Assembly (NCBI GenBank): GCA_003516025.1
Contig: CP023991.1
Location: forward strand, 570,001 to 602,000
Direction of reading: 5' to 3'
DNA: 32,000 bases
Source of the DNA: Candidatus Saccharimonadota bacterium
GTDB taxonomy: Bacteria > Patescibacteriota > Saccharimonadia > Saccharimonadales > UBA4665
Under the pieces are notes generated by a model. The model saw only the letters and a list, made by a program, of their open reading frames with translations, searched no databases and had not been told where the DNA came from. This document shows, piece by piece, positions 1 to 32,000 of this stretch (position 1 is the stretch's first letter; every line of letters begins with the position of its first letter). The position numbers were made by a program, and so were the translations under genes.

Positions 1-1263
1 GAATGACGTCAGGAAGTTGGCACAGGGCACAATAAAGGTGTGGTACATGTTTTGGATGTAGACTTCGTCGCCGCTGGCTTCATACAGCTCATTGAGCATA
101 AACAGCATACAGGCGGTCTCGTCTTCCTGAATCGCCAACTCTTTTGAGCGGTTATGCACTAATGGATGCCAGGTGCTGCCGACAGCGCGGTCAGGCTGGT
201 ATTTATGCAGCATGTAGCCATCCGGATGCATAACATCACGGGCGAAGAAGAAGAACTGCCGGGCTTCATCAAAGTGGCCGGTACGGATAAGCGGCCATAA
301 GGCGTAGGCCGCGTCGCGGGGCCAGCAATAGCAGTAGTAATCGCGGCCGAAGTTAAAGATACTCGAATCGCCACTGGCTAGGATTGAACCACGACTGTCG
401 CAGTGTGCTTTAATAATCATCAGGCTGCGCTGGAGGGCCAGGCGTTCCGGCCCCGGCATGGCCGTGAGCTGTTTATTGTTTGGATTGAGCCATTCCTGCC
501 ATGACAGACGCGTTTGGTGCAGCCTGTCATCAACGGCGCCCGGTTTTTGCAACTGGGCATGCATTTCGCCAGCATCATTTTGGCTGCTAGCCGCTACGAT
601 CCAGTAGTAGGTCGCTTTGGAAGATCGGGCCGGTACCTGCATGACAAAGCGAATAACACTGTCAACGCCGCCGTGCTCGACCGGGTTATCAGACAGTTCA
701 CCGTCTTCGGCGTCCATAAAGGTTCCAGCCTTGCCTTCGATGCCGTAATTGCCTATGGCATACTGGTCGAAAGATGTTCCGTCTTCCTGCTGGCCGCCAA
801 TAGCCAAACAGTAGCGCCCCTTGTAATCCAAGATGTAATTAGCATCCGGGACATACAGGGCAGTGTCGCTGCGACCGGTCCGTGATATCTGGAACACCTG
901 ATGCATAAACAGGCGGATTTCACGGTCCTGGTCACGATCGTTAGTTACAGTAATTTTTCGCAGAAAAATATTCTGCATATTATCAATGGTATCCTGCAAA
1001 TGGAGGCTGATACCTAAACCGTCATGCTTCATTTTCACGGTACTGATCAGCGCGTCCTGTTCGAATAGTACGGACGTCTCCCAGCTGTCATCATCGGTCC
1101 AGCTGAATGTCCCATCAACATACAGGCCGATTTTATGATGCAGGCTGCGTGAGGTCGTTAAGTTCTCTAAACCCACATATGGATAGTAAAAGTCGTGTAC
1201 TAATCCGTTTTCGTTGAGGCCAATAAACATCTGTCCATTACTGAGTACAACTGGTCGCCCCAT
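1..1263 (-). CDS. Glycoside hydrolase family 15 (glucoamylase/glucodextranase-like), N-terminal 421 codons; the 3' end lies beyond the left window edge
   Basis: Not in the supplied ORF track because there is no stop in the window. Manual reverse-complement translation from ATG 1263-1261 stays open for all 421 codons to position 1: MGRPVVLSNGQMFIGLNENGLVHDFYYPYVGLEN...FGRDYYCYCWPRDAAYALWPL...LAIQEDETACML. The YxYxWxRD and QxDE segments are typical of GH15 catalytic domains. The ATG lies 1 nt after the GH57 stop. Confidence 0.85.
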   Translation of the reverse strand, partial: MGRPVVLSNGQMFIGLNENGLVHDFYYPYVGLENLTTSRSLHHKIGLYVDGTFSWTDDDSWETSVLFEQDALISTVKMKHDGLGISLHLQDTIDNMQNIFLRKITVTNDRDQDREIRLFMHQVFQISRTGRSDTALYVPDANYILDYKGRYCLAIGGQQEDGTSFDQYAIGNYGIEGKAGTFMDAEDGELSDNPVEHGGVDSVIRFVMQVPARSSKATYYWIVAASSQNDAGEMHAQLQKPGAVDDRLHQTRLSWQEWLNPNNKQLTAMPGPERLALQRSLMIIKAHCDSRGSILASGDSSIFNFGRDYYCYCWPRDAAYALWPLIRTGHFDEARQFFFFARDVMHPDGYMLHKYQPDRAVGSTWHPLVHNRSKELAIQEDETACMLFMLNELYEASGDEVYIQNMYHTFIVPCANFLTSF

Positions 1264-1264
1264 C

Positions 1265-2479
1265 CTAAACCTTGACACCTTTCTCGCTTAATCGGAATTT
1301 TAAATCGTGATATGAATTCATAAAGTTAATAAATGCCTCGTACGGTGTTTCGTATGGACTGAAGTAGGCGTGAATATCTCCGTCGCTGAAGTATTTGGTA
1401 CACATATAGTAAAAATGGTCGGAAGTTTGCAGCCGGCGCCAGTCTTCGATCAGCTCCAGGTCGTGCGTGGCGATGATTTGCTCCTGCAGGTCATACAAAG
1501 CATGGATGGCCTCCTGTTGCATGGCATTTCCCAGCCAAGCTGACAGATCGCGCTCCGTATCGGCCCACGTTACGGTATGCGGCATATCGACGGTATCTTT
1601 CGGCTCCAAAGCGTCAATTACTTCGCTGACCGTCATAAAAGTGTTTCCATCGGTTTTCAGCCATTCCTGTGGCAGATGCTCCAGGAAGCCAAAAATACCC
1701 GATTCATCCCATTGGTGTTCACCAAACGTTTCGTAGTCCATGAACAGGTTGAAGTTAGTGGCTTCCGGCTCGGAATTGAGCCAGTGCGAGAACTTGTCAG
1801 CCGTTAATGGCCATTCTTCCCAGGCCTGGTTGCCGAAGCGGAAGGCGATGTCGTCGCTCAACTTATAATTTTTCATCAGCAGGCGGATGTTGTTCGTGTA
1901 AGTCGGGCGGTATACGAAGTTCGGGCTGCGCCAGCCGAGTACCGGATCCCAGCCTTCGGCTAAAATACCCTTATAGCCGGCTTTATCGGCCCAGAATGCT
2001 AAGTCATTGTTGTAGGCCAGCTCGGTATTACGGAAGACCTTCGGTGTCTGGCCGAACAACTGCTCGACTTTTTCGCGGTGCATTTTTACCTGCATTTCAA
2101 ACTCAGCCCGGGAATAGAAAAAGGCAAGACTGTGGTGATACGTTTCACCGACGATTTCGACCTGGCTGCCGCCGTTAACCGCCACGAGATCCTTAAATGA
2201 TTGCAAAGCTTCGGGCGACCATTTCTCCAGTTGTTCAAGCACAGTACCGGTAATCGACAGGCTGACCTTGAATTCCGGATGGTTTTTTAATAACTGCAGC
2301 AAACGGGCATTGGTCGGCAGGTATGATTTCTCGGCGACCTTTTGCAGGATGCGCTCATTCGACTCCTGCGAGTCGTATTCCGCGTCAAAATAGTCATGTT
2401 TCGTACCGGTATCAAAAACGGTGTAGTGCCGTATGCGGTATGGCTGATGGACATGCAGATAGAGAACAATAGCTTTCAT
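1265..2479 (-). CDS. Glycoside hydrolase family 57 (alpha-amylase/4-alpha-glucanotransferase-like)
   Basis: 404-aa ORF. GH57 signature regions are present: LHVHQPYR (HQP), GSQVEIVGETYHH, GILAEGW, FMDYETFGEH. The start ATG at 2479 shares one base with the stop of the upstream GT (2479). Confidence 0.9.
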   Translation of the reverse strand: MKAIVLYLHVHQPYRIRHYTVFDTGTKHDYFDAEYDSQESNERILQKVAEKSYLPTNARLLQLLKNHPEFKVSLSITGTVLEQLEKWSPEALQSFKDLVAVNGGSQVEIVGETYHHSLAFFYSRAEFEMQVKMHREKVEQLFGQTPKVFRNTELAYNNDLAFWADKAGYKGILAEGWDPVLGWRSPNFVYRPTYTNNIRLLMKNYKLSDDIAFRFGNQAWEEWPLTADKFSHWLNSEPEATNFNLFMDYETFGEHQWDESGIFGFLEHLPQEWLKTDGNTFMTVSEVIDALEPKDTVDMPHTVTWADTERDLSAWLGNAMQQEAIHALYDLQEQIIATHDLELIEDWRRLQTSDHFYYMCTKYFSDGDIHAYFSPYETPYEAFINFMNSYHDLKFRLSEKGVKV

Positions 2480-3705
2480 TATGCGGTGACCTTTTGCTGC
2501 TTGTTAGGGTGATTGGATACGTGATGGTGGTACATACGGCTCATCTTACTGGCGGCGTCATCCCATGACAGCCGCTGTAATTCGCGGTAGGCGTTGTGAT
2601 GCAGCTCTTCACGCAGGCTCCTATTGGTTACCAGAGCCGTTAACTGGTTGGCCATTTCATGCACGTCCCAAGCGTCAACCTTCAGGCAGTTTTGGATTGT
2701 TTCGGCCACACCTGACTGTTTGCTGACCAGCGCCGGAGCGCCGTATTCGATGGCTTCCAACACCGTCAGACCGTATGGTTCGGAAATTGACGGCATAACA
2801 AACACGTCGGCTATGCCAAAACTGTCACGCCAGTTCTTGCCGCGCTGAAAACCGGTGAACAGGACATTTTTGGCTATTCCCAGCTTGGCGGCCAGCATAA
2901 TAAGTTCATGGTACTGCTCGCCGCTGCCGACGATCAGGAACATCGTCTTAGGGGCCCGCGCTACAACATCTTTGGCGGAATGCAGCAGGTTGAATAAACC
3001 TTTTTGGATCGTCAGACGGCCGATGTTAGTAACGATACACCAGCCGTCGGCCTTCAGGCCCTCCAGATATCTATAAGCGTTGTCGCTGTCCAACGGCGTC
3101 ATTAGTTCGCGGTCGATACTATTATGTACGACCTCGATCTTATCTGCCGGGATATCATAATCGGCGATGATCATCTGCTTGGTAATTTCACTGACGGCAA
3201 CGATTTTATCAGCCATAAGGAAGGCGGTCGCTTCAATCTCGCGGACCAATGGATTACCCATGTTGCCACCTGCACGGTCGCGTTCAATCGAATGGACATG
3301 GAGAATAAGCGGGCAGTTGCTGTATTGGCGGGCGCGTAAACCTGCTTTGAAAGTCAGCCAGTCGTGGGCGTGGATAACATCAAACTGCTTGGTTTCGACC
3401 AGTTTGGCCACAGACTTCTCAAACATAGCCTGCTGGCCGACAATGTCCAGCCATTCTTCGCGGCCATCAGTATATATGTATTTATAGCTGTCGTAGACGC
3501 CGCCGGCTTCGACGACGGTCATAACATCTTGCGGTCGGGCGGCGGTAACATCCATGAAATCGATGCCGTGATCAGCCTTGTAAGGAAGTATAAATTCTAT
3601 ATCGACGTCTTGTTTTGCGAGGGCTTTGCAGAGCTGGTAGCAGGCGACACCTAGTCCGCCGCTGTTATGTGGAGGTAACTCCCAACCGAGCATCAAAACT
3701 TTCAT
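2479..3705 (-). CDS. Glycogen-synthase-like glycosyltransferase (GT4/GT5, GT-B fold)
   Basis: 408-aa ORF. N-terminal MKVLMLGWELPPHNSGGLGVACYQL (glycine-rich donor loop) and C-terminal E-x7-E (SISEPYGLTVLEAIEYGAP). First gene of a GT-GH57-GH15 operon. Confidence 0.85.
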   Translation of the reverse strand: MKVLMLGWELPPHNSGGLGVACYQLCKALAKQDVDIEFILPYKADHGIDFMDVTAARPQDVMTVVEAGGVYDSYKYIYTDGREEWLDIVGQQAMFEKSVAKLVETKQFDVIHAHDWLTFKAGLRARQYSNCPLILHVHSIERDRAGGNMGNPLVREIEATAFLMADKIVAVSEITKQMIIADYDIPADKIEVVHNSIDRELMTPLDSDNAYRYLEGLKADGWCIVTNIGRLTIQKGLFNLLHSAKDVVARAPKTMFLIVGSGEQYHELIMLAAKLGIAKNVLFTGFQRGKNWRDSFGIADVFVMPSISEPYGLTVLEAIEYGAPALVSKQSGVAETIQNCLKVDAWDVHEMANQLTALVTNRSLREELHHNAYRELQRLSWDDAASKMSRMYHHHVSNHPNKQQKVTA

Positions 3706-3940
3706 TTACCCGTTTACACCCTTAACGCTTATGTTGCTTGACATCAGTATAATGGGCTAGCACTCCTAGCACAAGCATAATGTGAGAATTCTTACATAGT
3801 CGTATATATGTTCGTAATAAAGACACATCTGACCTAATTTTTCTATGCTTCGTTTTATCCTCTTAAGCAAATGATGTGCCTAACAGCAATTAAAGTTAAT
3901 CTGCCTTGCCTAAAATGGTAAAATAGCGCTAACAGGAGGT

Positions 3941-4927
3941 ATGATGTCAAACCTAACATTTATTATAGGGAATGGTTTAGATGTGTCTTTAAAGCTTAAT
4001 ACCTCCTATAGGGATTTTTACGAGTACGTAAAAGAGCATAAACTACATCCTACAAACTCAATATACGCAGCGATAGAAAAAGAGAACCCTGAATGGTGGG
4101 CTGATTTTGAGCTTGGGCTTGGAAGATTCACTAACAATATTGAACTAATAACGGAGAAGCAGCGTCCCAAGTGGTCGGAAACACTCAATAATGAGCTCGA
4201 TGAAATTAAAAGGGATTTGAAATCTTACATTAGAGAACAGAACAAGCTTGCTGACGAGCACATACCAAATATTAATTTTGAAAGAGAATCTTTCTATAGA
4301 GGCCTAGAAATTGGTCAAATGTCTAATGTTTTCAGACGTTTATCCGATGGGGGTAGTACGGCTATCCGGTTTGTGACATTAAACTATACTGATGTTCTTG
4401 AAAAATTATTCCCAAAAGTAGGTCAGACTATCGTAGGTAAAAAATACCATATCGCCAATCCCGTGCATCATATTCACGGATCCATAGATCGTAAAATATC
4501 CTTGGGCGTCAACGACGCGTCTCAAATCAGTAGTTATATTGATGATGAAGAAAAAAACTTTTTGATAAAACCCGAGCTCATAAGATTGATGAATGATGGC
4601 AGAATAGAAACTCTCACAGAATATATTAGTAACAGCGACATAATCGTACTATTTGGTGTTTCAATAGGGGCTACTGACAAATATATCTGGAATATGGTGA
4701 TCGATTGGCTAGAAATTCATACTCGCGGAATGCTCATAATTCATCATTATGAACGAGACTTAGACGTGAGCGATTTGACCGAAAGGGAATCATTGCTCCT
4801 TAGTGACCGAGTAAAGAATAAATTCTTAAGTTATTCAGATTTAGACAGTGAAGATAAAAATAAACTTAAAAACAAAATATATGTCGTACCCAATACTTCG
4901 GAACTTTTTACTATAAATAAAAAATAA
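3941..4927 (+). CDS. AbiH-family (abortive-infection-like) protein on a low-GC islet
   Basis: 328-aa ORF. N-terminal FIIGNGLDVSLKLNTSYRDF, central VTLNYTDVLEKLF and VHHIHGSIDRKISLGVND, and C-terminal IIVLFGVSIGATDKYIW match my recollection of the conserved blocks of the Pfam AbiH family. AGGAGG lies at 3934-3939, so ATG 3944 is an equally plausible start. Sampled 60-nt lines are about 23-37% GC versus about 50-60% in the flanks. Confidence 0.75.
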   Translation: MMSNLTFIIGNGLDVSLKLNTSYRDFYEYVKEHKLHPTNSIYAAIEKENPEWWADFELGLGRFTNNIELITEKQRPKWSETLNNELDEIKRDLKSYIREQNKLADEHIPNINFERESFYRGLEIGQMSNVFRRLSDGGSTAIRFVTLNYTDVLEKLFPKVGQTIVGKKYHIANPVHHIHGSIDRKISLGVNDASQISSYIDDEEKNFLIKPELIRLMNDGRIETLTEYISNSDIIVLFGVSIGATDKYIWNMVIDWLEIHTRGMLIIHHYERDLDVSDLTERESLLLSDRVKNKFLSYSDLDSEDKNKLKNKIYVVPNTSELFTINKK

Positions 4928-4945
4928 TCGACAGAACAAACTAAA

Positions 4946-4971
4946 ACAACCGCCGAATCGGTGGTGTTTTT
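4946..4971. terminator. Bidirectional intrinsic terminator between the AbiH-like gene and tRNA-Trp
   Basis: Stem 4949-4955 (AACCGCC..G) pairs with 4959-4965, giving 7 bp including one G-U, with a 3-nt loop. An A-run lies on the left and a T-run (4967-4971) on the right, so a U-tract follows the hairpin on either strand. Confidence 0.55.
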
Positions 4972-4975
4972 AGTT

Positions 4976-5051
4976 TGGCAGGGGAGACAGGACTTGAACC
5001 TGCGACACCCGGTTTTGGAGACCGGTGCTCTACCAACTGAGCTACTCCCCT
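4976..5051 (-). tRNA. trnW: tRNA-Trp (anticodon CCA), 76 nt with encoded CCA end
   Basis: The reverse complement folds as a cloverleaf: AGGGGAG-TA-GCTC-AGTTGGTA-GAGC-A-CCGGT-CTCCAAA-ACCGG-GTGTC-GCAGG-TTCAAGT-CCTGT-CTCCCCT-G-CCA. The acceptor stem is 7 bp, the T-loop is TTCAAGT, and the anticodon loop CT-CCA-AA reads CCA. Confidence 0.95.
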
Positions 5052-5080
5052 ACATGCGTTGGAATAGTAGGAACTGGTAC

Positions 5081-5109
5081 ATAATACGGGAAAACAGGCA
5101 TTTTGTCAC
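5081..5109 (-). promoter_or_regulatory. Putative sigma70-type promoter of tRNA-Trp
   Basis: On the minus strand: GTGACA (5109-5104), 17-nt spacer, TATTAT (5086-5081). This lies about 30 nt upstream of the mature tRNA 5' end. Confidence 0.45.
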
Positions 5110-5160
5110 CTATAGCTGCTTTTCAGCGCGGCCAATTTCTGCTATAACGTATAGATAGAT

Positions 5161-5823
5161 ATGGCCAAGATTACTCCGGTTAAACCGCTCCTCATTCAAC
5201 TGTACGGCATGCCTGGTTCAGGAAAGACCTACTTTGCCCGCCAACTGTGCGAACACATCCAGGCCGCGCACGTCCAGGGTGATCGCATCCGGTTTGAACT
5301 ATTCGAGAATCCGCGCTATGACAAACAGGAAAATGATGTCATCGCTCAGTTAATGGACTACATGACGCAGGAATTCCTTAACGCCGGTGTCAGCGTGGTA
5401 TACGACACGAACGCCATGAGGGCCAGCCAGCGCCATAACCTGCGTGATCTCGCCAGGAAAACCCATGCCCAGCCGTTACTCATCTGGTTGCAAATTGACG
5501 GCGATAGCTCCTACGTCCGCACGACACAGCGCGATCGCCGCCGCAGCGACGACAAATACGCGGCGCCCGTAGACCGCCAAACATTTGACGCCTACATTAC
5601 ACGCATGCAAAACCCGACTTCAGCCGAAGACTACGTCGTTATCAGTGGCAAACACGTCTTTAAGACACAGTACAGTGCCGTCATGAAGAAACTGCACGAA
5701 ATGAACGTTATTTCGTCTAATGAAGTCTCGAACAATGTAGTGAAGCCAGGTATGGTTAACTTGATACCCAACCCGGCTGCCGGGCGCGTCGACATGTCCC
5801 GGCGCAATATCATGATCCGTTAA
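5161..5823 (+). CDS. P-loop kinase (AAA_33/zeta-toxin-like fold), substrate unknown
   Basis: 220-aa ORF with Walker A GMPGSGKTY near the N-terminus. Overall length and layout resemble small nucleotide/polynucleotide kinases. Confidence 0.7.
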   Translation: MAKITPVKPLLIQLYGMPGSGKTYFARQLCEHIQAAHVQGDRIRFELFENPRYDKQENDVIAQLMDYMTQEFLNAGVSVVYDTNAMRASQRHNLRDLARKTHAQPLLIWLQIDGDSSYVRTTQRDRRRSDDKYAAPVDRQTFDAYITRMQNPTSAEDYVVISGKHVFKTQYSAVMKKLHEMNVISSNEVSNNVVKPGMVNLIPNPAAGRVDMSRRNIMIR

Positions 5824-5850
5824 TACTTTTTTGCAATATAAGGGGGAGAT

Positions 5851-6576
5851 TTGTCTGTAAAGGCATATCAGTTGGACGGCATCGGGCCGGTCCAGATATA
5901 TAAGCGCAAGGGTACGCGTTCGCTGCGGCTGAGTATTACAGCCGACGGTTCGGTGCGCGTTACCGTGCCGGCATCAGTTTCCTATGACGCTGGCGTACGC
6001 TTCGCCCAGTCGCGGCAAGCCTGGATTGAAGATCATCTGCCACAACCAAAAGCAGTTTTGGGACAGGGGCATCATATAGGCAAAGCCCATCGGCTGGTGT
6101 TTGCTACTGCCGAAACGGACACGGTCCGGACCCGTATAGCCGGATCGGATATCATTATCAGCCGCCCGCCGGGGATACTCATCAGCCATCCAAAGGCGCA
6201 GGAAGCAGCTACGCGGGCCAGTTTACGGGCGCTGAGAGCTGAGGCCCAGAAACTGTTGCCTCCCCGTTTACGCCAGCTGTCCGAAGAATATGGGTTTAAC
6301 TACAGCAGCGTAAGCGTCAAACAGCTGACGGGCAGGTGGGGCAGCTGCGACGCCAAACACCATATCGTACTTAATCTGTTTCTCATGCAATTGCCGTGGC
6401 ATCTCATTGATTACGTATTGGTGCATGAGTTGACACACACGAAACATCTCGACCACAGCGCGGCTTTCTGGCAAGAATTTTTGCGGCATGAACCCCGGGC
6501 TCGCACCTACCAAAAAGAGATTCGGCATTACAAACCGATTTTGGCGGCTATTGAAGCCGGCGGTGATATGTCATAA
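5851..6576 (+). CDS. YgjP/DUF45-like zinc metallopeptidase (HExxH)
   Basis: 241-aa ORF. C-terminal LIDYVLVHELTHTKHLDHSAAFW contains HExxH in the context typical of the DUF45/WLM-like family. TTG start with AGGGGGAG at 5841-5848; the in-frame TTG at 5872 is an alternative start. Confidence 0.75.
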   Translation: MSVKAYQLDGIGPVQIYKRKGTRSLRLSITADGSVRVTVPASVSYDAGVRFAQSRQAWIEDHLPQPKAVLGQGHHIGKAHRLVFATAETDTVRTRIAGSDIIISRPPGILISHPKAQEAATRASLRALRAEAQKLLPPRLRQLSEEYGFNYSSVSVKQLTGRWGSCDAKHHIVLNLFLMQLPWHLIDYVLVHELTHTKHLDHSAAFWQEFLRHEPRARTYQKEIRHYKPILAAIEAGGDMS

Positions 6577-6583
6577 TACGCTT

Positions 6584-7693
6584 ATGTCTAAAGCTACGAG
6601 CCACTCGCAATCCGAACATACAGCCGCCGAAATTGAACACGAGCGGCTGGTAAGCCTGGTTAACAGTATGGTAGACGGTGTTATCGCTGTTGATAGCCAG
6701 GTTAAGGTTGTACTTTACAATGGCGCGGCCCTCAATATCCTGGACAGCAACACGCCGCTACAGAACATTCGTCTGAGCACCGCTTGTAATCTGGTAGATC
6801 AGAACAACCAACCGGTCGACGTCATCGAATTAGTCAAGGAAACGAAGACCGCAACCATCAACCGGGATTTGCTGCTGCAGTATAAGGACGGCAGTTCTAT
6901 CAATCTTTATCTGAGCATCGCCCCGGTCCATATGGGATACGGCAGTACCGACCAGCATGGTTACGTAATACTAATGCGCGACATCAGCCGTGAGAAATCA
7001 CTCGAAGAAGAACGCGACGAATTCATTAGCGTGGTCAGCCACGAGCTGCGTACGCCCATCGCTATTACCGAAGGCAATATTGGTAATGCCGAGTACATTC
7101 TGAATAAAGGCGGCAGTACCGAAGAAATCCGTGCCGCCCTCAAGCAAGCCCATGAACAAACATTATTCCTGGCTTCAATGATCAACGACCTGTCTACCTT
7201 GTCGCGTGCCGAGCGCGGCACCCTTGAGGTGACGATAGAGCCAATTAATGTCCATGATCTGGTGATGAGCCTGGCCCATAACTACCGGCCTGACGCGGAG
7301 AAAAAGGGGTTACGGCTGCAAACGCATATCAGTCCGCATCTGGAATTACTGCAATCGACCAGCCTATACGTCCGTGAAATCCTGCAAAACTTCGTTACGA
7401 ATGCCGTCAAATACACCGAAAACGGCCATGTCACTATTGGAGTCCGGCCAGCGGACAAAGGCGTGTACATTTGGGTGGAAGACACTGGCATCGGCATCAG
7501 TACCAGCGACGTCGAACGAATATACGATAAATTCTTCCGCTCCGAAGACTACCGGACGCGCCAGAATAACGGCACTGGCCTAGGCCTGTACGTCACTATG
7601 AAGTTAGCCCGGTTGATCCATGCCGACATAGAAACCCACAGCCGCATAAACAAGGGGTCACGGTTTACCATCTACTTCCCGAACTTACAGTAG
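6584..7693 (+). CDS. Soluble PAS-domain sensor histidine kinase (no response regulator in the window)
   Basis: H-box SHELRTPIA, N-box NAVKYT, G1 DTGIGI, G2 GTGLGL. The N-terminal half is PAS-like (LVNSMVDGVIAVD...) and has no hydrophobic segment. I prefer ATG 6584 (MSKATS...) to the track start 6488, which overlaps the previous gene by 89 nt. Confidence 0.85.
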   Translation: MSKATSHSQSEHTAAEIEHERLVSLVNSMVDGVIAVDSQVKVVLYNGAALNILDSNTPLQNIRLSTACNLVDQNNQPVDVIELVKETKTATINRDLLLQYKDGSSINLYLSIAPVHMGYGSTDQHGYVILMRDISREKSLEEERDEFISVVSHELRTPIAITEGNIGNAEYILNKGGSTEEIRAALKQAHEQTLFLASMINDLSTLSRAERGTLEVTIEPINVHDLVMSLAHNYRPDAEKKGLRLQTHISPHLELLQSTSLYVREILQNFVTNAVKYTENGHVTIGVRPADKGVYIWVEDTGIGISTSDVERIYDKFFRSEDYRTRQNNGTGLGLYVTMKLARLIHADIETHSRINKGSRFTIYFPNLQ

Positions 7694-9175
7694 TTATATC
7701 TTCGGCAAGTGCGGCTCGACCCGCATAACCGGCAGGCAAATGTTGCGGTCCTTCCAAATAACTTCTGAAAATTCATATTTATACATCGAGTAGTTTATAA
7801 GAATGGCGTACCACACGGCCGCGGCCGGTAAGGCGAGCAGGCTCAGCGGCTGGATAGAGTGGTAAGCTATGCGTACAATAAGGGCGTATAGGCTAAACGA
7901 GGCTATGAGTATCAGGGCAAACCCGATCCGATATATATCCTGCGCGACCGCGGCCGCGGGCAGTGTAAACCAAGCTGTTATGACAGCGCTCACGAGGGCG
8001 GTCATTTCCGGACGGCGGTGCAGTTGGGGGTAAGCTACCCGCACGGCCGTTTGCCGTTGCTCATACAGGCTCTTAACGCTGGTGACGCCGAGCGCCGAAC
8101 CGCTCGTCATGAATTCATAACTGCCGCGGCCGGCCAGTTGCTTAGCGAAATGGGCTTCGGGCACAACCATGCGCGCCACCGCCTGAAAGCCACCCAGTTT
8201 TATTAATGTCTTACGGCTGATAACCCAGCAGGTACTGAGGACTGGAGGGCGCTTCCGTCGCTGCCGCGGCAAAGCCAGTTCCCATACATAGCGCATTGGC
8301 TGAACCAACGCCGGCAGCCGGCCGCCGGAAACATTCTGCGGCATCACGCAGATCATCTCCAGGCGCCGTTCCCGCATAAAAGTCATAAGGCGCCGCAAGC
8401 TAAAGACGGCGAATCGTACGTCGACACCGCAGAAGAGCAGGTATTCACCGTTCGCGGCTTCGGTGAGGTTGTCGTAAGCCTGATTTTTGGCCAGCCAACT
8501 GTTTTTAGGATCCGAACCCTTGATAAACCGTACGCCGTCATGGGCGAAGCTCTTGATGATTTCTGGCGTCCGGGTGGACTGCGAACAGTCGTCCAATACG
8601 ATGATTTCCAGTTTTGGATACTGGAGTGCCAACAGGCTGGTGATACACTCGGCCAGGTCTTCCGATTCATTGCGGGCCGGGATAACTACACTGACCGTGG
8701 GCAGCGAAGCAGCGGAGGCAGCAGGCAGATCATCAGGCAAACGACTACGCCGGAGGTAACCGAATACCGTAATGCCGGAAGCAGCAATAAACAGCAGTTG
8801 TAATGCGAGCAACACCCCATAGGCCGCGACCGACGTTACGTAATCCTGTTGCCAGGCTACCGCGAACAGCAGTACGAACGCCTGACAGCCCGCCAGCCAG
8901 AGAGTGGTCCTGAAGACGGCCCGCTCAAGGTAACGTTCATGCATGCGGCCACGAAGCACGCGCGCCACGTTACAGAAGCGGTACACCGATAATAACGAGA
9001 CAAGCATAGTAGCGTAACTGACTTCCACGGCCAATATAAGCACCATGCAGCCAATCAGTACGCTGGCGGCACTAAGGCTGACTGTAAAACGCAGGCGGCG
9101 CAACCGGCCGATACACAGCGGTATGAGAAGTTCGAACAATACGCTAAGAGCGAGTAAAAAGAATAATACTGACAT
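7694..9175 (-). CDS. Membrane-embedded family 2 glycosyltransferase
   Basis: 493-aa ORF. The central GT-A core is VSVVIPARNESEDLAECITSLLALQYPKLEIIVLDDCSQ. Several hydrophobic helices flank the core at both N- and C-termini. Its stop (7694-7696) directly abuts the histidine kinase stop (7691-7693). Confidence 0.85.
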   Translation of the reverse strand: MSVLFFLLALSVLFELLIPLCIGRLRRLRFTVSLSAASVLIGCMVLILAVEVSYATMLVSLLSVYRFCNVARVLRGRMHERYLERAVFRTTLWLAGCQAFVLLFAVAWQQDYVTSVAAYGVLLALQLLFIAASGITVFGYLRRSRLPDDLPAASAASLPTVSVVIPARNESEDLAECITSLLALQYPKLEIIVLDDCSQSTRTPEIIKSFAHDGVRFIKGSDPKNSWLAKNQAYDNLTEAANGEYLLFCGVDVRFAVFSLRRLMTFMRERRLEMICVMPQNVSGGRLPALVQPMRYVWELALPRQRRKRPPVLSTCWVISRKTLIKLGGFQAVARMVVPEAHFAKQLAGRGSYEFMTSGSALGVTSVKSLYEQRQTAVRVAYPQLHRRPEMTALVSAVITAWFTLPAAAVAQDIYRIGFALILIASFSLYALIVRIAYHSIQPLSLLALPAAAVWYAILINYSMYKYEFSEVIWKDRNICLPVMRVEPHLPKI

Positions 9176-9209
9176 ACAATAACTATAGCATTAGCGGCAT
9201 AGTGACTGC

Positions 9210-9266
9210 TTGACGAAACGGTGGCCACGGCGTATGCTTGACATGTGAACGAATCCTACTTATACG
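9210..9266 (+). promoter_or_regulatory. Two tandem sigma70-like promoters upstream of secE
   Basis: P1: TTGACG (9210-9215), 17 nt, TATGCT (9233-9238). P2: TTGACA (9238-9243), 17 nt, TATACG (9261-9266). Confidence 0.45.
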
Positions 9267-9278
9267 GTAGGATTTTTT
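9252..9278 (+). terminator. Terminator-like hairpin plus T-tract inside the secE promoter region
   Basis: AATCCTAC (9252-9259) pairs with GTAGGATT (9267-9274) across a 7-nt loop and is followed by T's to 9278. It would form only in transcripts from P1. Confidence 0.35.
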
Positions 9279-9324
9279 AATAGCTGAGCATTTAGGGTAA
9301 CGCAAGACTACATAAGGAGACGAA

Positions 9325-9750
9325 GTGGCCGAAGACAAATCAGAAGCGGCAGGCAAATCAGACCAAACAGAGCGTACGAAGCGGCGCCTGCGTGCCAATA
9401 GCGAGACCGTCCGCGAGCGTTCCGAAAAACTGCAGCAACAGGACGAAGCCAGGCAGGCCAAAGGCGGTATACGCGCATTTTTGGGAGGCTTCCTGTGGCC
9501 GCTCCGGGCACTGGGACGACAAATCGCAAAACTCGGAAGATTCCGTTTCTTCCGCTGGGTCGGCTTGGTACTACTGCCACCGTATATCCGCAATAGTTGG
9601 CGCGAACTTCGTCAGGTTACCTGGCCTAACCGTAAGAAAACCTTTCAGCTGACCTACGCGGTTATTGTATTTTCAGTATTGTTCGGACTCGTCATCGCAG
9701 GAGTCGATTACGGACTTGATAAGTTATTTAAGGAGATAATTGTAAAATAA
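9325..9750 (+). CDS. secE: Preprotein translocase subunit SecE with a long charged N-terminal extension
   Basis: The C-terminal part VTWPNRKKTFQLTYAVIVFSVLFGLVIAGVDYGLDKLF is the canonical SecE TM segment. It sits immediately upstream of nusG with a TAATG overlap. GTG start with AAGGAG at 9314-9319. Confidence 0.85.
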   Translation: MAEDKSEAAGKSDQTERTKRRLRANSETVRERSEKLQQQDEARQAKGGIRAFLGGFLWPLRALGRQIAKLGRFRFFRWVGLVLLPPYIRNSWRELRQVTWPNRKKTFQLTYAVIVFSVLFGLVIAGVDYGLDKLFKEIIVK

Positions 9751-10295
9751 TGGCTACAAAACGCTACGACACCACCAAGCAATGGTATGCCATCCATACC
9801 TACAGCGGCTACGAAGAAAAAGTCGCCGAAAGTATCCGGCAGCGTGCTGACTCTTTGGACATGAAGGACAAGATTTACGAAGTCCTGGTTCCAAAAGAAA
9901 AAATGATTGAAATTAAGAACGGCAAGCGCCGCGTCGTGGAAAAGAAAATTTTCCAGGGCTACGTTATCGTCCAGATGAAAATGAGTGAAGACGCCTGGTA
10001 CATCGTTCGTAACACCCCGAGCGTTACCGGCTTCGTCGGCTCCGGCACGGAACCGACCCCACTCGGTGAGGAAGAGATCGAGAAAATCCAGAAGCGCATG
10101 GGTCTGGAACAGCCAAAGCACAAGATTGATTACCGCATCGGTGAAGTCGTTTCTATCACCGACGGTCCGTTTAAGGGCTTCGACGGCGCCATAAACGAAA
10201 TCGACGCTCAAAAGGGTAAATTAAAAGTTCTCGTCAACATGTTCGGACGCGAAACTCCGGTTGAGCTCGACTCGCTGCAAGTTAAGCGTGTGTAG
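9750..10295 (+). CDS. nusG: Transcription termination/antitermination factor NusG
   Basis: 181 aa. The NGN domain begins KQWYAIHTYSGYEEKV. KOW motif: GEVVSITDGPFKGFDGAINEID. Confidence 0.95.
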   Translation: MATKRYDTTKQWYAIHTYSGYEEKVAESIRQRADSLDMKDKIYEVLVPKEKMIEIKNGKRRVVEKKIFQGYVIVQMKMSEDAWYIVRNTPSVTGFVGSGTEPTPLGEEEIEKIQKRMGLEQPKHKIDYRIGEVVSITDGPFKGFDGAINEIDAQKGKLKVLVNMFGRETPVELDSLQVKRV

Positions 10296-10297
10296 CC

Positions 10298-10678
10298 ATG
10301 TCTGAGAGCGTACCAGAGCCTGACGATACCGCACCTGTTCCGCGACTGGAACAGGTAATCACCTATCGCTGTATAGCATTACGTGATGAGGCAGTTGCCT
10401 TGCGACTCCATAACCTCTCAGAGCGCGGAATGGCTCTGGTGATAGCATTTAGCGTGAGGACACAGGAAGCGGTTGGTGTTCCGTATGTCGCTGCTTTGAA
10501 CTCTCAATCACCCTATGTAAAAGCCATGAATGTCATAGCTGCCGAAGAGAAATCTGGCGCGATCGCAGAGGGCTCCACGCATGACGCGGTTCAGACAGCT
10601 ATGGAAGGAACATTGGAACACACCTCCTGGAACGAGTACGTAGAGCGCGCTCGCCAATATCCGTCGGCAGGGTCCTAA
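10298..10678 (+). CDS. Hypothetical protein (126 aa, acidic), inserted between nusG and rplK
   Basis: ATG lies 2 nt after the nusG stop. It is the only long ORF in any frame across this interval. I recognise no motif. Confidence 0.6.
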   Translation: MSESVPEPDDTAPVPRLEQVITYRCIALRDEAVALRLHNLSERGMALVIAFSVRTQEAVGVPYVAALNSQSPYVKAMNVIAAEEKSGAIAEGSTHDAVQTAMEGTLEHTSWNEYVERARQYPSAGS

Positions 10679-10728
10679 TCGCCCATCTTGACATAAGAGT
10701 TATAATATTATACACCTGCTGTCAATAG

Positions 10729-10787
10729 GCTTGTGCTTGGCGCGTATTGTACTTGCACGAATTAAGCGTACAGTATTAAGCACAAGC
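10729..10787 (+). promoter_or_regulatory. 59-nt imperfect hairpin between the two inserted ORFs
   Basis: Perfect 10-bp inverted repeat GCTTGTGCTT (10729-10738) / AAGCACAAGC (10778-10787). An inner 8-bp stem pairs 10745-10752 with 10768-10775 (one G-U). A TTGACA box lies at 10688-10693 upstream and AAGGAG at 10795-10800 downstream. Confidence 0.4.
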
Positions 10788-10813
10788 TTAATGTAAGGAG
10801 CATTGCGACCGCG

Positions 10814-11260
10814 ATGTCAGTACACGAAACCTCTCAAACCTCTGTAACACCTGTTATCAGATACGAGTCACGGGGTAATTTAGATTTTATCCTGATACCT
10901 AAAAGTATGCCTCGGGAATATAGCACATCCGTTGATTATTTAACCCGCTTACTACTGGCTGCCGGCGATCCGATGACCGCGGACGACGCCATATTGCTAC
11001 CCATGGACAAAGAGCGGGCTGACCGGCTTAAACTGAGTGAAGGGTTCCGCGGCGCGGATGCGGTCCGCAACGGCCGTAGCTACGAGAACAGGTATGACGC
11101 CGCGACGCGCCTGGCGGAAATGGCAATCGCCACATACTATCCTGAAATAGCGCCTGAAAGCCAGGTTCCAACTGGCGAGACTCTGGCCACAGTCATAGAA
11201 TTTCCGGCCGCTATACCGGCGCCGCGCCGCGAAGACGATCAGGTATTCGCGCAGGCCTAG
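10814..11260 (+). CDS. Hypothetical protein (148 aa), inserted between nusG and rplK
   Basis: ORF with host-like composition and no motif I recognise. The Shine-Dalgarno AAGGAG lies 13 nt upstream, which is long, so the start is somewhat uncertain. Confidence 0.55.
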   Translation: MSVHETSQTSVTPVIRYESRGNLDFILIPKSMPREYSTSVDYLTRLLLAAGDPMTADDAILLPMDKERADRLKLSEGFRGADAVRNGRSYENRYDAATRLAEMAIATYYPEIAPESQVPTGETLATVIEFPAAIPAPRREDDQVFAQA

Positions 11261-11264
11261 ACCC

Positions 11265-11293
11265 TTGGCAAAAACCGCCAGCACTGGTATAAT
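11265..11293 (+). promoter_or_regulatory. Strong extended -10 promoter for rplK
   Basis: TTGGCA (11265-11270), 17 nt, TATAAT (11288-11293), preceded by TGG (TGn). It predicts a leader of about 115 nt containing a CUC-UUCG-GAG hairpin followed by GGGGUUUUAUU (11367-11393) before AAGGAG at 11402-11407. Confidence 0.55.
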
Positions 11294-11415
11294 CACATCT
11301 GTTACGCACTACTAACTCTGCACTTCAGAGGTATAAACAGGTAGGAGAATAACAACCCGTCGCTTCCATTGCTCTTCGGAGTGGGGTTTTATTCGTTAAA
11401 TAAGGAGAATTATAA

Positions 11416-11847
11416 ATGGCAGAAAAACCAATCCGCGCCAATCTTAAGATGAAAATCCCTGGCGGCCGTGCCAGCGCAGCGCCTCCCGTAGGTAGCACGC
11501 TCGGACAGTACGGCGTTAACATGATGGACTTTATTAATCCGTTCAACGACATGACTAAGGATATGCAGGGACAGACCGTTACCGCGCACATCACCGTCTA
11601 CACGGATCGCACCATGAAATTCCGTGTTGTCGGCGCGCCAACCGACGATCGCATCCGCGCTGAGCTTGGAATCAAAAAAGGTTCCGGCAAGCCGAACAGC
11701 GAAAAGCTTCCCCAGAAACTGACGCAGGCTCAACTGCAGAAGATTGCTGAAGAAAAAGCTCACGATATGAACACCGACGATGTCGAAGCCGTTAAGAAAA
11801 TGGTTGCCGGCACAGCCCGTTCAATGGGCGTTGAAGTCGAAGGTTAG
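11416..11847 (+). CDS. rplK: 50S ribosomal protein L11
   Basis: 143 aa. Contains PPVGSTLGQYGVNMMDF, ...GSGKPN..., and a C-terminal GTARSMGVEVEG typical of L11. Confidence 0.95.
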   Translation: MAEKPIRANLKMKIPGGRASAAPPVGSTLGQYGVNMMDFINPFNDMTKDMQGQTVTAHITVYTDRTMKFRVVGAPTDDRIRAELGIKKGSGKPNSEKLPQKLTQAQLQKIAEEKAHDMNTDDVEAVKKMVAGTARSMGVEVEG

Positions 11848-11848
11848 C

Positions 11849-12049
11849 ATGGCCGAATTAATGTTTCAACGCGTGTACAGCCCTGATACATCTATATATC
11901 CCGTAACAGAGCCACGTGACGAAGCCGCGATCGACCAGGACAACCGGAGAGTCGCATATAATACACTGCGGTCCGCGCGGGAAGCAGGTGAGATCCAAAC
12001 CGCTCAAGAAATGCTTGGCGTTATCGCTTTCTCGGAAGCTCACGAATAA
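11849..12049 (+). CDS. Small acidic hypothetical protein (66 aa) between rplK and rplA
   Basis: ATG at 11849 lies 1 nt after the rplK stop, with GAAGG 5-6 nt upstream. The track version (11780) overlaps rplK. Counted net charge is about -6. Confidence 0.5.
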   Translation: MAELMFQRVYSPDTSIYPVTEPRDEAAIDQDNRRVAYNTLRSAREAGEIQTAQEMLGVIAFSEAHE

Positions 12050-12051
12050 AT

Positions 12052-12258
12052 ATGTCGATTACTGAAATTTACACCGCCTATGATGACACATTCGACATAC
12101 TGCCCGAGGATCAAGATATATGTTTCGAGTCCGACCACGCGCCGTTTGAAATTGAGCATGACAGGCGGAAGACCGCGGCGGAAGTAATGCGGCTTGTTCC
12201 AGAAACCATTGTTCCGGCTTTTGATCTTGAGACACGGATCAAAGAGAAAATTGTTTAA
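12052..12258 (+). CDS. Small very acidic hypothetical protein (68 aa) between rplK and rplA
   Basis: ATG lies 2 nt after the preceding stop. I count 17 D/E versus 7 K/R. No motif recognised. Confidence 0.5.
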   Translation: MSITEIYTAYDDTFDILPEDQDICFESDHAPFEIEHDRRKTAAEVMRLVPETIVPAFDLETRIKEKIV

Positions 12259-12314
12259 TTAAGATTGTGGGAGGCTCGTAAAACAGCCGTTCGCACCACT
12301 AAAGGAGAATAATT

Positions 12315-13277
12315 ATGGCAGACGCCAATCCAGGAAAATCAAAGAAGAAAGTAGCTGAACTGGGCGACGAAGGTATTGCTGACGTTACCACCACGGCAGA
12401 AGCAACGGAAGTCGTGGAAGAGAAGCACGAAGCTAAAACCGCGTCAGTCGCCAAGTCCGGCAAGCGCAGCGCGAAGTCATTGGCTGAAGCTGAAGCTGAT
12501 GCCGCCAAAGAAGAGCGCAAAGCTTCTAAAACTACCGCCGAGGGCGAAGAAGCACCAAAGCAGAAGCATAACCCAACCCGTTCTAAATTAGAGCGCTCTG
12601 GCAAAAACTTCAAAAAAGCCGCTGAACAGATCGAAAAAGACAAGTCTTACGGTTTGGAAGAAGCTTTGGAACTGGCAACCAAGACCAGCCCGGTTAAGTT
12701 TGACGCTACCGTTGAGCTGCATGTCAACCTGCGTGTTGACCCGCGCCATGCCGACCAGAACATCCGCGACAACTTCGTTTTACCGCAAGGTACTGGTAAA
12801 AGCGTGCGTGTCGCCGTCTTCGCGGACGTTGATGACGCGGCAGCCGCCACTAAAGCCGGTGCCGACATCGCCGGTATCGAAGACATCACCAAAATGCTCG
12901 ATAAGGGCAACATGGACTTCGATATCCTGGTTGCGACACCATCACAGATGGCTAAGCTTGGTAAGTACGCCCGGGCTCTCGGTCCTCGCGGTTTGATGCC
13001 CAACCCTAAGAGCGGTACGGTTACGACTGACGTCACTAAGGCTGTTACAGAAGCTAAAGCCGGCCGTGTTGAGTACCGCGTTGATTCAACCGGTATCGTT
13101 CACCTCGGCATGGGTAAGGTCAGCTTCGGTACCGCCCGTTTACTGGAAAATGCTCAAGCAGTATTAGCCAACATCAAGGCTAACAAACCTGCCAGCGTTA
13201 AAGGTACCTATGTAAAGGCCATCCACATTTCAACCACTATGGGCCCATCCATCACGGTTGAAACCAGCGCCCTGTAG
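12315..13277 (+). CDS. rplA: 50S ribosomal protein L1 with an N-terminal K/E/A-rich extension of about 90 aa
   Basis: The core from about residue 92 ([57 protein letters not shown]...) aligns with bacterial L1. AAGGAG at 12302-12307 supports ATG 12315. There is no other ATG in the first ~110 codons. Confidence 0.92.
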
Positions 13278-13302
13278 CCTAAGACGCTCCGCGTTCGCAT
13301 AT

Positions 13303-13332
13303 AAGCACCCTCGGTAATTCAGGGTGCTTTTT
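13303..13332 (+). terminator. Intrinsic terminator after rplA
   Basis: AAGCACCCT (13303-13311) pairs with AGGGTGCTT (13321-13329) across a 9-nt loop, with a T-run to 13332. Confidence 0.75.
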
Positions 13333-13350
13333 GCATGCTACAATACCAGC

Positions 13351-14106
13351 ATGAAAATAATTGGCATCTGTGGGGAAATTGGAAGCGGTAAATCGACGTT
13401 TGCCGAACTTATCACCGGTATCGATACGGAACACTCCCTGCACTTGGAAACCTCAACCATCATCAGCGAACTTGGTAATACGTTTAATGTAAGCCTGCGG
13501 GAGCATGATATTACGCAGGACGATGATATCGCTGTAACGAATACCATACTGCCCACGTTGCTACCCCAGTTAGCCACAATGGCCGAACGTGACATTGGCA
13601 TAAACGAGTTAGGCATCAACCCGGCTGACGCGCAGTTGCACCCGCAGTGGTATGAGAAATTATTTGTGTACTTAGATCTCATCCGGCAGCAGCCGCAGCT
13701 GATCGAGGATATTATTACTCCGGCGAATAAAGATACCTACCGCCCGTTGCTCCAGTGGATTGGTGGTTACGTGCTTTACCGGCTGGACAATCCGCTGTTG
13801 TGGTACCAGGAGCTAATGCACCGGGTTCATTGGGAGCAAGACGTTAATTTGGTAGCCTTAACGGCGCCACGGCAGCCAGCCGAAGGCGACTTTGTACGGC
13901 AGATGGGTGGCCAAGTCATAAAAGTGGTCCGGCCAATCCTTACTGCCGATACTGCCGATGTCACAGAGCAGAATGCGCTCCGTATCGTAGCCGACATAAC
14001 GGTAATCAATAATGGAACGCTGGAAGAGCTGGCGGCCCTGGCCGGTCGGCTTCACCGGGATATAACACATGGCATGCCGGGCGCTGTCTATATCGCTCAC
14101 GAATAA
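13351..14106 (+). CDS. P-loop nucleotide kinase-like protein (dephospho-CoA kinase / dNMP kinase-like)
   Basis: MKIIGICGEIGSGKSTFAE is a Walker A in a CoaE/dNMP-kinase-like context. The C-terminal VINNGTLEELAAL resembles the end of that fold. I prefer ATG 13351 because the track start 13324 lies inside the rplA terminator. Confidence 0.6.
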   Translation: MKIIGICGEIGSGKSTFAELITGIDTEHSLHLETSTIISELGNTFNVSLREHDITQDDDIAVTNTILPTLLPQLATMAERDIGINELGINPADAQLHPQWYEKLFVYLDLIRQQPQLIEDIITPANKDTYRPLLQWIGGYVLYRLDNPLLWYQELMHRVHWEQDVNLVALTAPRQPAEGDFVRQMGGQVIKVVRPILTADTADVTEQNALRIVADITVINNGTLEELAALAGRLHRDITHGMPGAVYIAHE

Positions 14107-14218
14107 TTCCGTAAAAGCATGTGCGTGTTGTGAAACGTTTTGCGTAAAAAACACATTATTATTTGCTTGCCCTCGCGTGAACAGATTAGTAGAATACTGA
14201 CTAGCGGAGGAGAACACT

Positions 14219-14932
14219 TTGGGAGTTTACAGTAATCTTGATATTAGGCGCGCACTCGACGAAGGTCATATTGTGTGCCACCCTTTTAACCCTAAGCAAG
14301 TCAGCCATGCCAGCCTGGATGTCACACTTGGTTATTATTTTTACCGCATGGAGCGCATGCAAGAACGCACGATTTATAATCCATTCGACCGCGAAGATGT
14401 GGAACGGTACTTTGACGGCCCGTATAAGGCGATGCCTCACGGTGAGTGGTGCAAGCTTAATGGCCTAACTCCTTATAAAAACATCCCGTTAGACCATCCG
14501 GTCATCGCGCTTAAGCCACGCGAACGTATCCTGGCGCATACCCACGAATTTTTTGGCATTAAACCACCTGGCGCCGCAGAAGTGAAAGCGCGCTCCAGCT
14601 GGGGACGCAACGGTGTGGCCGTGTGCTTTGACGCTGGTTGGATTGACCCCGGTTACATTAACCGCCTGACACTGGAAATTTATAACCTCAATGAGCGTGA
14701 AACGGTATTACTACCGGTCGGAGAGCGCATCGCTCAGATCATTTACCACACGACCGGCGAGGTAGAAGGTAGCTACGGCGAAGGCAGGGATGAAGGTTTT
14801 AGCGGCAAGTACCAACAGGGCAGTGACCTGGAAACGATCATCAAAACATGGTCACCAGATATGATGCTGCCCCGGGCCTATAAAGACTCACGAACTATGC
14901 CTGTTAAGGTTGAGGGCTTGTCTTATGAGTAA
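14219..14932 (+). CDS. dcd: dCTP deaminase family protein (Dcd / dUTPase superfamily)
   Basis: 237 aa. N-terminal LDIRRALDEGHIV...ASLDVTLG and core ARSSWGRNGV...AGWIDPGYINRLTLEIYNLN parallel the E. coli Dcd blocks (GRSSLARLG...IDPGW...LE.YN). TTG start with GGAGGAG upstream. The 3' end overlaps the next gene by 8 nt. Confidence 0.8.
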   Translation: MGVYSNLDIRRALDEGHIVCHPFNPKQVSHASLDVTLGYYFYRMERMQERTIYNPFDREDVERYFDGPYKAMPHGEWCKLNGLTPYKNIPLDHPVIALKPRERILAHTHEFFGIKPPGAAEVKARSSWGRNGVAVCFDAGWIDPGYINRLTLEIYNLNERETVLLPVGERIAQIIYHTTGEVEGSYGEGRDEGFSGKYQQGSDLETIIKTWSPDMMLPRAYKDSRTMPVKVEGLSYE

Positions 14933-17288
14933 GGGTAAGTACATCGTACTCGAGGGTCCGGAGGGTGTAGGCAAGACGACACAGATACTGGAACTGTCGC
15001 GCCGTTTGCAGGCTGCTGGCTTGCCAGTACGGGTACTACGTGAACCCGATAGTCAAAGCGACCTGACAGCCCGGGCCATCCGCCAGCTGACCCAGGACCC
15101 GCGTTACCCTATGAATACGCGTACTGAAGTACTCTTGTATAACGCTGCACGCGCGCAGTCGCTGCAGGTTATCCGTGAAAGTGTCGCTCAAGGCGTTCAC
15201 TGTATTGTTGATCGAAACTACCTTACTACACTGGCTATTCAATATTACGGTCGCGGCGACGTGCCGGATTACGAAACCATTAACAGCATCATTGCTTTCG
15301 CGGTCGGCGACATGGAACCGGATCTCTGCGTCGTGCTTGATGCGCCAGTGCAGACATTGAAAGAACGTGCCGGACACCGCGGCAGCGGTGAACGTTTCGA
15401 TAACCTGGACGAGGCATTCCTGGAACGAGTTCGGGCTGGTTATCTCTGGGAGGCCAAACAGCGTGATTTCCCCGTAGTTTTCGCTAATGAACCCCCTGAA
15501 ATTGTCGCTGAAGAGATATGGCAACACGTTACAACGGAACTCGGCAAACGAAAAGGAAGTATTTCTACTACCAGCCAGCCTGAGTCAATTAAACAGATCG
15601 TGGCCACCAAAGCCAGCACAAAGCAGGCAAGCGGCACAGTTGAAGCACCGGCACTCAACGAAGCTACAAAAACGTCAGTTCCTGATCCGGCCGAAGAAGA
15701 AAAAGCGCTGGTCCAAAAAGATAACAACGGTCGTTATACCATTACTGAAGATGGTTACAGCTACCTTAAAGATGCCGTCACTGATACAACAGGCAACGTC
15801 TATGCTTTTACAGACAAACTAAGCCCGGTAACAATCGCCGCCGCCATGGCCCGGCTGAGCCGCCGCGGCGATGATATGCGCATTACTATCCTTGATGAGT
15901 TTGCCGAAAAAGCCGGCAAGGATGAGAAGCTGCTGCAACGCGTCATTACGGCTTACGGTGATGATTCAGTACAGCAGCTAGCCGGCATGCACGTGGTTAT
16001 AGAAAACGCCAGCAACTTGCTAACCAAAAAACTTGAGTGGGGACGCTTGGCAGCCTACCTCGAACAATCAACCCGATACATTTACTATGATCAGAAAGAT
16101 CAGCGGGGTCAGTATAAGTATCATATTCCCAAAGAATTAGATGAAAAAATCCGTCAGGAATACTGCATACATATTGATCGCATCTTCGACCTGTATTCCA
16201 GTATGGTTCATCGCTTAACTGATTACGTACGCGAGCACTCCAGCGTGCCACAAGCCGAACGAGACGTTGCGTTTAATAGCGCCACCAGAGCGCAGGCATG
16301 TGATGCCATTCGCCCAGTACTGCCTGTGGCCACAACCTCAACCGTCGGAATATTTGGTTCAGGTCAGGCTCTGGAAAACCTCATTATGCACTTGCAATCA
16401 GAAGATACGCAGGAAGCCCGTGATACCGGTGATGACATTTTGAAAGCAGTACGCCAAGTGACACCTATATTATTCGAACGAGCCGATAAACCGGATCGGG
16501 GCGGAGCAGCTATAGCCTACCGCGCTACTACCAAGCAAAAGGTTTCTGAATTGGCGGATGAATACCTGTCCGATTTCCATGCGGACGGCAACCCGGAACC
16601 AGTGACACTCACCGACGTATGGCCTGCCAATGAACTACAGTTAGTAGCCGATATGCTCTATGAGCACAGTTCATTGCCACTAAGCGCTATCCAAAAAGCA
16701 GTAGCCACCTGGAGCTATGACAAAAAGGCTTCTGTATTGCAAGCTTACATGGGCGAACGGCTTAATCGCCGTCACCGCCCGGGTCGGGCCCTTGAAAAAG
16801 CGCACTACAGTTGGGATCTCGTTTGTGATTACGGCATCTTCCGCGATTTGCAACGCCACCGTATGGTAGATGATTTGGAATGGCAGCAGCTGTCTCCTCG
16901 CTACGGTTTCGAAGTGCCTGAACTGGTCGATGAAGCGGGCTTAACTGACGATTTCGAAGAATGTTTCGCTATAAGCCTTAAACTGTATAGCCTACTGCAG
17001 CAAGCAGGCTACAAAACCGAAGCCCAATACGCTACGTTGCTTGGTCACCGGATGCGCTGGAAGGTTACCTACAATGCCCGCGAAGCCTTTCACCTGCATG
17101 AACTGCGTACCAGCCCGCAAGGCCATCCTGGATACCGTAAATTAGTACAGCAAATGCATGAAAAATTAGCCGAACAGCATCCAATGCTGGCCGAAGCTAT
17201 GAAGTTTGTTAATAAAGGCGAAGACGAAGAACTAACGCGCCTTGCCGCTGAACGCTACACGCAGTTTAAACTGAACCAGTTGCAGTAG
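14925..17288 (+). CDS. tmk-thyX: Fusion protein: N-terminal thymidylate kinase (Tmk) + S/T/A/K/E-rich linker + long (tandem) flavin-dependent thymidylate synthase ThyX-like region
   Basis: 787 aa from ATG 14925. Residues 1-205 form the Tmk domain: YIVLEGPEGVGKTTQ P-loop and VDRNYLT. Residues ~206-265 form a low-complexity linker. The rest is ThyX-like. One half carries WGRLAAYLEQSTRY (nt ~16035-16079). The other carries the ThyX signature RHR (nt 16854-16862) ...LSPRY. Confidence 0.8.
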   Translation: MSKGKYIVLEGPEGVGKTTQILELSRRLQAAGLPVRVLREPDSQSDLTARAIRQLTQDPRYPMNTRTEVLLYNAARAQSLQVIRESVAQGVHCIVDRNYLTTLAIQYYGRGDVPDYETINSIIAFAVGDMEPDLCVVLDAPVQTLKERAGHRGSGERFDNLDEAFLERVRAGYLWEAKQRDFPVVFANEPPEIVAEEIWQHVTTELGKRKGSISTTSQPESIKQIVATKASTKQASGTVEAPALNEATKTSVPDPAEEEKALVQKDNNGRYTITEDGYSYLKDAVTDTTGNVYAFTDKLSPVTIAAAMARLSRRGDDMRITILDEFAEKAGKDEKLLQRVITAYGDDSVQQLAGMHVVIENASNLLTKKLEWGRLAAYLEQSTRYIYYDQKDQRGQYKYHIPKELDEKIRQEYCIHIDRIFDLYSSMVHRLTDYVREHSSVPQAERDVAFNSATRAQACDAIRPVLPVATTSTVGIFGSGQALENLIMHLQSEDTQEARDTGDDILKAVRQVTPILFERADKPDRGGAAIAYRATTKQKVSELADEYLSDFHADGNPEPVTLTDVWPANELQLVADMLYEHSSLPLSAIQKAVATWSYDKKASVLQAYMGERLNRRHRPGRALEKAHYSWDLVCDYGIFRDLQRHRMVDDLEWQQLSPRYGFEVPELVDEAGLTDDFEECFAISLKLYSLLQQAGYKTEAQYATLLGHRMRWKVTYNAREAFHLHELRTSPQGHPGYRKLVQQMHEKLAEQHPMLAEAMKFVNKGEDEELTRLAAERYTQFKLNQLQ

Positions 17289-17301
17289 CGGCCGGTATAG
17301 T

Positions 17302-17793
17302 CTATTCACATGCATTATTAACGCGTGCCAGTTCCAATACCTCGGATGGATACACTGAATAGGCATATCTAATGGGAACTTCAGTACTGTTAGTACTGGT
17401 GGTTTCCTCGACTAAAACATGCTCTCCAAACTCTGCGACAGCGCGCACAGCGACATGCTTGTCGTCAGGCGCTGCATCAGCCCACAAGTGGGTATCTATT
17501 TCTGAAACTATAGCGAGCCTCGCGAGGCGGTTAACGAACTTGGTGCGCCGGGCAATCATGTCAGGCTGGACGGTTTGCTCACCAATTATCGTATCGTCAA
17601 ATACTGCTACTTGCGCAGGACCAATAATGGCGTCTTTACCGTTTCGGCGGGAATTTTTGATAGCATTTACCAGCATGCCGAAGGCTAACGCATCACCATA
17701 CTCGTTTCTGGATTGTAGTTGCGCGGTATCAGCTGTCTCTACCGGCAAAGGTGCTGTTTCGTTTGGCGCTCTACGAAATGAATCATCACACAT
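17302..17793 (-). CDS. Hypothetical protein (163 aa)
   Basis: Clean ORF convergent with tmk-thyX, with a 13-nt gap between the stops. No motif recognised. Confidence 0.6.
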   Translation of the reverse strand: MCDDSFRRAPNETAPLPVETADTAQLQSRNEYGDALAFGMLVNAIKNSRRNGKDAIIGPAQVAVFDDTIIGEQTVQPDMIARRTKFVNRLARLAIVSEIDTHLWADAAPDDKHVAVRAVAEFGEHVLVEETTSTNSTEVPIRYAYSVYPSEVLELARVNNACE

Positions 17794-17828
17794 ATCTTTA
17801 TACTCTTAATTAATTTACATAAGTCATT

Positions 17829-17972
17829 AAAAAAGCCGGACCTGATGTCGGTCCGGCTCATTTGATTTTCGATGTTTATTCGTGAGACTAGACCAACATA
17901 GCATCAGCAAACATCCATACAATTGACTTGCAGGTAATTTGCTGGTTGGTATGTCGAAGTAGTTGACTCACG
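17829..17972 (-). ncRNA. Candidate ~145-nt structured RNA (independent sRNA or attenuating 5' leader of the 17302-17793 gene)
   Basis: It is bounded by a minus-strand promoter (17979-18006) and a strong intrinsic terminator. The terminator pairs AGCCGGACC (17834-17842) with GGTCCGGCT (17850-17858), with a U5 tract on the minus strand (17829-17833). Between them is a long three-part hairpin: 17879-17886/17967-17974, 17892-17897/17945-17950 and 17905-17911/17938-17944. No ORF longer than a few codons is present. Confidence 0.4.
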
Positions 17973-17978
17973 AACCTT

Positions 17979-18006
17979 AGTGTAGGCGGTTTATAGCATT
18001 TGTCAA
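17979..18006 (-). promoter_or_regulatory. Sigma70-like promoter driving the candidate RNA
   Basis: Minus strand: TTGACA (18006-18001), 16 nt, TACACT (17984-17979). Confidence 0.45.
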
Positions 18007-18037
18007 GCGCCTTTCCAGACGGAACGCATTACAATAT

Positions 18038-18066
18038 TTGACAAATGATTCAGCTTGCAGTTTGAT
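18038..18066 (+). promoter_or_regulatory. Putative promoter of the hypothetical-ilvA operon
   Basis: TTGACA (18038-18043), 17 nt, TTTGAT (18061-18066). It lies back-to-back with the minus-strand promoter. Confidence 0.4.
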
Positions 18067-18116
18067 GGTAACAGTATGAAACGGTCCTATCTTATACCGA
18101 TTATTAGCATTACACA

Positions 18117-18190
18117 GCTGTGCTTCACCAATGTTGAAGCCTCGGTGTCATAAACGCCGCAAGCACAGCCCGACCCAATATGGCTTCAAC
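18117..18190 (+). promoter_or_regulatory. Candidate structured 5' leader (interleaved helices, pseudoknot-like)
   Basis: Two perfect 9-bp complementarities are arranged A-B-A'-B'. The first pairs GCTGTGCTT (18117-18125) with AAGCACAGC (18161-18169). The second pairs GTTGAAGCC (18133-18141) with GGCTTCAAC (18182-18190). They lie 30 nt upstream of the AAGGAA RBS and ATG 18221. Confidence 0.35.
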
Positions 18191-18220
18191 GGAGCCATAT
18201 TTAATTTTAAGGAAACATAC

Positions 18221-18580
18221 ATGCGTTTTACACCTGGTGACCCTGCCCAAGACATTGCCAATCTCGTCGCGGCGGCAAGAGACGATACAAACCCTGAACT
18301 GATGAGGCTGGCAGTAATTACGACCGAGCGATTCAAACGTGAAGTCCGCGACCGGTGTGTCAATCACATACAACGGCTCGGCATGTCACTCGACGGCGCG
18401 AGCTTTGAACCGCCTGAAGTTTTATGTGAGCCCGATGAAGTGGCCGTACATCTTCCCGTAACAGGACTACCGGAAAAACAGGCACGAGCCGCCAGCTTGA
18501 TCGCGAGCCATGTGCTCTATGTGACCGCCGTTGAGCTGGTCGGCCAGCAAAGCGATATAAGCAGGGACTGCCCACGATGA
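18221..18580 (+). CDS. Hypothetical protein (119 aa), translationally coupled to ilvA
   Basis: ATG 18221 is preceded by AAGGAA with 7-nt spacing, whereas the track start 18131 has no SD. The stop overlaps the ilvA start (ATGA at 18577-18580). Confidence 0.6.
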   Translation: MRFTPGDPAQDIANLVAAARDDTNPELMRLAVITTERFKREVRDRCVNHIQRLGMSLDGASFEPPEVLCEPDEVAVHLPVTGLPEKQARAASLIASHVLYVTAVELVGQQSDISRDCPR

Positions 18581-20073
18581 ACGAAGCTGTTAAACAAACC
18601 TTATTAGCTCCGGTATACGACGTGAGTACTATCACGCCGCTCCAACAGGCCGCGCGCTTATCAGGACAATACGGCAACGACATATACCTCAAGCGGGAGG
18701 ATCTGCAGCCAATCCATTCCTTTAAAATTCGTGGTGCGTACAATAAAATGGTCCATCTCACTGCCGAAGAACGGCGCAACGGTGTCATCGCCGCCAGCGC
18801 CGGTAACCACGCGCAGGGCGTTGCTCTCAGCGCGCGTAAATTAGGTATTCCAGCCACTATCGTCATGCCTCAAACGACACCGGAAATTAAAGTAAGGGCA
18901 GTGAAAGACTATGGCGCTGACGTAATACTAGCCGGAGATAACTACAGCGAAGCCTACGAGGCCTGCCGTGACGTTATGGCATCATCCGGACAGACCCTCA
19001 TACATCCATTCGATGACGAAATGGTAATTGCCGGCCAGGGCACGGTCGGCCGTGAAATACTGGAACAGCTGCCGGACGTCGACTATATTTTCATACCGGT
19101 CGGCGGAGGAGGTCTGATAGCCGGCATAGCACAATACATAAAAGCCCTGCGGCCGGATGTACGTATCATCGGGGTCGAGCCTGACGACAGTAACGCCATG
19201 CAGGCATCATTACAGGCTGGCGAACGCCTGACCTTGCCGCATGTCGGCGTATTTGCCGATGGTGTAGCTGTCAAGCAAGTCGGCAGTCTGACGTATGATA
19301 TCTGTAAGCGCTACGTTGATGACATAGTGACCATAGATAATGACGCGATCTGCGCGGCCATCAAACAGATTTTCGAGGAAACGCGCAGTATCGTCGAGCC
19401 GGCGGGTGCTCTCAGTCTGGCCGGGGCGACAGCTTATCTGAACAGCCATGGCCTGCGACATAAGAAAATTGTGACTATTTGTAGTGGCGCTAACATGTCT
19501 TTTGAAAAGTTACAGTTTATTGCCGAGCGGACTTTACTGGGAAGCGGCAGGGAAGCGCTGTTCGCCGTCGAGCTGTCGGAACGGCCGGGAGCTCTTACGG
19601 ACTTATGCGCCAAGATAGTTGGTAAACATAATATCACTGCCTTTTCATACCGTCTCAAGAGCCGTGAATCTGCCACCATCTTTATTGGTATCAACCTGGC
19701 AAGCGAGACTGACAGGACAAAACTAATGCAGGCCCTGCGGGCAAACGGCTACAAATTTACCGATTATTCGTCCGACGATGTAGTAAAAGAGCACGTCCGG
19801 CACATGATAGGCGGTACGACGAGCGCGGCTACCAACGAGCATATTTACCTGGTAAATTTCCCTGAACGCCCCGGCGCTTTAGCCGATTTTTTACAGCGAT
19901 CAGGCAAGCAATTCAATATAAGTCTGTTTCACTACCGGGGGCAGGGCGGCGATGTCGGATCCGTCATGATCGGCTTCGAAGCGAGCGAGGCGCGCCAACT
20001 GGAGACCGCTATCGCGGCTACCGGCTACGACCACACGCCAGTCAAGTCAGCGGCTTTACGATCATTCCTCTAA
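18577..20073 (+). CDS. ilvA: Biosynthetic-type threonine ammonia-lyase (threonine dehydratase) with two C-terminal ACT-like regulatory domains
   Basis: 498 aa and colinear with my recollection of E. coli IlvA. Matching blocks are the PLP lysine block HSFKIRGAYNKM, SAGNHAQGVA, PVGGGGLIAGIA, and the C-terminal ...FPERPGALADFL...ISLFHYRGQGGDVGSV. Confidence 0.92.
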   Translation: MNEAVKQTLLAPVYDVSTITPLQQAARLSGQYGNDIYLKREDLQPIHSFKIRGAYNKMVHLTAEERRNGVIAASAGNHAQGVALSARKLGIPATIVMPQTTPEIKVRAVKDYGADVILAGDNYSEAYEACRDVMASSGQTLIHPFDDEMVIAGQGTVGREILEQLPDVDYIFIPVGGGGLIAGIAQYIKALRPDVRIIGVEPDDSNAMQASLQAGERLTLPHVGVFADGVAVKQVGSLTYDICKRYVDDIVTIDNDAICAAIKQIFEETRSIVEPAGALSLAGATAYLNSHGLRHKKIVTICSGANMSFEKLQFIAERTLLGSGREALFAVELSERPGALTDLCAKIVGKHNITAFSYRLKSRESATIFIGINLASETDRTKLMQALRANGYKFTDYSSDDVVKEHVRHMIGGTTSAATNEHIYLVNFPERPGALADFLQRSGKQFNISLFHYRGQGGDVGSVMIGFEASEARQLETAIAATGYDHTPVKSAALRSFL

Positions 20074-20111
20074 ACATTTGCGTTCAAAGCCATAAGCGTC
20101 GCCTTCCATCA

Positions 20112-20140
20112 TTGACCACCAGATGATTATAGACTATAAT
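20112..20140 (+). promoter_or_regulatory. Strong promoter of rplJ-rplL
   Basis: TTGACC (20112-20117), 17 nt, TATAAT (20135-20140). Confidence 0.55.
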
Positions 20141-20146
20141 AGCGTC

Positions 20147-20371
20147 TAAGTTGCCAGAGACAGTGACGGACAAACTTACCGCGAAAGCTATAAGCCAGTC
20201 TTAATAAGTCACCTAGGTCCAAACCTGTACAAACAATCGAACACGAACTGTTTGCACGCCTCTGGATTAAAAACCCTTAGGCGTTTTTGTTTGGCAACGA
20301 AACAACCCACGGTACGCGCGAAGGTCGAGGCGCACACCACAATATCCGTAACTAACTCGGAGAAAATGCAC
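20147..20371 (+). promoter_or_regulatory. Long (~225 nt) rplJ 5' leader, candidate L10(L12)n autoregulatory leader
   Basis: The interval between the predicted TSS and the rplJ ATG is non-coding. It contains a terminator-like element: ACGCCT (20256-20261) pairs with AGGCGT (20279-20284), followed by TTTTTGTTT. The 5' segment GTTGCCAGAG (20150-20159) is complementary both to CTCTGG (20260-20265) and to TGGCAAC (20292-20298). Confidence 0.4.
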
Positions 20372-20896
20372 ATGGCATTAACAAAAGTTAAGAAAGACGA
20401 AGTTGTCGCTGAAGTCGCTTCATTGCTCGGCTCTAGCAAAATGACCGTCGTGACCAAATACCAGGGCACAACCGTGAAGGCTCTTCAGAACCTCCGACGC
20501 GCCGGCCGGGGCAATGGTACCGCGATGAAAGTGGTTAAAAACCGCCTGGTTATTAAAGCTATCCAGCAAAACGACGCTCTAAAAGACATCGATACCAGCA
20601 ACTTGCAGGGAATGCTCCTCTACGCGTTTAACGCCGAAGATGAAGTAGCACCCGCACAGGTTATCGCCAACTTCGCAAAAACCAATCCAAGCCTCGAATT
20701 TGTTGGCGCTATCAGCGCGGAAGGCAAATTCCTGAGCGCGGACGAAGTTAAAGCCCTGGCAACACTGCCAGGCAAGAACGAACTCATTGGCCAGGTTGTC
20801 TGCATGCTGCTGTCACCAGTCAACGATGTCACTAACGCGCTCTCCGGTAACCTTCACGCCTTGCTTGATGGTATCCGGGACAAAGCCGCGGCTTAA
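20372..20896 (+). CDS. rplJ: 50S ribosomal protein L10
   Basis: MALTKVKKDEVVAEVASLLGSSKMTVVTKYQGTTVKALQNLRR... is a typical L10 N-terminus. ATG 20366 (MHMALTK) is an alternative start. The track start 20252 is an upstream in-frame extension through the leader. Confidence 0.92.
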   Translation: MALTKVKKDEVVAEVASLLGSSKMTVVTKYQGTTVKALQNLRRAGRGNGTAMKVVKNRLVIKAIQQNDALKDIDTSNLQGMLLYAFNAEDEVAPAQVIANFAKTNPSLEFVGAISAEGKFLSADEVKALATLPGKNELIGQVVCMLLSPVNDVTNALSGNLHALLDGIRDKAAA

Positions 20897-20951
20897 TAAT
20901 CATCCGGTCGGTCAATTCAACCGCCGGGTTTAATGGAAGGAATCTACCAAA

Positions 20952-21326
20952 ATGGCTGATTTAAAGAAACTGGCAGAAGACCTTACTAAGTTGACTGTCC
21001 TCGAAGTAAATGAACTGAAGACCATCCTTAAGGATGAGTACGGCATTGAGCCGGCTGCTGCAGCTGTCGCTGTTGCCGGTCCTGCTGGCGACGCAGCTCC
21101 TGCTGAAGACGCTAAGACTGAGTTTGATGTCGTCCTGAAGGACGCTGGTGCCGCTAAGGTAGCTGTTATTAAGGCCGTTAAAGACCTCACCGGTCTTGGT
21201 CTTGGTGAAGCTAAGGCTCTCGTTGATGGTGCTCCAAAGACCATTCTCGAAAAGGCTGGCAAAGACGACGCTGACAAGGCTAAAAAAGCCTTGGAAGACG
21301 CCGGCGCTTCTGTTGAACTCGCCTAG
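20952..21326 (+). CDS. rplL: 50S ribosomal protein L7/L12
   Basis: 124 aa with an N-terminal dimerisation helix, an Ala/Pro hinge ([18 protein letters not shown]), and a C-terminal domain [29 protein letters not shown]. Confidence 0.97.
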
Positions 21327-21346
21327 TTTCAGACGGTTCATACCAC

Positions 21347-21389
21347 AAAGACAATACCGCAATACTTTTTTGCGGTATTGTCTTTTTTT
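21347..21389 (+). terminator. Strong intrinsic terminator after rplL
   Basis: AAAGACAATACCGC (21347-21360) pairs with GCGGTATTGTCTTT (21372-21385), and the T-run continues to 21389. Confidence 0.85.
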
Positions 21390-21416
21390 ATACAGCAATC
21401 TTATAATAACCGGACT

Positions 21417-21839
21417 ATGACAGTTCCTCACTCCTACGAAACCCCTCGAAGTGCGCAGAACCCCTATGTATCCATCGGCGTTACGGCAGTGGTACTTACC
21501 GGCCTTATATACGCCAACCATCTAGCCGGCGAACGGCTTACCCATGAATCCAGTTATAGCTGCGAAAGTCTGAACTCAATACCCGGTACGACGCAGATAG
21601 TAGCCCATGTTCTAGTAACCAGTATGGACGCGAGCAAATTTTTACCTGAAAGCGTTGCGCAGGACACCGCTCGGTCATACATATTGCAGGGAGGCTGCGG
21701 GCAAAGCGCAGACGGACATTTCGCTGTCGGACCGATTGGATGCCAATCAGTTGATGCCATGTCCCAACCAGGGGAAGCGTATATCATCGACTGTATTGCG
21801 ACTCAGTACGAACCGCTGCCGTTCATGCCGCAAGATTAG
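21417..21839 (+). CDS. Hypothetical N-terminally membrane-anchored protein with a 4-Cys extracytoplasmic domain
   Basis: 140 aa from ATG 21417; the track start 21378 lies inside the rplL terminator. It has one hydrophobic helix (VSIGVTAVVLTGLIYA) followed by a domain with four Cys. Confidence 0.55.
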   Translation: MTVPHSYETPRSAQNPYVSIGVTAVVLTGLIYANHLAGERLTHESSYSCESLNSIPGTTQIVAHVLVTSMDASKFLPESVAQDTARSYILQGGCGQSADGHFAVGPIGCQSVDAMSQPGEAYIIDCIATQYEPLPFMPQD

Positions 21840-21867
21840 TAGTTATCCACAAAAAGTAGTTAAATCT

Positions 21868-21896
21868 TTGACTTGACTTTGGCTTCGTGATACGGT
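21868..21896 (+). promoter_or_regulatory. Putative extended -10 promoter
   Basis: TTGACT (21868-21873), 17 nt, TACGGT (21891-21896), preceded by TGA (TGn). Confidence 0.3.
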
Positions 21897-21967
21897 TAGT
21901 TACAAGAGGACATAGACAAACAGAACACTGTTGAGAAAAGTTTGAGAGACCTAACGAGAACGAAAAG

Positions 21968-22477
21968 ATGCCAGACGTACCAGAAAAACAAATTAAACGC
22001 CTTCGGGCGCTCATCCAAGAAGCTGAGACTAATTTAGCTGCGGCAACAGAATTGCTCGTAAGCCTGGTAGGTGACGATGAAAAAATCGCGCCTATCGTTC
22101 GTGAAGCTCAGTTAGGCAAGATTATCGAGGGCGTATTTGACGGTCAGAACATGGTAGGCTCAGATGCTAAAACCTATCCTGTTCCTGCTAACTATGCCAG
22201 CAAGTCTAAGCTTGTCCAGGGCGATATCCTCAAGCTCACCATCGCTGATGACGGCGCGTTTATGTATAAGCAGATTGGTCCGATTCCGCGCAAGCAGGTT
22301 GTCGGAACACTCAAACTTGAAAATGGTCATTACTTCGTTGATGTCAACGGCCGCCAGTTCCGCGTCCTGCTGGCCAGCGTTACGTACTTTAAGGCTAAGC
22401 CCAACGACCAGGTAAGCGTCAACGTTCCTGAAGACGACACCAACGCCGAATGGGCCGCGCTCGAAGCCGCTCTATAG
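21968..22477 (+). CDS. Hypothetical protein (169 aa): N-terminal helical segment plus C-terminal beta-rich domain
   Basis: Clean ORF with no competing frame. No motif recognised. Confidence 0.65.
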   Translation: MPDVPEKQIKRLRALIQEAETNLAAATELLVSLVGDDEKIAPIVREAQLGKIIEGVFDGQNMVGSDAKTYPVPANYASKSKLVQGDILKLTIADDGAFMYKQIGPIPRKQVVGTLKLENGHYFVDVNGRQFRVLLASVTYFKAKPNDQVSVNVPEDDTNAEWAALEAAL

Positions 22478-22523
22478 TTTCCCTCCATTTATTACACTAT
22501 TCCGGCCAGCTATTTGACAGCAG

Positions 22524-23321
22524 GTGTATACTATTCCGCATATGACACCACAGGCTGAAGCCAGTTACAATGCCGCCGATGAAATGACCCTAACGCGCGG
22601 TCCTGCCGCTGTCTGGAATTACTTAGCGGATCCACTGGCAGAGCATCTCTTTATTCCCTTAGAACAGAAAAACCATATCTTAGGAGTGGTAGCGCTTAAC
22701 ACCGTCCTGACCGCTCCACGCTTGTTAAAGCCGCTTGTCGGCAATCGTTACAGCGAACACGCCAAAAACGGAGGCACGCGGGCCGCTATCGGTGACATAC
22801 TCGCCAGTACAGCCATGGACGCGTCGGATGGGCTGGACGGCGCCACGGCCCGCCGCAGTAACCTCGGCAGCACGTTTGGTGTCGGCTTTGACTCCTTTGT
22901 GGATGCCGTTTCACTAAAGGATGATGTTAAACGCGTCCGCGAACGCGCCGTAGCAGGCAGCGATACCACGGTTCTGCGTTTACTCGACATCGACAGCCGA
23001 ATAAAGTGGAGTACTATTGCTCTCGGAGGTGTCGCTAACAAAGCTTCAGAGATATACGTACAACGGAAAGGTATTGTTTTGGAACCGCGAGAGAAGGCCC
23101 ATTCCGTACCTTTCGGTAAAGCTTACTTCGCGGCGGGCGCTACGGCGGCAAAAATCCTGCAGGTAGCCTATGCGTTTCCGGACAGTAGCGTAGCGCGGCG
23201 GCGGTGGCGCCGTGCCGGCATTGGCATGCAGGCAGCAGCTATTGGCCTGGGCGCGGCGGCAGGCGGCCAGTACGCTGCCGCCATCGTAAAACGGCTCCGC
23301 AGGCTCAAACAGCCGAGCTAG
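22524..23321 (+). CDS. CDP-alcohol phosphatidyltransferase family protein (atypical, Ala-rich)
   Basis: Exact family signature D-x2-D-G-x2-A-R-x8-G-x3-D-x3-D in SDGLDGATARRSNLGSTFGVGFDSFVDAV. GTG start at 22524; ATG 22542 is an alternative. Confidence 0.7.
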   Translation: MYTIPHMTPQAEASYNAADEMTLTRGPAAVWNYLADPLAEHLFIPLEQKNHILGVVALNTVLTAPRLLKPLVGNRYSEHAKNGGTRAAIGDILASTAMDASDGLDGATARRSNLGSTFGVGFDSFVDAVSLKDDVKRVRERAVAGSDTTVLRLLDIDSRIKWSTIALGGVANKASEIYVQRKGIVLEPREKAHSVPFGKAYFAAGATAAKILQVAYAFPDSSVARRRWRRAGIGMQAAAIGLGAAAGGQYAAAIVKRLRRLKQPS

Positions 23322-23381
23322 GATTAAATTACAGCGGACGCCGTGGCCGATAAGCAGTATAATGTACCTAACGGAGAAGTT

Positions 23382-24929
23382 ATGGGGCAAGCATTATATC
23401 GAAAATACCGGTCAAAGTCGCTCTCAGAGATCGTCGGCCAGGAGCATATCACCGAAACGCTCCAAAAAGCGCTTGAAGGCGGGCGGATCAGCCATGCCTA
23501 TCTGTTTAGTGGGCCGCGCGGCGTCGGCAAGACGTCCATCGCCCGCATACTGGCCCATGAACTCAATGGCTTACCCTATACCGATGACGCGGCACATCTG
23601 GACATCATCGAGATAGACGCCGCCAGCAACCGCCGGATTGATGAAATTCGTGACCTGCGTGATAAGGTGTACATCGCGCCGACCAGCGGCAAATACAAGG
23701 TTTATATTATTGATGAGGTCCACATGCTGACCCGTGAGGCCTTTAACGCGCTGCTCAAGACACTGGAAGAGCCGCCGGCTCATGCGGTATTTATCCTGGC
23801 TACTACGGAGTCACATAAACTGCCGGACACAATCATCAGCCGGACACAACATTATACATTCAAGCCCGTTGAACAGAATAAGGTAGTAGCTCACCTCGGT
23901 CTGATCGCTAAAGAGGAGAACATCGACATCACCACTGAGGCACTGGAACTATTGGCAGCTCACGGACAGGGTTCTTTCCGTGATAGCATTAGCCTTCTCG
24001 ATCAGGCCGGCAGCAGCGGCATCGCGGTCGATGTACATACCGTGCGCCAGCTACTGGGTATAGCGCCCGACCAAGCCATAAACGAGTTGCTGCGCACCAT
24101 CAGCCAGAAAGGCGGCGCGGCACCTATCATGACCACGCTAGCCGATTTATACGGCCAAGGCTTACAAGCTGCCAGCCTCGCCAGCCAATTGGCGGAAAAA
24201 ATACGTGGCAGCATACTGAGTGGTACCCCGCTTCTCGGTACTGCCGAAGCCCTGCGTCTCATGCGTGAGCTTATAGAAGTGCCCACTTCACATAACCCTG
24301 AACGTTTACTGGAAATCGTATTACTCAACGCCGGCAGCCACGCCATTGAACCGGTGACACAGACAGTGCCGGCCGTTACCCAGGCGCCCGCACCAGCCTA
24401 CCAGGCCGCGCCAGTCGCGCAGCCCTCCAAACCGGCACCGGCTCCAGTATTAACAAAGCCGTTAACATCTACCGGAACACCAATAGTAATCGCACCTCCC
24501 GCGATAGCACAATCGGCCGCGAGGCCATCGGAACCAGCACCAGTCGAAGAGCCGAACGCCATTGTCCAGCCGATCGGCCCTGCCGTGGTACGGCTGCTTG
24601 ACGAATCCGTCTGGCCTGAAGTACTTGACGGCCTCAAGAAGCAGTACAACACGTTGTACGGCGTGCTGCGCATGGCAAAGCCGGTATTTACGAGTGACGG
24701 CATTGAGCTGCAAATGAAGTTCGCCTTCCATCAGAAGCGTCTAAATGAAGTGAAGAACAAACAAATTGTGGCAGGTTTCATTAAGCAGGTGACGGGCAAA
24801 GACTGCGTCATTACCTGTACTGTTATGCAAAATCCGGGTAATACCGCGCCTGCGGCGGTAGCCGTCGGGGCCGCGCCGGCAGAACTGGGCGCCATCAGCG
24901 ATATATTCGGTGGCGGAGAAGTGTTATAA
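23382..24929 (+). CDS. dnaX: DNA polymerase III subunit gamma/tau
   Basis: Walker A GPRGVGKTS, Walker B IIDEVHML, sensor SRTQ. A Pro/Ala-rich linker precedes the C-terminal domain. ATG 23382 has GGAGAAG upstream; the track start 23343 is a 13-codon extension. Confidence 0.92.
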   Translation: MGQALYRKYRSKSLSEIVGQEHITETLQKALEGGRISHAYLFSGPRGVGKTSIARILAHELNGLPYTDDAAHLDIIEIDAASNRRIDEIRDLRDKVYIAPTSGKYKVYIIDEVHMLTREAFNALLKTLEEPPAHAVFILATTESHKLPDTIISRTQHYTFKPVEQNKVVAHLGLIAKEENIDITTEALELLAAHGQGSFRDSISLLDQAGSSGIAVDVHTVRQLLGIAPDQAINELLRTISQKGGAAPIMTTLADLYGQGLQAASLASQLAEKIRGSILSGTPLLGTAEALRLMRELIEVPTSHNPERLLEIVLLNAGSHAIEPVTQTVPAVTQAPAPAYQAAPVAQPSKPAPAPVLTKPLTSTGTPIVIAPPAIAQSAARPSEPAPVEEPNAIVQPIGPAVVRLLDESVWPEVLDGLKKQYNTLYGVLRMAKPVFTSDGIELQMKFAFHQKRLNEVKNKQIVAGFIKQVTGKDCVITCTVMQNPGNTAPAAVAVGAAPAELGAISDIFGGGEVL

Positions 24930-24978
24930 TTAGCGTAACGAGAGGGTAGCTGGGGAACCAGGGAATAGTGGAATAGGC

Positions 24979-26340
24979 ATGGAACCAACTAAATTACAGC
25001 AAGCACAACCGCAGAATACCGACGCCGAAGCGTCGCTGCTTGGTGCCGTCCTGATCGACGCCGACGCTATTGTTAAAATCGCTGACTCCATCTCAGCTGG
25101 CGACTTTTTTGATGCCCGGCACCAGCATATATACGAAGCTATCACCGCACTGTACGAAAAGCGCCAGGCAATAGACGTGTTAACCTTATCGGATCAGCTT
25201 AAAAATCAGGGCTATTTAGATATGATAGGCGGTCCCAGCTACCTTACGGAGTTAACAAACTTCGTACCGACCGCAGCCCATGTCGAACAATACGCCGACA
25301 TTGTGGCTCAGAAGTCGATGCGCCGGCGCCTGATCCAAACATCACACGAAATTAGCGGTTTGGGCTTTGACGAGTCGAAGAGTCTTAAAGAACTCATTGA
25401 GGAGGCCGAAACACGACTGTTCCAGGTGTCGCAGCAGCACGTCAAACAAACCATTGTTTCAATTGAAGACATCTTGGCGGAAAGCTTCGAACGTCTTGAC
25501 GACCTGCATAAAGACAAGAAGAAAATTCGTGGTATCCCCACCGGTTTCAAAGACATGGACGACACGCTGGCCGGCTTGCAGCGCAGTGATCTGTTTATCC
25601 TCGCCGCCCGTCCGTCGATGGGTAAAACGGCATTCGTACTTAACCTGGCGCACAATGTTGCCGTGGACGCCAAAGAACCGGTTCTGTTGTTTAGCCTGGA
25701 AATGAGTAAAGAGCAGCTGGTAGACCGTCTGTTATCGATGGAGTCAGGGGTTGACGCTTGGGCGCTCCGTACCGGTAACCTCACCGACCAGGATTTTGAA
25801 AAGCTTGGCGAGGCTATGGGCGTGCTCAGTGAAGCGCCAATACTTATTGACGACACCCCCGGCTTAACGGTGAGCGATATGCGTACTAAAGCCCGCCGCG
25901 AATCACATCAGCGTAAGCTGGGACTGGTCATTGTCGACTACCTGCAGCTGATGAGTGGTGGTTCACGCTTCGGTGGTGATGGTAACCGCGTACAGGAAAT
26001 TTCCGAGATTTCCCGAGGCCTCAAAGGTATTGCCCGCGAGCTAGATGTACCACTCATCGCGCTTAGTCAGCTCAGCCGCTCCGTGGAAAGCCGTACGCCG
26101 CAGATTCCTCAGTTGTCCGACCTGCGTGAGTCAGGCTCCATCGAGCAGGATGCCGACATCGTGGCCTTCATTTACCGCGAAGATTACTATAACCCTGAAA
26201 CCGACCGCAAGAATATCACTGATATCCTTATCAAAAAGCACCGTAACGGCGCCCTGAAGAACGTTGAGCTGTACTTTGATAAGAATAAACAAAAGTTCCG
26301 CTCGCTTGATACGAGCCACGGCGGTGACCCGTTCGCTTAA
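24979..26340 (+). CDS. dnaB: Replicative DNA helicase DnaB
   Basis: 453 aa. N-terminal EASLLGAVLID, Walker A ARPSMGKTAF, IVDYLQLM, and the SQLSR motif. Confidence 0.95.
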   Translation: MEPTKLQQAQPQNTDAEASLLGAVLIDADAIVKIADSISAGDFFDARHQHIYEAITALYEKRQAIDVLTLSDQLKNQGYLDMIGGPSYLTELTNFVPTAAHVEQYADIVAQKSMRRRLIQTSHEISGLGFDESKSLKELIEEAETRLFQVSQQHVKQTIVSIEDILAESFERLDDLHKDKKKIRGIPTGFKDMDDTLAGLQRSDLFILAARPSMGKTAFVLNLAHNVAVDAKEPVLLFSLEMSKEQLVDRLLSMESGVDAWALRTGNLTDQDFEKLGEAMGVLSEAPILIDDTPGLTVSDMRTKARRESHQRKLGLVIVDYLQLMSGGSRFGGDGNRVQEISEISRGLKGIARELDVPLIALSQLSRSVESRTPQIPQLSDLRESGSIEQDADIVAFIYREDYYNPETDRKNITDILIKKHRNGALKNVELYFDKNKQKFRSLDTSHGGDPFA

Positions 26341-26407
26341 AAACCGCGTACAGCGACTATATAAAGTGCTTATGTTTGTGAAGTATTGCTATAATAGTCC
26401 ATAGCCA

Positions 26408-27598
26408 ATGAAAAACACTCAAAGATACCTATCTCAGCATGGCATAGAACTCGGCCTTATTCTTGGTGGGGCAATAGTACTTTCACTTCTCCTGTGGTTC
26501 AGACTCGGTGACCAAACATTCGGTAATGCCGCCCAGATCGAAGTTTCGAGCCGTCAGGCCGCCCTGAACTGGCATACCATTCTCGCCAACCCGCTTAACG
26601 CGCCGTACGCTATCGTGCAACGACTCGTTTTAATGACAGGCCATGATGGTATTGTCGCGATGCGGGCAGTAAGCACACTGTTCGCTATTGCTACCATTGG
26701 GCTGTTTTACCTGGTTGCCAGGCAGTGGCATAATATACGGGTCGCCATTTTAGCCACCTGGCTGTTCATTTCGTCAGCTTGGTTTCTGCATAGCGCCCGT
26801 TTGGCCACCCCTGAAATCATATGGCTAACGGGCATTCTCGGGCTTGTACTGTTATTTTCCCCTCGCCGTGAACGCAAACACAACTGGATCGCATTGCCGA
26901 CACTGTTAGCCTCATTAAGCGTGCTGCTATACATTCCTGGAATGGTCTGGCTCGTTATCTTGAGCCTGGTACTGCGCCGTGATAATCTGCGAACTTACTG
27001 GAGGTCCACCCCGCAAACCCTGCTGCGAACCGCTAGTATACTGTTGGGCCTCGGTCTACTGATACCCCTGGTCAGGGCGTTGGTGCTAACGCCGAAATTG
27101 CTGCTGCCATGGCTTGGCTTTACCGATCCTATAGCAACGCCGCTGGTTATGCTCAAACATTTCCTGACAGTACCAAAACAGCTATTTATTAACGGGCCGT
27201 TCGATCCGGTACACTGGCTCGGCCGCGTACCACTATTGAGTGTTTTCGAGATAGTTATGTTCCTGCTGGGGACGTACTTTTATGTGCGGCACATTCGTTC
27301 GGCCAGGTCTCAGTTTATTATCATATTATCTGTCGCGGCCTGGATATTGATCGGCGTTGGCGGGCTGGTTTCACTGTCACTTATCGTACCGACGATTTAC
27401 CTAGTGCTCACGATGGGCATAGCCTATATGCTACACGAATGGTTTAAGGTTTTTCCAAACAACCCAATCGCCCGTAGTTTCGGCGTCATGGTCGTAGCGA
27501 CCGCCATCCTGCTTACCAGCGTTTACCAGACCCGCAGCTATTTCGTCGCTTGGCGTTACAGCCCGGACACGGCGACGGTATTCACTGAGAAACTATAA
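26408..27598 (+). CDS. Polytopic membrane protein, possibly a GT-C-fold (ArnT/PMT-like) glycosyltransferase
   Basis: 396 aa with about 9-10 hydrophobic helices. The layout is reminiscent of GT39/GT83-type enzymes, but the functional call is weak. Confidence 0.6.
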   Translation: MKNTQRYLSQHGIELGLILGGAIVLSLLLWFRLGDQTFGNAAQIEVSSRQAALNWHTILANPLNAPYAIVQRLVLMTGHDGIVAMRAVSTLFAIATIGLFYLVARQWHNIRVAILATWLFISSAWFLHSARLATPEIIWLTGILGLVLLFSPRRERKHNWIALPTLLASLSVLLYIPGMVWLVILSLVLRRDNLRTYWRSTPQTLLRTASILLGLGLLIPLVRALVLTPKLLLPWLGFTDPIATPLVMLKHFLTVPKQLFINGPFDPVHWLGRVPLLSVFEIVMFLLGTYFYVRHIRSARSQFIIILSVAAWILIGVGGLVSLSLIVPTIYLVLTMGIAYMLHEWFKVFPNNPIARSFGVMVVATAILLTSVYQTRSYFVAWRYSPDTATVFTEKL

Positions 27599-27655
27599 GT
27601 CTCTCGGGGTTAATCGTGAAGAATGGTATAATATGGGGAGCAATAAGGAGTAGTT

Positions 27656-27949
27656 ATGAACAGATTTGACCAAGCTAAAATGCTGATGCGTGCCCGTAAG
27701 ATTCAGAAAGAACTCGAAAAGCAAATTATTACCGTAGAGCAGGGCGATGGCGCCGTCAAGGTCGAGATTACGGGCGACCAAAAAATCAAGAAAGTACACA
27801 TCGATGCTGAGTCCGTTGACCTGGAAGACATCGGCCAGTTGGAACGTTGGGTAGAAGATGCCGTCCGTGACGCCATTAAAGAAAGTCAAAAGATTGCCGC
27901 AGCTAAGCTGCAACCAATGATGGGCGCCCTCGGCGACCTCGGCCTGTAG
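27656..27949 (+). CDS. ybaB: YbaB/EbfC family nucleoid-associated protein
   Basis: 97 aa. ...MLMRARKIQKELEKQIITVEQGDGAVKVEITGDQKIKKVHIDAE... matches the family pattern. An extended -10 box TGGTATAAT lies at 27624-27632 upstream. Confidence 0.9.
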   Translation: MNRFDQAKMLMRARKIQKELEKQIITVEQGDGAVKVEITGDQKIKKVHIDAESVDLEDIGQLERWVEDAVRDAIKESQKIAAAKLQPMMGALGDLGL

Positions 27950-27957
27950 TAACATAC

Positions 27958-28119
27958 ATGAGGCTAGTAAGTAAACCGTACTTGCTAGGGATTATCATTG
28001 GGTTAGGTATGGCTTTCTATATTGCCTATAGACTGCACGATATCATCGCTTTCGGTATCGCCGTAGGCCTGCTCGGCCTTACCATTTTCGCTGATTACTA
28101 TAAGAGACATAAAATTTAG
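27958..28119 (+). CDS. Unlisted small membrane protein (53 aa, two predicted TM helices)
   Basis: Below the ORF-track length cutoff. Manual translation: MRLVSKPYLLGIIIGLGMAFYIAYRLHDIIAFGIAVGLLGLTIFADYYKRHKI*. It starts 8 nt after the ybaB stop, and its stop lies 1 nt before the recR ATG. Confidence 0.5.
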   Translation: MRLVSKPYLLGIIIGLGMAFYIAYRLHDIIAFGIAVGLLGLTIFADYYKRHKI

Positions 28120-28120
28120 C

Positions 28121-28732
28121 ATGCAAGTATTACCTCCAGCCTTAACCAATCTCATTGAAGCACTGGGAGCCCTCCCGGGCGTTGGGCCGCGGACCGCCGA
28201 ACGGTACGCATATTTTTTGCTGAAACATGACACTCAGGTTAGCGGCCGGTTGAGCGACAGCCTGTTGCATCTGCATAGCGGTGTTTCGTACTGCAAGAAA
28301 ACATTCGCCATCATTTCCAGTGATCAGGAATTATCTGACTTGTATACCGATCCGCGTCGTGACAAACATACCGTAGCTGTCGTCGCCGAACCGTTCGACG
28401 TTGTAGCCTTAGAAAAAACCGGGCAGTTCAACGGCACCTACCATGTACTTGGGGGCTTGGTCTCGCCAATTGATGGTATCGGCCCTGAGCAGCTGCATAT
28501 TGCCGAACTGGTTTCGCGCATTGACGAGGATAAAGTTACTGAAATCATTTTAGCCACTAATGCCAGCGTGGAAGGTGAGACGACGGCGCTTTATATCCAG
28601 CAGCAACTTAATCAAGCCGGACAGGACGTTAAAGTATCACGCCTGGCTCGCGGTCTTCCCATTGGAGTCGATCTGGAATACGCAGATCAGATTACGCTTG
28701 GCCGGGCCCTGGAAGGACGGCAAACCTTATGA
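28121..28732 (+). CDS. recR: Recombination protein RecR (zinc-finger motif degenerate)
   Basis: HhH LPGVGPRTAERYAYFLL and Toprim VVAEPFDVVALEKTGQFNGTYHVLGG...ILATNASVEGETTA. Only one Cys is present in the whole protein. Confidence 0.9.
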   Translation: MQVLPPALTNLIEALGALPGVGPRTAERYAYFLLKHDTQVSGRLSDSLLHLHSGVSYCKKTFAIISSDQELSDLYTDPRRDKHTVAVVAEPFDVVALEKTGQFNGTYHVLGGLVSPIDGIGPEQLHIAELVSRIDEDKVTEIILATNASVEGETTALYIQQQLNQAGQDVKVSRLARGLPIGVDLEYADQITLGRALEGRQTL

Positions 28733-29217
28733 AACTTCTGTATTGCACCGAATGCGCCGCACCATTAGCCCAAACGAACAAAACAGACTACGTATGCCAA
28801 AACGGACATCCGTACTACAACAATCCGCACGCGACCGTGTCTGTCGTAATACTGAAAGATGGACAGGCATTGTTCGCGCTGCGCGGCATCGAACCCCAAA
28901 AAGGACGGTATGACTTTCCTGGAGGGTTTATCAATTACGGCGAACATCCCATAGCTGCCGCCATCCGGGAAATGCGCGAAGAGGCCGGCATAACCGTCAA
29001 AGCTTTGCAACTCGTGGGATGTACCTCCAATACCTACGTAGAAAATACGACTACCTGTGATTTTGTCTTTGCTACCAAGGAATGGGATGGGAATATTTCA
29101 CCGGACGATGATGTCGCGGCGTTCGTATGGAAACCACTCAACTTTATGAATAGCCCGGATTTCGCCTGGAATTACGATGGCCTGTACGAAGCTATCAGCC
29201 AGAAAGGACTATTATAA
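28729..29217 (+). CDS. Nudix hydrolase with an N-terminal zinc-ribbon-like segment
   Basis: Nudix box GFINYGEHPIAAAIREMREEAGI fits Gx5Ex7REUxEExGU. N-terminal CTEC...CQNGH. ATGA overlap with recR. Confidence 0.88.
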   Translation: MKLLYCTECAAPLAQTNKTDYVCQNGHPYYNNPHATVSVVILKDGQALFALRGIEPQKGRYDFPGGFINYGEHPIAAAIREMREEAGITVKALQLVGCTSNTYVENTTTCDFVFATKEWDGNISPDDDVAAFVWKPLNFMNSPDFAWNYDGLYEAISQKGLL

Positions 29218-30218
29218 TGCCCTACGACGAATCGTCTGACATTAACCGTCTTATAGCCGGTTCACAGCGGATACTGATCATGCAGGCCGATAATCCTGAC
29301 GGCGACAGCCTGGGCAGCGCGCTCGCCCTGGAGCACATTATTGGCGATATGGGCAAGGAGCCGCTTTTATACTGCGGCGTCCATATTCCTGATTATCTGC
29401 ATTACTTGCCGGGTTGGGACCGGGTGAGCAATGAACTGCCCGGGCAATTCGACCTAAGCATCATTGTCGATACCAGTGCTGACAGCTTGTTTGAAACACT
29501 CAATAAATCTGGTTTTCGCAGCCGCGTAGCCGGTAAACCCTGCATCGTCATAGATCATCATGCCGTCGAAAATACCATTGATTACGCGGCAGTGATTTGC
29601 AACAAACCCGTCGTGGCGACCGGCCAGATTATCTATGAACTCGCCGCTCAGCTCGGTTGGACGCTCAACAGTGAGGCTAAAAGCATGATCGCCGTCTCGA
29701 TCATGTCGGACAGCCTCGGCCTGGTCAGCGAAGGCACGTCTGCCCGCTCAATCCATATTATCGGCGAACTGGTCGAAGGAGGCGTCAACCTCGCCTTACT
29801 GGAGAATGCCAGGCGTGTATTAATGCGTAAATCTGCCGAACTGACCAATTACAAGGGCCAGCTGCTACAACGCATTGAATATCATGCGGACGGCCGTATA
29901 GCCGTCATACATGTTCCATGGGAAGAGATTGAGCGCTACAGTCAGGCGTATAACCCGTCGATGCTGGTAATCGATGATATGCGCTCCACGCTGGGTGTTG
30001 ACGTCGCTATAGCTTTCAAAACTTACAATGACGGCCATATTACTGCTAAAATCCGCTGCAACTATGGCAAAACTATTGCCGGCGAACTTGCGAAACAATT
30101 TGGTGGTGGCGGTCACCCGTATGCCAGTGGATTCAAAGTGAACGACGGGCGTAGCTATCAAAGCGTGAAAGACGCTTGTATTACCGCGGGCACAGAGCTG
30201 CTCAATGCTCTTGAATAA
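29217..30218 (+). CDS. DHH/DHHA1 family phosphoesterase (NrnA-like oligoribonuclease/pAp phosphatase)
   Basis: DNPDGDSLGS, VDTS, IDHH and C-terminal GGGHPYASG motifs. TAATG overlap with the Nudix gene. Confidence 0.88.
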   Translation: MPYDESSDINRLIAGSQRILIMQADNPDGDSLGSALALEHIIGDMGKEPLLYCGVHIPDYLHYLPGWDRVSNELPGQFDLSIIVDTSADSLFETLNKSGFRSRVAGKPCIVIDHHAVENTIDYAAVICNKPVVATGQIIYELAAQLGWTLNSEAKSMIAVSIMSDSLGLVSEGTSARSIHIIGELVEGGVNLALLENARRVLMRKSAELTNYKGQLLQRIEYHADGRIAVIHVPWEEIERYSQAYNPSMLVIDDMRSTLGVDVAIAFKTYNDGHITAKIRCNYGKTIAGELAKQFGGGGHPYASGFKVNDGRSYQSVKDACITAGTELLNALE

Positions 30219-30278
30219 ATACGATATTTCGAGATAGTACGTCACGCATATCAACCTAAATAGGCTACAATACCAGCT

Positions 30279-31694
30279 ATGGATCTCTACAACACTCTAA
30301 CCCGCTCCGTTACCACTTTTACTCCTGTCGACGGTGAAACCGTCCGCATATATTCCTGCGGCCCAACCGTGTATGATCACGCCCATATCGGTAACCTCAG
30401 CGCGTACATATTCGCCGATACGCTGCACCGGGCCGTCCAGCTTCCGGGATGGAAAGTGGAGCATGCCATGAACTATACCGACGTTGACGACAAGACTATC
30501 CGGCGCAGCCAGGAACTCTACCCCGATGACGAACCGCGCCAGGCATTGCATAAGCTGACTGATCATTATATTGAGCTGTTCCTGCAAGATATGGCCAGTA
30601 TTGGCAATGATACAGCTGACCTTACGTTCGTGCGGGCTACGGACACCATTGAAGACATGAAAGAACTTATTACCCGGCTATATGACGGAGGCTTTGCCTA
30701 TATTGCTGACGATGGCGTATATTTTTCAATTGACGCCTACCGCAGAAGCGGCAAAACGTACGGCCAGTTACTAGAACTTACGAACTCGAACACATCGTCA
30801 GAACGAATCCAAAACGATGAATACGATAAAGAATCAGTTCACGATTTTGCGCTTTGGAAAGTACAAAAGGGAACTGAACCAGCCTGGGACCTACAATTGG
30901 GCGGTAAAGACCTGTCTGGCCGCCCGGGCTGGCACATTGAATGCTCGGCAATGAGCCGGCTAGTTCTTGGCCAGCCGTTCGATATCCATACCGGGGGAAT
31001 CGACCTGGTGTTTCCGCACCATGAAAACGAAATCGCGCAAAGTACGGCGCTAGAAGGCGATCCTCTCATGGCCCAGTTCTTCATGCATAATGACCATATA
31101 TTGATCGACGGCAAAAAAATGAGTAAATCAGCTCATAATTTTTTTACGCTGGAAGATATTGTCACTAAGGGATATGATCCACTAGCATTCCGGCTATTGG
31201 TACTTCAGGGACATTACCGCAGCCCGGTCAATTTCACCTGGGAAAATCTTGAAGCAGCCCAAAACCGTTTACGTAATTGGCAGGCGGCGGCGGCCCTGCG
31301 GTGGCAGGCGGTAGACGCCGATCTCGGTGATACTGAAGCCAGCTATGTCGGCCTTATTGACAGTGACGTGTACTCACCGATGTTCATCGATCTGAATACG
31401 CCGCAAGTGCTGGCTAACATCAGTCAACGCTTCACAAAGTTCAGCGAAAACTTGGTGTCGCAATCAGTCATTGATGGTTTCGTCGAATATCTCGAAGTCG
31501 TCGATAGCCTGCTTGGTCTTAATATAAGCTCACAGTCCGACATCAATAGTGAGCAAAAGCAGTTGATACAAGACCGGCAGCAAGCACGCCTGAATAAAGA
31601 CTGGCCGCGTTCAGACGAAATACGCGATACATTACTCGCCCAGGGTCTCGCCGTACGAGACACGCCTCATGGCTCCATATGGCACCGCGTGTAA
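30279..31694 (+). CDS. cysS: Cysteine--tRNA ligase
   Basis: 471 aa. HIGH-type motif HAHIGN, KMSKS, and the WHIECS zinc/cysteine-binding block. Confidence 0.95.
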   Translation: MDLYNTLTRSVTTFTPVDGETVRIYSCGPTVYDHAHIGNLSAYIFADTLHRAVQLPGWKVEHAMNYTDVDDKTIRRSQELYPDDEPRQALHKLTDHYIELFLQDMASIGNDTADLTFVRATDTIEDMKELITRLYDGGFAYIADDGVYFSIDAYRRSGKTYGQLLELTNSNTSSERIQNDEYDKESVHDFALWKVQKGTEPAWDLQLGGKDLSGRPGWHIECSAMSRLVLGQPFDIHTGGIDLVFPHHENEIAQSTALEGDPLMAQFFMHNDHILIDGKKMSKSAHNFFTLEDIVTKGYDPLAFRLLVLQGHYRSPVNFTWENLEAAQNRLRNWQAAAALRWQAVDADLGDTEASYVGLIDSDVYSPMFIDLNTPQVLANISQRFTKFSENLVSQSVIDGFVEYLEVVDSLLGLNISSQSDINSEQKQLIQDRQQARLNKDWPRSDEIRDTLLAQGLAVRDTPHGSIWHRV

Positions 31695-31710
31695 CGCCTA
31701 ACTGTGCGCT

Positions 31711-32000
31711 TTAGTGAACTTCTGCTTTAATAGCCGGACTGTCCGCTATGTAGTCGTGATTTTTTAAATAGTCCAAAATGGCGATACGGATACAGCCGGC
31801 GATTGGAATGGCGAACAGACCGCCGAAAATACCGCCGAAGCTAACGCCAATCAACACACTCGAGAATATGAGAAGGGGCGACATGTCAGTCGAGTTTGCC
31901 TGTATTCTCGGCTGAATAACGTAATTTTCGATCTGCTGGTACAACAGGTAAACAAGGAAAATGATCAGGGCGGCGACCGGCGACGCGGCCAAAGCGACAA
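31711..32000 (-). CDS. AI-2E family transporter (PerM/UPF0118-like), C-terminal part; the 5' end lies beyond the right window edge
   Basis: C-terminal LLYQQIENYVIQPRI...FGGLFAIPIAGCI is typical of the family. The frame remains open upstream of the track's TTG 'start' through position 32000. Confidence 0.8.
   Translation of the reverse strand, partial: VALAASPVAALIIFLVYLLYQQIENYVIQPRIQANSTDMSPLLIFSSVLIGVSFGGIFGGLFAIPIAGCIRIAILDYLKNHDYIADSPAIKAEVH

Follow-up and report, generated by a model that had tools for sequence, protein, structure and literature searches.

Organization of the nusG–rplK Junction

The gene order secE-nusG-rplK-rplA is one of the most conserved clusters in Bacteria, and it is kept in the window, that is, in the whole stretch of 32,000 nt analyzed here. 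As in the canonical secE-nusG/rplKAJL-rpoBC cluster known from E. coli and most other Bacteria, secE overlaps with nusG, and rplK is preceded by a strong promoter of its own and a conserved leader. The difference lies between the genes: the nusG–rplK gap measures 1120 nt, a stretch of 1.1 kb that holds two extra genes (ORF1 and ORF2), and the rplK–rplA gap of 0.47 kb holds two more small ORFs. All four small ORFs encode acidic proteins (pI 4.3–4.9). The left anchor of the region is nusG itself (9750–10295, plus strand; Pfam NusG, E 4.8e-30). ORF1 (10298–10678, plus strand) encodes a species-restricted orphan protein of 126 aa with a pI of 4.9 and no TM segment. It is separated by a spacer of 135 nt (10679–10813) from ORF2 (10814–11260, plus strand), which encodes an acidic, soluble protein of 148 aa (pI 4.7) belonging to a small uncharacterized family. 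The right anchor is the rplK promoter, TTGGCA-17-TATAAT (11265–11293, plus strand), which includes a TG and agrees with the consensus at 11 of 12 positions. It is followed by rplK (11416–11847, plus strand), whose product L11 carries the Pfam domains Ribosomal_L11_N and Ribosomal_L11. Together with the leader start ATCTGTTACGCACTAC, this promoter is also kept in five related loci (L002, L003, L004, L082, and L085). L1 is unusual in this lineage in being extended by about 100 aa.

The basic layout given in the first-pass annotation is confirmed: two ORFs of 126 and 148 aa occupy the space between nusG and the rplK promoter, the ATG of ORF1 lies 2 nt after the TAG of nusG, and the 135-nt spacer contains a TTGACA box at 10688–10693. 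The composition had been described as host-like, with no obvious recent insertion, and indeed the GC content (0.54 for ORF1, 0.55 for ORF2, 0.51 for the window) and the codon usage of both ORFs are those of the host. Mobile-element signs, namely an integrase, a tRNA, att-type or meaningful direct repeats, or a compositional anomaly, were not found within the window, and tblastn gave no match to phages for either ORF or to plasmids for ORF1. Likewise, neither protein contains a domain recognizable by a significant match in Pfam, NCBIfam, PHROGs, or PADLOC, as the initial reading had already indicated. Within the literature library that was searched, no paper mentions Saccharibacteria, nusG, and rplK together, and a broader query on synteny yielded one unrelated paper.

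The ORF2 Family

An exhaustive HMMER search of 1.84e9 representatives identified five homologues of ORF2 (P0003–P0006 with E values of 6.5e-18 to 2e-4, and P0007, which was added in a later search), and identity among the members ranges from 27 to 58%. A profile search of 88 related loci revealed no further member, and a metagenome DNA scan for GTACAGTNNTAARCACAAGCTTAA gave 0 matches. Comparison of the six members with curated families yielded no consistent match, the best E value of the family profile against PDB sequences is 0.5, which is no match, and the AF2 single-sequence model of ORF2, computed with no alignment, is poor (pLDDT 38.5). The alignment of the family is nevertheless marked by three shared motifs, ILxPxxMPxSY, GRxYxNRYD, and IPxPR.

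Several lines of evidence argue that ORF2 is a real gene. Open frames of its length occur in just 0.25% of composition-matched shuffles, its codon z is 5.25, and its codon usage is typical of the genes of this genome. Within the family, pN (0.27–0.54) lies below pS (0.68–0.84, saturated) in 15 of 15 pairs, which answers the proposed check for purifying selection. The family changes quickly all the same: its non-synonymous rate is about twice that of SecE and more than ten times that of NusG, where pN is 0.01–0.04 against a pS of about 0.65–0.75. A higher pS in ORF2 than in rplK between L087 and L088 (0.73 vs. 0.37) was considered as a sign of allelic exchange and set aside, as the sample, a 49-codon fragment of rplK, is too small and rplK is codon-biased.

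The position of the family is strikingly constant. Wherever enough DNA around a homologue is available, the gene is found between nusG and rplK, always directly upstream of the rplK promoter, so that the suggested synteny comparison supports a fixed location for ORF2. In a neighbor-joining tree of SecE and NusG (about 320 aa), the carriers of ORF2 form one clade, which is consistent with vertical descent. Nested in this clade is L002, where only the leader motif described below and the codons ATG-TCA-GTT-GAG-ATG-TAG remain; this remnant is direct evidence, at the level of sequence, of ORF2 loss. As judged from these comparisons, ORF2 is a genuine, vertically inherited gene of a fast-evolving, clade-restricted, and positionally fixed family. 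The claim that both genes are lineage-specific thus stands, in the sense that ORF1 and ORF2 are both narrowly distributed. Small domain-less proteins of narrow distribution and with no structural match are also typical of the orphan genes of CPR/Patescibacteria; ORF2 differs from these in its strict position and in a conserved leader which outlasts recognizable protein homology.

ORF1

ORF1 presents a different picture. Its sole match among 5.8e9 protein clusters is itself, and searches of 87 related loci at the DNA and protein levels (tblastn, phmmer, blastn, and nhmmer) returned no homologue apart from one marginal, reciprocal match to a gap ORF of L010 (E 0.03–0.04). A profile built from these two sequences recruited nothing among the related loci. 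ORF1 shows no similarity to the ORF2 family, the first ORFs of L082 and L084 score against it at shuffle level, and a scan of curated profiles gave two sub-threshold PHROGs only (E 0.03–0.06). Absence of homologues in related genomes had been named beforehand as the mark of a spurious ORF, and ORF1 is without them; what speaks for it as a gene is its codon usage and its position.

Both arguments have to be weighed against the possibility that ORF1 is not a gene and that the 381 nt after nusG are non-coding or decaying filler, such as the remnant of an earlier cargo, which is open by chance. Along with the missing homologues, such filler would explain why the codon score of ORF1 (0.009 bits per codon against a mean of 0.22) falls at the low end of real genes, near their minimum, why no SD precedes it, and why its AF2 single-sequence model is a low-confidence fold (pLDDT 47.8) for which Foldseek returns nothing at E<=0.001. 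On the other hand, a frame of this length is open in just 0.36% of composition-matched shuffles, the codon z is 2.76 with 0 of 500 random open frames scoring as high, and the frame is the best of the six, 0.28 bits above the antisense frame. The gaps are furthermore coding-dense on the plus strand, that of ORF1, where ORFs cover 69% of them compared with 41% on the opposite strand and 21% in shuffled sequence (p 8e-8), and the marginal reciprocal similarity to the L010 gap ORF also argues against filler. Finally, the start 2 nt after the nusG stop follows a recurring pattern, since 35 of 72 related loci have a same-strand ORF whose start is no more than 50 nt from the nusG stop. Taken together, chance openness retains a considerable share of the probability while being the less likely of the two interpretations. 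ORF1 is probably a species-specific orphan which encodes a real protein and is predicted to be coupled to nusG by termination–reinitiation. The translational coupling suggested from the close spacing is therefore upheld as far as the 2-nt distance fits it and close starts recur in the 35 loci.

The ORF1–ORF2 Spacer

The TTGACA box at 10688–10693 forms the 5′ arm of a palindrome (stem-loop 1, 10688–10725, not assigned to a strand) of the form TTGACA-N7-TATAAT|ATTATA-N7-TGTCAA. Its TATAAT lies only 7 nt downstream, and a promoter scan found no -10 at 16–18 nt and called no promoter; the box was thus rejected as the promoter of ORF2 because the spacing fails. Stem-loop 1 is kept with a shorter center in L084 (1862–1893), and the 16-mer TTGACAGCAGGTGTAT contained in it recurs at 22514–22529 of the window.

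A better candidate for the ORF2 promoter lies at 10747–10774 (plus strand), where a -35-like TTGTAC (10747–10752) and a -10-like TACAGT (10769–10774) are separated by 16 nt. In the window, it agrees with the sigma-70 consensus at 7 of 12 positions, which is under the threshold of the consensus scan, so that it was not called. The arrangement [TC]T[TG][AT][AC][AC]-16 nt-TACAGT is however found in all six loci of the ORF2 family, three of which carry TTTACA, and the spacer sequence between the two elements is unconserved. Directly downstream follows the 17-nt leader motif TAAGCACAAGCTTAATG (10777–10793, plus strand) and, at 10795–10800, the SD AAGGAG. The motif is near-invariant, with 0–2 mismatches in L082, L084, L087, and L088. 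It also precedes non-homologous ORFs in L003 and L004 and persists as the relic in L002, and the gaps contain six plus-strand matches as opposed to one on the minus strand and 0–2 in shuffles. TACAGT and the 17-nt motif are (near-)invariant while nusG, rplK, and ORF2 are close to saturation at synonymous sites, and the motif persists where coding sequences are no longer recognizable.

ORF2 would therefore most likely be transcribed from its own candidate promoter, TTGTAC-16-TACAGT, a conserved promoter-like element with its own leader that speaks against the view that ORF2 rides on the expression of nusG. The motif TAAGCACAAGCTTAATG would then be located at the transcription start and in the leader and probably has a regulatory role, be it as an operator or as a 5′-leader element. 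In L003 and L004, the motif lies 13–17 nt downstream of a different, canonical promoter, and the TACAGT block could accordingly be part of the leader rather than a -10. An unconserved promoter spacer followed by a conserved 5′ leader is also the pattern of the autoregulatory leaders of ribosomal protein genes, such as the L1-controlled L11 operon, and is seen here at the rplK leader and in the region upstream of rplA. In contrast to these, the ORF2 motif comprises only 17 nt, has no supported structure or Rfam match, and stands in front of a gene that is not ribosomal. Pairs of its partial palindrome are disrupted in L082 and L085 and do not covary, for which reason both an RNA hairpin and a perfectly palindromic operator were rejected for the motif. 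Comparison by eye with a dif/Xer site, a DnaA box, and an anti-SD complement gave no convincing fit.

The second prominent feature of the spacer is a long hairpin (stem-loop 2, 10726–10790, plus strand), of which the perfect 10-bp inverted repeat reported earlier (10729–10738/10778–10787) is a genuine part. It consists of an outer 14-bp stem (10726–10739/10777–10790) and an inner 9-bp stem (10744–10752/10768–10776) and folds with a dG of -28.1 kcal/mol (z -4.16), a stability reached by 0 of 200 shuffles. The outer stem repeats the leader motif in inverted orientation. Its 5′ arm is missing from all homologous spacers, which makes the outer stem unique to this genome, and the hairpin as a whole is a one-off with no repeat in the 32-kb window or in other loci. 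The inner stem is found in L084 and L085 only, with four one-sided, pairing-compatible changes, and L082, L087, and L088 have neither stem. RNAalifold retains five pairs with 0 compensatory changes, so that the proposed covariation analysis found no covariation and an outer stem confined to this genome. The hairpin is followed by UUAAUGUAAGG with no U-tract, and a terminator scan recovered a 5-bp sub-stem with a poor tail only. Intrinsic terminators and REP-like hairpins share with it a stable, GC-containing intergenic stem-loop after a gene; the present hairpin differs in that it lacks a U-tract, is not repeated, and encloses promoter-like hexamers. By its conservation and its tail, it is not a conserved element of the riboswitch kind, nor is it an intrinsic terminator.

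It is unlikely, then, that the hairpin acts as an RNA element of an ORF2 mRNA initiated at the TTGACA box, where it would regulate or stabilize the 5′-UTR, or that it terminates the nusG–ORF1 transcript. Such a role would be in line with its very stable and non-random fold (z -4.2), the conservation of the TTGACA palindrome in L084, and the pairing-compatible changes of the inner stem in L084 and L085. Stems of about 25 bp are plausible RNase III substrates, and this hairpin has a stem of about that length. Against an RNA element stand the failing -10 distance of the TTGACA box, the restriction of the outer stem to this genome and the lack of both stems in L082, L087, and L088, and the absence of compensatory pairs and of any Rfam match, be it at the gathering threshold or at E<=10. 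A terminator role is opposed by the missing U-tract, unlike in the relative L004, which has a textbook terminator after nusG. The hairpin is instead best explained as a lineage-specific feature that arose when the leader motif was copied, in inverted orientation, to a site upstream of the promoter. It can form only in transcripts reading through from nusG–ORF1, or as a DNA cruciform or second copy of an operator and, if functional, could separate the nusG–ORF1 transcript from the ORF2 unit by acting as a barrier or as a site of processing.

Variation of the Junction across Saccharimonadales

In related loci, NusG is 88–97% identical at the amino acid level (80 loci) and L11 is 72–92% identical. 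The space between their genes is far less uniform. Across 72 related loci, the nusG–rplK gap ranges from 57 to 4312 nt with a median of 651 nt (the 1120-nt gap of this genome counted), and the rplK–rplA gap ranges from 19 to 1898 nt across the clade. The expectation that nusG is followed directly by rplK thus fails in the very clade to which this genome belongs. The contents are equally diverse, as 452 of the 458 gap ORFs are without a homologue elsewhere among the loci. The gap ORF of L004, for instance, is similar to neither ORF1 nor the ORF2 family. Recognizable cargo includes an IS1595 transposase, a phage-type lysozyme, HATPase_c_2 proteins, and DUF6829.

The interpretation that we favor, with reasonable though far from complete confidence, is that, in this soil Saccharimonadales clade, the nusG–rplK junction serves as a slot for accessory genes, in which small genes are gained, lost, and replaced between nusG and the rplK promoter and leader. 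The cargo would turn over while both anchors are conserved; in this genome, the slot would hold ORF2 with its own promoter, the orphan ORF1, and the lineage-specific hairpin. Conserved flanks, unrelated cargo, an occasional IS element, and the relic of a loss in L002 are features shared with core-flanked accessory hot spots. The difference is that the cargo here consists mostly of single, tiny, host-like ORFs on the operon strand, with no integrase, tRNA, or att-type repeats. If this interpretation is right, ORF1 and ORF2 are not hidden core factors of transcription or translation but occupants of a fast-turnover slot within a gene cluster that ranks among the most conserved in Bacteria. ORF2 would represent a new, positionally fixed family of small proteins from ultra-small episymbiotic bacteria, a group with accessory genes that have been little explored. 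The locus would also show that a regulatory motif of 17 nt can persist beyond recognizable protein homology, and this motif would offer a handle for finding its regulator. The conserved anchors with their dozens of alternative fillings would furthermore provide a tractable natural system in which to study how orphan genes turn over and how translation is coupled in the reduced genomes of CPR, and the overall value of these findings is modest.

A more far-reaching but improbable proposal is that the locus is a gene nursery, where nusG read-through and the hand-over of ribosomes expose the gap sequence and orphans like ORF1 arise de novo and turn over quickly. In its widest form, to which we attach a similarly low probability, both the nusG–rplK and the rplK–rplA spaces would be a site of rapid replacement. 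Ribosomes that leave nusG would start again on any sequence behind it, so that small proteins keep arising, being tested, and being replaced, and TAAGCACAAGCTTAATG would act as a conserved expression “socket” for interchangeable coding sequences; ORF1 may then have arisen de novo or nearly so, with ORF2 as an occupant of long standing. In 35 relatives, a small, unrelated ORF begins no more than 50 nt from the nusG stop; this, as well as the missing homologues and weak codon adaptation of ORF1, is what such a process would leave behind. A non-coding precursor was found in none of the relatives, however, and the transposase and the lysozyme are clearly acquired cargo. Moreover, ORF2 drops to 27% identity within one clade, and extreme divergence of ancient genes therefore explains the same data.

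A dedicated role of ORF1 and ORF2 as NusG- or ribosome-associated (L11/L1) factors, co-expressed with their partners, was among the initial proposals and now appears quite improbable. The location inside the secE-nusG-rplK-rplA cluster and the constant placement of ORF2-family genes directly upstream of rplK would suit such factors, as would the acidity shared by the four small ORFs, which chaperones or mimics of basic ribosomal proteins could have, and the extended L1. However, 80 relatives in which NusG and L11 are near-identical, sister genomes among them, lack both genes, which argues against an essential partnership. In addition, ORF2 was lost in L002, the same slot holds unrelated cargo such as the transposase or the lysozyme in sister genomes, the rate of non-synonymous change in ORF2 far exceeds that of NusG, and neither protein resembles a known ribosome or RNAP factor.

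Least probable of all is the insertion, between nusG and rplK, of a pair of genes that acts as a selfish or defensive module, for example a toxin-antitoxin or anti-phage system: two small, adjacent, uncharacterized genes in a variable region and a palindromic, operator-like motif at the start of ORF2 recall autoregulated TA operons, which have a palindromic operator at the gene start, but PADLOC, PHROG, phage, and plasmid matches are lacking, ORF2 is acidic, unlike a DNA-binding antitoxin, composition and codon usage are host-like, and the carriers form a clade as expected for vertical descent. Above all, the two genes do not travel together, as ORF2 homologues occur without any ORF1 in three of the five other member types (L085/86, L087, and L088), and in L082 and L084 the first ORF is present and non-homologous to ORF1.

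Variable Gaps Around rplK

The window belongs to a Saccharimonadales (Patescibacteria/CPR) genome and carries, all on the + strand, secE (9325–9750), nusG (9750–10295), ORF1 (10298–10678; 126 aa), a 135-nt spacer (10679–10813), ORF2 (10814–11260; 148 aa), a near-consensus rplK promoter (TTGGCA-17-TATAAT; 11265–11293), the rplK leader (11294–11415), rplK (11416–11847), two small ORFs of 66 and 68 aa (11849–12049 and 12052–12258) and rplA (12315–13277). The first-pass annotation, whose coordinates were all correct on re-checking, described two ORFs and a hairpin between nusG and rplK; this overall observation is confirmed, and its interpretation is borne out in part only.

Using NusG as a probe, 80 related MAG loci were retrieved (NusG 88–97% identical to that of the window), most of them labelled Saccharibacteria/Saccharimonadales; 72 of the 80 also contain rplK. 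The nusG–rplK gap spans 57 to 4312 nt in these 72 loci (median 651, including the 1120 nt of this genome), and the rplK–rplA gap 19 to 1898 nt across relatives. None of the NusG-probe loci encodes a homologue of ORF1–4, and among 458 ORFs of ≥40 aa in the gaps, 452 lack a homologue in another locus. The large gap ORFs encode, among others, hydrolases, HATPase_c_2 proteins, DUF6829/DUF1152 proteins, an IS1595 transposase and a protein with a phage-tail-lysozyme domain. Coverage of the gaps by ORFs of ≥60 aa is 69% on the + strand as opposed to 41% on the − strand and 21% in shuffled sequence, with + exceeding − in 47 loci vs. 8 (p = 8e-8), so the gaps are coding-dense on the operon strand. Given the variable size, the mostly unrelated ORFs and this coding density, the nusG–rplK junction of this clade is a variable slot for accessory genes, of which the window shows one example. 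The suggestion that the two ORFs encode NusG- or ribosome-associated factors is therefore unlikely: as far as locus comparison can tell, their location appears to reflect a slot with unrelated cargo rather than a functional tie.

Many first ORFs after nusG in the relatives L002–L081 are Cys-rich (e.g. L005, L014, L017, L022, L024/25, L036/45, L053, L056), whereas those of L007, L019, L032 and L041 resemble membrane proteins with one or two helices; the slot therefore houses several distinct kinds of small protein. The 66- and 68-aa ORFs of the rplK–rplA gap encode acidic products (pI 4.6 and 4.3), resemble genes in codon usage (z 3.1 and 3.5) and have no homologue in the 80 relatives. Five loci with a Saccharimonadales-type secE–nusG–rplK (NusG 92–96% identical) bear titles of other taxa, such as Limnocylindrales, Pristimantibacillus, Bacillota, Nevskiaceae and Dormiibacterota, and likely stem from mis-binned or mislabelled MAGs (L004, L005, L025, L051, L070).

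ORF2 Is a Fast-Evolving, Clade-Restricted Family

Searches of Pfam, NCBIfam, PHROGs and PADLOC gave no significant match for either ORF1 or ORF2, in agreement with the earlier remark that no domain is recognisable, and when 5.8 billion protein clusters were searched by a word index, each protein hit itself alone. ORF2 has no match among phage records. An exhaustive HMMER search with ORF2 identified four homologues (P0003–P0006; E 6.5e-18 to 2e-4) and a profile search a further one (P0007). The six sequences can be aligned end to end and share the blocks ILxPxxMPxSY, GRxYxNRYD and a C-terminal IPxPR. The proportion of non-synonymous differences (pN, 0.27–0.54) lies below that of synonymous ones (pS, 0.68–0.84, saturated) in 15/15 pairs, and the codon score of 0.19 bits/codon (gene mean 0.22; z 5.25 vs. 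random open frames) is typical of this genome. Because of the full-length alignment, the excess of pS in every pair and the codon usage, ORF2 is a real gene under purifying selection; a proposed check for homologues and such selection thus yielded both, with five homologues. The family evolves fast, its pN being roughly double that of SecE and over 10 times that of NusG. Across L002–L088, NusG is 88–99% identical (pN 0.01–0.04, synonymous sites near saturation) and SecE, whose gene overlaps nusG, only 32–64%. The ORF2 product is acidic (pI 4.7), soluble and without a hydrophobic segment.

All homologues with enough flanking DNA (L082, L084, L085, L086, L087, L088) occupy the nusG–rplK gap, immediately ahead of the rplK promoter. 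The synteny of the pair holds for the position of ORF2 but not for its company: three member types (L085/86, L087 and L088) lack any first ORF, and the first ORFs of L082 and L084 are not homologous to ORF1, with Smith-Waterman scores no better than those of shuffles. The two genes therefore do not make up an obligate pair, which contradicts a selfish two-gene module. In a neighbour-joining tree of SecE+NusG, the ORF2 carriers group in a single clade, within which L002 also falls. L002 retains only a relic of the ORF2 unit (5038–5088), consisting of the leader motif TAAGCACAAGCT described below followed by ATGTCAGTTGAGATGTAG, which reads ATG-TCA-GTT-GAG-ATG-TAG (MSVEM-stop); this relic is direct evidence of ORF2 loss. 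An upstream 97-aa Cys-rich ORF of L002 extends into the site of the lost promoter. ORF2 represents a new uncharacterised clade-restricted family with a fixed position and its own candidate control region.

A Candidate Promoter and Leader Motif Upstream of ORF2

Aligning the spacers upstream of six ORF2-family genes revealed a fixed order: a −35-like hexamer (10747–10752, + strand), exactly 16 nt, (G)TACAGT with the −10-like hexamer (10769–10774, +), 2 nt, the near-invariant 17-nt leader motif TAAGCACAAGCTTAATG (10777–10793, +) and the SD. The −35-like hexamer is TTTACA in three loci and TTGTAC, TTGTAA or CTGTAC in the rest; the 16-nt spacer is unconserved and (G)TACAGT invariant. As synonymous sites of nusG, rplK and ORF2 are near saturation between these genomes, the conserved spacer nucleotides reflect constraint, and since the rplK promoter and leader are conserved alike (hexamers kept, spacer free, leader start kept), the block is read as a candidate promoter plus leader. 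The window hexamers match consensus at 7/12 positions, and a promoter scan makes no call. That six loci keep this block argues against the idea that ORF2 depends on nusG expression.

In L003 and L004, the leader motif follows another, canonical promoter (TTGACW-16/17-TATAAT) at a distance of 13–17 nt, and the ORFs that it precedes (68 and 133 aa) show no detectable resemblance to members of the ORF2 family. The motif thus persists where protein homology is no longer recognisable and behaves as an autonomous regulatory site, a candidate DNA operator or RNA leader. Within it, the partial palindrome TAAGC-ACAA-GCTTA is disrupted in two loci and lacks covariation. Accessory genes restricted to one lineage and gathered in a hot spot flanked by conserved genes are a known kind; less ordinary are the place of this hot spot and a motif that outlives its genes. 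The best mechanistic account concerns expression architecture, not biochemistry.

The block at 10768–10792 also resembles a nusG-internal segment encoding PKHKID (10113–10130; ~20/25 nt vs. the relatives' version CCTAAGCACAAGATTGAT), probably by coincidence.

The Spacer Hairpin Is Lineage-Specific

The hairpin of the spacer is present but larger than first described, spanning 10726–10790 with a 14-bp outer and a 9-bp inner stem (dG −28.1 kcal/mol; z −4.16; 0/200 shuffles fold as well). Its outer 5′ arm (10726–10739) repeats the leader motif in inverted orientation and is found in this genome only, and its inner stem, formed by complementarity of the −35-like and −10-like hexamers, occurs in the window, L084 and L085 and is absent from L082, L087 and L088. 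No Rfam model matches and no U-tract follows, unlike in L004, where a textbook intrinsic terminator (ACAGGCAGC-TTGAG-GCTGCCTGT, then TTTTTGTT; 2135–2180) directly follows nusG; canonical terminators therefore occur in the clade, with none in the window spacer. If ORF2 transcription starts near 10781, its own mRNA carries the 3′ arm only, and the hairpin could form only in nusG–ORF1 read-through transcripts or as DNA. We thus read the hairpin not as a conserved RNA element but as a lineage-specific by-product or add-on that may have arisen by inverted duplication of the leader motif, possibly serving as an additional copy of the operator or as a barrier or site of processing. The 5′ arm is also partly complementary to the PKHKID segment of nusG (repeat I5).

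ORF1 Is a Probable Orphan

ORF1 has no match among phage or plasmid records, and a check for homologues in 87 related loci found none at the protein or DNA level, with one marginal exception: reciprocal similarity (E 0.03–0.04), which failed to extend, links the C-terminal half of ORF1 to the second ORF in the gap of L010. Together with the clade restriction of ORF2, this upholds the description of both genes as lineage-specific. Of the six frames, that of ORF1 scores best, and none of 500 composition-matched random open frames reaches its codon score (z 2.76). Its ATG lies 2 nt after the nusG stop, as previously stated, and a similar start pattern recurs in 35 relatives. On balance, the evidence leans towards a real gene, and ORF1 is probably an orphan coupled to nusG.

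Further Conserved Elements

The TTGACA box of the spacer forms the 5′ arm of a palindrome (10688–10725), separate from the hairpin, in which both strands read TTGACA-N7-TATAAT; the 7-nt spacing is wrong for a sigma-70 promoter. The palindrome is conserved with a shorter centre in L084 (1862–1893), and its 16-mer TTGACAGCAGGTGTAT recurs exactly at window positions 22514–22529, shortly before another gene and 13 nt ahead of an ATG at 22543. Similar TTGACA-N7-TATA(A/T)(T/A) strings occur in L006 (2772–2790, − strand) and L064 (5166–5184), and the string may mark a transcription-factor site or a promoter of an unusual type.

The rplK leader (11294–11415) is strongly conserved (ATCTGTTACGCACTAC ... 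GGTAGGAGAAT ... GGGTTTTTATTCGTTAA(A)TAAGGAG), with counterparts in L002 (5196–5291), L082 (2804–2889) and L085 (5452–5560); it matches no Rfam family and may be an undescribed ribosomal-protein leader. Similarly, the ~50 nt upstream of rplA (12264–12314, GTGGGAGGCTCGTAAAACAGCCGTTCGCACCACTAAAGGAG) are 75–96% identical in ~20 relatives, whereas the rest of the rplK–rplA gap is unrelated among them. This stretch is a candidate L1 autoregulatory site, located before rplA rather than before rplK. L1 itself carries a Lys/Ala/Glu-rich N-terminal extension of ~100–120 aa (12315–12680), with the Pfam L1 domain beginning at residue 123.

Follow-up and report, generated by a model that had tools for sequence, protein, structure and literature searches.

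In the L11 operon of Escherichia coli (rplKA), rplK and rplA lie on one transcript and ribosomal protein L1 acts as a translational repressor through a mimic of 23S rRNA. The L1 site lies upstream of rplK, and translation of rplA is coupled to that of rplK (Fu et al., 2013, PMC3616713; here and below we draw on an excerpt of that paper). According to the excerpt, a site directly before rplA is the norm in Actinobacteria, Cyanobacteria and Chloroflexi and is one of two sites in Firmicutes; the L1-mRNA structure before rplA has been validated for Geobacillus kaustophilus, and an archaeal case is the L1 mRNA of Methanococcus vannielii. The locus described here comes from a Saccharibacteria genome, and we refer to the whole 32,000-nt stretch of DNA that was analysed as the window. 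It shares with the excerpted pre-rplA structures the short stem, the asymmetric internal loop, the mimicry of 23S rRNA and the position directly before the rplA Shine–Dalgarno (SD) sequence. It differs from them, as far as the excerpt describes them, in that the site is single, with none before rplK, and in that coding inserts separate it from rplK; Saccharibacteria, a lineage of the CPR, are not among the phyla that the excerpt names. Compared with the E. coli operon, the site lies before rplA, and two extra ORFs, ORF1 and ORF2, stand between rplK and rplA. The original prediction, made from the sequence alone, had described the hairpin as 'relocated', which holds relative to E. coli but not elsewhere, the pre-rplA site being the norm in several of the phyla that the excerpt covers.

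The two ORFs can also be set against several known groups of small proteins. Ocr, ArdA and DMP-type proteins are small, acidic mimics of nucleic acids; ORF1 and ORF2 are likewise small and strongly acidic, but they show no sequence or fold similarity to these mimics (the ORF2 model being poor) and they lie in a chromosomal core operon rather than on mobile elements. The ribosomal stalk protein bL12 (L7/L12) is acidic and rich in Ala, and in most bacteria its gene lies near rplA. The ORFs have the same acidic, Ala-rich character but are half as long, are not conserved and have no match to the Pfam entry Ribosomal_L12. Orphan small genes of bacteria include species-specific orphans of gut bacteria (PMC11293555) and helical new proteins of Apilactobacillus kunkeei (bioRxiv 10.1101/2023.08.08.552426), both of which we cite from excerpts. 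Like these, ORF1 and ORF2 are small, lack detectable homologues, are predicted to be helical or disordered, and use host-like codons. Unlike the orphans described in the excerpts, they sit in a fixed slot of a ribosomal-protein operon that recurs clade-wide, and their acidic, Lys-poor composition is common to otherwise unrelated sequences of that slot.

All features of the locus are on the + strand. The only promoter-like site found between 10200 and 13400 is of the sigma-70 type (11265–11293; TTGGCA, 17 nt, TATAAT, with TG) and agrees with the consensus at 11 of 12 positions. Between the promoter and the end of rplA, no terminator-like site was found on this strand, and rplK, ORF1, ORF2 and rplA probably form one transcript. 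The rplK gene (11416–11847) encodes L11, of 143 aa (Pfam Ribosomal_L11_N, 1.4e-21; Ribosomal_L11, 6.6e-19), and ends with TAG at 11845–11847, so that C11848 is the sole nucleotide before ORF1. ORF1 (11849–12049; 66 aa, net charge -6) runs from ATG at 11849 to TAA at 12047–12049. A putative SD-like GAAGG (11839–11843) lies within the last rplK codons, 5 nt 5' of the ORF1 start, and the same context occurs 5' of ORFs at this position in the relatives L026 and L005. ORF2 (12052–12258; 68 aa, net charge -10; ATG at 12052, TAA at 12256–12258) lacks a strong SD and begins 2 nt past the ORF1 stop, a spacing that suggests termination and reinitiation. An AT-rich spacer of 8 nt, TTAAGATT (12259–12266), rich in stop codons, leads from the ORF2 stop to the hairpin, the predicted L1 operator (12267–12299). 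The rplA SD, AAGGAG (12302–12307), follows after 2 nt, and rplA (12315–13277) encodes L1, of 320 aa, with the Pfam domain Ribosomal_L1 (9.9e-60) at residues 123–311. L1 has an N-terminal extension of ~95 aa that is rich in Lys, Ala and Glu; such an extension has been described for Saccharibacteria (PMC9297842). The spacings of 1 and 2 nt, the net charges of -6 and -10 taken as strong acidity, and a hairpin just before the rplA ribosome-binding site had all been part of the original prediction, and the sequence agrees with each of them.

The hairpin reads GUGG-GA-GGCU-CGUAAAAC-AGCC-GUUCGCA-CCAC. Its outer helix, P1, pairs 12267–12270 with 12296–12299 and is followed by the junction G12271 A12272; the inner helix, P2, pairs 12273–12276 with 12285–12288, and the 3' joint takes up 12289–12295. 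A stem interrupted in this way by an asymmetric internal loop (P1 GUGG/CCAC, G-A junction, P2) corresponds to the published consensus form given in the excerpt of PMC3616713. The core, GUGGGAGGCU...AGCCG...ACCAC, is identical to E. coli rrlH 23S rRNA at 2121–2130, 2158–2162 and 2173–2177. A covariance model built from Saccharibacteria hairpin sites (CM R1) scores 41 bits (E 6.7e-8) at a single site in the window and detects no second L1 site before rplK there. The hairpin precedes the rplA ribosome-binding site in 26/26 loci of our first Saccharibacteria set, where the arrangement CACCAC-N(0-3)-(A)AGGAG is kept throughout and every GGGA and ACCAC column shows either no variation or conservation of at least 90%.

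By minimum free energy, the hairpin taken alone does not stand out (z = -0.76); it is covariation that carries the case for an operator. P1 never varies and is therefore uninformative in this respect. All six modelled pairs of P2 have changed on both sides; 88% of P2 cells are paired against 72% in shuffles, and the P2 covariation score is 0.307 against 0.088, values that were each reached by 0/500 shuffles. Shifted pairing registers give only 33–55% paired. A search of Rfam with 11150–12450, as had been suggested for ribosomal leaders, returned no family at the gathering score or at E up to 10; Rfam 15 may hold no L1-leader model. On comparative sequence evidence, we consider it strongly supported that 12267–12299 is an L1-binding operator of a known kind, a 23S rRNA mimic abutting the rplA SD. 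The proposal of an L1 autoregulatory site has thus held up well, the hairpin being a conserved and covarying copy of the 23S L1 site whose covariance model also finds known sites elsewhere.

Together, ORF1 and ORF2 occupy 408 of the 419 nt (97%) from the rplK stop to the hairpin, filling the gap as had been claimed. None of 500 dinucleotide-preserving shuffles reached this coverage (mean 242, maximum 399). At -9.1 and -14.7 charges per 100 aa, ORF1 and ORF2 are more acidic than any of 23 other proteins of the window, which range from -6.8 to +9.9. Their codon usage scores +0.17 and +0.22 bits per codon, compared with 0.29 +/- 0.12 for real genes and a mean of -0.46 for off-frames, and for both ORFs the annotated frame scores best of the six. 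Gene callers predict the two ORFs on three public assemblies of the same organism, and the proteins are identical in all five contigs that carry them. Other assemblies are identical over the interval, one having two SNPs, both in rplK; because of this identity, dN/dS is not computable for ORF1 and ORF2. Judged by these features, they look like real orphan genes, co-transcribed and translationally coupled, that are passengers of the rplK-rplA mRNA.

ORF1 and ORF2 are strict orphans, with no detectable homologue outside their lineage. Among 5.8e9 proteins, each matched only itself, as did ORF2 in a full HMMER search of 1.84e9 cluster representatives. Neither matched a family in Pfam or NCBIfam at E up to 1, Ribosomal_L12 included, or a PHROG or PADLOC profile. 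Two ORFs of the nusG-rplK interval gave nothing with Pfam, PHROGs, PADLOC and NCBIfam, and 20 ORFs from the rplK-rplA interval of relatives gave nothing significant with Pfam. Sequences in the PDB yielded nothing for ORF1 and, for ORF2, only matches with E of at least 0.26. It had been proposed to look for the peptides at the same locus in related genomes. With tblastn and tblastx, the ORFs and the interval found no homologue in ~170 related loci and no paralogue in the remaining window, and HMM searches added none. ORF1 gave a pairwise z-score of 3.5 with one ORF from the interval of a relative, L009_4168, with inconsistent aligned regions and HMM E-values of only 0.3–1.8. A family HMM built from four ORFs of relatives (L085_2380, L093_813, L095_3727 and L097_3727) hit neither ORF1 nor ORF2 at E up to 20. 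A likeness of motifs, seen by eye, between ORF1 and L009, L085 and L095 was dropped, as HMM iteration recruited neither ORF.

AlphaFold2 gives ORF1 a pLDDT of 78.9, with values of 81–97 over residues 21–60, and predicts a disordered N-terminus followed by a helical hairpin at residues 25–65. The ORF2 model is of low confidence (pLDDT 59.5) and too poor for use. Using Foldseek, the ORF1 model found nothing with E < 0.8, only generic helical hairpins, and against viral models nothing better than E of at least 0.84.

Inserts at this position, which we call the slot, are widespread in the clade. The near-universal adjacency of rplK and rplA is broken in ~70% of the 82 sampled Saccharibacteria loci by one or two orphan ORFs. 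The slot measures at least 150 nt in 18/25 loci of the genome and assembly sets and in 39/57 metagenome loci, and slots of this size are almost fully covered by one or two ORFs on the + strand; in 53 loci from outside Saccharibacteria, the gap is at most 143 nt. About 30% of relatives have no insert, and the slot products are therefore dispensable. Acidity is found in 59 of 62 slot ORFs (mean -7.3 per 100 aa). The charge of the first 22 differs from that of 133 long ORFs of the same genomes (mean 0.0 +/- 3.5; Mann-Whitney p = 2e-11), and the other five reading frames of slot DNA average +9.7 per 100 aa. Lys makes up 2.4% of slot-ORF residues, compared with 6.4% in the reference set. With stop codons left out of the scoring, codon scores are highest in the annotated frame for 19/22 slot ORFs, both window ORFs included.

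The sequences themselves have little in common. Of the 62 slot ORFs, 58 have no detectable relative among the rest, a pattern that repeated replacement or de novo origin would produce as well, and the interval cannot be aligned with relatives, the nearest ones included. Poor conservation with frame-disrupting indels in close relatives had been named as an outcome that would speak against the original prediction. The sequence is indeed not conserved even in the nearest relatives, but what the clade does conserve is an open frame, the strand it lies on, its coupling and its acidity; these, with position, are the only properties that slot ORFs share. Our comparison establishes, or at the least strongly supports, the interval as a clade-wide variable slot of the L11-L1 operon, lying between the rplK stop on its left and the conserved L1 operator on its right.

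Similar acidic orphans occur in the nusG-rplK interval, the contents of which differ between genomes with 95% identical L1.

Selection can be measured where two relatives, L095 and L097, carry a homologous slot ORF of 68 aa. Its dS is 0.54 and its dN 0.22 (omega 0.41), without indel or stop; 12.5% of neutral simulations stayed open, and pN/pS gave p = 0.008. In the same comparison, omega is 0.03 for rplK and rplA. HMM searches (E 1e-4 to 9e-3) unite the slot ORFs of L085, L093 and L095/L097 in one family. Taken together, the omega of 0.41 and a family that persists at saturated synonymous distance indicate that the amino-acid sequence matters in at least one lineage, and by analogy with these members of the same positional class, the evidence may extend to ORF1 and ORF2. 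The suggestion that the ORFs are degenerate coding remnants sits poorly with their open frames, their gene-like codon usage and the purifying selection on this related pair. At 4-fold degenerate sites, the nearest relatives show an identity of only 0.35–0.50, where 0.28 is expected at random, and an ordinary enzyme, dNMP kinase, is only 49–52% identical. Given the state of the 4-fold sites and the rate measured for the slot ORF, a slot protein would be unrecognisable at this distance. Since these sites are near saturation with every available relative, cassette replacement and rapid divergence in the rplK-rplA slot are not separable.

The explanation that we favour, and hold to be just on the probable side, is that ORF1 and ORF2 are fast-evolving acidic passenger proteins of the L11-L1 mRNA, with the L1 operator after them. 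Transcription would start from the single promoter at 11265–11293. Ribosomes finishing rplK would translate ORF1, aided by the GAAGG and by an ATG 1 nt past the stop, and ORF2 would be made by reinitiation 2 nt past the ORF1 stop, slot translation ending 8 nt short of the operator. The products would be acidic proteins of small size and low Lys content, about as abundant as L11. Their positional class would evolve roughly tenfold faster than ribosomal proteins, so fast that nothing but the open frame, the coupling and the acidity could still be recognised as conserved. As is established for this class of RNA, L1 in excess of free rRNA would bind the operator and block initiation on rplA, leaving rplK unaffected; it is probably this independence of rplA control from rplK that allows the slot to tolerate insertions. 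The least certain step concerns what the acidic products do: that they partner or buffer, through their charge, the basic RNA-binding proteins encoded on the same mRNA is a guess, and a doubtful one.

The main rival to these passenger proteins, which we think unlikely, is that the insert serves as a translated spacer, which must stay open so that ribosomes reach the vicinity of the L1 operator. Its translation would prevent transcriptional polarity and keep the coupling and the geometry of rplA control; the peptides would be by-products, and their acidity would reflect selection for harmlessness at the expression levels of ribosomal proteins. Such a role would account for open frames and acidity being kept with sequence conservation near nil, and for slot-ORF starts being tightly coupled to the preceding stop. 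The upstream stop, whether of rplK or of a slot ORF, lies 6–16 nt before GUGGGA in 18/23 relatives and mostly 3–28 nt before it in the metagenome set, and the short non-coding slots of L023 and L089 (116 and 96 nt) still contain mini-ORFs of 21 and 18 codons that end 7 and 11 nt before the operator. Several loci, however, have 30–79 nt between stop and operator, and acidic orphans also exist between nusG and rplK, where no such help is needed, rplK having a promoter of its own. The omega of 0.41, the conserved motifs and the family conserved at saturated synonymous distance also count against mere by-products, and the origin and persistence of inserts in ~1 Mb genomes would be left unexplained. 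Less probable still is that the ORFs have specific ribosomal partners, an idea of the original prediction; they would bind L11, L1 (for example at its basic N-terminal extension) or the stalk, or would mimic rRNA so as to titrate free L1 off the operator and tune autoregulation. Lying where they do, after rplK and before the L1 operator, they should be co-expressed with L11 and L1, they are strongly acidic and depleted in Lys, and the basic L1 extension specific to Saccharibacteria could be a binding partner; yet ~30% of relatives have the same extension and no slot ORF, neither Ribosomal_L12 nor any ribosome-associated family was matched, and proteins that partner highly conserved ribosomal proteins do not usually show so extreme a turnover of sequence.

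We regard it as very unlikely that the slot received a horizontally acquired cassette, that is, mobile or phage-derived genes such as anti-defence DNA mimics lodged at a highly expressed site that tolerates insertion. Anti-restriction mimics are typically small acidic proteins. Close relatives carry different, unrelated ORFs in this slot, and the variation of the adjacent nusG-rplK slot between genomes with 95% identical L1 points the same way. Against this, slot DNA showed no similarity to 50,697 phage and 72,556 plasmid records, the searches of PHROG and PADLOC families and of viral folds found no match, no meaningful direct or inverted repeats flank the slot and no integrase was found, codon usage is host-like, and one slot ORF, that of L095/L097, has been vertically inherited. 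Hardly credible, in our judgement, is a non-coding spacer or decayed pseudogene with accidentally open frames. It would agree with the lack of homologues anywhere searched, the lack of a confident fold for ORF2 and an interval that is unalignable with relatives, but not with a coverage unmatched in 500 shuffles, gene-like codon usage, or the recurrence of strand, coupling and acidity across 62 ORFs in over 50 genomes when random frames of the same DNA are basic.

Beyond the favoured reading of ORF1 and ORF2 as passenger proteins, the whole slot might act as a 'nursery' in which small acidic proteins continuously arise, diverge and are replaced, selection being indifferent to their sequence but acting on position, translation and charge. 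The products would then adjust L1 or L11 homeostasis, for instance by setting the operator threshold in the role of RNA-mimicking buffers, or else their translation would be an obligatory relay for that operator. We offer this as speculation that is probably wrong in its full form; if true, it would define an undescribed class of operon-embedded micro-proteins, recognised by composition and free of any sequence signature. If functional, the ORFs would be abundant proteins that are invisible to homology-based annotation, in genomes of ~1 Mb. If only their translation matters, the slot would offer a natural system for studying how operon architecture constrains inserts and how genes are born in highly expressed operons.

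The predicted operator extends the L1 autoregulatory RNA to the CPR (Saccharibacteria), where Rfam annotation found nothing. It is accompanied by an alignment and a covariance model, with which the published sites of other phyla are found as well. Run against 58 loci from outside Saccharibacteria, CM R1 gave 31 hits, all on the + strand, which lie either just 5' of rplA or ~480 nt upstream, before rplK (best E 2.5e-6 and 5.9e-6). Among them are the known rplA and rplK sites in loci of Firmicutes (Clostridia), Actinomycetota and Chloroflexota.

The window belongs to a Saccharibacteria (Saccharimonadales) genome. Its nearest relatives by L1 are all Saccharibacteria MAGs, and contigs measuring 353 kb and 1.0 Mb carry identical DNA. 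The genes are arranged in the order secE (9325-9750), nusG (9750-10295), an orphan ORF of 126 aa that starts 2 nt past the nusG stop (10298-10678, net charge -7), a second orphan ORF of 148 aa (10814-11260, net charge -7), a promoter 4 nt beyond its end (11265-11293), rplK (11416-11847), ORF1 (66 aa, 11849-12049), ORF2 (68 aa, 12052-12258), the hairpin (12267-12299), the Shine-Dalgarno (SD) sequence of rplA (12302-12307) and rplA itself (12315-13277). Because there is one strong promoter-like site in the region and no terminator-like + strand site was found before rplA ends, the simplest reading of the sequence is a single transcript, rplK-ORF1-ORF2-rplA.

Two features of the flanking genes were also recorded. 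In L1, a Lys-, Ala- and Glu-rich N-terminal extension of ~95 aa (12315-12600) precedes the Ribosomal_L1 domain, whose Pfam match covers residues 123-311; this extension has already been reported for Saccharibacteria (PMC9297842). The rplK 5' UTR (11343-11396) contains an SD-like AGGAGAATAACAA without a start codon, a near copy of the true SD regions of rplK (11403) and rplA (12303), which makes up the 5' arm of a long hairpin that ends in GGGGUUUUAUUC. Folding of that hairpin did not reach statistical significance, and no L1 site was found in this UTR.

The original prediction described ORF1 and ORF2 as back-to-back acidic ORFs, and its spacings (1 and 2 nt), net charges (-6 and -10) and hairpin sequence are all correct. 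Together the ORFs occupy 408 of the 419 nt from the rplK stop to the hairpin, a coverage reached by none of 500 dinucleotide shuffles, and for both of them the codon-usage score is best in the annotated frame, even when stop codons are left out. Their proteins are identical across all five contigs that carry them; in one of the matching loci (L003, assembly ERZ27293392), two SNPs relative to the window (11745 and 11843) both lie within rplK. No homologue of either protein was found among 5.8 billion proteins, nor of ORF2 among 1.84 billion cluster representatives with full HMMER, and neither matched Pfam, NCBIfam, PHROG or PADLOC families or the PDB. In the AlphaFold2 predictions, ORF1 residues 25-65 form a helical hairpin with confidence (pLDDT 81-97 over residues 21-60), and ORF2 has no confident structure; fold searches returned only generic hairpins. 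ORF1 and ORF2 are orphan genes, an already known category. This status is unsurprising because even the closest relatives lie far away: at 4-fold degenerate sites their identity is 0.35-0.50 (random 0.28), and the neighbouring dNMP kinase is only ~50% identical. At such a distance, a weakly constrained 66-aa protein would be expected to lose detectable similarity.

These orphans sit in a clade-wide slot that most relatives also fill. In comparisons with the nearest of them, whose L1 is 83-88% identical, nucleotide similarity ends exactly at the rplK stop and restarts exactly at the hairpin, and either rapid divergence or replacement may account for the unalignable slot in between. This slot measures at least 150 nt in 18 of 25 loci from the genome and assembly sets and in 39 of 57 metagenome loci, where one or two + strand ORFs cover it almost completely, usually starting 0-13 nt past the previous stop. 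In the other loci, either only 6-16 nt separate rplK from the operator or there are short non-coding stretches, and the rplK-rplA gap is at most 143 nt in 53 non-Saccharibacteria loci. The 62 slot ORFs have a median length of 83 aa, and 59 are acidic, with an average charge of -7.3 per 100 aa; for the first 22, the charge differs from that of 133 long ORFs in the same genomes (0.0 +/- 3.5; Mann-Whitney p = 2e-11). They are depleted in Lys (2.4% versus 6.4%) and enriched in Asp, Glu and Ala, while the same DNA read in its five other frames would be basic (+9.7 per 100 aa). The literature searched gives no description of a positional class in the L11-L1 operon that is defined by composition and recurs across a phylum.

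Evidence of selection comes from two relatives, L095 and L097, whose dS is ~0.5-0.7 in rplK and rplA. They have in common a 68-aa slot ORF without an indel or a stop, for which dS is 0.54, dN 0.22 and omega (dN/dS) 0.41, against 0.03 for rplK and rplA. Its frame stayed open in only 12.5% of neutral mutation simulations, and its pN/pS falls in the lowest 0.8% of these. HMM searches (E 1e-4 to 9e-3) connect this ORF (L095/L097 3727-3933) with L085 2380-2679 and L093 813-1157; the members share the motifs F-x-R-[IV] and [SN]-P-x-x-[WY]-x-x-[FYML]-L across saturated distances. It is the only recognisable family among the 62 slot ORFs, of which 58 lack a detectable relative within the set; the searches place neither ORF1 nor ORF2 in it. 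We conclude from these comparisons that slot ORFs can encode proteins, be passed on vertically and experience purifying selection, while evolving about 10 times faster than the ribosomal proteins. We consider it shown or strongly supported that ORF1 and ORF2 are real ORFs selected to stay open, and that the slot between the rplK stop and the L1 operator is permissive.

The proposal that the hairpin is an L1 autoregulatory site is well supported by sequence comparison. A GU(U)GGGA...ACCAC motif stands directly before the rplA SD in all 26 first-collected Saccharibacteria loci. Its outer helix (GUGG/CCAC) is invariant, and in the inner helix all six modelled pairs change on both sides with pairing kept; 88% of cells are paired versus 72% in shuffles (0 of 500 as high) and 33-55% in shifted registers. 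In its core, GUGGGAGGCU...AGCCG...ACCAC, the hairpin has exactly the bases of E. coli 23S rRNA positions 2121-2130, 2158-2162 and 2173-2177, in helices 77-78 of the L1 stalk. Rfam reported nothing for the region, and the free energy of the hairpin alone is unremarkable. A covariance model built solely from Saccharibacteria operators finds one site in the window, the hairpin itself (41 bits, E 7e-8). Across 58 loci from other phyla it gives 31 matches, every one on the gene strand, lying immediately ahead of rplA or ~480 nt farther upstream, ahead of rplK. Fu et al. 2013 (PMC3616713) described this same pattern, with L1 sites before rplA in Actinobacteria, Cyanobacteria and Chloroflexi and with dual sites in Firmicutes, for which nanomolar L1 binding was shown in vitro. 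Mimicry of rRNA, covariation and the match to this pattern together identify the hairpin, by sequence, as a member, new at the phylum level, of a known class of regulatory RNA, to which L1 would bind to exert repression.

We propose that the rplK promoter would drive transcription of both ORFs, that ribosomes leaving rplK would translate ORF1 (GAAGG at 11839-11843, ATG 1 nt past the stop) and reinitiate 2 nt past its stop on ORF2, and that translation would end 8 nt short of the operator. With its own SD and L1 operator, rplA would not depend on direct coupling to rplK, and this independence is probably why insertions are tolerated in the Saccharibacteria slot. The acidic products are putative electrostatic partners or buffers of the basic RNA-binding proteins encoded on the same mRNA; this is the likeliest role, put forward with low confidence.

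The main rival to a role for the products holds that only the act of translating the slot matters. The conserved short distance from the upstream stop to the operator, which is 6-16 nt for 18 of 23 loci, and the mini-ORFs of loci L023 and L089 agree with such a relay, but it is weakened by the omega value and the slot family, and also by the similar acidic orphans after nusG, where no relay is needed because rplK has its own promoter. That the slot is a non-coding spacer is very unlikely given the ORF coverage that no shuffle reached, the codon usage of the annotated frame and the acidity of slot ORFs against basic other frames. A mobile or phage origin finds no support, as neither ORF matches a PHROG or PADLOC family.

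The nusG-rplK interval (10296-11415), with its two acidic orphans, is a second variable slot, ranging from 27 nt to 3.4 kb in relatives, where it may include sigma-70-like genes (L011 2253-3524, L012 3167-4213, L008 275-550). L095 and L097 have different content there, although their L1 proteins are 95% identical. For the 126-aa ORF there is a single weak homologue (L089 3887-4279, E 4e-6), and the 34 nt between the two ORFs (10765-10798) are 85% identical to L085 1334-1367, although the flanking ORFs are unalignable. Downstream of rplA, an intergenic element of 26-35 nt (14138-14171, TTTGCGTAAAAAACACATTATTATTTGCTTGCC) precedes the gene for dCTP deaminase (14219-14932). L085, L087, L088 and L089 match it at 94-100% identity despite near-saturated synonymous sites, and it is probably a promoter or operator of the dNTP-metabolism genes. 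An ORF of ~790 aa (14910-17288) fuses thymidylate kinase (PF02223) to the flavin-dependent thymidylate synthase ThyX (PF02511), a fusion kept in L085, L089 and L095.
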